A DNA stretch of 50,339 nucleotides from Octopus sinensis (taxonomy: Eukaryota), in contig NW_021834196.1 of assembly GCF_006345805.1 (NCBI RefSeq), positions 1 through 50,339 on the forward strand. The letters are read 5' to 3'. Both the position numbers and the translations under genes were made by a program. Below are positions 1-50,339 of the stretch, piece after piece (positions within the stretch are counted from its first letter, which is position 1; every line of letters starts with the position of its first letter). Under the pieces are notes generated by a model. It saw nothing but the letters and a program-made list of their open reading frames with translations. It did not search any database and was not told the DNA's origin.

Positions 1-544
1 CATCTTTAATCATAAGTGCTTTATTCACAAAATTACGCATTCAGCAAGCACACGTATAGATATTGGATTTTTCTTCATCCTATTTCTGCGTAATTTTAAA
101 AAATTCTTTATGTTCAACGGAATAGTTATTTTAAAAGAAAGATAACATGAGTTTAAGCGGTGAAAAATAATTTACAAAAAAAAAAAAAAATATACAAAAA
201 AGAAAATAGAATGAAAGAAAAATACGCACACATACACACACACACATATATACACATATATATACATATGTATACATCATATGTATTTATCCTTTTATCT
301 ATTTATCTTAGTGCTCAGCCGTACGTACATATGTATATATTATTGGATTTATTTTAAAAGTCATCCGAGCCTCAGCATAAATTATTTGAGTCAAAGTTTA
401 AAAAACAAAAACTCTAACCAAGCGTTTTGTTTTTATCTTGTATTAGACTCATTCTTCAGTATGCTGTTTCTGGTTTTACATACATACACACATAAATACA
501 GATACGCACATTCATACACATACGTTCATACACACATAAATACA

Positions 545-571
545 TATGCATATATATATATATATATATAC

Positions 572-614
<43 letters not shown>

Positions 615-686
615 TATATTATATATATATATACATACACACACAGAACACACACACAGACACACACACACCACACACACACACAC

Positions 687-725
<39 letters not shown>

Positions 726-800
726 GCATACATGCATGCCTCCATACATACATACATATATATATACATACATACATACATACATACATACATACATACA
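545..800. repeat. Compound (TA)n/(CA)n/(TACA)n microsatellite
   Basis: Direct reading; explains the overlapping YIYI/HTHT ORFs. Confidence 0.95.
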
Positions 801-1173
801 TACAGTTGTTTTTGTTTTTTCGCTTGGTAACTTCAGAATAGTTTCGTCTGTGCAAGTTCTATCTTGAATACGTTATAAATTGCCAATACAATAGGTAAAC
901 ATTCCCTGTTGTTGTTGTTTATTTTATCTTTTCCAAACATCTTTTATTTGCCATAATTGTAAGAGATAAATATTACGATAAAGTCAGTGTGTTCAAGACA
1001 ATGAAAACGAGGCCAAAGTGTAATAGCGAAGCGAAACGAAAACAATAACAAGGACAAAATCGTCTGACAACTACAGAAGAATTAATAACGATATAGTAAC
1101 AGGACAATGTTAACGACGAAGTAAAATGGAAAAGAAAAACGTATGAATAGAAATAAAAGTAAAGAAGACAATA

Positions 1174-1582
1174 GGCGCAGGAGTGGCTGTGTGGTAAGTA
1201 GCTTGTTTATCAACCACATGGTTCCGGGTTCAGTCCCACTGCGTGGCGCCTTGGGCAAGTGTCTTCTACTATAGCCTCAAGCCGACCAAAGCCTTGTGAG
1301 TGGATTTGGGACGCGGAAACTGAAAGAAGCCTGTCGTATATATGTATATATATATATGCGTGTGTGTGTTTGTGGGTCTGTGTTTGTCCCTCTACCATTG
1401 CTTGACAACCGATGCTGGTGTGTTTATGTCCCCGTCACTTAGCGGTTCGGCAAAAGAGACCGATAGAATAAGTACTGGGTTTACAAAAGAATAAGCCCCC
1501 CGGGGCCGAGTTGCTCGATTAAAGGCGGTGCTCCAGCATGGCCGCAGTCAAATGACTGAAACAAGTAAAAGAGTAAAGAGTA
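1174..1582 (+). mobile_element. tRNA-derived SINE family A, full length
   Basis: Head GGCGCAGGAGTGGCTGTGTGGTAAG with B-box-like GGGTTCAGTCCC, CCTTGGGCAAGTGTC body, internal (TA)/(TG) tract, tail GCAGTCAAATGACTGAAACAAGTAAAAGAG; many copies in window. Confidence 0.9.
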
Positions 1583-1687
1583 ATAAGACAAAGAGGACTA
1601 AGAAGAAGGAGGAGAATGAAAATGAAAAGATGGACAAGAAGAAGAACAACAGCAACTACAGCAGCTACAGCAACAACAGCAACAGTG

Positions 1688-1770
1688 GAGGTGTAGTGGT
1701 TAGGGCAGCGGTTTCGATTCCCTATTGCGCAAAAAACACCTAAGCTCCACGAGGCACCGACGTGGGGGGG
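1688..1770 (+). mobile_element. SINE family B degenerate head fragment
   Basis: GTGGTTAGGGCAGCGG..TTTCGATTCCC..AAAACACCTAAGCTCCACGAGG matches 6351 copy with deletions. Confidence 0.6.
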
Positions 1771-2325
1771 GTTGTTATTAAGCAGCAAGATGGATAAGAG
1801 TGATTAGGTGATGGTCTAGGGCTTAGGGACAGGAGACCCCAGACCTTGGAAAAAAAAAAAACTTTGGTCGACTTGTAGTCGAGGGCTCTACGTTGACGCC
1901 CGACACCTTTGGGAGGTGGCCCTCGAAGTCGCTGGAAATGGAGATCTGTAGGTCCAAATTCTTGAACTGCGGGGTGGTGGTGGTGAACCCTGCAGTACTC
2001 TTCCACCACAGCTTCCTCTCACTCTTTCTTCCTACTTCTTCCACAAAGCAGAGGGACCATGGTGTAACCCACTATGGTGTGGTAAACTTTCAGACCCTAG
2101 TCTAGATTGCGAATCCTCTGTACCCCAGGATGGTTCAGCTCTCCACCCATTAAAAGCCACCGTTTACGAAATGAGGATAACAATGTAGCTTTCGCGCCCG
2201 TGCAACCACCAGTCTATCGCGTGTGGTGGGTGGATCTTCAAGTTGCCACACACATTCTTATTAGCTTAGAGTAGGCTCGAATTAGAGATTATTCTTTGTG
2301 GCTAATGGCGTGAGTCCTGATTGGA

Positions 2326-2440
2326 AGAAGAAGAAGAAGAAGAAGAAGAAGAAGAAGAAGAAGAAGAAGAAGAAGAAGAAGAAGAAGAAGAAGAAGAAGA
2401 AGAAGAAGAGAAGAAGGAGAAGGAGAAGAAGAAGAAGACA
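2326..2440. repeat. (GAA)n microsatellite
   Basis: Direct reading; source of the poly-Ser ORF. Confidence 0.95.
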
Positions 2441-3000
2441 ACAGCAAGATTTACGAGCAAGTGGCCACCATAATTAAAGTACCTGTAATTAACTACTATA
2501 GCAGCACTTAGACATCGGGATGAAAAAGGGATAAGATATGAATAACGTTGAACAATTATCACTGAAGGTGATATACCCCAATGGGATTAGCATTTACGAC
2601 TAAGATACAACTAGCAAGCACCAAACTAGGAAAGATATATCTACCTTGCTAGTACTTGGAGAAAGTCCGTGCTCGGACCGGTTTTCTTTTAAGTGGGAAG
2701 CTTGTACACCTCCGTAACCAAGAGGACTGTACCTCTGGGGGCTATTGAACCTAAGAGGCTGATGTTAGGGTATAGGCTAGCTCACAGAGTGGTGCCTGGT
2801 CTTCCACGTTAGGAATTGGACATGCAGTTAACAAATCACCCCCATATTGCTTCATCTTGCTGCACAAACAGCAACAAATGCAAATTCGAAGGAAGCATTA
2901 AATGGGTGAAATTCGTTATAGCGATAAGATTAAAAAATCTAGACTCAGCAATTCCACTACTGTTACTGGACACTTTTCTTCCGCTACTGATATGATTTTG

Positions 3001-3415
3001 GGATCTTTTCGGTTTGAACGGCAGTTTTTTCTAGCGGTGTCATATGAAATTGTCATCCATAATTATGACCCTAGTATCGATCTATTGCATTTCTATCTGT
3101 TTTAGGGTTAGGGTTAGGAGTGGGGGAAGGCTATCTTTTTTTCTTCACAAATGTAAATAAACCCAATCTGTTTCTTAAACGAGGGACATATTCATATGGC
3201 ACAGAATGTTATTTACCTCAATGGACGTAATTGATTGGTTGAAATTGCAGAAATTGAAGAAAAAAACCCAACAAATCTTACAAACTATAGAATTTTCTCA
3301 ATAAAGTCAAGAGAAAAAGATGCTTTATAAACACATTCTACCAGTATACGAAGTTTAAAATTTTTTAGTTACCCAGAAATTATGTTAAAAACTGCCGTTC
3401 AAGCCGAAAAGATCC
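3001..3415 (+). mobile_element. MITE family 1 (GGATCTTTTCGG ends), 8-bp TSD
   Basis: TIR GGATCTTTTCGGTTTGAACGGCAGTTTT / AAAACTGCCGTTCAAGCCGAAAAGATCC; TGATTTTG on both flanks; internal TTAGGGTTAGGGTTAGG. Confidence 0.93.
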
Positions 3416-4772
3416 TGATTTTGTGCTTTTTAGCATAATACGTCATGCAGTGTCGAGACATATACCGCAGTTTTGTGGTTTTCTACATTATATCCACATT
3501 AAGAAATCGTATGGCTGTTTTGAACTAAATCAGCTTTTGTTGCTAATAATGATTTATTTCCCAGCCTGCAACCTATTTGCGACACTAGTGATTTGTTAAT
3601 CACTGTTTTTCTCTATTAGTACAGGCTAAATTTGTCTAAACATGCGGTTGCTAGTACATATTAGCTGATGATGATCCTAAAGGAAGCAGGAATCAAGATT
3701 TAGCAATTCTATCGTCGCTACTGGAGGAAACTTTTCATCTGCTACTATGTTAGGAATCTGATTTGAAGAGTATTGGCAATTCTGTTGGCCTTTAGTTAAC
3801 TGATACCTATCCCATGGGCCCCACTCGGATGATAGGCAAAGTCAAACAACGTTAAAATGTAAAGAATGCAACCAAATACTACTTGGTATTTTGGTCGAGG
3901 TTCTACCAATCCTTACATTTACCATCGTAAACAACAACAGGCTAATAGAACCAGATGGATATAGCAACCAAATTTCATTTCAAGGAAGCTTTTGATAATA
4001 CATTTCGATGTACACACGACAATAAAAAAAAAGAAAAGAAAAAGAAAAAAGACGAGATGGTTATGGCTGGAACATCGTTCGTCATTGGCCTATTGGATCA
4101 AAGCTGACTTGTAACTTGACAATTATAACAACAGTTCCACCAAACAGAACTCAAACCCCATATCTATCGGTTGCTCATTACACTACAAATCGCCTGACTC
4201 TTCAATTTATTTTTCCATGTCAAAATCTTATTACTTGAGAACTCTTATTTTGTAATATCTTTGAACTTTCGACCCGAATTAACTTGGAATATTTGAGAAT
4301 ACCGTTCATTCATCTACCATCACAGGTGAAACTGAAGATTACAGGTAGATACAGTAGACAAAAGAACTACAGTATTAATGAGCAAATGTTTAGCTTTGTA
4401 GTTAATGATTAAGAGATTAGCTTACACATTATTTTAATGAAGACACAACTCACTTTGTTCGCTGTGTAAGGTGACAGGGTTATATAAAATAGGATTTTTT
4501 TTCGTTAATACTTAATCACAGACATGCATACATACAAAAGCATAAATTCCTGTAGATATTTCAGTTGTATACAATTTGATTTATATAGAGACATGTATAT
4601 AAAATAATCATCATCATCAACAACAACAATAACACACACGCACTCCGCCACGCACATTAACACACACTTTGAAGCCGAGAGACACAATTTCGCCAACTCA
4701 TACTTAATGTTTCACGCAACCGTTCATTTGACAACAGCGAAACTTCAGATTGTGTTATTTTGAACTCCCTTA

Positions 4773-4812
4773 ACTGGCCGATGAATGGTTATATGAAACT
4801 CTGAGTAACAGT
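4773..4812 (+). ncRNA. Decayed minimal hammerhead-like motif
   Basis: ACTGG-CCGATGA-ATG gtta TAT-GAAA-CTCTGAG-T-A-ACAGT: core has U4C, helix I has a 2.1/1.1 mismatch, weak helix II. Confidence 0.35.
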
Positions 4813-5264
4813 GTGTGAAGTTTTTGTTTTTCCAGCTACTATAAAATAGTATTTTACTCTACATTTGGTATTCGAGTACTATTTTCTCAACCATGTATTT
4901 TTCAAAAGTTAACACAGCAATATGATTTCGATTCGCAGTTGGACGAATTTTAATTAAAAGTAAAAAACAATATAGGAAAGACGTGCTTCTCATAAATATT
5001 TCTATTTATTCTATCAATAAATATATGTCCACAAGGCCATTTATATTAAGCCGACGCTTCGTTCTTTAATTCCTTGTTTCTGAAGAGCATGCCGAGGAAC
5101 TCAGATTATTGATGTCGTGAAAACCTAGTTTTGAGTGAAGGAATAAATTCTATTCTCTGTATTAAGTATATTCACATTTATTCTAAACGTGTGTGTGCAT
5201 ATGTAAATATATATGCATATGAAATCTGTCAAAGTAAAAACAGAACAGTGAATGTAGTTAAAAG

Positions 5265-5675
5265 CAAGTGATCGAAGTTAGCATTCCCGATCAGACTGTC
5301 GGGTGTAGTTTCGAAACTGCTGGTCACAGCACGCCGTTCATTCCTCTCTGGATCGAGCTTTCTCATCCACATCGCTCCAAACGCTTGTCCCGTTTTGAAG
5401 TCCTTCCGAGTGACCTCTTCCGCTCGCGTGGATGCCACTTGACAAATGCGTGAGTCCACTCACTGATTGTCAGTGAACCGAGCCACGCGTCCAGCTTGTC
5501 TGAACTTCTGCCTGCTGTATTCGGTGATGATGTCTCTCACGCCAAATTTCTGTATGATCGCTTCTCTCCGGATGTGCTCTTTCAGCGACACTGCCTGCAT
5601 TCATCTTTCCCTAACTCTTTCAGCAGTTACCAGCCACTGGCCTAAATTTCGCTTCCGTTCAAAATTCCAGGTAAG
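5265..5675 (-). pseudogene. RTE-clade LINE ORF C-terminus and 3' UTR, decayed
   Basis: Minus strand gives VSLKEHIRREAIIQKFGVRDIITEYSRQKFRQAGRVARFTDNQ, then after a stop/frameshift WTHAFVKWHPRERKRSLGR, matching the RTE post-RT motif (DHIR..WAGHVAR..RWT..W.PR..KR..GRP). Confidence 0.85.
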
Positions 5676-5677
5676 CG

Positions 5678-5721
<44 letters not shown>

Positions 5722-5729
5722 GTATATAT

Positions 5730-6004
5730 GGAGGCGCAATGGCCCAGTGGTTTGGAACATCGCGGTCGTAGGATCGCGGTTTCGATTCCCTGACCGGGCG
5801 TTGTGAGTGTTTATTGAGCGAAAACACCTAAAGCTCCACGAGGTTCCGGCAGGGGATGGTGACGATCCCTGCTGTGCTCTTTCGCCACAAATTTCTCTCA
5901 CTCTTTCTTCTGTTGGCCTGCTCGCTTGAAGGCTAAAACAATGCGAAGCACATTGTGACTAGCGATGTGTAGCAACATCTGATTGCCTGGTCGGTTACCC
6001 TGCG

Positions 6005-6006
<2 letters not shown>
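5730..6006 (+). mobile_element. SINE family B with tail type 1
   Basis: GGAGGCGCAATGGCCCAGTGG head, GGTTTCGATTCCC B box, tail GAAGGCTAAAACAATGCG..AGCAACATCTGA, ends in (TA)n; near-identical to 39211 copy. Confidence 0.9.
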
Positions 6007-6038
<32 letters not shown>

Positions 6039-6350
6039 ATTCAATAATGTTATGATTGTGTGAGGCATGCATAAGAGTTAGAAAATACTGGAGAATAGCA
6101 TTTATAGAGTAATTACATATCAAAAGAGGATAGTGGAAACATTTTTGGTATTATTTTTTCATCATTACTCGTGTTTCGTTTACTAATAGGAGTTGCAAAA
6201 TCGTACCTGTAGGACAAACATGTAAGATATCTTCTATTAGAAATAATTCAGACAGAGAATCAAATAATAGTAATAAAATATTATTTGATTCTTGCCAGAA
6301 GGATTTCAAATAGGAGATGTTTTACATGATTTTCCTACATGCATGATTTT

Positions 6351-6660
6351 GTGTGGAGGCGCAATGGCCCAGTGGTTAGGGCAGCGGACTCGCGGTCGGA
6401 GGATCGCGGTTTCGATTCCCAGACCGGGCGTTGTGTGTGTTTATTGAGCGAAAACACCTAAAGCTCCACGAGGCTCCCGCAGGGGGTGATGGCGACCCCT
6501 GTTGTACTATTTCGCTCAACTTTCTCTCACTCTTTCTTCCTGTTTCTTGAGTAACGCTGCGACGGCCTGGCGTCCCGTACAGCTAGGGGGAACACATACG
6601 CAACAGAAACCGGGAAACCGAGTCCATGAGCCTGACTGGGCTTGAAAAGGGGTGCATAAA
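6351..6660 (+). mobile_element. SINE family B head with tail type 2 (shared with family C)
   Basis: Same head and body as 5730 up to CTCTTTCTTC, then TGAGTAACGCTGCGACGG..GAAACCGGGAAACCG..CATGAGCCTG, the reverse complement of 48115-48220. Confidence 0.85.
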
Positions 6661-7298
6661 TAATAAATTACAACGATTTTGTAGCTCCTATTAGCAAATG
6701 AAACGTGTGTAATGGGGAATAAATAATAGCAAACTTTTTTAATCTCCAGTTTTGGTACATGTGTACATTCATACAAACATACATTCACAATGAAGAGCAA
6801 CGTATTGGTTTACTGCTTAAAAGGAGAACAGGAAATAAACTTTGAACCTTCGGATGGTTGAATTTTCTGAAAAAAAAGAGGAAATATACTAAGAGAAAAT
6901 GCGCGCGAGTGTATGTGTATATGTGCGACGTGTGTATGTGTACATGTGTGTGAGTGTGTGTGTGGGAAAACTTATATAAAAATAAGAAAATAGAGAAAAG
7001 GAAAGGAGGAGAAATGAAATAAGGAAGGTGAAAATGTCTACACAAGTAAAGAGATGAAAAGAAAGAATAGGGAAGTAAAAATGGAAATGAAAAGGAAAGG
7101 TAAAGAAACAGGATGTCATGGGAGGTTAGTGTGGTATAGAAATAGTGAAGAGATATCCACTGAAAATCCATGGCTGATTCGAACGAAAAGTTCTGTAGTG
7201 GAGATCAAAGTTAGCGTTCCCAGATCGAAAGAAAGTTCGCGTAGGCCTTGATTATATAATGTAGCCTTCGTATAAACCTACAAAAGAAGAAATAAGCG

Positions 7299-7590
7299 TA
7301 CATACATACATGATGGCTGCCCCCTCGTTATCGAGTATGGCCATTGCACGAAGCTTAACTGTTACTGGTGCTGTGATCGAATGTGACTTTTTAGCCCAGC
7401 TAAAGATCTACGATGTCTTGTACAAAATTGGCAACTAAAACCTTTACCGGTAATAGCCGGCTGTAGTTGTAATGGGCTTCATATACCTTTGCATGTCGTT
7501 TAAGTCCTCCTGCCGAATTACACTCTCTTCCACATGCCCGACAGATATGATTAGTATGGTGTGTTATACAACCACCAGTGGCCAGGTTGT
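7299..7590 (-). pseudogene. RTE-like LINE 3' end with two C2H2 fingers, 3' UTR and (ATGT)n tail
   Basis: HICRACGRECNSAGGLKRHAKV, then in a shifted frame CQFCTRHRRSLAGLKSHIRSQH-stop, UTR GGCCATACTCGATAACGAGGGGGCAGCCATC and short tandem tail. Confidence 0.75.
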
Positions 7591-7594
7591 CACT

Positions 7595-7700
7595 CATCTT
7601 CCTATGATGCTGACATGCAGTGTCTGTGCAAGACCCTATCTCAGTAAAGCTGGACTCAAGAGTCATCTTTGTAGTCATAAAGCAAGACATACATATATAC
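7595..7700 (+). pseudogene. Second RTE-like 3' end (C2H2 finger), opposite orientation
   Basis: LTCSVCARPYLSKAGLKSHLCSH followed by (ACAT)n. Confidence 0.65.
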
Positions 7701-8018
7701 ATACATAAACGCTTATAAATATACAGGGTTGGACCAAAGTCACCCGACAGTAGATCAAAATTCCATAAATACTATATGTAATTCTGTATTGACTCGAATG
7801 GAATAATGTATCGTTCAAGAAGGACTTCTGTTTGAACAACTTTCATTCAGTTTCATGAAATTCACTCAGTTGTTAAACAAATAAATCTTGGAATTAAATG
7901 GTTTTGATTTACTGTCGGGTAACTTCTGGCCAACCCTGTATATATATATATATATATATATATACACCGATCCGGTGTTTTACTGTTCAAGTATCTGGTT
8001 CTCTTGAATCTTGAACTC

Positions 8019-8019
<1 letters not shown>

Positions 8020-8084
<65 letters not shown>

Positions 8085-8107
8085 ACCTATCTATCTATCT
8101 ATATATC

Positions 8108-8138
<31 letters not shown>

Positions 8139-8161
8139 CTGTCGTCTGTACATATAGTATG

Positions 8162-8206
<45 letters not shown>

Positions 8207-8335
8207 TATATATCACACATACACACACACACACACACAGATATATATATATATATAGAGAGAGAAAAAGTGAGAGACACTGAGAGAGAAAGAGAGAGGG
8301 AGAGAGAGAAATAGAAAGAGAGAGAATAGAAAATA
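8020..8335. repeat. (CTAT)n, (TA)n, (CA)n, (GA)n compound microsatellite
   Basis: Direct reading. Confidence 0.95.
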
Positions 8336-8344
8336 ACCACAAAA

Positions 8345-9070
8345 TGCCACAACATGGTTAGGGATGCAGGTACATGACTTAGATGTGACAATTAATGCAG
8401 GCTGTGTGGAAATAACATTGATGATGTTGCCGACATATTAAGTGGTTGTCCGAAATTGTCATAACGGTATTATGAGATAATACGTCGAGGCTAGAACCTT
8501 ATAAAACAAAATCCGTAGAAAAGATAATCCCGAGCTGACAAACATAAAGAAGCTAGGATGATGTGGTGGGGAGCATAACGGCGCATATGAAAGAATACAG
8601 GTGGGATATCCCTGCTAAAACTTCAGTAAATTGCATGCATGAGAGATAATTGTCAGGGACAGATAAAAGAAACTATGCACAAAAGCTGAAATCAGTCGCA
8701 CAGAAGATGTCTACATAATGTTAAAGACATGTGAAAAAGAAAACATTTATTTATCCAGCTCAAGGGGAAAACTGACAGTAAATGGAAATTTTGGAAGATG
8801 GCGACTGCGAAAAGGAGAGCTCTAAGGTTAGATAAATACTATGATAGACGTAAATCAATAAGAAACAAGTAGGTTCTATGGAGTGACAGTCAAAGGCAGA
8901 AGGGAAAACAAATGAAGATATAGCAATTTCGGAAGTAAAGGAGGAAAAGTCTACGATAAAGAACCTAGGGGACTGTACTATTGTGCGAACTGGAACAATT
9001 GATAACGTGGGAAAGTGCGCTGCAGAGAAGTTTTAGACTGAATGGAATATGACATATAGCCCCTCTCAGT
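8345..9070 (+). pseudogene. RLE-type non-LTR retrotransposon (R4/Dong/NeSL-like) C-terminal region, decayed
   Basis: CRLCGNNIDDVADILSGCPKL at 8396 (CCHC knuckle CxxC..(H)ILSGC), then EYRWDIPAKTSVNCMH and a degenerate PD..E endonuclease region with stops and frameshifts. Confidence 0.75.
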
Positions 9071-9332
9071 ATCAGTTAGGTGATACAAAAGTGGGACAGC
9101 AAAACATCCAGATACACGATACAAAGTAACAAGGACGGGTCATTCGAAGTTTTCTTTTCTCAGTCAAGCACCAGATTATCCTCGCAATTTCGGCTGATTA
9201 TACTTGAGAATGCTCCAATTTAGCCAGCAGCGAGGAAAAACTAAGCTAAGAGCATTAGATTCCTTGGAAGAAAGCAGCGAATGTATACAAAAAACAAGGA
9301 CGGAAAAAAACGGACAGTGTTACAGAAATACA

Positions 9333-9366
<34 letters not shown>

Positions 9367-9368
<2 letters not shown>

Positions 9369-9460
9369 CATCAGAGCATCACAACAAATCACAGCACATA
9401 CCCAAGGCACACAGAGCTGCGCTCGGTAGTGAAGTGAAAGCACGTTATAAAAATAAAACT
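9367..9460 (+). mobile_element. Probable non-LTR 3' UTR fragment inside (TAA)n
   Basis: Unique ~95-bp block flanked on both sides by (TAA)n; resembles an octopus LINE 3' end I recall; unverified. Confidence 0.4.
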
Positions 9461-9487
9461 ACTGAATAATAATAATAATAATAATAA

Positions 9488-9711
9488 TACTCTTTTACTT
9501 GTTTCAGTCATTTGACTGCGGCAATGCTGGAGCACCGCATTTAATCGAGCAAATCGACCCCGGGACTTATTCTTTGTAAGCCTAGTACTTATTCTATCGG
9601 TCTCTTTTGCCGAACCGCTATGTGACGGGGACATAAACACACCAGCATCGGTTGTCAAGCAATGCTAGGAGGACAAACACAGACACACAAACATACACGC
9701 ACACACACACA

Positions 9712-9744
<33 letters not shown>

Positions 9745-9906
9745 CATATATACGACGGGCTTCTTTCAGTTTCCGTCTACCAAATCCACTTACAAGGCTT
9801 TGGTCAATCCGAGGCTACAGTAGAAGACACTTGCCCAAGGTGCCATGTCGTGGGACTGAACCCGGAACCATGTGGTTGGTAAGCAAGCTACTTATCACAC
9901 AGCCAC
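9488..9906 (-). mobile_element. SINE family A inserted in (TAA)n
   Basis: Reverse complement of 1174 copy; (TAA)n on both sides. Confidence 0.9.
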
Positions 9907-9957
<51 letters not shown>

Positions 9958-10734
9958 GCAATAATGATAACAGAATATAACAACAGGTGTCTTTCGACTG
10001 GGGACGAATTGAGTTAAGCTGGCGTGTGTGGAAATGAAGCCTTACGGCAGAGATACGAGATTTCACAAATCTTGTATCTCCGTATACCTCAAAACTGTTT
10101 ACAACACGAACGAGAACAAGAATACTATCAACAACAAGCAACGAATGTAAGGACGACAACAACAACAGCAACAACAATGGTGACATCAACAAAAGTAACA
10201 ATGGCAGCAACAGTAATAAGAAGAACAAGAAGAGCTGCTACAGCGATAAGAATACGAAAATAAAAATAACACCACCAACCAACAAGCACAACATGAGCAA
10301 TAACAAACAGCAAGACTTAAGCCGAAAAGACTGGAAAACTTTCCCATAAATTAGCTAAGCAGGACAAGTCAGGCGCAGTTACGAGGCTAGATGCTGGTTC
10401 AACAGGAGTGGTTCCCACGGTTCTATCTACCTTAATAATTGACACCTGAAAGTTGAGCTACATTAAACGTCAAAGACACAGCTAGCGTGAAATTCTCTTC
10501 CTTTCTCTTTTTAAATTGTATTTAAAATAAATACATAAAAACAACTAGCAGGCAAAACAAGTAAACGAAAATATATATATAAAAAAAAAAAAGCTTTTCA
10601 CTCTTTCTTCTTCAACATTTTCTTTTCTTTTTTTTTAAAATTATTTATTTATTTTTTACTCTAGTTTATTTCCTTGTTACACCCAGAAAATAACGAGGGA
10701 GAAATAACAAATACAATAATACAAATAGTAGTTA

Positions 10735-10925
10735 CTAATTTTGGCACAAGGCCACACATTTTTCGAAGAGTTGGGAGTAGAGTGGGGCAGATGTATGTGT
10801 GTGTAGTCGATTAAATCGATTCCAGTACTTGACTGGGACTACGTTGTGTTTTTCCTTTTGGCTTCCCCAAAGGATGAAATAAAAAAAGCCAAACGCCAAG
10901 AAATTCGAACTCAGAACTCAAAGTA
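10735..10925 (-). mobile_element. SINE family D, degenerate
   Basis: GGCACAAGGCC..GTCGATTAAATCGA..AAAGGATGAAA..TTCGAACTCAGAAC motifs as in 41046-41269. Confidence 0.5.
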
Positions 10926-10959
10926 GTGCAACTAAGTACCACAATCTTCTCATTATTCT

Positions 10960-11183
10960 GATAGTTCCTTCCCCGAGTCATATAAACTCATAGGGCCATG
11001 TTTCCGGTTGCCATGGCGTATGTATTCCCCCACCTGGACGAGACGCTGGTCCATCGCCGGATTACTCACTTTTGCCAGCTGAGTGGACTGGAGCAACGTG
11101 AAATGAAGTGTTCTACTCAAGAACACAACGCGTCGCCCGGCCCATGATTCCAACACCCTAACCACTAAGCCATGTGCTTCCAC
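10960..11183 (-). mobile_element. SINE family C (tail type 2), internally deleted
   Basis: TTTTGCCAGCTGAGTGGACTGGAGCAACGTGAAATGAAGTG and CCCTAACCACTAAGCCA as in 48115-48361. Confidence 0.8.
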
Positions 11184-11400
11184 CCTTATTCTAATACCTA
11201 GAGAATATTTCCAGCGGTAATTAATTTCTGAAATAGACACAAGTGTATCTAATTTACCTATTTTCCTTGTACTTGGCAAATATTTCATTTTATCGTTCAT
11301 TAAACGATAAAAGGTTAAAGCGACAACATGGGATATTAATTTAAGACATAAAGTGGGCGGGGAGAGGGGGAAGGCATGAAACTAAATTTTGTGTTCTATA

Positions 11401-11475
11401 CTAGAGGCCCCCAAACTTGTTTTGCACCACGGACCTATTTCATGTATGACAGATTTTCCACGGACCGGGGGAAGC
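11401..11475 (+). mobile_element. hAT-Charlie (MER1/Charlie3-like) terminal fragment
   Basis: TAGAGGCCCCCAAACTTGTTTTGCACCACGGACC..ATTTTCCACGGACCGGGG resembles the Charlie3-type end CAGGGGTCCCCAA..GGCACC..ATTTTTCCACGGAC (from memory). Confidence 0.5.
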
Positions 11476-11564
11476 ACGCACATAACAAAACAATAGAGTA
11501 CATAATAAATAATTGAATTATTACATATATTATAGATTTATATAAATTTCAAATTTTTGAACAA

Positions 11565-11728
11565 GGCGTAGGAGTGGCTGTGTGGTAAGTAGCTTGCTTA
11601 CCAACTACATGGTTCTGGGTTCAGTCCCACTGCGTGGCACCTTGGGCAAGTGTCTTCCACTATAGCCACGGGCCAACCAAAGCCTTGTGAGTGGATATGG
11701 TAGACGGAAATTGAAAGAAGCCCGTCGT
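11565..11728 (+). mobile_element. SINE family A 5' half (interrupted)
   Basis: Head to GAAAGAAGCCCGTCG then (TA)n; 3' half resumes near 15590. Confidence 0.85.
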
Positions 11729-12037
11729 ATATATATATATATATATATATATACTTTCAACAATTGAGGGCAAAATTAATTAATTATTAATCAATTTCAC
11801 CAAGTGTTCAGTATGCAAAGGGACCATTCAAGGCGAATTCAAATTATTACATTATATAAAAGGGCTTAGTAAAATAATTACTTTGCCGCATACTGAACTC
11901 ATTAGAAATAGCAGCTAAAAAACTTTTTTAAAGCTATTTCTAATACTTAAAGGAAATCTCTCTCATATATAGTTTTTGCTTATTCAACTCAAAAGTTTGG
12001 GGGTAAGGACATCGAAAAATCAAATGCTAAGGTTATT

Positions 12038-12089
12038 TGAGAACGTACGTTTCAAGATTAGTCAAAACAACACTTCTATCATCATCTCA
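12038..12089 (-). ncRNA. Hammerhead-like motif, unit 1 (core C3A)
   Basis: Minus: TGAG-ATGATGA-..-GAAA-CGTACG-T-T-CTCA. Confidence 0.45.
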
Positions 12090-12577
12090 GAAATTCCTTG
12101 TTTGGATTTGGAAACACTGAAAATAAGAACATACCTTTCGAAGATCTGCTCGTAACTAACAGTGCAACAAATTCAAATAAGCAAGCGAAGAATCTCTGTT
12201 CTCCCCTTTCCACCAGCGTGGGGTAAAATCATCAAACACTATGCTTATTTCGGTAAAATCCGAAGCATTAATCAGAGGGAGATTAATTATAATTTCAACA
12301 ATTGAGGGCAAAATTAATTAATTATAATCAATTTCACCAAGTGTTCAGTATGCAAAGGGACCATTCAAGGCGAATTCAAATTATTACATTATATAAAAGG
12401 GCTTATTAAAATAAATTACTTTGCCGCATACTGAACTCATTAGAAATAGCAGCTAAAAAACTTTTTTAAAGCTATTTCTAATACTTAAGGAAATCTCTCT
12501 CATATATAGTGTTTGCTTAATTCAACTCACAAAAGTTTGGGGGTAAGGACATCGAAAAATCAAATGCTAAGGTTATT

Positions 12578-12629
12578 TGAGAACGTACGTTTCAAGATTA
12601 GTCAAAACAACACTTCTATCATCAGCTCA
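12578..12629 (-). ncRNA. Minimal type I hammerhead-like motif, unit 2
   Basis: Minus: TGAG-CTGATGA-tagaagt..actaatctt-GAAA-CGTACG-T-T-CTCA; palindrome ACGTACGT; helix II imperfect. Confidence 0.6.
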
Positions 12630-13153
12630 GAAATTCCTTGGTTTGGATTTGGAAACACTGAAAATAAGAACATACCCTTCGAAGATCTGCTCGTAACAAC
12701 AGTGCCAACAAATTCAAATAAGCAAGCGAAGAATCTCTGTTCTCCCCTTTCCCCAGCGTGGGTAAAATCATCAAACACTATGCTTATTTCGGTAAAATCC
12801 GAAGCATTAATCAGATGCGGCAAAGTAATTTATTTTACTAAGCCCTTTTATATAATGTAATAATTTGAATTCGCCTTGAAGGTCCCTTTGCATACTGAAC
12901 ACTTGGTGAAATTGATTAATAATTAATTAATTTTGCCCTCAATTGTTGAAATTATAATTAATCTCCCTCTGATTAATGCTTCGGATTTTACCGAAATAAG
13001 CATAGTGTTGATGATTTTAACCCACGCTGGTGGAAAGGGGAGAACAGAGATTCTTCGCTTGCTTATTTGAATTTGTTGGCACTGTTAGTACGAGAGATCT
13101 TCGAAAGGGTATGTTCTTATTTTCAGTGTTTCAAATCCAAACCAAGGAATTTC

Positions 13154-13205
13154 TGAGCTGATGATAGAAGTGTTGTTTTGACTAATCTTGAAACGTACGT
13201 TCTCA
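13154..13205 (+). ncRNA. Minimal type I hammerhead-like motif, inverted copy
   Basis: TGAG-CTGATGA(13158-64)..GAAA(13190-93)-CGTACG-T-T-CTCA. Confidence 0.6.
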
Positions 13206-13397
13206 AATAACCTTAGCATTTGATTTTTCGATGTCCTTACCCCCAAACTTTTGTGAGTTGAATTAAGCAAACACTATATATGAGAGAGATTTCCTTTTAA
13301 GTATTAGAAATAGCTTTAAAAAAGTTTTTTAGCTGCTATTTCTAATGAGTTCAGTATGCGGCAAAGTAATTTATTTTACTAAGCCCTTTTATATAAT

Positions 13398-13499
13398 ATA
13401 TATATATATATATAAATTCATAATGAGGGTGAAAAATTAGATATTAATTTAAAATACCGTCAGTTTAACACCAAGTGGCCTAGCACATATGTGTGTGTG

Positions 13500-13573
<74 letters not shown>

Positions 13574-13620
13574 ATGTTATATTTAAATATATAATATATA
13601 TATGTATATATATATAAATA

Positions 13621-13660
<40 letters not shown>

Positions 13661-13666
13661 CATACA

Positions 13667-13706
<40 letters not shown>

Positions 13707-13810
13707 CATACATATATGTATATATATATATATATATATATAATACTATATATAGATATATATATATATTATATATATATTATATATATTATATATATAT
13801 ATATATAGAT
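13398..13810. repeat. Long interrupted (TA)n tract
   Basis: Direct reading. Confidence 0.9.
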
Positions 13811-13948
13811 CAATAAATGGTGGGGTTGTGTTGACCGCACGTGGAGAAATGATAAGTAACGAAAAATTTTTTTAAAAATGCAGAATGCTCAAATGAAAGA
13901 AAATTTTAATAAAATGAGAAATTGATAAAATATATAAAATATTATATT

Positions 13949-13989
13949 TATTCAACCGGTTTTCGTCATTGTATGACTTGTCAAGAATA
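13949..13989 (-). ncRNA. U3-A8 hammerhead-like motif
   Basis: Minus: TATTC-TTGACAA-GTCA tacaa TGAC-GAAA-A-CCGG-T-T-GAATA (one extra A). Confidence 0.55.
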
Positions 13990-14212
13990 TTTATGTTTTA
14001 AAGATTTTTTTAAAAATTAGAAAGGGGAAAAAAGAAGAAGAAAATTGCATTGTTTTTTGTAAAAGAATAATGATAAAAATGTACAAAAATTAAAAAATAA
14101 GTTCTCCGATACATTGTGAGTTTGTTGTGTATCTTGAGTTTTTCTTCTTCTTTTCTTCTTTTCTTCTTTTTTTCCCCTTTCTAATTTTTAAAAAAACTTC
14201 TTAAAACATAAA

Positions 14213-14252
14213 TATTCTTGACAAGTCATACAATGACGAAAACGGTTGAATA
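14213..14252 (+). ncRNA. U3-A8 hammerhead-like motif
   Basis: TATTC-TTGACAA-GTCA tacaa TGAC-GAAA-ACGG-T-T-GAATA. Confidence 0.55.
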
Positions 14253-14360
14253 AATATATATTATATATTTTATCAATTTCTCATTTTATTAAAATTTTCT
14301 TTCATTTGAGCATTCTGCATTTTTAAAAAATTTTTCCTTACTATATATATATATATATAT

Positions 14361-14535
14361 ATAACGGGAAGCTTTATGAAAATAGACAAAAGACGAAGGC
14401 AGGTGGAAACAAAACAAACAATTGTATTAGTATGGCGCTCAGGAAATATAAATAAAACAAGTCTTTAACGTTTCGAGCCTACGCTCTTCAACAGATAGAT
14501 ACACAGAGAGAAAAAAAACACAGAAAGAAGGAGAG
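14361..14535 (-). mobile_element. Short PLE-like module with CUGUUGA+A hammerhead-like motif (14462-14499)
   Basis: Homologous to 14831-15015 and to 37523-37712; abuts (TA)n. Confidence 0.65.
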
Positions 14536-14676
14536 AAAAAAATGTACAAAAATTAAAAAATAAGTTCTCCGATACATTGTGAGTTTGTTGTGTATCTTGA
14601 GTTTTCTTTTCTTCTTTTCTTCTTTTCTTCTTTTTTTCCCCTTTCTAATTTTTAAAAAAACTTCTTAAAACATAAA

Positions 14677-14717
14677 TATTCTTGACAAGTCATACAATGA
14701 CGAAAACCGGTTGAATA
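14677..14717 (+). ncRNA. U3-A8 hammerhead-like motif (duplicated copy)
   Basis: Same as 13949 motif, inside the 14077-15015 tandem duplication. Confidence 0.55.
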
Positions 14718-14830
14718 AATATATATTTATATATTTTATCAATTTCTCATTTTATTAAAATTTTCTTTCATTTGAGCATTCTGCATTTTTAAAAAAAATT
14801 TTTCCTTACTATATATATATATATATATAT

Positions 14831-15247
14831 ATAACGGGAAGCTTTATGAAAATAGACAAAAGACGAAGGCAGGTGGAAACAAACAAACAATTGTATTAGT
14901 ATGGCGCTCAGGAAATATAAATAAAACAAGTCTTTAACGTTTCGAGCCTACGCTCTTCAACAGAAAGATACACAGAGAGAAAAAAAACACAGAAAGAAGG
15001 AGAGAAAAAAAATGCGTGCAGTAACTAACGAATCAACATGGCGATCTGATTTCGGCCAGAGGTCAAAGATCAAACATGAGACGCGAGAGCGAAATTAGGG
15101 GAGATAATAGGGTTGATAATAGGGTTGAATGACCAGCTCCAACATAAGGGTGTGTGTGTGTGTATGAGAGAGTAATAGTGCGTAGGAGAGGTCTGGACGT
15201 GTGTATGTATAGGGTTGGTGTATGTATTAGTATGTATTAGTATGTAT

Positions 15248-15282
<35 letters not shown>

Positions 15283-15575
15283 AGAGAGTATTAGTGCGTA
15301 TGAGAGGTCTGGACGTGTGTATGTATAGGGTTGGTGTATTATTAGTATGTATTAGTATGTATTAGTTTGTACGTATTAGCATGTATAAGGGTGTGTGTGT
15401 GTGTATGAGAGAGTATAAGTGCGTATGAGAGGTCTGGACGTGTGTATGTATAGGGTTGGTGTATGTATTAGTATGTTTTAGTATGTATTAGTACGTATTA
15501 GTATGTATTAGTTGGTGTATGTATTAGTATGGCACATCATATATGATGTGATGTGTAAAGTCGTGTGGTGTAGTG
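14831..15575 (-). mobile_element. Longer PLE-like module with hammerhead-like motif (14931-14968) and internal minisatellite
   Basis: Minus: TCTTT-CTGTTGA-A-GAGC gtag GCTC-GAAA-CG-T-T-AAAGA; upstream ATCGCCATGTTGATTCGTTAGT also homologous to 37523 copy. Confidence 0.65.
15145..15530. repeat. Three-copy minisatellite (~100-145 bp units)
   Basis: Unit TAAGGG(TG)nTATGAGAGAG..GAGAGGTCTGGACGTG..GGGTTGGTG(TATTAGTATG)n starts at 15145, 15247, 15386. Confidence 0.9.
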
Positions 15576-15589
15576 TATATATATATATA

Positions 15590-15810
15590 TACACACGTTT
15601 GTGTGTCTGTATTTGTCCCCAAACATCGTTTGACAACCGATGCTGATGTATTTACGTCCCCGTAACCTAGCGGTTCGGCAAAAGAGACCGATAGAATAAG
15701 TACTACGCCCACAAAGAATAAGTCCTGGGGTCGATTTGCTCGACTAATGGCGGTACTCCAGCACGGCCGCAGTCAAATGACTGAAACAAGTAAAAGAGTA
15801 AAGAGTAAAG
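15590..15810 (+). mobile_element. SINE family A 3' half
   Basis: TTTGTCCCC..TTGACAACCGATGCTG..GGTTCGGCAAAAGAGACCGATAGAATAAG..CAAGTAAAAGAG. Confidence 0.85.
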
Positions 15811-17147
15811 TCAGCAATTTTGGGAAAGGTTAAGTCATTGCATTGACCACAGTGCTCAGCTAGCAACCCCAAAAGATGAAAGGCAAAGACTACCCCAGAA
15901 GAATTTGAACTCAGACTGTAAAGACAGACTCAACGCCGCCAAGCAGTTCACTCGGTGTGCTAACGATTCCGCTGGCTCACGGCCCTATTGTTACGTAGTG
16001 CGCTTGTTTCTACGGTTATTACAATGTAATATATATACAACTCAAAATTTAAAAATTATTCTTTCCCAGCAGTCCGGTGATTGAGAACCCCTGTTTCACA
16101 CTATTCGTTCTTCTACCCAAATGCTTTGAAAATGGATTAATTTCAAACATAAATCCAAGACTACAGTTTTTATAAATCAAAGACTACAATTTATATAAAG
16201 ACGCCAATGATAAAGAAGACAGAAGTAAATGAGGAAAGGCTTTTAATTGTTTTTTGATTCGAGGCCAACCCAATTCGAGCAGGCCCATAAAGAAAAGTAC
16301 TCCATTCGTGATTATTTCATTTATTTTCTATGTTCAAGGAATCCAAGACGACATTATCCTGTGTGTATTTTTTTAAGCTTGCAAGATGTGATTTTAGGAA
16401 GGCTGTAGTGTGTGATTTTTAGTAGGTCGAGTAATCTCGCAGAGGTACGGTCGCCAGCTTGAAGACTTTCAGAAATCAAAAAATCTACTAAGTTTAGCAT
16501 CCAGTACCTTGATCCCTAACGTAACCACAAAGCTTCATGTTTTAAAAAGAGGACAAAGAAATACTTATTACGTGAACAAGACCAAAATTTTGGAAGAGAG
16601 AGCAATCAATTATATATCTACGTCAGTACATGACTGGTAGTTGTTTTATCAATCTCGGAAAGATGAAATGTAAGGCCAACATTAGCGGTATTTGAAGTCA
16701 GAAATGAAATAGACAAATGCTAAAAGGCATTTAATCCGCTGATACTGTTGACACCTTTACAACAACAGTAATAATTGTAATCCTTTTTACAATAAGCGGA
16801 AAAACTGAAAGGTTTGGGGAATGTGCAGCTGATTACATCGGTCCCAGTGTGCAACTGGTACTTATTTCATCGGCCACAAAATGAGGAAAGGCAAAATTGA
16901 CCTCGGCAGAATCTTTACTCAAAATTTAAAGACGGATGAAATACCCTTTTCTACGCTAGACACAAGGCCCGAACTTTAGGGGGAGGGGTCCAGTCGATTA
17001 CATCGACCCCAGTACGCAACTGGTACTTAATTTATCGACCCCGAAAGGAAGAAAGGCAAAGTCGATCTCGGTGGAATTTGAACTCGGACCGTAAAGACAG
17101 ACGAAATACCGCTAAGCATTTAGTCTCGCGTGCTAATGATTCTGCAC
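15811..17147 (-). mobile_element. Cluster of four SINE family D copies (about 15811-15985, 16575-16745, 16795-16935, 16945-17147)
   Basis: Repeated AGTCGATTACATCGACCCCAGT..ACTGGTACTTA..AAAGGCAAAGTCGA..TTTGAACTC..CTAAGCATTT motifs. Confidence 0.75.
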
Positions 17148-17843
17148 GCCTTCTCTGTACTAATAATAATATCAACAACTTTCGTTTCATAGACTTTAGG
17201 ATAGGTACCGAAGTGTGAACGTTAACGCGGGTGCTCGACCTGTTAGAAATAAAAGCCAAACCTCCATAGAATCATACCATGCCATCTTAATCATAGGAAG
17301 ATATGTCAAATATTATTGTCTTAGAAATACTATGTCTAAAAATAGGATATGAAAGTCATTGCTGGGGATAGTCAAGCGTAACTGGTGATTGAATAATATA
17401 CAACAATTGAAACGACTATTATTATACTGCATTTAATCTCTTTCTTATTCATTGTATGTAGTTACGTAAGTAATGTATGTAATATACAAACAATGGGGAG
17501 AGAGAGAGAAAAGGAGAGAACGAGAGACGGAGAGACGGAGAGAAAGATAGATAGAAAGAGAGAGAGAGAAAGATAAGTAGGGAGATAGAAAATTCAAGAG
17601 ACAGAGAGAGAGAGAGAGAAGGAAAGAAAGAGATAGAGAAAGAGAGAGAGAGAGGCGGAATCGTGGCCAGCCTCTACGTATTCGCTCGTTCGATATGCTA
17701 GAAAAAGCAGCTAAATCCCACTCAAATTATACAAGTCAAAATGGGAGGAACACATTGAACAATATAGTCCTAGATATGCAATTCCTGAAAGTAGGCTGGG
17801 GTTGTCATAGGTGTACACAGTCAAACTTAAAAAAAAACATCAT

Positions 17844-18008
17844 GGCGTAGGAGTGGCTGTGTGGTAAGTAGCTTGCTTACCAACCACATGGTTCCGAGTT
17901 CAGTCCCACTGCATGGCACCTTGGGCAAGTGTCTTCTACTATAGCCTCGGGCCGATCAAAGCCTTGTGAGTGGATTTCGTAGACGGAAACTGAAAGAAGC
18001 CTGTCGTA
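17844..18008 (+). mobile_element. SINE family A 5' half (interrupted)
   Basis: Head to GCCTGTCG then (TA)n and about 390 bp of foreign sequence. Confidence 0.85.
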
Positions 18009-18399
18009 TATATATATATATATATATATATCTATATATATAAACCAGCTTAGAAAAGAAGAAGAAACGAAACAAACCAAACGAATCGAATCGAATCACG
18101 CGAAGGTGCTCAGTCATACAATAGTGTAATAAATAAAATATATGCATACATACAAACATATATGTACGTACCTACATCTACATGTATATATACATGCATA
18201 TATAAATATATATACGTGTGTACAGGACACCACAAATAGACGTAGAACTCAACGAGAAACGAAAACGTAAAAACAGCATGGAACGGACCATTTTTTTAAC
18301 AACGAAAAAACAGAGTACAAGACAACTACACAAGGAAAAATCCCTTTCATCAGCTGTCCCTAGTTCAACTCCAGCGCGTTTCGAAGGTGAGGACAGAAC

Positions 18400-18595
18400 A
18401 CGTGTGTGTGTGTGTATACACGTTTGTGTGTCTGTGTTTGTCTCCCCAACATCGCTTGACAACTGAGTTCGGCAAAAGAGACCGATAGAATAAGTACTAG
18501 GCTTCCAAAGAATAAGTCCTGGGGTCGATTTGCTCGACTAAAGGCAGTGCTCCAGCATGGCTACAGTCAAATGACTGAAACAAGTAAAAGAGTAT
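18400..18595 (+). mobile_element. SINE family A 3' half
   Basis: Resumes at (TG)n TTTGTCTCCCC..CGCTTGACAAC..CAAGTAAAAGAG. Confidence 0.85.
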
Positions 18596-19479
18596 GAATC
18601 TTCATTTTCCCATTTCCCGAAAAATTTATCATCTTTGTTTCTAATGAAAAAGCAACTTTATACATTCTATAATGCTTGTGGGCTAGAGAATTGTGCGTGA
18701 TCCCTTTGGTGACATGAATGAGACACAGATAGATGCCTGGTATAACCCCTATAAATTACGAACACATAGATCCTAGTAGTTTAAAGAATCAGCGATAGAG
18801 AAAGGAAAAAAAAAACTGGGCTTTCTATGTAGGTAACGTGCATAATTAGCTTAAATATATTGACTGTTGGTGAGGCTGCAATCTCATTTACGCATACGTA
18901 TCATGTAAATTTTATGGCTGTGCTATCAGTCACTACACCAAAGGGACATACCAAACTGCGACCGTTTAAATTAGTAGGCTTAAACTAAAAAGCAGCTATA
19001 ACATACTAATGATTTATCAGCAAAGATCTCAGTCTCCTATGTCGCTCTTGTGCGGATAAATGAACAATAGCTTAACGATCATTCCATGGGGAACAGACTA
19101 ACATACCAACTGCAATAGTCGAAAAGTCGTTATTTTATAGACATCTGAGTTAATCAAAAGCAAAGAGCATATCAAGATGAGAAGAGCCGTAATTACATAC
19201 TGAATGTTTTGTCCGAAGGTCAAACGATTTTGACAATCAACATCTTATTTTCTTTTTTCTATTATTTCACTCATTGGGCTTTGACCACGCTAGACATCTC
19301 TTTGAAAAGTTTAGGCGATCAAATTGCTCCTAATATTTTTTTTAAAGTCTAGTACTTATTCTATCAGCCCTTTACCGAACTGCTATGGGAACATAACCAA
19401 ACCAACAATGGTAGTCAACCTCTAGGGAAACAAACATAAAGACACCTACTCACACACAAGGACACACACAAGCACACAC

Positions 19480-19510
<31 letters not shown>

Positions 19511-20489
19511 CACCACACACACACACACACCACTCCCTCGCATTTTTTTTTTATTAAATCTGAAGCTGAGAGTCTGTATCGCGACTCGAGTTTCACGCCA
19601 TTGCGATCGATCGTTAGATTGTTAGAAAAGCATATTCATATTTCAGATAATTGCTAGTACGTTCCAACAACACTGCTGTCAAAGTGTTATCGTCAACAGT
19701 CAATTCAAGGACCAGTGGAATCTAGGCTGAGACGTGTTAAAAGGGGAAAACAGTGCTAAGATACCCTGCTGATTTAATACTTCTGAACTTTAGTTTGTCA
19801 TGTGAAAATGACATCTAACTTTCGAGACCACCAAGTGGGTATGGTGGTTTGTTCTGTCACATTTTAGGAATGCAAAAAAAGTTATTGTACGTTAATTGCA
19901 TTAATTTACTATAAAGGTAGATGGTATGTACTTTTGAGCAGGATGTAAAATCCTGGTGAGCCATCTTAGTCATTTCAATTTCCATATAATAAGATTTCAG
20001 AGTATTGTTCTCAAAATGCTACAAGTTTTATACTCCCATAGAACAGTAATCGAATGAACTTGTGTCATGTGTCCATCCTGTAATCCAATCCTCCAAGCTC
20101 AAAATGATTAAACGCTGTTTGTCTTTCGCTGAATGGAGTACATTTTTTAATCTTACCAATAACGGAACAGTACAATATCATATATCGATTACGATGGGTT
20201 TCGCACTAAGGGTTCAACAGAATATTAGGTAACAGTCCGAATATGTAATCCTGCGCTATGGGATTCGTGTATAGAGGAAAACGGATATCGCAGAAATATG
20301 TCTAATTTAATTATATTTTTTTATTGTGTTTTTCTCTTATCAGTTTCGATAGTAGGAAGGCGTTGTGACCGGTGCCTTTGCAGACCCTCTTAAACCAGTA
20401 TGGTCAGCCTGGTTGACGTCCTCAAACGTTTGCAAATCAACGGCAATAAAAAAAATGAACCGGTAGGAATTCGAGACGGATGATGTTCT

Positions 20490-20535
<46 letters not shown>

Positions 20536-20619
20536 GGGGGGGGGGCTGAGTGTAGTGCTTAGTGCAGAATCCAGTAGGATGGACATAATACAGATGACAA
20601 GAGAGTGTGCGTGTGTGTG

Positions 20620-20685
<66 letters not shown>
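20490..20685. repeat. Two (GA)n tracts
   Basis: Direct reading; source of the ERER ORFs. Confidence 0.9.
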
Positions 20686-20686
<1 letters not shown>

Positions 20687-21694
20687 GGTGAGAAATTGGT
20701 GTCAGTGGAAGTGGCATAAAATCAGAAACGGGGAGAAAGAACTCTGCATTTTCATTTATACTGCATTAATTGTAACATTGGTAAATAGTTCGCGTTCTAG
20801 CAGTGGGTTTGTCATCATTTTATTCGATAAATAATTTTTATTACTATAAGCTATTAACTATCGGTGAATAAGTATCTTTAACAGATTCGACCTCACCAGT
20901 AAGTTACGGGAAGTTCCCCTTCCGCTATAACCCACAAACCACAAAACATTTAATACTATTCGACCGAAGAGGAAATATTTTAATTTTCTTTTGTTCTTTT
21001 CATTTTATATCTTTTACACTTTCCATAAAGGTTTAGTGTTAACTAGACTACCCATGACCTGTTGGGTCACTGACAGTTCAGGTTAAAAAAAACATTGAAA
21101 CTGATTTCAACATTGCATTGAAATGGAAGTTAATTTTATGATGATTCAGTTAAATATTTCAATTCGTTCGTGTCATCATAGGTCTGGTTTACAAGTTGAT
21201 GTTTAAGGTTTTATTGATTATTTACAGAATCTAATAGAAATAGAACTTCCGGGATAAACTTGAACGCCAGTAACGTCGCTTATTTATGACATATGTGTAC
21301 ACGTCTACAAAAATACAAAAAGAATTGTTATATATCGTAAACATAAAATTAATGGAAACAATTTTCCAGTATTGAATATTCCCATTTCAAGGTTATGTTA
21401 CTTTTGGAGTATTTATGAAGGTACTCCCCAAAACAGTGTATCTCAGGAATCCGTGGTCCGATTTACGCAAAATTTGCTTTATACTGTTTGTATTCACGTT
21501 TCAGGGGTGACTTACTTTCAGAGTATTTTTCTATTATGCACTGGTTTGGCTGTATTAAATTACAGACAAGCACACAAACACACACGCAAACACGTAAGCA
21601 AGCAAGCAAGCAATCACAAAGTTTTAGTAGTCTATAGATAGATAGATTATAAACTTATCCATAACCACGATATTTTCATCTCAGAGTGCTAATG

Positions 21695-21850
21695 TGAAGT
21701 CGCGAGGCCTGATGGTTAAGGTGTTGTACTCACGATCGCAAGGTCGGGGTTTCGAATTCTGGAACAGATGGTGTCTTGTATTCTCGAACAAGACACTTCA
21801 ATTCACGTTGTCCTAGTCTATTCAGCTGTAAATGAATAGTCCTGTGACGG
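21695..21850 (+). mobile_element. SINE family C, degenerate 5' part
   Basis: GGCCTGATGGTTAAGGTGTTG..GGTTTCGAATTC..AACAAGACACTTCAATTCACGTTG..CAGCTGTAAATGAATAG. Confidence 0.6.
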
Positions 21851-22479
21851 TTCGTTCAGAGGGGAAGTTGTAATCTCAGCCACTTATACTCTATAGAAAC
21901 TGGGTAACCAGCCCTAGGAGTCCTAGGCCTTATTCTGAGGCCTAAGTTATTTATTACTGTTTGCGAACCAAAGACATTACAACTGACGTATCGCGTAAAA
22001 AGTTGAGTTCGTATCTCAGTTACAGATGCCAACTCCGACCTTAGTGCTGTTTCATACAATCCTGTCTCAAATATATAAATCATTGGATTTCACCTTTACA
22101 CACCAGCTTCACTAAATCATATTTATCTCTTTTCTAACTATTCGTAAAAGGCAAGATTTTCAGATATAATCATTATTATAAGAATGGAAATTAAACCCTG
22201 TCGAATATACTAAGAATAGTAAAGGAAGTCTTTTGAAGCAGGAATCAATATTTTATTCTATAGTGTGAGCCCATTTTATCATAAGAAGCATGAACCCAAC
22301 ATTCAATACTCCACTACTCCCTTAAATAGCCAGTAGACAAACTTATTAGTTGTTTATAAAAAGGGAAAAATAAAATAGCAAAAACATTTCACGGAGTAAT
22401 CAGATAAAACGTCACGATATTTTGACAATATCGACATGGAAGTTATACGGCTCTCTACTTTTGCATTTTCCTTTTTAAG

Positions 22480-22482
22480 ACC

Positions 22483-22513
<31 letters not shown>

Positions 22514-22855
22514 TTATTATTATCATTATTATTATTATTCTTTACTACCCCTCCTCCTCCTTCTCTTCCTTCTTCTTATTATTATTCTTTCCTCCTCCTC
22601 CTCCTCCGCTTCTTCTTCTTCTTCTTCTTATTATTATTATTCTTTACTCCTCCTCTCCTCCTCCTCCTCTTCCTTCTTCTTCTTGTTATTATTATTCTTT
22701 ACTCCCCCTCCTACTCCCCCTCCTTCTTCTTCTTCTTTACTCTCCCCTCCTCCTCCCCCTACGCCCTACGCCCTCCCCCCTCCTCCTCCGCTTCTTCTTC
22801 TTCTCTTCTTCTTCTTCTTCTTCTTCTTCTTCTTCTTCTTCTTCTTCTTCTTGGG
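22480..22855. repeat. (CTT)n/(TTA)n/(CCT)n low-complexity tract
   Basis: Direct reading. Confidence 0.9.
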
Positions 22856-23132
22856 TTGGGAGAAGGCAATATATTTATAAATGTCTTTTAGTGTTTGATT
22901 GCAACTTTATGACAAACTTCAATGGATACAAAACCTTTGATCATAACGTCATAACTCTAATCCCTCTTTCTCTTTCATTCTCTGTCTCTCTCTTGTGTCC
23001 CGATCTTTCTCCGCGATATCTGAGATTTAGAAGTAACAGATCATCATTTCACATCTGTTTCTGTTCAGAAACGAGCTCAACTCTTTCACAGATCTCGGTT
23101 GCCGTTTGTCCCTCAATCTCAGAAGAAATTTG

Positions 23133-23550
23133 GGATCTTTTCGGTTTGAACGGCAGTTTTTTCTAGCGGTGTCATATGAAATTGTCACCCATAATTATGA
23201 CCCTAGTATCGATCTATTGCATTTCAATCTGTTTTAGGGTTAGGGTTAGGGGTGGGGGGAAGGGTATCTTTTTTCTTCACAAATGTAAATAAACACAATC
23301 TGTTTCTTAAACGAGGGACATATTCATACGACACAGAATGTTTTTTGCCTCAATGGACGTCATTGATTGGTTGAAATTGCAGAAATTGAAGAAAAAAAAA
23401 CTACAAATATCTTACAAACTATAGAATTTTCTCAATAAAGCCGAGAGAAAAAGATGTTTTATAAACACATTCTACCAGTATACTAAGCTTAAAATTTTTT
23501 AGTTACCTAGAAATTATGTTTAAAAACTGCCGTTCAAACCGAAAAGATCC
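23133..23550 (+). mobile_element. MITE family 1, 8-bp TSD
   Basis: Same TIRs as 3001; GAAATTTG on both flanks. Confidence 0.95.
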
Positions 23551-24119
23551 GAAATTTGATGAGAATCGTCCTCACTTCTATGTCTGCCAAGCTGAATAAA
23601 ATAACTTGTTTTTGAATTATCTGTTCAATGAAAATGATTTTGTATCATCAATTTATGTTGATCGGATACGTTTAGCTCCAGTTTTCTTTTCTTTTCTTTG
23701 TTTTTTTTATAACATTTTTTTTAGATCGTTCTTCTGTTCAGATCTTCTCAATATCCAGTAGATTCAATATTTCAAATAATTTTGGTTCCTTGGCGAGTAT
23801 TTCCTTTGAGCATGAGAATAAACAGGTCAGCAGTGAGGCAATTACCGTGTAACATTGGGTATATTTTTACGAATTCTCAAAAAAAAAAATTCATTATTTT
23901 CCCTTGAACGTGATGTAATGCTTAAAAAATGTACCACCCGTTTCAGTTCCATTGTTGAAATTGATACGAATTCTTCGATAACAACTATATTGTTGTTTTT
24001 GTCATATAGTCCACAGATGGCACTAAATGAGTATACCTGTAAACAAAAGTCATTCGACCATCTCGGCTTTTTGAAGACATTTAGACAATAAACCGAAACA
24101 TCACTACAGTTGCTATTGG

Positions 24120-24129
24120 TCTACACAGA

Positions 24130-24187
<58 letters not shown>

Positions 24188-24460
24188 TCTTCTTCTTCTT
24201 CTTCTTCTTAAAACGGCTATAATGATGATGAACAGAAAAAGGAAGTGAAATAATAAAGAAAAGATAAAGTAATAGCAGCAGTAGTAGTAACAGCTGCATT
24301 TTTGATTATCACAATAGTGGTAGTAGTAGTAGTAGTAGAAAAAGAAGAAGGAGAAAAGAAGAAAAAAGAAGAAAGCGACGACGACGACGACGACGATGAT
24401 GATGATGATGATGATGATGTTGTTATTGCTGTTGTTGATAATGATGATGATGGTGATGGG
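24120..24460. repeat. (CTA)n/(CTT)n/(AGT)n/(GAC)n/(GAT)n compound microsatellite
   Basis: Direct reading. Confidence 0.9.
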
Positions 24461-24814
24461 GCTGTAAGGGAGGATTTTTTGATTTCTCAAAATTATCTTT
24501 CCTTTTCTTTCAGGCTCCCTATATATTTGCTGTTAAGTTTTTGGTTTCTTTCTCCAGCTAATAAAAAATTGAACTTCTTAAGAATTTTGTGTACAGCGTT
24601 CAGTACCTATTTAAAAAAAAATTATCTATAGCATTTCTAAAACAATACCATACTATGTGTTTTCTTTAAAAGAAAAAGAAAAAAAAAGTTGGCTGAGATT
24701 TGTAAGAGATTTAACTCCTATTTCAAGCAAATTGCACGACCACATAGATGCTCTTTTGTTGGTCCATTTCCATGATATTTCAGCATATAAATGAAATTTA
24801 ATATCCCTTATTTC

Positions 24815-25010
24815 TGAGGCAGTGAGCTGGCTGACTTATTAACAAATCGGACAAAATAGTTTGCGACATTTCTTCCGTCTTTTTCGTTCTAAGTTCAAAT
24901 GACACCAAATGTCTTTCATCTTTTCCAGGTCGATAAAATAAATACCATTTTAGGCACTGGGGCCAATGTAACCGACTATTGCCGTCCATTCGAAATTGCT
25001 GCCCTTGTAA
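24815..25010 (+). mobile_element. SINE family D, degenerate
   Basis: GGCAGTGAGCTGGC head..CGTTCTAAGTTCAAAT..GGTCGATAAAATAAATACCA..CACTGGGG. Confidence 0.65.
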
Positions 25011-25292
25011 CGCTATTTGAAGCCAATATTTCTTTCTCGTATAATGATTTGTTTTAAATGCTGGTACGGACACCATATTTCATTTTGGAACCATAATATA
25101 CTACCAAGTATATTAAAAGTTTGTAAGTCAATACTGTGTGATACCTTTGTGTTAGCAGTGCGTTGCTTTCATTTCTAAGTTTATGTCTACAGCTTATCAA
25201 TAGAATTCAGAGCCTGCACTGAAAATTATCACATTTCGTATACGAATACGTCTACGTAAACAATGCGATCAAACATAGAAAAGTAGCTAATG

Positions 25293-25337
25293 GGTGTATA
25301 TGCATATTTCAGGAATTATTGCTCCTTCTTCAGCACC
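25293..25337 (-). ncRNA. Minimal type I hammerhead, canonical core
   Basis: Minus: GGTG-CTGAAGA-AGGAG caataa TTCCT-GAAA-TATGCATA-T-A-CACC; palindrome ATATGCATAT. Confidence 0.7.
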
Positions 25338-25691
25338 ACATCCAACTCATTAACCATCCACAAAAACATTGCTTGAATAACCACTAAGTTTAGCGGTGTA
25401 GCATTACTGGACAGAGAAATTTACATTACATATTGCTGGTTGGGACAATTAATAACGATAAATTTTAAAATGAAAACAACGCAATGATAGTACAAATGAA
25501 GGACACAATATTACTCAAAAACTTTTATAATATACTTGATAGTATATTATGATTGCAAAACGAGGTACGGTGTCCTTACCATCCAAATGATATGTACATA
25601 CAAGTTGCCAGGTCTATCTAATCAAGTTACACCGCTAAACTTTAGTGGTTATATAAGCTATGTGTTCGTGGATCGTTATTCGGTTGGATGT

Positions 25692-25736
25692 GACGCCGAA
25701 GAAGGAGCAATGATTCCCGAAATATGCATATACACG
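25692..25736 (+). ncRNA. Decayed partner hammerhead (U4C)
   Basis: CCGAAGA-AGGAG caatga TTCCC-GAAA-TATGCATA-T-A-CAC. Confidence 0.5.
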
Positions 25737-26777
25737 CAAATACACCTATTTTTCTATCTTCGAACGCAGTGTTTCAGCAGACGTATTCATATATGAAATG
25801 TGGTTACCTTCAATGCTGATTCTAAATTTTATTGATAATTTGTTGAGATAAACTTAAAAAAATAATTTCTTTATACCCCAACACTATTCAAGTTCTACTG
25901 CCGAGTTTGACTTTACATTTTTTCTTTTCTGTGCTGATTGAAAAAGAAAAATATATTACTCGTGAAATTGCGGGATCAATCTGTTAATTCTTCTATACAG
26001 AACTTCTCCAACATTTGTCCTCTTTACTGGTCAGGCGTCTTTGTTACGTAATTATTCCGCGACCTTCCAAATTAAGTTCCTCATCGAGGAAGGCAACACA
26101 TTCCAACATGTTTCATGACTTGTAAAGCTGAAGTTAAAAGCATTTAAGCTATTTGGTAGCTTTCTCTTTTTAAAAAGCAAACGTAAAGTGAGATACACTG
26201 AAGTACAGCTCACGTTATAGGTAGGGCCCGTCATCATGAAATGACATATTTATTTCTTCCTCTTGAAGTACGTCTACGGACCCCCACCTTTTGCTCGTAA
26301 ATAATTTAACTTGTGCTAATATTTACACCAATTTGTTCCTTACATTTTAGTAATTATCTTTCGTGAATGAAATATCTTACCTAAAGAGAAAAAAAAAAGA
26401 AAAAAAAAAGAAAAAAAGGAAACCGATTGAAATTCCCTTTCCTAACTAACCCACATTTAACTTGGCTATTTTATAAAGAATCCAGTTGAACTGCTGCAAC
26501 ACTCGTATCCAGTCGACAAACAAAAGAGATTCTGTTTTAGTAATCGGCATTCTTTGACACTGAAAATACTTAATGGGGGGTTGGTAAATTGGTTGGTTAC
26601 TAACAATGAAAAAATGCGATCTCACTTTCTGTATTGTACACCCGCTGTGTCACACGATACACATCCTTACCTCCACACAAACATATACACGCATTTGTGC
26701 GTGTATGTCTTTCTCCACCACCCTCTCTCTGATAGACACACACACACACACACACATAAATATATCTGCGTACACAC

Positions 26778-26821
<44 letters not shown>

Positions 26822-27104
26822 CAGAGTATATCAACATACCTGTATATAAATGTATACCTGTATATAAATATACATACGCACAGACGTATGTATATATGAA
26901 GTTAGGTTGATACTGAAAGGACTTCGTGACTTTTACTCAAATTCAATGTCTTTCAAATCTTATTATATTCTATTCTCTTTCCTCTTTTCCTTCCTTATTT
27001 CTCTATCGTTTCATTTATCTTTTTTCGTTCCCTTTATTCTTAATCAATCTTCTTCATGTTTTCCCCCCCTTATTTTACTTTCTGCACTTTTGGTTTTGGT
27101 TCGT

Positions 27105-27110
27105 TTGTTG

Positions 27111-27146
<36 letters not shown>

Positions 27147-27340
27147 TTTCTTTCTTCCTTCCTTCCTTCCTTCCTTCCTTCCTTCTTTCTTTCCTTATTT
27201 CTTTCCTTCCTTCCTTCTTTCTGTCCTTCCTTCCTTCCTTCCTTCTCCTTCCTTCCTTCCTTCCTTCCTTCCTTCCTTCCTTCCTTCCTTCCTTCCTTCC
27301 TTCCTTCCTTCCTTTCTTTCTTTCTTTCTTTCTTTTCCTC
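27105..27340. repeat. (CTTT)n/(CCTT)n microsatellite
   Basis: Direct reading; source of SFLP/KEGR ORFs. Confidence 0.95.
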
Positions 27341-27814
27341 TTTTGACCCCCCCCCACTTTTCCTCTCCACTTTTCTTTTCTTCTTGCATTTCAGTCTCTG
27401 TTTCTCCTATCATTAAAAAAATCTTTCTTTCCATTCTATTTCCTTGACACACACACACAAACGCACACACACACAAACGCGCACACACACAAACAATACA
27501 TACATTCATATCTATCTAAACACACACACACGCATATATATATTATTGTTATTATTACAAGATATATATATATATGTGTGTGCGTGTATACGTGTGTTTG
27601 TGTGTGTACACACACGTCTTGCTTTCTCTTATAAGTGTATCTCTGTTTATTTAAATTTATATATGTTTGTGTGTCTATAATAATTTTTTGTTATATTTTA
27701 TATCATGCGTTTATTAATTTTATTAATTTCCCTTTTTATCACTTTTTTTTGTTTTTTGTTTTCTTAATGATCGTTATTGCATCTTTCTAAATGTCTCGTA
27801 TGTTAACATTTAAG

Positions 27815-27905
27815 AAGAAGAAGAAGAAGAAGGAGAAGGAGAAGAAGAAGAAGAAGAAGAAGAAGAAGAAGAAGAAGAAGAAGAAGAAGAAGAAGAAGAA
27901 GAAGA
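27815..27905. repeat. (GAA)n microsatellite
   Basis: Direct reading. Confidence 0.95.
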
Positions 27906-28429
27906 AAAGCATTTTTGCTTGATCTGGGCGTTCATGAATTCAATAAAAAAAGATAAAAAAAAAGAAAGAAAATGTTTTACAATGGCACCAAATTACATTT
28001 AAACGTCAACACAAAAGTAATAAATAAAAGGAAAATAAGAATAACAAGATTTCAGAAGACGCCATAGTCAAGTTTCGTTTAATCAGACGATTCACCTTTA
28101 ATGAAATGTTAACGAAAAGTATCTTGTACCCATCATTAAATAGATGTGTTGAGCGAAACAGTATATTAGTTGTTCACTGTTCACAATGCGTTCTTTTTGA
28201 TTAGGTATGAACGATCTCATTTTTAACATTTCGCTGGGTGGATGTAGTGATGTTTCACGTTGTTTCCAAGTAAATTATATAAACTGTTGAATTATATCAA
28301 CTATCACTGTATCACTGTATTACTGTATCCGCTAGACTATCGTGGTTATTATACACCGCTGGTCACAATGCGCTTCCTCGTATTGTTGTTGCTTTCGAAC
28401 GATGCCTCCTCACTGTTGTGGTGAGCAGA

Positions 28430-28590
28430 CCAATGTTCTTCAGTGAAATGATTGCCGGTCTGATGCAGGGTTAATCGTTTACGGCTGAGTGGACCGGAGC
28501 AACGTGAAATGAAGTGTCTTGCTCAAGGCTACAACGCTCGCCAGTCTGGAAGCCGAAACTACCATCTTACAATTGCGAGTGCATCACCTT
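28430..28590 (-). mobile_element. SINE family C fragment
   Basis: GCTGAGTGGACCGGAGCAACGTGAAATGAAGTGTCTTGCTCAAGG. Confidence 0.7.
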
Positions 28591-28689
28591 AAGCACTATG
28601 CCACGCTTCTAGACCTATATCAACGTAATCCAATGAAGTTTCGTGGATCGAGAATCGAAACTCGGTTACCAACTGGATATCAAGCAAAG

Positions 28690-28855
28690 TTTTGGCACAA
28701 GGTAAGAAATTCTGAGGGGGTGGCGAGAAGTCAAATATATGAACGCCAATACTTGACTGGTATTTTATGTTTCGTTCCCGACAGGATGAAAGGAAAAGTG
28801 AGCTGCAGTGGGATTTGAACTCAGAACGTAATGAACTGGAAGAAATGCCGCTAAA
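28690..28855 (-). mobile_element. SINE family D, degenerate
   Basis: TTTGGCACAAGG..ACTGGTATTTTATG..AGGATGAAAGG..TTTGAACTCAGAACGTAA..ATGCCGCTAA. Confidence 0.65.
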
Positions 28856-29483
28856 CAGAATTTCAAGCTGTGTGCCTATAGTAGAAAAAATTATTTAGCT
28901 GGAAACTCGATGGTAGGACTTATAACCCGTTGCAAAACCCAACTTCGGTCTTGGTGTGGTTGATTTCTTTGAGGTTTAACATGAAATTCTGCATGTTAAC
29001 GCATGTAGAGGAAACAAGAGAGGATACAGCTCCGAAAAGAATTGATCGAAAAAAGGTTTTTTTTTTTTCCTTTTTACGAATTTAATGGGAATGAGTAGTG
29101 GTGGGCACAGCTAACCAAAAAGTTAGCCTCGCTGACCGCTGATCCGCTAACTAAAAAAGTTAGCTTCACAAATGCTAAATCGCAAAATAAGTGAAAAATT
29201 AACGGAAGCTAACGCCAACGGATAATCGCTGATTTTTATCATATGAGTTTAGTTTCGGTTTGGTTTTTTGGCGCTAAAACCCCTAAAAACAGACCTAGAC
29301 AGCTGAAATTTTCATATATATATATATTCTGTATATCTTATACTATGAGATTTATTTCATATAAAATACATTTTAATACATTAATTAAGAAAATAATTAT
29401 TTAATAAATAAGTAAATAATTAAATCAAATTAAGAAAATATGAAGTACGCCATAATAATTTAATAATTTTGTATAATTTTAAT

Positions 29484-30010
29484 TTATGAATACTTTGTAA
29501 TATACTCCTCCAGCTGTTTATGGCAAGCCAAGATCATCTCACTCAGGGTGTGATAGGACATTGACGTCTTGCTGGGGTTCAGCGTCTTGATCAGGCCGAC
29601 CAAAGTGGGTGACTCCACTACATGCAGCAGTAGCATGTTGTCGACAAACAGGTTTACAATCCTTCTATCCACCATAAACTGATGGACGCCAGTGCCACCA
29701 GTTTCCGTAAATGCCTCGCCAATGCTGAGCTAACGTGCTTTCTTTGTACATGGCTGCGACGACTGACTACTGGCACTGCTATCTACAAGATTGTATTTTC
29801 CTCGAGAAGAGCCGGCCTTGATTCTCTCCTCAAACTGGATGGCATGCGCTGGGTGTTTCCGCTTGACATGCGACTTCAAGTTGTAGAGGCTCGCAGCTTG
29901 TTCTTTGATGGTGGCCTCCTTGGGCCTCACACGATGCATCGGAAGCACAGGATTTTGGTGTTAGTCTTATCCCTTCCAAAATACAGAATTTCCTCAACAA
30001 CGCCAAGAGT
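29484..30010 (-). pseudogene. hAT (Tol2-like) transposase N-terminus: BED finger and following region, frameshifted
   Basis: RCIV(C)RPKEATIKEQAASLYNLKSHVKRKHP (BED finger) and VDRRIVNLFVDNMLLLHVVESPTLVGLIKTLNPSKTSMSYHTL, aligning by memory with Tol2 CVLCLP..NLRKHIERMHP and ILRYIIQGLHPFSTVDLPSFKELISTLQPG. Confidence 0.85.
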
Positions 30011-30081
30011 ATACGAAGTTCGAAAGTATTTAGTTACAAAAAAATTATTTTTAAAATCTGTCGGTTAAAAGGTAAAGATCC
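30010..30081 (+). mobile_element. Solitary right end of MITE family 2 nested in the hAT
   Basis: AAAGTATTTAGTTACAAAAAAATTATTTTTAAAATCTGTCGGTTAAAAGGTAAAGATCC matches 42500-42556. Confidence 0.85.
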
Positions 30082-30685
30082 CAATCACGTCTTGTCACGT
30101 GTACACCTAGTCAGCGAATAGCGTGCCTGATGGACTATTCGAGACACGCCCACAACAGACAGGAACAAACGTATGAATTTTGCTTGCGGACATAAAGTTA
30201 GCTGAAGCTAACGGTTTCCAAAGTTAGCGAAAACGCTAATCCGCTAAACAAAAAGTTAGCTTCGCTAATTAGCTGTTAGCGGATTAGCGGAAACGTGTCC
30301 ATTACTGGGATTGAGTCACAGTAAAGCTAATGACATGAGTAGAAACGGGGTTGTAAGATATTCGCGGGTGTCGTAACATTGTTCTCAACACTTGCTGTAT
30401 CTCTACTCATTTTTTTTCGTACAGCTCTTTTCATATCTACCAGACATTTCTTGGTTCTTGTTTCTTCTACTTTTCTATGTTCTTTTCCATCCACCAACGA
30501 TCCACAAATAACTACCAGATCTTCAAATCACCAAACACCAAAGTCTTTAAAAAGAGTAAGGGCACATTCCATAATGTAGTCGTGGGTACAATGGCATTCT
30601 ACATATTATTCCTCCTTTTCGACTATGGCATCGATCATAGACAATCTCTATCTCGAACAACGTATCTGCCCATATCTTTCTTTTT

Positions 30686-31068
30686 CTCTTTTACTTCTTT
30701 CAGTCATTTGACTGCGGCCATGCTGGAGCACCGCCTTTAATCGAGCAACTCGACCCCGGGACTTATTCTTTTGTAAGCCCAGTACTTATTCTATCGGTCC
30801 CTTTTGCCGAACCGCTAAGTAACGGGGGACATAAACACACCAGCATCGGTTGTCAAGCAATGCTAGGGGGACAAACACAGACACGCATATATATATACAT
30901 ATATACGACGGGCTTCTTTCAGTTTCCGTCTACCAAATCCACTCACAAGGCTTTGGTCGGCCCGAGGCTATAGTGGAAGACACTTGTCCAAGGTGCCACG
31001 CAGTGGGACTGAACCCGGAACCATGTGGTTGGTAAACAAGCTACTTACAACACAGACACTCTGGCGCC
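30686..31068 (-). mobile_element. SINE family A, full length
   Basis: Reverse complement of 1174 copy. Confidence 0.9.
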
Positions 31069-31799
31069 TATGTGTATTTATCAAATATATAACCACACAC
31101 ACACACACACACCACACACAAACGACAAACTTCAATCATTTCAGTTTCGAACACGTTCTCCTCCTTCAACTATTCTTTCCTCATATGCATCCACCTCCAC
31201 TTCGTTCTCCTTTCCCCCCTCTTCTTGTTTGCTTATTTCTTACTTCAATTATTCTCTCCGTCCTTCATTCCACTTTATATTTCAATGTTTCTCTCTCTCC
31301 TCTCTCTCTCTCTCCCCCTCCCGCTTTCTCCTCCTTCTCTTACTTACTCCCCGCATACATTCTCTATTCACCCCTATCTCTCTTACACGAACATGCATCC
31401 AACAACGTTCTCTTTCTCACAAAACTTCTCCACCTTGTTATCGTCTGTTTTTTCACAGTTCCCCTTACTTTCTCTGCCTAATAGACTCTCTATTCTTTTA
31501 TTCTTTTATTCGTTTCAGCTATGCAGCTGCAGTCATGTTGGAGCACCACCTTGGTAAACAATGTTTCTTTAGTCAAACATCATTGACTAATCACAGTACA
31601 CACGAATTGAAATATTTTTACACCAAATGGCGTGACGAACAAATCATTTAAAGAAAATTACTGTTGCTATTTTCAACACATTATTTTATATAATTCATAT
31701 TAATTCATAATTCATAATAACACTACAACCATAGGTCGAAGGTTCCAAAAACATAATTATTGTATTGAATGATCAGTCTCTCTCTCCTCTCCTCTCTCT

Positions 31800-31809
31800 C
31801 TCTCTTTCG

Positions 31810-31876
<67 letters not shown>

Positions 31877-31899
31877 TTTTATTGTATCGCATTTATCTT

Positions 31900-31979
<80 letters not shown>

Positions 31980-32341
31980 AAATCAAATTGCGATAAAATA
32001 AAAATAATTATAATCGCTGGTATTACTAACACAAGCCATATATTTTTCATTATCAGTACATTGAGGCGAAATATTTGCTAGGAATACAGAAGCTTGATAA
32101 ATTAAGTGAAATGAAGATAAAAACATTTACTAAACCGGTAATTCTCAGACTGCAGTTTCTTTCTTTTCATCAATAAAGATAATTTATTTGCTCAGGGAGA
32201 ATTCTTCAGTGAGACCCTGTTTTTCTGGGATCCTAACTCACTAGAAGCATGTGCTTCTAATGATTTACTCTCCCTAACTAATCATATCACTGCGCAGACT
32301 CCGAACGTCCCGACAAAACTAGGGAATTCTGGTATATCGCC

Positions 32342-32400
<59 letters not shown>

Positions 32401-32483
32401 ATATATATATAATATATATATTATATATATATATATATATAATATATATATATATATATAATATATATATATTATATATATAT
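31800..32483. repeat. (TA)n tracts bracketing a ~360-bp unique block
   Basis: (TA)n at about 31810-31975 and 32342-32483. Confidence 0.85.
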
Positions 32484-32880
32484 GGGAGGAGTGGCTGTGA
32501 GGTAAGTAGCTTGTTTACCAACCACAGGGTTCCGGGTTCAGTCCCACTGTGTGGCATCTTGGGCAAGTGTCTTCTACTATAGCCTCGGGCCGACCAAAGC
32601 ATTGTGAGTGGATTTGGTAGACGGAAACTGAAAGAATATATATATATATATATATGCGTGTGTGCGTTTGTATGTCTGTGTTTGTCCCCTAGCATTGCTT
32701 GACAGCCGATGCTGGTGTGTTTATGTCCCCGTTACTTAGCGGTTCGGCAAAAGAGTACGATAGAATAAGTACTGGGCTTACAAAAAATAAGTCCCGGGGT
32801 CGAGTTGATCGAGTAAAGGCGGTGCTCCAGCATGGCCGCAGTCAAATGACTTAAACAAGTAAAAGAGTAAAGAAAGAGTA
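32484..32880 (+). mobile_element. SINE family A, full length
   Basis: Head, body and tail as 1174. Confidence 0.9.
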
Positions 32881-33454
32881 AACTACGTGTGTGATATAAA
32901 TAACAAATTCAAAGCTCAAAGTTTCGTCTGCAAATAATTCACAGAACGTACGGCGAAAGGCGTTCCAACCGTAACCACCACAAATCTTTTTGTTTCAGGT
33001 ATAATGTGTCTAGAGCAATTTTATCCATTGTCCTTCCTATTTTAAGATTGTAGGGTGTGGCAAGAGGTAGATTAAGCTGCTTTTTGTAGTAATTAAGGTT
33101 TTTTTTTTCTTGGATTTTTTTTCTTTTATCCAAGGATCTGAGGATGTTGAGGACATGGAAGAAAGAAAATGGTGAAAAGAAGAAAGAAGATATAAAAAGG
33201 AAAAAAAAAAAAAAATAAGGGAAACGAAAAAGGTGACATGAATAAAGAGGGAGGAGAAGAAGTAAGAAGTTCGTTTAAGAAAGAAATGGCCGCAAGGAAG
33301 ATGTTAAGAATCCTTAAACAGCATAAATATATAAATATCTGATTATAAATAAAAATGTAAAAATACAAAAAATCAATCAAAAACACATTAGGAAACAGCA
33401 ATCTTCGATGAACTGAAATATTAAACCTATTTTTATTTTTATTTTTCGTTTGTT

Positions 33455-33478
33455 TTTTTGTTTTCTTTCTTTCTTTTA

Positions 33479-33513
<35 letters not shown>

Positions 33514-33707
33514 AGTCTTTTCTTTTTCTTTTTTGTTCTGCTTCTCTTCTTTCATCATCATCATCATCATCATCATCACCATTACAATCACCATCTTTTC
33601 GTCTTCCTTGCTTTTTCTCCTCCTCCTCCTCCCCCTCCTCCTCTTCCTTTTCCTCTTCCCTGATCATCATCATTGTCATTGTTATCATCATTACCACCAC
33701 CACCACC

Positions 33708-33741
<34 letters not shown>

Positions 33742-34390
33742 TTTCCTCCTCCTCCTCCTCCTCCAGCACAAACATTGATGACGTTATCTTTTCTTATCTA
33801 ACATGTTTTGCCAATGAAGTGAAGTGAACGAAGCATTTGGCTGCCTTTTGACGGTTGGTCGATCGCTGGAAGGGCATTGTGGGATTGGATGATTCTATAG
33901 ACAGATAGACGCATCTTAGTTACTTTTATGGCCTGTAGCATGGCATTCTTTTCTCTATAGAAATGGACAGCGTAGCAAATGTTTGTTTATAGCCAACGTT
34001 CCGTTTTTGCCTTGTAACCAACCAACCGGACAGCCAGCCAAGCCACTTTTTTCTTTTTCCTTTTTAACCTTCTCATCTGATCTATGTATGTTACGTTTTT
34101 TTTTCGCCGTTCTTTTTTCTTAGTTTCCTGTTTGATATCATCATCACCACCACCACCACCACCACCACCACCATCATCATCAGTTCTTCTTCTTCTTCTT
34201 CTTCTTCTTCTTCTACTAACTACTACTACTACTACTACTACTTTCCTTCCTTCTTTCCTTTCTTTCTTTCTTTCTTTCTTTCCTTGTATCTTCCTTCCTT
34301 TCTTTCTTCCTTCCTTCCTTCTTCCTTTCTTTCTTTCCTCCCCTTCTTTCTTTCTTTCTTTCTTTCTTTCCTTCCTTTCTTTCTTCTAGT
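33455..34390. repeat. Trinucleotide/tetranucleotide low-complexity tracts (CTA, CTG, CAT, CCT, CAC, CTTT)
   Basis: Direct reading at 33455-33775 and 34138-34390. Confidence 0.85.
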
Positions 34391-34737
34391 TTTCTATGAA
34401 AAATAATCGACACGAACCCTGTTAATAAACGGTTTGGAACAAGCGAATCTTCGAAATTGTTTCCCTTTGTTTTGTCTGTAGTTTCTTCAATGTTTTGCCT
34501 TATTTTTAGCCTTTTTATTTTGATTTCGTCTTGATTTGTTTCGCCTCCCGTCGAACCTTTATTTACTTATTCTATGCGATTGAATGTGGTTGTATATGTA
34601 TGTGTATGCTTCTAAGGGCATAATGGGCATCGCATTCTTGTGTATATGAATATGTAAGTCTAGAAATGTAGACAAATGTTTCCGAAATCTATTTTCTTGT
34701 TACTATGCGTACATTTTTATGATGATATTTTAAACTC

Positions 34738-34840
34738 AGTAAGGCGGCAGAAACGTTAGCACGTCGGGACATACTGGGGTCGATCTAAACGACTGGCCCC
34801 TCCCCCAAAATTGCGGGCCTTGTGCCTACAGTAGAAAAAG
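34738..34840 (+). mobile_element. SINE family D, internally deleted
   Basis: GGCGGCAGAAACGTTAGCACGTCGGG..ACTGGGGTCGAT..GGCCTTGTGCCTACAGTAGAAAA. Confidence 0.6.
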
Positions 34841-34859
34841 AAATTTTAAACTGAGTCTC

Positions 34860-34960
34860 AATGCGTGGCACCTTGTGCAAGTGTCTTCATCTATAGCCCC
34901 AGGCCGACCAAAGCCATGTGAGTATATTTGGTAGTCGGAAACTCAAAAAAGTTCGTCGTA
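34860..34960 (+). mobile_element. SINE family A 5' part (interrupted; degenerate 3' part near 35685-35810)
   Basis: TGCGTGGCACCTTGTGCAAGTGTC..GGAAACTCAAAAAAGTTCGTCG then (TA)n. Confidence 0.7.
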
Positions 34961-35130
34961 TATATATATATATATTCATATAAGAAGGATGACCACTAAG
35001 TGGACATCCATATTCTGGAAGTCAACCCCCTATGGTCTTACCACTAAGAAAGGAATGTTCTCAAGAAAATTTAGCAAACGCCAGAACGTAAGCGAGCAAG
35101 AGAAATGAAAATATACAAAATATACAGATT

Positions 35131-35191
35131 AATCACAAACTAGTTTCGTTGTTACCACTTACGTAGATGTCCGCAACTCGTCAGTGTGATC
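35131..35191 (-). ncRNA. Minimal type I hammerhead, canonical core
   Basis: Minus: GATCACA-CTGACGA-GTTG (22 nt) CAAC-GAAA-CTAG-T-T-TGTGATT; 6 bp + GU helix I, G10.1-C11.1, palindrome ACTAGT. Confidence 0.8.
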
Positions 35192-35814
35192 GTCATAGCA
35201 AAATATAATTTGCAGAACTATACACGATACGTTCGCATGAGATTGAACATGTATATAGTTCTATCAATTACATTTGGGGTTATATTTCAAAAGTCTTAAT
35301 TTTGGCGCGCCAAAATACCGGAAATAATTCTGCAGAAAATAATTCTCTGCAGTGAATTTCGTCGGTTAGAGAACATAGTTGTTTAAATTTAAATTTGAAA
35401 TAATAATATTCAATTTTTCACCCTTACTATTTTAAATTTTATATATATATATAGTTACGTTAAAATGTCTATGTTCAAATTTGGCCAAAAGAGTTTTTTT
35501 TTCAGTATTTATTTTTGCTTGCAATAACGAGTTCTTTTAGTCAAACTATTGTATGTCCAGCTGCTGTTGTCAACGTGTAGTATAACGGTTTTGCTATGGA
35601 ATGGTACACTTACGACACTTTTGCGTAATAGCAACAATATATATATATATATATATATAAACATATGCATATATATATATATATATGTGTGTCTGTCTTT
35701 GTCTTCCACTACCGCTTGACAACCGGTGGCGGCATGTTTACTAGGCTTTAAAAATAAGTCTTAGGGTCGATTTCGCTGTAGTCAAATGACTAAACAAGTG
35801 GAAAATAAGAGATC

Positions 35815-35960
35815 TGTGACTGTGTGGGAAGTAGCTTGCTTACCAACCACATGGCTCTGGGGTCAGTCCCACTGCGTGGCACCTTAAGTAAATGTCTATA
35901 GCCTCGGGCCGACCAAAGCCTTGTGAATGGATTTCGAGGACGGAACTGAAAGAAACCTGT

Positions 35961-36031
<71 letters not shown>

Positions 36032-36240
36032 TTGTGTGTCTGTATTTGTCACCCCACCATCGCTTGACAACCGATGTTGGTGTGTTTACGTCCCGTAACT
36101 TAGCGGTTCGGCAAAAGTGCACGATAGAATAAGTACTAGGCTTACAAAGAATAAGTCCTGGGATCAATTGTTTCGACTAAAGGCGGTGCTCCAGCTTAGC
36201 CACAGTCAAATGACTGAAACAAATAAAAGAATAAAAGAAT
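35815..36240 (+). mobile_element. SINE family A
   Basis: Near full length with internal (CA)/(TA)/(TG). Confidence 0.88.
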
Positions 36241-36299
36241 GTGTATACGTGGTTCTGTTGTCGTGTTGTGCCTGCTGATGTTGTTGACTCGTCTGTTTA

Positions 36300-36432
36300 A
36301 GTACCAAATCCACTCACAAGGCTTTGGTTGGCCGGGGCTATAGTTGAAGACACTCACCCAAGGTACCACACATTGGAGTTGAACCCGGAACCACGTGGTT
36401 GGGAGCATGCTTCTGATCACACAGCCATACCT
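36300..36432 (-). mobile_element. SINE family A 5' half
   Basis: ACCAAATCCACTCACAAGGCTTTGG..GAACCCGGAACCACGTGG..CACACAGCCA. Confidence 0.8.
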
Positions 36433-37269
36433 GCAGCTATTTTCTTATAGTTGCTAGATAAAATCATGTTGTAGGCTTAAGTCAGAAGATCATTTTATAT
36501 TACAACTCTGCCAATAGCCCAGTAAATGCATGGACCTGCTTAGTAAGTGAATTGACTGGGAAGATGACTACTGTCTGTTGACAGGTGAGTTAATATTTTC
36601 CATTTACCTGTGAGAGATCTTTTCGCATCCCATTAACAGGTGAACTTCAACACTCCATGCATTCTCATTGTCAATTGAAAGTGTCGCCTTGATTCACAGG
36701 CGTCATATGAACTTGAAGAGGCACAATTACAGTCAAGCTAAACAGAAACCTCTATAATTTAGTTGTATGTACTTTTATTAAAGTTAACTACACCTGCTGT
36801 TATTGTTAATTTTGTTACTGTTGATGCTGTTACTGATATTGATATTGTAGTTGGTATTTTTGAGTTCTTTTCACTACTGCAGCTGTTGCTTCAAGTGATA
36901 CAGTCGTTGTCTCATATGATGATACTAAAGATTTAAGGTCCAGCCTCCTTTCTTGCTCACTCACACGCACGCACACACACATACACCCTCCACACACACA
37001 CACCGGTTAGTCAAAATGCTAATGTTAATCTCAAAATTACAGTCCCATTCAGTAAAAGATTCTTCCGGATTTCAAGGTGTATAAACTGCTGGAAGCACAA
37101 AACTATCCGCAGGATGGGGCGCCAGTTCATCGGTTTTTAAACCCGTAGTTACAACTGGCACTCATTTTTAGGTGAGTAAATTAAGGTGCGTTAAGTGAAG
37201 TGCTTTGTTCAAGGTCCATAAACGTCGATCGGTTTGACAATCGAACCCAGGATGACAATCCCCTAACCT

Positions 37270-37391
37270 ATATGTCGTTATGTATGTGCATATATATGTG
37301 TGTGTGTACGCACGTATAGTATGATGTATGTATGTAGTATGTATGTATGTATGTATGTATGTATGTATGTATGTATGTATGTATGTATATG

Positions 37392-37425
<34 letters not shown>

Positions 37426-37439
37426 TGTATGTATGTATG

Positions 37440-37522
<83 letters not shown>
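37270..37522. repeat. (GTAT)n/(TA)n microsatellite
   Basis: Direct reading. Confidence 0.95.
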
Positions 37523-37526
<4 letters not shown>

Positions 37527-37712
37527 GCCATGATAGATCGTTAGTCACTACATATATTTTTTCTCTCCTTGTTTTTTCTGTGTCCCTTTCTGTAGAAGAG
37601 CGTAGGCTCGAAACGTAAACGGCTTCTTCTATTCCTGAGCGTTATACTAATACATCTGTTTGTTTTGTACACCACCTGTCTTCGTTTTTTGTTTTTTTCG
37701 TAAACTCTCCCT
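37523..37712 (+). mobile_element. Short PLE-like module with CUGUAGA+A hammerhead-like motif (37585-37622)
   Basis: CCTTT-CTGTAGA-A-GAGC gtag GCTC-GAAA-CG-T-A-AACGG; microsatellites on both sides; homologous to 14361/14831 modules. Confidence 0.65.
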
Positions 37713-37770
<58 letters not shown>

Positions 37771-39174
37771 TGTACTCTGTATTCATGTAAATAACATATA
37801 GTCTATTGACTAAACGCGCTAGGCCACTGGTAATGGAAATTTCTAATATTTCTGATTACCCTTTGATATTATATATATATATATTATATATAAACACTCA
37901 TATATATGTGTGTGTGTGTTTGTATTTTCTAGGGATTTGAACTTAAAGTGGATTTAATTTAACATCACAAGGTGTTTTGTCCACATCTCCAACGATCCTG
38001 CTTGCGACAGACGTATATATGCAAATATGTGTATGCTCAACCTACAACTATGCAAGCGTATACGTGCATATATGTGGAGGATTTAAACATTTCGATTGAT
38101 CTCAAACATAAAACCATTAAGTGTTCGAGATATATTTAGCAAGAAATCACGATATTTATTGCTACGACATTAATTCACATTACTATGAATATGAAAAAGC
38201 AGCGCAAAAAAAAAAAACACACACACACAAAAAACCAAAAACAAAAAATCCATATCAAACACATGGGAAAATAATTATTCAACGCTGAAAGAAGGCTTGT
38301 TTCTGCAAGTCAAATTTGAGACTTGCTTTGTTCTCAAGTTGAACAAACGGGTCTATAATATTTCCATCACAAAATATTGGATGTACAAAGCCGGCACTGA
38401 ATAGTCGTCGTTTAACCGAAACTGAACAGGATGAAATGAAAGAAAAATGATTTTGGATTTGCTAATTTTTCTTAAAGTATAAATGCTTCCAGCTATCTTA
38501 ACTTGCATGATCAAAAAAAAAAAAAAAAAAAAATTCGATCTTTTCGAGGAGTTCTAACATACTCGAAATGAGTCTGTTGCTTTTACTAGTTGTCTTAAAT
38601 AAGAAATTCACTTTTGTTTGTATTGCCTGTATTTTTTCATAAACTTTGGTTTACTGATATTATTGACCACACATACACAAATGCTTCTGTGTAAATATAC
38701 TCAACAGCAATCTTACAAATGTTCAATCTCAATTTTAGGCATATCGTAAATTTAGTAGCTGAATGCGTGTGTGTTTTCGTGTGTATCAAAGTGCTCAGTA
38801 TTTCGTCTTCACTGTAATCTAAATGGTTTGTTGTTTATTTAACCAACAATTGAATAATTAAATAGTGAAATATTTTACGATACTTCCCCACTTCTATTTT
38901 GTCATTTGACAGAAATACCGGCCGAAAGCATCTGGTCTTATTTTCTGGCATATCGTATTCAGGAAGAATTTATTCAGAATATTCACTCATCCAAAGACAG
39001 TACAACGAACGTTCAAAAAGATTTGCTTACTAATTCTACTAGTTCGAGTGAACGAGCAAAGGTTTTTCGTTGACTCGAGAATACGACAATTTCTAGTGTG
39101 ACACATTGCACTCCCATACGATTAAACACTGCATATCAGCGTGTGCTGTATAGTTGTCATCTATTCGTAGACAT

Positions 39175-39210
<36 letters not shown>

Positions 39211-39213
<3 letters not shown>

Positions 39214-39503
39214 GTTAAGGCAGCGGACTCGCGGTTGTAGGATCGTGGTTTCGATTCCCAGACCGGGCGTTTTGAGTGTTTATTGAGCGAAAACACCTAA
39301 AGCTCCACGACGCTCCGGCAGGGGTTGGTGGCGATCCCTGCTGTATTCTTTCGCTACAACTTTCTCTCACTCTTTCTTCTGTTGGCCTGCTCGCTTAGCC
39401 AGCGGGGTGGCGTCACTTGAAGGCTAAAACAATGCAAAGCGCATTGTGACCAGCGATGTGTAGCAACATCTGACAGCCTGGTCGGTCACGGTGATCACGG
39501 TGA
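39211..39503 (+). mobile_element. SINE family B with tail type 1
   Basis: 5'-clipped at (TA)n; otherwise matches 5730 copy. Confidence 0.9.
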
Positions 39504-39504
39504 T

Positions 39505-39536
<32 letters not shown>

Positions 39537-39565
39537 CGAGAAAGAAGCAACAAGAATGGATTAGT

Positions 39566-39656
39566 TTTTAGTACAATTGTTTCATACAAAGACAGGCTTT
39601 ATTAAAAGTTGCAAATATTGCAGCAGATAAAAGTGTCCCGTACTCATCAGCTAAAA
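39566..39656 (-). ncRNA. Type I hammerhead with canonical core and long helix II insertion
   Basis: Minus: TTTTAG-CTGATGA-GTAC..(52 nt)..GTAT-GAAA-CAATTG-T-A-CTAAAA; palindrome ACAATTGT; inside a ~225-bp module between (TA)n tracts. Confidence 0.78.
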
Positions 39657-39782
39657 CACATATGAGTTCTCCAAACATCTTAGTGGGTGAGGCTATATCA
39701 TGAAGTATTGGAGATAGATTTTCATAAAAGCAGATTTGAATCTTAATTGCTTTTATTGTATATATATATATATATATTATAT

Positions 39783-39844
<62 letters not shown>

Positions 39845-40187
39845 ACAATAAATATGTAGGTTACGCCTCGTCGTTCAGTCGATGAATTACGTCCCTTCGG
39901 TATGCTTGATTAGAGCCTAGCTCGCTCTTCACAACATCCATTTTACAATACGTTCACTAGGTGTCTATTTTCACCTTTCATCTTCTATAAGTTTTTCTAT
40001 GCCCTGTGTTTCCTTCCCACTTCCTCGTATTATTAAACAACGGTATTTCCTTATTTTATTATACATTATTATTATACCTTCCCTTTCATGGTTCCTTTTC
40101 TCACATTTATTCACTTTTTTTCTTAATTTCAATTCTATTTACGTTCTTTCATTATTTTTTCCTCCATCCCTTCCGCAATATGATCAT

Positions 40188-40225
<38 letters not shown>

Positions 40226-40868
40226 CACACACACACACACACACACAACACACACACACCACACACACACAAAACACACATGCAGCTATATTGAAAGTTA
40301 GATGATCTATTACTTCCGGTAATTTTGTGTCAGAGGTCGTTACAGTGAGGAGAGAAAAATAACAGGTTGTTTGACTATCTTGAAAAAAATCCAATTTCCA
40401 CCTATATTATATATACTCTATGTCTATCCGTCGGTCTGTCTGTCTTTCTGTCTGTCTGTCTGTTTGTCTGTCTGCTTCCCTGTCTGTCTCTTCCCCCCTC
40501 TCTCTCTTTCTCTCACTCGCTACACGCTTAACATACGCAGAAATATATAAACATACATGTCCATATATTTACATACATGCATACTTATGTGTACGCATAC
40601 ATACACACACACTCGCGCACATACACAAACACACACACACACACGTACACATACACACACACACACGTATAGAAGCACATTTGCACACACTCTAATAGAT
40701 AGTCTTGTATGTTCATTCAAACATTTCAGGCATTTCATCTGGAAGTTTATTAAAGTATTTTTTAAAAAATCAGTTGAGAATGTCTAAATGAACACAGTAC
40801 ACACACACACACACACACACACGCAGACACAACACACACGTAAATATGTATGTATTTTTCTTTTTTTT

Positions 40869-41269
40869 TACTACTCACAAGGAGCTAAACACAGAGGGGA
40901 CAAACAAGGACAGACAAACGGATTAAGTCGATTACATCGACCCCAGTGCGTAACTGGTACTTAATTTATTGACCCCCGAAAGGATGAAAGGCAAAGTCGA
41001 CCTCGGCGGAATTTGAACTCAGAACGTAGCGGCAGACGAAATACTTATCTCTTTACTACCCACAAGGGGCTAAACACAGAGGGGACAAACAAGGACAAAC
41101 AAACGGATTAAGTCGATTATATCGACCCCAGTGTGTACTTAATTTATCAACCCCGAAAGGATGAAAGGCAAAGTCGACCTCGGCGGAATTTGAACTCAGA
41201 ACGTAACGACAGACGAAATACCGCTAAGCATTTCGCCCGGCGTGCTAACGATTCTGCCAGCTCGCCGCC
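40869..41269 (-). mobile_element. Tandem SINE family D dimer
   Basis: Full copy 41046-41269 (head GGCGGCGAGCTGGCAGAATCG) plus 5'-truncated copy 40869-41045. Confidence 0.92.
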
Positions 41270-41289
41270 TCACTGCTAACATTAACAAT

Positions 41290-41685
41290 CTTTTCTACTA
41301 TAGGGACAGGGTCTGAAATTTCGGGAGAGGAGTTAAGTCGATTACATCGACCCCAGCACTCTATTGATTCTTAATTTAGTGACACCGAAAGGATGAAAAC
41401 TAAAATTATACTAGAAAATATTAACCATGATAATAAAAGCAGTGATTGTAAAGACAAAAATCAGAACCGCTACACAACATCGAAACTACAAGAACAAGAA
41501 CAATAATAATAATCCTTTCTACTATAGACACAATGCCTGAAGGGGTTAGTCGATTACATCAATCCTAGAGCTTAAATAGTACCCAGAAAGTATGAAATGC
41601 AGTCAACCATGACGAAATTTGAACCCAGAATGTAAAGGGTCGGAAGAAATGTCGCTAAGCATTTTGTACCATGTACTACCGCCTT
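41290..41685 (-). mobile_element. Two further degenerate SINE family D copies
   Basis: GTCGATTACATC..AAAGGATGAAA and TTTGAACCCAGAATG..GCTAAGCATTTTG motifs. Confidence 0.65.
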
Positions 41686-41941
41686 AACAACAATAACAAT
41701 AACAATTTTCAAAATTTTCGAATAGTTTTTATATTTTTCACCCGAACTCGCAAGCGTTTTTGATAAATGTTTTAAGAAACTGCAGCAGCAAAAATGGTAG
41801 CAACAATGGCATTCTGCTCATGGAAGAAGAGGACGAATTTTCGTAGCTGATAGTTCAAAGTTCAAACTTTAAATTTTGCACTACTGCTATAAAAGCAAAT
41901 GAAAATAGTGGCAAAACAACAACATTATTAGCAACAGCAAC

Positions 41942-42556
41942 GGATCTTTACCTTTTGACCTACAGAATTTGAAAATAATTTTTTGTGACTAAACACTTTC
42001 AAACTTCGGACACTGGTAGAATGTATCATATAAAACATCTTTTACTCTTAGCATTTTTGAGAAAAACTTATATTTACGAAGTTATTCCACATTAAAGTAG
42101 TCGTATTTCGGTAATTTCAACCAACCAATGAGGTGTATTCAGCTGAATAAAATTACTGCCGTTGTTTGTCAACAACTATCGGCGGTGTATTTTTCGTTTG
42201 TCAGTTATTTATGACATCATCCGTGCGTTTGTACTAGTTTTAGCTTTAAGGTTTTAGGGTTAGGGCTAGGGTTATAGGGTTAGGGTTGCCAGTAACAAAG
42301 GAAAAATACACAGCCGGAAGTTGTTGTTGACAAACAACGGCAGTAATTTTATTCAGCTGAATACACGTCATTGATTGGTTGAAATAACTGAAACAGGACT
42401 ACTTTAACTTGAAATAACTTCGTAAATATAAGTTTTTCTCAAAAATGCTAAGAGTAAAAGATGTTTTATATGACACATTCTACCAGTGTCCGAAGTCTGA
42501 AAGTGTTTAGTTACAAAAAATTATTTTTAAATCTGTCGGTCAAAAGGTAAAGATCC
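41942..42556 (+). mobile_element. MITE family 2: fold-back element with ~255-bp TIRs, 8-bp TSD
   Basis: GGATCTTTACCTTTTGACC / GGTCAAAAGGTAAAGATCC; ACAGCAAC on both flanks; arms stay complementary to about 42195/42300; centre has degenerate TTAGGG repeats. Confidence 0.95.
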
Positions 42557-42764
42557 ACAGCAACAGCAGCACTGATGGTGGGACAAAAGAAAAAACACAA
42601 CTAAAAGTTAAACAAGGGTAGCTTTATCAGCTGCAGCGACAGCAATAGCACTGACAGTATCATTAGCTGCACAAAAGAGCAGTAGCAGGGACAACAACAA
42701 CACCATGTCAACAAGGATAGCAACAACGGAAGCATAATATTTATACTGTTAACTGTAATAGTCC

Positions 42765-43444
42765 TTTCTATACAGAGTCTGAAATTATATGGGAGGAAGT
42801 GAGTCGATTTGTAACCTCAGTACTCAACTGGTACTTATTTCAACGACCCAAATGATGAAAGGCGAAGTCGACCTCAGTGGCATTTGAACTCAGAATGTAA
42901 TGACAGAGAAAAATGCCGCTAAGCATTTTGCCCGGAGCACAACCATTTCTGCCAATTCGTCGCCTTGCAGAGTTCAAATTTCGACTAGCAGTTTCGTGGG
43001 AAGTGAAAAGTCGATTAAACAGATCCTAATAGTCAGCTGGTACTTATTTTGTTAACCCCGCAAAAGGATGAACGGCAAAGTCGATTTTTGCAGTATTTGA
43101 ACGTAGAGCGTAAAGACACACGTAATGCTGCTAAGCATTTTGTCCGGCGTAGTAACTATTCTAAGCACTTTGTCCGGCGTAGTAACTATTCTGCTAGCGT
43201 GCCGCCTTACTACTGACATTGTTAATCCTTTCTACTACAGGCACGGGTCCTGAAATTTCGGTGGAAGGGTTAAGTCAATAACATCGATTTCCAGCACCCT
43301 ACTACTGGTACTTAATTTATCGACCCCGAATGGATGAAAGGCAAAGTCGTCGTCGGTGAAATTTGAACTCAGAACGAAGCGACGGGCGAAATACTGCTAA
43401 GCATTTCGTCGAGCGTGCTAACGATTCTGCCAGCTCGTCGCCTT
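42765..43444 (-). mobile_element. Three tandem SINE family D copies
   Basis: About 42765-42968, 42990-43208 (with a local 31-bp duplication at 43131-43192) and 43225-43444. Confidence 0.8.
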
Positions 43445-43859
43445 ACTGCGAACAGTAATAATAACAGCATCAATAGCAAGACATCTTTCACTAGAGTAGC
43501 CTCAGGTTTATAATGTTTATCTAAGGTTGTGGGTGATATCAATGAGAACATCGTTTTGTAGTTCTGATGCTTTTCCTTTTCCTGATATTTGACCATAGCG
43601 GTACTTAAGTACAAATGTTTCTCAAGGAACAGTTTTGGATACCTAATTTTCGCTCTAATAATTTTCAAATGAATTCATTTCATATACATACACCCGTTTG
43701 TAAATAACAATAGGTGGATGACGCTTTTGCATATTTTCCGGGTTTGTTACTTGGCTGTGACTCGATTTTTATTTATGCGCATTTTCTGAAATGATATTAC
43801 TGAAATTCTAATATGAAATACTAGTAGAGTTTTTAAAAATTTCATATCTTCACTGTCAT

Positions 43860-44391
43860 CGTATGTATGTATGTATGTATGTATGTATGTATGTATGTAT
43901 GTATGTATGTATGTATGTATGTATGTATGTATCTATCTATCGATCTATCTGTATATATATATTATATATATCTATAGCATAGCCACAGTCAAATGACTTA
44001 AACAAGTAAAATAATAAAATAATATATATGTGCATGTGTGTGCGTGTGTGCCTGTGTGTGTGCGTGTGTGTGTGTATGTGTATTTGCACGTATGTTATTG
44101 TTAGTGCTACTGTAGTGGTGGTACATGGCCTAGTGGTTAGAGCAGCGGACTCACGGTCGAGGGATCGTGGGTTCGAATGTATGTATGTATGTATGTATGT
44201 ATGTATGTATGTATTTATGTATGTATGTATGCATGCATGCATGCATGCATGTATGTATGTATGTATGTATGTACGTATGTATGTATGTATGTATGTATGT
44301 ATATATATATGTATGCTTGTATGTATGAATGTATGTATGTATGTATTTATGTATGTATGTATGTATGCATGCATGTATGTATGTATGTATG

Positions 44392-44422
<31 letters not shown>

Positions 44423-44482
44423 GTATGTATGTATATATGTATGCTTGTATGTATGTATGTATGTATGTATGTATGTATGCAT
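43860..44482. repeat. (GTAT)n tracts with a SINE B head fragment at 44110-44178
   Basis: Direct reading; GGCCTAGTGGTTAGAGCAGCGGACTCACGG..GGTTCGAAT. Confidence 0.9.
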
Positions 44483-44832
44483 GTAAGTAGGTACTTAGCG
44501 ATATTTTTCTTTGATTTTTCAATTATCCTTAAGTCTTCATACAAAAAAGAAGCTGGTCTGTACCAAGGAATCAAATCGGTTTGGTTGGAAATTGGAATAC
44601 AACGACTACATGCATTATAAGCTGAATTTCAGAAAAATGTTTAGCATGTTTTATTCATCTTATAGGTTGACTGGTTTTGTACAGTGTGTGTGTTAGTAGG
44701 TCATTATTATTGTCCAAAAATCCTAACTCTTCAAGATTGTCAATTAAACATTTTTTAACATGACCAAGTTAAAAAAAATAAATGTTAGCAACATTTTCAT
44801 GGCCGTCTGTCAGCGTGTCTGTCTGTCTCTGT

Positions 44833-44874
<42 letters not shown>

Positions 44875-45024
44875 CACACACACAATATGTATATATATAT
44901 TTATGTGTATGTGTGAAATTGTGTGCATGTGTGGTTGTAAACGTGTATATATATATAAAACTGACGTATATGCATAAACGTACAAATAATACTAAGAATC
45001 ATATATACATATTTACATAGAATA

Positions 45025-45061
<37 letters not shown>

Positions 45062-45178
45062 AATAGTAAAAAGTGAAAAAACTACTCAAGGCTTGTTTTA
45101 TAAGGTTAAAGAATATATTTGAGTCATTATGTTGGAAGAATGTTATAACATTTTTTCATACAGTAACATAGTTTTTGA

Positions 45179-45215
45179 AGAAATTACCGGTTTCGTGTTA
45201 ACTTTTCAAATTTCT
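45179..45215 (-). ncRNA. Minimal type I hammerhead, U3-A8 core variant
   Basis: Minus: AGAAAT-TTGAAAA-GT taac AC-GAAA-CCGG-T-A-ATTTCT; perfect 6-bp helix I, G10.1-C11.1, palindrome ACCGGT, GUA site. Confidence 0.78.
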
Positions 45216-45346
45216 CAAGTGTCTTTACGTACATGGTGTTATGTCTTCGTTATGAAGTGCAAAGAAGAGTTCCAGGTAGGGGGAGGTAATGAGCGATTTC
45301 TTCCGGTATAAGGGAGATAATCGCTTTATATTTCTTTTCCCTTTAT

Positions 45347-45610
45347 CTAAAGGGGTGAGTTTCTCTGTATAAGAATGTTCGAGTGGTTAAGTTTGGGTTT
45401 ATATTTTTCAATGAAGAATGTTTCCTTGTTTAATCTAATTTGTGTTGGTGTTCCAATAGCACATTGATAGAATGAAAAGATTAAAAATTGTGGTAGTAGT
45501 TGCTTTGCGCATTTCTCAATATGCTCACTAAAGGGTATCATTCTGTATTCTGGGAATGCAATCTGTTGTCGATGCAGAGTGCATCTACGTCTGAGTGATA
45601 GTCCCGTACA
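45347..45610 (-). pseudogene. PLE GIY-YIG endonuclease C-terminal half
   Basis: TGLSLRRRCTLHRQQIAFPEYRMIPFSEHIEKCAKQLLPQFLIFSFYQCAIGTPTQIRLNKETFFIEKYKPKLN: (YIG)xTGxSLRxRxxxH..EH..R..KE..FI..Y.P.LN pattern. Confidence 0.88.
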
Positions 45611-45654
45611 TATATATATATACACATGTATGTATATATTCAACACGCACAAAC

Positions 45655-45686
<32 letters not shown>

Positions 45687-46504
45687 ATATATTCAACACG
45701 CACAAACACAGGGACCTTCACAGAAAAAAATAAGGTAGATATGCACACATATAAGCACATATACGCTGATATATATGGACATACATACAGAGTTACATAA
45801 GCACCTGAATGCAAGAAAGTATACCTAACCATGCATACATCAAAAATAGCACCCGTCCAACCCCATCTCCCACACGCACAGAGGTTCATACACTTTAGGG
45901 CAATGCAGTTCTTTAGAGAAAGTTCAGTGAAGAGATTTCCTTGAGATGGTAATAATATAACGGAAAGGACAAATAGCAATTGGGTGAGAAAAAAAAAACA
46001 ACATTTTCTTTTAAATGAAAACTCAATGGCAGACGACCGCCTTGTCGTTGCTATTGCTGACATTTTCAGAACTTGCTTTTGCCTCTGATATTTTTTTATT
46101 CTGCTGCTTGTTTTATTAATCTTCTGGTGTGTAGTGTAGATTTTCTTTATTCATGTTGGTGTTGCTAACATTCTTTTATATGCTGCTTCCTATATTGTTC
46201 TAGTTTGTGTAATTTTTCTTTCATTTTTTTGGTCATATTATTGGTGCTAATATTTACGGCTTTTCTCTTATAACATCTTTTTATATATTTTTTATTCCTT
46301 TATATGTCCGTGACTCTAACTTTCTCTCTCTCCCATTCTCTTTTTTTCCCTCTTTACATCTTCCTCTTCTCTCATGAACTTTCTCTTCCTATTTATCTTT
46401 TCACATCCATTTCTTTAACGTTTATCTTGATATACATACATGCATACACATACACACAAACATATATTATACACTAGTGTAGTACTCATCAACATTCTTT
46501 TAAA

Positions 46505-46620
46505 TATTCTTTTCTATTCTAGGCACAAGGCCCGACATTTTTTGGGGAGGAGGGGGGCAGTCGATTAGATCGACCACAGTACACAACTGGTACTTGATTT
46601 ATCGACCGCAAAAGGATGAA
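46505..46620 (-). mobile_element. SINE family D 3' part
   Basis: CTTTTCTATTCTAGGCACAAGGCCCGA..GTCGATTAGATCGACC..ACTGGTACTTGATTTATCGACC. Confidence 0.75.
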
Positions 46621-46621
46621 A

Positions 46622-46753
46622 GGAAAAGCACTGCTTGGAACTGCTCGAATACTCCGGAACGTGCTCGAAAAATATGAGGTGTTACCTTAGTTCACTGGTG
46701 GTGAGCAGCTGATACCGTAGTTACATCTCCAGCGTTAGAAGCTGTGCAAAGGC

Positions 46754-46791
<38 letters not shown>

Positions 46792-46815
46792 TAATAATAA
46801 TAATAATAATAATAA

Positions 46816-46866
<51 letters not shown>

Positions 46867-46880
46867 TATAATAATAATAA
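46622..46880 (+). pseudogene. R4/Dong-like RLE retrotransposon extreme 3' end with (AAT)n tail
   Basis: KALLGTARILRNVLE then stop at 46688-90, short UTR, long (AAT)n; LLGTARILRKVL is the typical R4/Dong C-terminus. Confidence 0.8.
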
Positions 46881-46899
46881 CAGTAGTCATTTCATTATC

Positions 46900-47164
46900 C
46901 TTATCACCAACCTCCTCGGCCTCCCCGTCCTCCTCGTCGTCGTCCTCCTCGTCGTCGTCCTCCGCCTCCTCCTCCTTCCTCTTCCTCCTTCTCCTTGTCA
47001 TCATTATCATTGCCATCCTTATCCAGATCGTGTTGACTATTATTGTCGTGAGCGTCATCTACACTACCAGAATCGCATTATTATAAGCATAAACTCCTCC
47101 TCCTCCCTATCATCGTCATAATCATCGTCATCCATCATCATCATCATCATCATCGTCATCGTCA

Positions 47165-47233
<69 letters not shown>

Positions 47234-47275
47234 CCGTCGTCGCCGTCGTCAGCATCGACAACGCCGCTAATAGTG
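46900..47275. repeat. (CCT)/(GTC)/(ATC) low-complexity tract
   Basis: Direct reading; source of poly-Asp/Thr ORFs. Confidence 0.9.
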
Positions 47276-47519
47276 GCAATAACAAAAAGTAGAAAAGAAA
47301 GAATTATAAGCATTACAAAAGGAACCCCCGACCCCACCTGTCACCAAAAAAAAAAAAGTGACAGGAAAGCACCAATCACTCAACCAACAGCAAAAACAAA
47401 CAAATCGCAAACCCTAACAAATCAATAAAACACTAAATAGAACACCCTCCCTCCCATACACGCACAATACACATCTTCAATGTTATAATCAATAGCTTTC
47501 AATTGATAGAGTCTTTCCT

Positions 47520-47720
47520 CAAGGCCACTTCGGCCCCACCAGCACCACCACTACCATCACTACTACCACCACTACCGCCGCCGCCGATGCCACCACCACC
47601 ACCACCACCACCACCATCGCCACTACTACTACCGCCGCCGCCGCCGCCGCATCTCAAAACATCACTCCGGAGAAATTAAGGTGGATCGCCGCCATTTTTC
47701 ACCCTCACCCGAATCTCCTA
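47520..47720 (-). promoter_or_regulatory. CpG-rich (GCC/ACC)n block with YY1-type motif; possible 5' end of a minus-strand gene
   Basis: CGCCGCCATTTT at 47687-47698 (AAAATGGCGGCG on minus), opening a 13-codon uORF-like frame; inference only. Confidence 0.35.
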
Positions 47721-48114
47721 AAACTCCTGGAATAAAATAAACAGTGTTTGTTTTTTCTTCTCTGCAAAGTAGTATAAATCACGTTTCGGTGGAGTAGTGT
47801 TGAATAGAACCTGTGTTTTGGTTTCTTTTACCCACCACCTACCACTGATGAACGCAGTCATGGCTGTGTGGCTAAGAAGTTTACCGTACAAACACGCTGA
47901 TTCCGGGTTCGACTCTACAACGTAGCATTGTGTGCCATCTCTTTTTCTTTCTTAAAAAATAACTGTAGCCTCGGTTTGACAAATGTATTCCGAAGGAAAT
48001 TTGGTGAACAGATGCTCGGTGAAACCTGTGTTGTGTGTGTGTGTATGTGTAAACACATGTGCATGTACATGAGTTTTGCCACTTTCGATAACTTATAAAT
48101 AAATATAATAAATG

Positions 48115-48361
48115 CGCCCTTTTAAAGCCTAGCCAGGCTCATGGGCCCGGTTTCCCGGTTTCTATGGCATATGTGTTCCCCAGCTGGACGAGACGCCAGT
48201 CCATCGTAGCGTTACTCATTTTTGCCAGCTGAGTGGACTGGAGCAACGTGAAATGAAGTGGTTTGCTCAAGAACAGAATGCGTCCCCCGGTCCAGGAATC
48301 GAAACCACAATCTTACGATCATGATGCTGACACCCTAACCACTAAGCCACGCTCCTTCCAC
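48115..48361 (-). mobile_element. SINE family C, full length (tail type 2)
   Basis: Minus head GTGGAAGGAGCGTGGCTTAGTGGTTAGGGTG..GGTTTCGATTCC, body TTGAGCAAACCACTTCATTTCACGTTGCTCCAGTCCACTCAGCTGG. Confidence 0.9.
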
Positions 48362-48431
48362 TTCGATAACTTATACATAACTGAAAGTTTCGTGCAGTTA
48401 TTTGTAAGTCAAACATACTCATCAATGTGTG

Positions 48432-48481
<50 letters not shown>

Positions 48482-48752
48482 GTGTGTATCTACCTTTTGC
48501 TGATGAAAATACATGGAGAATAGAAACAACAGTGACGAAACCGTGAGACTAGTGTTTTCGAACCTCGGCACATGCTTTTCCTATAGACATTGTTCACGTT
48601 GAATATTATCCGCATCAATATCATCAACAGTATGGCTGTATTCTCAAGTAAGGAACACTGCTGCGCCTGCTCAGGTTCTTTTTATGAAAGAAGCAAATGG
48701 TTCTATATTTTAGATTTTAGATTTTCGATGCATGCATTTCTCAAAATATTAA

Positions 48753-49168
48753 GGATCTTTTCGGTTTGAACGGCAGTTTTTAACATAATTTCTAGGTATT
48801 TAAAAAATTTTAAACTTCGTATACTGGTAGAATGTGTTTATAAAACATCTTTTTCTCTTGTCTTTATTGAGAAAATTCTATAGTTTGTAAGATATTTGTT
48901 GTTTTTCTTCATTAATTTTTGCAATTTCAACCAACCAGTGACGTCTATTGAGGTAAAAAGCATTCTGTGCCGTATGAATATGTCCCTCGTTTAAGAAACA
49001 GATTGGGTTTATTTACATTTCTGAAGAAAAAAAGATACCCTTCCCCCCACCCCTAACCCTAACCCTAAAACAGATTGAGATGCAATATATCGATACTAGG
49101 GTCATAATTATGGGTGACAATTTCATATGACACCGCTAAAAAAACTGCCGTTCAAACCGAAAAGATCC
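48753..49168 (-). mobile_element. MITE family 1 (reverse orientation), 8-bp TSD
   Basis: Same TIRs; AATATTAA on both flanks; CCCTAACCCTAACCCTAA inside. Confidence 0.95.
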
Positions 49169-49494
49169 AATATTAATATTACATCACAGTTTCAATTCGA
49201 AAAATTTTGATTGTGACACAGGATTTGCGATTAGATGCTTGTAATATCAGATCAGGTATAAATGTTATTGTCTTAAGGGAAGATGTAACAGAACGTTGTG
49301 ACTTTCTCCTTTTACTCAAGTTATTTAGAATAGTTTTTTGCCATCATTAATAACTACAAGCTAGAATTAAAACTATATCTCTCGTATAAGCTTGCCAATA
49401 GCTTGCGCTTAGCTCTGCCATATTCACTTTAGAATCTCTGACACTAAATTTCTTACGTTGATTTAATACTTATGCGTACGCGCAAGCGAAGCCA

Positions 49495-49654
49495 TGCGGT
49501 TAAGAAACTCATTTAGCAGTACTGAGGTTTTGGGTTCAGTTCCCCTGTGCAGCAACTTGAGTGTGTTCTGTTATTGCCGCGAGCCGACCAGTGACGTTCG
49601 TAGGCGGAGAGTGAGTGAAGGTCCATCGTATACATACATACATACATACATACA

Positions 49655-49685
<31 letters not shown>

Positions 49686-50222
49686 TATATACATACGCAC
49701 ACACACACACACACACACAACACACACACATATTGATATTACAGATATAGGGTGAAATATAATTAATTTAATAAAATCAACAAATTTCACCTAGTACTAT
49801 TTCGGTATGGAAAAGGACCATATTCGGTAAAAATTTATATAATTATAATGATAAGGGTTTATATAATTATAATAAATATCTGTAATGACTATATATTGAT
49901 AGATAGATAGACAGATAGAAAGATAGATAGAGAGAAAAATAGAGAGATAGAGAGATAGATAGATATAGATATATGCTCTTATATACCCACACATATACAC
50001 ATATAAATGTCTGTTTTTGTATCTGTTTGTCCTCAGCACCTCTTGACAAACGGTGTTGGTTTGTTTATGTCTTCATAAATAAGCGGTTCAGCGAAAGAAA
50101 CCGATGTAATAAGTACCAGGTTTAAAAAAGAAAGGATTGGGATCGACTTGTTAGACTAAAACCCTTGAAGAAAGTACCCCAGTTATTGGCTGCAATCCAA
50201 TAACTGAAACAAGTAAAAGATA
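49495..50222 (+). mobile_element. Old SINE family A split by microsatellites (5' part 49495-49625, 3' part 50010-50222)
   Basis: Degenerate GGGTTCAGTTCCC head and TTGACAAACGGTG..AATAAGTACCAGG..ACTGAAACAAGTAAAAGA tail. Confidence 0.6.
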
Positions 50223-50339
50223 AAAAAAAAAAAAGACAGTTCGATGTGACACTATATGAAAGAAAAAGTATAGCATAGAAATACATAGTTATGTTTTCTG
50301 CATTTGGACTTTTACCGTATTATTTTGCTGGAGAGTTTA

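What the first reader, a model, noticed from the sequence alone, without database searches (positions are those of the whole stretch)
25230..25802. Old inverted pair of hammerhead modules masquerading as a MITE
Seen: ~175-bp arms with many substitutions, each with a hammerhead mid-arm pointing outward. The left copy has a canonical CUGAAGA core, a 5-bp helix II and the 10-nt palindrome AUAUGCAUAU; the right copy has U4C. I found no TSD or transposon-type terminus. The divergence between arms means this cannot be a read fold-back artefact. Established: PLE insertions often carry an inverted truncated pseudo-LTR.
Basis: partly seen in the sequence, partly recalled or inferred. Interest (0 to 1): 0.72.

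Follow-up and report, generated by a model that had tools for sequence, protein, structure and literature searches.

The report
Decayed inverted pair of hammerhead-ribozyme repeats
Two old, diverged copies of a ~380-base non-coding repeat lie head-to-head; one still has a complete hammerhead self-cleaving RNA motif, and this is an ordinary relic of the ribozyme-carrying retroelements (Penelope-like elements and "retrozymes") known in many animal genomes.

Summary
The inverted repeat is real but larger and more structured than reported. It spans 25059-25866 and consists of two copies of a 375-390-nt, 33-35% GC, non-coding unit. The copies are 77% identical and joined 5'-end to 5'-end, so their sense strands point outward. 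They are circularly permuted relative to each other, and each is one unit plus about 13 nt of terminal redundancy. That implies a multimeric or circular template and rules out a fixed-end MITE.

The left copy (minus strand, 25345-25285) has a complete type-I hammerhead: CUGAAGA, a 5-bp helix II, GAAA, the palindrome AUAUGCAUAU and cleavage site UA|C. The right copy is broken by five differences, not only U4C.

A strict descriptor expects about 0.001-0.005 such motifs per window. A relaxed descriptor finds six in this window against 0.05 expected. One of these loci, at 11755-13400, is a young (97%) tandem-plus-inverted complex of a 538-nt hammerhead unit inserted into (TA)n.

No other copy of this family could be fetched, Rfam does not score the motif, and three key U residues sit at CpG/TpG-variable sites.

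Verdict: a relic of a known kind (non-LTR retrozyme / Penelope-type insertion). Low novelty.

The parts
25059..25446 (-). Left copy: one 375-nt unit plus 13-nt terminal redundancy. The redundant sequences are TGCTGGTACGGAC at 25059-25071 and TGCTGGTTGGGAC at 25434-25446. The sense strand is the minus strand, with the 5' end at the centre and the 3' end at the left outer border.
   Evidence: the terminal redundancy is read directly from the sequence
25285..25345 (-). Complete type-I hammerhead-like motif. Helix I 5' strand 25345-25334; core CUGAAGA 25333-25327; helix II hairpin 25326-25311; GAAA 25310-25307; helix III palindrome AUAUGCAUAU 25307-25298; A17 at 25297. The predicted cleavage is between 25297 and 25296. 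Helix I 3' strand 25296-25285.
25447..25455 (.). Short spacer between the two 5' ends (head-to-head junction); about 9-14 nt depending on where the copy ends are drawn.
25456..25866 (+). Right copy: one ~390-nt unit plus ~13-14 nt terminal redundancy (GATAAATTTTAAAA at 25457-25470 and GATAAACTTAAAA at 25847-25859). The sense strand is the plus strand. It is circularly permuted relative to the left copy.
25684..25744 (+). Degenerate homologue of the hammerhead: CCGAAGA (U4C) at 25696-25702, an A10.1/C11.1 mismatch, helix I broken by three changes, and the helix III palindrome intact.
25062..25184 (+). Segment A of the left copy. Its inverted partner A' is 25458-25581 (79.2% over 125 nt).
   Evidence: (I3)
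25172..25440 (+). Segment B of the left copy. Its inverted partner B' is 25590-25860 (79.8% over 233 nt by blastn; 78-85% by the repeat finder).
   Evidence: (I1, I2, I4)

Best explanation
The locus is an old, decaying insertion complex of a short non-coding retroelement that carries a type-I hammerhead ribozyme. That makes it a non-LTR 'retrozyme' or Penelope-like-element pseudo-LTR type module.

Shown: two copies of a 375-390-nt, AT-rich unit lie 5'-to-5' with their 3' ends outward. They are circularly permuted relative to each other. Each is one unit plus ~13 nt of terminal redundancy. The left copy retains every element of a hammerhead and the right copy has lost it.

Inferred mechanism: unit RNAs were transcribed from tandem copies and processed by the hammerhead, which acts as a dimer through its palindromic helix III. 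They were probably circularised. They were then reverse-transcribed for slightly more than one turn by a Penelope-like RT/GIY-YIG enzyme supplied in trans. That enzyme can nick and prime on both target strands, which gives two outward-facing copies meeting at their 5' ends.

Since then the copies have diverged by 23% and are almost certainly inert. A single surviving motif with a weak helix III has no partner for dimer cleavage.
For: The inverted pairs A/A' and B/B' lie in the order A-B|A'-B'. After rotation the right copy aligns collinearly with the left at 77% over 383 columns, including across the artificial junction. Terminal redundancies of ~13 nt occur in both copies.

The full hammerhead architecture is present in the left copy. 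A strict descriptor that also recovers 3 of 4 published, experimentally cleaving retrozyme hammerheads expects only 0.001-0.005 hits per window. The core, helix II and helix III form the best-conserved 40-column block between the copies (92% against 77% overall).

The unit size (375-390 nt) and GC content (33-35%) match mollusc retrozymes (350-390 bp, under 45% GC; PMC7229834). Palindromic 6-10-nt helix III sequences are seen in published coral, mussel and axolotl retrozyme hammerheads. The energy of the hammerhead fold relative to the MFE, and the stability of the dimer helix III, fall within the range of those controls.

The window is strongly enriched in such motifs: six hits of a relaxed descriptor against 0.047 expected. 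Three of them score 19-21 bits with Rfam Hammerhead_1, and those three lie in short segments between (TA)n tracts. At 11755-13400 a 538-nt hammerhead unit forms two tandem copies plus an inverted 1.1-unit copy, head-to-head, at 97% identity and inserted in (TA)n. This is the same architecture in a young state.

The literature reports dual hammerheads 100-700 bp apart on opposite strands (PMC4209133). It also reports that PLE insertions form partial tandems with an adjacent inverted 5'-truncated copy (PMC8557442), and that a purified PLE protein cleaves and extends both target strands (PMC11167929).
Against: Only one of the two copies has the motif, and no third copy of this family was found in the window. 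None was found in metagenome, prokaryote-genome or viral collections, nor through translated ORFs. Conservation and covariation of the helices are therefore untested.

Rfam Hammerhead_1 gives no match even at E<=10 on 101 nt. A covariance model built from three published retrozyme hammerheads gives only 6.4 bits. However, the clearly retrozyme-like young family at 13.1 kb is also missed by Rfam.

The 10.1-11.1 pair is A-U rather than the usual G-C. Helix I has only 4 contiguous pairs before a bulge.

U4, U11.1 and U2.2 of the left motif are TG where the right copy has CG. Overall there are 7 such sites against 2 in the opposite direction. If CpG decay produced them, the common ancestor would have had CCGAAGA and would not have been a hammerhead.

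There is no (TA)n at the flanks, no TSD and no PLE ORF anywhere in the window.

Whole-unit folding is not unusually stable (z -0.05 and -1.5). Published retrozymes are similar (z -0.9 to -3.0), so this test is uninformative.
Confidence: 0.65

Rival explanations
1. The 375-390-nt unit is an ordinary tandem or satellite-type (or other retroposed) repeat without ribozyme function. Under this reading the hammerhead-like motif in the left copy arose by chance, partly through CpG-to-TpG decay.
For: Three of the residues that make the left motif canonical (U4, U11.1, U2.2) are TG in the left copy and CG in the right. CG/TG differences are over-represented among transitions: 9 of 43, and 7 of these have CG in the right copy. 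Rfam and the three-sequence model do not recognise the motif. The right copy is not a hammerhead. No further copies are available to show conservation.
Against: The chance expectation for a motif of this quality is ~0.001-0.005 per 50 kb, which is ~1e-4 or less for an 800-nt locus. The window is independently and heavily enriched in hammerhead-like motifs, and one of those loci has the same tandem/inverted architecture. The motif region is the best-conserved block between the copies. A head-to-head arrangement of copies just over one unit long is typical of PLE-type insertion, not of satellite decay.
Confidence: 0.2
2. A MITE or foldback-type DNA transposon with long terminal inverted repeats.
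For: It has long inverted arms (~270 nt), is AT-rich, is non-coding, and has a short interior.
Against: The copies are circularly permuted (A-B|A'-B') rather than mirror-symmetric, so the 'termini' of the two arms are different sequences. There is no TSD above chance and no other copy in the window. 23% arm divergence is unusual for a mobile foldback element.
Confidence: 0.05
3. A local inverted segmental duplication or an assembly artefact, with no mobile-element origin.
For: There are only two copies, they are adjacent, and they are in inverted orientation.
Against: A simple inverted duplication would give A-B|B'-A', and the observed permutation needs an extra rearrangement. 23% divergence with indels excludes a read fold-back or assembly artefact.
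Confidence: 0.03

Closest known systems
Metazoan non-LTR retrozymes (Cervera & de la Pena 2020, PMC7229834; Li, Clavereau & Pollet 2026 preprint, 10.64898/2026.07.22.740005)
   Same: The unit is non-coding and low in GC, and its length (375-390 nt) matches the mussel retrozyme repeats (350-390 bp). It has a type-I hammerhead with a short helix II and a palindromic helix III of the coral/mussel type. The circular permutation plus terminal redundancy points to a multimeric or circular template. Genomic 'monomer' derivatives of such elements are known.
   Different: No tandem array is present at this locus, only two copies of ~1.03 units in inverted orientation. The 10.1-11.1 pair is A-U rather than G-C, and helix I has 4+4 bp with a bulge. 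There is no sequence similarity to the published coral or mussel units. Expression, circularity and cleavage are untested.
Penelope-like element insertions with pseudo-LTRs and an adjacent inverted 5'-truncated copy (Craig et al. 2021, PMC8557442; Cervera & De la Pena 2014, PMC4209133; Frangieh et al. 2024, PMC11167929)
   Same: The two copies are arranged head-to-head with their 3' ends outward, and the hammerhead lies within the repeated module. The locus matches the reported 'dual hammerheads 100-700 bp apart on opposite strands'. There is no clear TSD.
   Different: There is no RT/GIY-YIG ORF between or near the copies. The copies are complete units rather than truncated pLTRs flanking an ORF. 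This locus has no (TA)n target or recognisable 30-40-bp tail. The hammerhead is not of the 'minimal' PLE type: it has a short helix II, no bulged nucleotide after A9, and a full helix III palindrome.
The 538-nt hammerhead unit complex in the same window (11755-13400)
   Same: It has tandem/inverted head-to-head architecture with outward 3' ends and a hammerhead-like motif in each unit. The inverted copy is slightly longer than one unit and out of phase with its partner.
   Different: It is a different sequence family, with no similarity by blastn. It is young (96.6-97% identity against 77%), has two tandem units on one side, and is flanked by (TA)n on both sides.
Newt satellite 2, Schistosoma Sm-alpha and cave-cricket hammerhead satellites (recalled from memory and as cited)
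   Same: These are type-I hammerheads embedded in repeats of a few hundred bp. The hammerhead acts as a dimer through a weak palindromic helix III.
   Different: Those occur in long tandem arrays or SINE-like elements with thousands of copies. Here only two decayed copies are visible.

Membership tests
Hammerhead ribozyme, type I | Conserved core: C3-U4-G5-A6-N7-G8-A9, G12-A13-A14, A15.1-U16.1, and H17 at the cleavage site | tested here: met
   The left copy has CUGAAGA ... GAAA ... U-A|C. The right copy has CCGAAGA, so the feature is not met there.
Hammerhead ribozyme, type I | Three helices around the core, with helix I open and helices II and III capped | tested here: met
   In the left copy, helix I has 4 bp, a 1-nt bulge and 4 more bp. 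Helix II has 5 bp and a 6-nt loop. Helix III has 3 bp with a UGCA loop, or 10 bp as a dimer. The hammerhead fold is -7.8 kcal/mol against an MFE of -14.0, comparable with the active mussel hammerhead at -6.7 against -14.1.
Hammerhead ribozyme, type I | G10.1-C11.1 pair at the base of helix II (highly conserved) | tested here: not met
   The left copy has A10.1-U11.1 and the right copy has A10.1/C11.1. A published active axolotl motif has a U-U mismatch at this position, so the feature is not absolute.
Hammerhead ribozyme, type I | Score at or above the Rfam RF00163 gathering threshold (34 bits) | tested here: not met
   There is no Hammerhead family match in the whole window at gathering thresholds. 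There is none at E<=10 on 1.4 kb or on 101 nt around the motif. Three other motifs in the window reach 19-21 bits. The young 13.1-kb family is also missed.
Hammerhead ribozyme, type I | Compensatory changes in the helices across family members | not testable with these tools
   Only two copies are available, and the second has non-compensated changes. No eukaryotic genome collection can be searched by DNA, and the scans that were possible found nothing.
Hammerhead ribozyme, type I | Site-specific self-cleavage | not testable with these tools
   This needs in vitro transcription of monomer and dimer constructs.
Metazoan non-LTR retrozyme | Short non-coding unit (about 150-450 bp, up to ~970) with low GC | tested here: met
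   The unit is 375-390 nt with 33-35% GC. The only ORFs are spurious, the longest is 98 codons, and there are no Pfam or homologue hits.
Metazoan non-LTR retrozyme | Head-to-tail tandem arrangement with a type-I hammerhead in every unit | tested here: inconclusive
   There is no tandem array at this locus. Each copy is one unit plus ~13 nt, and the copies are circularly permuted, which implies a multimeric or circular template. Only one of the two units has an intact motif.
Metazoan non-LTR retrozyme | Expression as linear and circular RNAs of unit length | not testable with these tools
   No transcriptome data are available here.
Autonomous Penelope-like element | ORF encoding a telomerase-like RT and a GIY-YIG endonuclease | tested here: not met
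   There is no such ORF in or near the locus or among the window's ORFs of 70 codons or more. Ten candidate ORFs gave no Pfam hit.
Autonomous Penelope-like element | Insertion architecture: partial tandems and/or an adjacent inverted copy joined at the 5' ends | tested here: met
   The junction is head-to-head with the sense strands pointing outward. This is as described in PMC8557442.
MITE / foldback DNA transposon | Mirror-symmetric terminal inverted repeats reaching both element ends, flanked by a TSD | tested here: not met
   The order is A-B|A'-B', so the outer ends are non-homologous. The best flank repeat is 8 nt, which is within chance.

The most novel reading that the evidence does not exclude
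The two copies are footprints of a single insertion event. In that event a circular unit-length retrozyme RNA was copied by target-primed reverse transcription from both strands of one double-strand break. Each cDNA would have started at a different point on the circle, run once around, and stopped ~13 nt after meeting its own start. This would explain why both copies are 'one unit + ~13 nt', why they are out of phase, and why they are joined 5'-to-5'. If so, the locus would be direct genomic evidence that circRNA, and not only linear multimers, serves as the template for PLE-type integration.
Probability: 0.15. Interest if true: 0.5.

Novelty: new member of a known kind. Interest (0 to 1): 0.2.

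Why it matters
The locus adds no new principle. It is a textbook-type relic of hammerhead-bearing, Penelope-dependent retroelements. These are already known to occur in thousands of copies in invertebrate and lower-vertebrate genomes, and to form inverted pairs.

Its practical value is for annotation. Such loci look like MITEs or foldback elements to repeat finders, and the permuted A-B|A'-B' order is a simple way to tell them apart.

The window as a whole holds six hammerhead-like motifs, four of them in insertions flanked by (TA)n. That makes the source genome a good place to study how these elements integrate. The 'unit + ~13 nt' copies may bear on the open question of whether circular RNA is the reverse-transcription template.

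Tried and rejected
- **Rfam.** The whole window at gathering thresholds gave nothing. E-value mode on 1.4 kb and on 101-nt stretches around both motifs gave only weak C/D-snoRNA noise (sR30, 15 bits), which I rejected as chance.
- **Translated ORF of the right copy.** The 98-codon ORF searched against 5.8 billion proteins had no candidate.
- **Exact-pattern DNA scans.** A 32-mer covering helix II to helix III found 0 matches in metagenome, prokaryote-genome and viral collections. A relaxed core+helix III pattern in metagenomes gave 18 hits, about the number expected by chance. None had helix II complementarity or similarity to the unit, so all were rejected.
- **Sampling the host genome through TE proteins.** A hAT-like fragment at 29487-29729 found only two short Logan contigs at 50-53% identity. 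This route cannot reach other copies.
- **Pfam on ten ORFs** around the locus and elsewhere: no hit.
- **Whole-unit circular folding z-scores.** The values are unremarkable, but published retrozymes behave the same way, so the test is uninformative.
- **Covariance model from three published retrozyme hammerheads**. It scores the finding's motif at only 6.4 bits, but it led to the 32.2-kb motif. A four-sequence alignment misaligned the GAAA box and was dropped.
- **TSD search:** nothing above chance.
- **Empty-site comparison within the window:** not possible. The left flank joins a dispersed repeat that ends at ~24977, and the right flank is unique.
- **Similarity to published mussel and coral retrozyme units:** none.
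- **tRNA scan:** none.

Full report
**What is at the locus.**
The window is eukaryotic-looking DNA: 36% GC, rich in microsatellites, with dispersed SINE-like repeats and no long ORFs. Around the reported coordinates there are two inverted pairs, not one. Segment B (25172-25440) pairs with 25590-25860, at 79.8% over 233 nt by blastn and 78-85% by the repeat finder. Segment A (25062-25184) pairs with 25458-25581, at 79.2%.

On the + strand the order is A-B, a short spacer, then A'-B'. A mirror-image inverted repeat would read A-B|B'-A'. I then rotated the right copy, taking its B part first and its A part second. In that order it aligns collinearly with the contiguous left copy at 77% identity over 383 columns, and the identity stays high across the artificial joint. 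The two copies are therefore circular permutations of one unit, 375 nt on the left and about 390 nt on the right.

Each copy carries a short terminal redundancy. On the left it is TGCTGGTACGGAC (25059-25071) and TGCTGGTTGGGAC (25434-25446). On the right it is GATAAATTTTAAAA (from 25457) and GATAAACTTAAAA (from 25847). Each copy is thus one unit plus about 13 nt. The full structure spans 25059-25866, and only about 9-14 nt lie between the copies.

**Orientation.**
Taking the hammerhead strand as sense, the left copy is on the minus strand and the right copy on the plus strand. Their 5' ends meet in the middle and their 3' ends face outward.

**The motif.**
On the minus strand the left copy reads UUGGAUGUGGUG CUGAAGA AGGAG-CAAUAA-UUCCU GAAA UAUGCAUAU A|CACCCAUUAGC. 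Its elements are:
- the core boxes CUGANGA and GAAA;
- a 5-bp helix II with a 6-nt loop;
- helix III, starting with A15.1-U16.1 and forming the 10-nt palindrome AUAUGCAUAU (3 bp plus a UGCA loop as a monomer, 10 bp as a dimer);
- A17 at the cleavage site;
- helix I of 4 bp, a one-base bulge, then 4 more bp.

The right copy differs at five structurally relevant positions. It has U4C. It has U11.1C, which gives an A/C mismatch at the base of helix II. Three further changes break helix I, and none of them is compensated.

**Is it more than chance?**
I wrote a strict descriptor: core, helix II of at least 4 bp, helix III of at least 3 pairs with a palindrome allowed, H17, and helix I of at least 4 bp. 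It recovers 3 of 4 published retrozyme hammerheads; the fourth has a U-U mismatch at the base of helix II. It expects 0.001-0.005 hits per 50-kb window in composition-matched random sequence. The window has two hits, this one and 35184(-).

A relaxed descriptor allows any helix II spacer of 8-60 nt. It gives six hits against 0.047 expected, and no random window out of 600 had more than one. The hits are at 12625(-), 13158(+), 25333(-), 32209(-), 35184(-) and 39650(-).

Three of these score 19-21 bits with Rfam Hammerhead_1, below the 34-bit gathering score. Those three lie in short segments bounded on both sides by (TA)n tracts. The source genome is therefore rich in hammerhead-bearing insertions. 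That raises the prior that the motif in the finding is real rather than accidental.

**A young analogue in the same window.**
At 11755-13400 a 538-nt unit forms two tandem copies on the minus strand (11750-12276 and 12288-12815, 97% identical). An inverted copy of 1.1 units follows on the plus strand (12811-13400, 96.6% identical to 11848-12434). The two blocks are joined 5'-to-5', and the whole complex lies between (TA)n tracts. Identical hammerhead-like motifs sit at 12590-12640(-) and 13145-13205(+), and the first tandem unit has a C3-to-A change. This is the same architecture as the finding, in a different sequence family and much younger. Rfam misses that family's motif too. Rfam's silence on the finding's motif is therefore weak evidence against it.

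**Comparison with what is known.**
Cervera and De la Pena (2014) described hammerheads in the pseudo-LTRs of Penelope-like elements. They noted 'dual' motifs 100-700 bp apart on opposite strands, and a palindromic helix III that implies action as a dimer. Craig et al. (2021) describe PLE insertions as 5'-truncated partial tandems, often with an inverted 5'-truncated copy adjacent at the 5' end. They also report a bias for microsatellite targets and TSDs that are hard to discern. Frangieh et al. (2024) showed that a purified PLE protein nicks and extends both target strands, which would produce two outward-facing copies.

Cervera and de la Pena (2020) defined metazoan non-LTR retrozymes as non-coding, low-GC tandem units of about 170-400 nt with type-I hammerheads, expressed as circular RNAs. 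In the mussel the units are 350-390 bp. The published coral, mussel and axolotl hammerheads have 6-10-nt palindromic helix III sequences like the one here. A 2026 preprint links these retrozymes phylogenetically to PLE pseudo-LTRs and reports dispersed monomeric derivatives.

The unit here matches on several counts: it is 375-390 nt, 33-35% GC and non-coding. The energy of its hammerhead fold relative to the MFE (-7.8 against -14.0 kcal/mol) is close to the active mussel motif (-6.7 against -14.1). Its dimer helix III (-9.5 kcal/mol) lies within the published range of -4.6 to -13.4.

**Evidence against.**
- Only two copies exist in the window, and I could not retrieve others. The DNA collections available hold no eukaryotic genomes and the protein route failed. 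Conservation and covariation across the family are therefore untested.
- The 10.1-11.1 pair is A-U rather than G-C.
- A covariance model built from three published retrozyme hammerheads gives only 6.4 bits.
- U4, U11.1 and U2.2 of the left motif are TG where the right copy has CG. Across the unit there are 7 such sites against 2 in the reverse direction, and CG/TG sites make up 9 of 43 transitions. If these reflect CpG decay in the left copy, the common ancestor would have had CCGAAGA and would not have been a ribozyme. The window's CpG observed/expected ratio of 0.88 indicates only mild CpG loss. The two copies may also descend from different RNA variants. The caveat stands until an outgroup copy is available.
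- Whole-unit folding is not unusually stable (z -0.05 and -1.5). Published retrozymes score similarly (z -0.9, -1.2 and -3.0), so this test does not discriminate.
- No TSD, no (TA)n and no PLE ORF accompany this locus.

**Rivals.**
A MITE or foldback element is excluded by the permuted order, the non-homologous outer ends and the lack of a TSD. A simple inverted duplication would not give the permutation, and an assembly fold-back is excluded by 23% divergence with indels. The serious rival is a non-ribozyme tandem-derived repeat with a fortuitous motif, to which I give about 0.2.

**Verdict.**
This is not a PLE with an inverted truncated pseudo-LTR. It is two permuted copies, each slightly longer than one unit, of a non-coding hammerhead-bearing unit. 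The class is known (non-LTR retrozyme / PLE pseudo-LTR module), and the copies are long dead. It counts as a new member of a known kind and is of low interest.

The most novel reading still allowed is that the two 'unit + ~13 nt' copies record one round of reverse transcription on a circular RNA, primed from both strands of a single break. I give that about 0.15.

The organism was not identified. The repeat landscape recalls coleoid cephalopod genomes, in which Penelope-like elements are annotated, but this rests on memory and was not tested.

Noticed in passing
window 11755-13400: Young complex of a 538-nt hammerhead-bearing unit. Two tandem copies lie on the minus strand (97% identical), joined 5'-to-5' to an inverted 1.1-unit copy (96.6%). 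The whole complex is inserted between (TA)n tracts next to a SINE-like repeat. Identical CUGAUGA...GAAA-CGUACGU motifs are at 12590-12640(-) and 13145-13205(+), and the first tandem unit has C3->A. Both 3' junctions fall at TA-rich sites of the unit, which suggests microhomology priming on the (TA)n target.
   Followed up: partly
window 31986-32340 (motif 32142-32215, minus strand): A ~355-nt segment between two (TA)n tracts carries a hammerhead-like motif: CUGAAGA, a 43-nt helix II region, GAAA, the palindrome ACUGCAGU and C|UGAGA. It scores 21.2 bits with Rfam Hammerhead_1 (gathering score 34) and 15.6 bits with my three-sequence model. It is single-copy in the window.
   Followed up: partly
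window 34983-35440 (motif 35132-35190, minus strand): A ~457-nt segment between (TA)n tracts carries the most canonical motif of the window: helix I of 6-7 bp, CUGACGA, G10.1-C11.1, the palindrome ACUAGU and U|UGUGAU. It scores 20.9 bits with Rfam Hammerhead_1 and passes the strict descriptor.
   Followed up: partly
window 39537-39756 (motif 39566-39656, minus strand): A ~220-nt segment between (TA)n tracts carries a hammerhead-like motif: CUGAUGA, a 60-nt helix II region, the palindrome ACAAUUGU and a 6-bp helix I. It scores 19.4 bits with Rfam Hammerhead_1.
   Followed up: partly
window 29487-29960, minus strand: A hAT/BED-like transposase N-terminal fragment is interrupted by an in-frame stop at 29730-29732. 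There is no Pfam hit. The only homologues are two short Logan contigs at 50-53% identity (sample SRR18067345).
   Followed up: partly
window 25376-25401 and 25630-25650: A second well-conserved block of the unit, CACCGCUAAAC(U)UUAGUGG, forms a 7-bp hairpin in both copies. Its role is unknown.
   Followed up: no
window 24815-24977; also about 16992-17125, 40926-41272, 42823-43436, 46559-46622: A dispersed repeat family (67-80% identity) ends about 80 nt to the left of the finding. Other SINE-like copies with (TA)n or (CA)n tails recur across the window, for example 11560-11726, 30867-31060, 32540-32731 and 35793-36176.
   Followed up: no
whole window: All four single hammerhead-like motifs (25333, 32209, 35184, 39650) are on the minus strand. 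Only the 12.6/13.2-kb inverted pair contributes a plus-strand motif. This may be coincidence.
   Followed up: no
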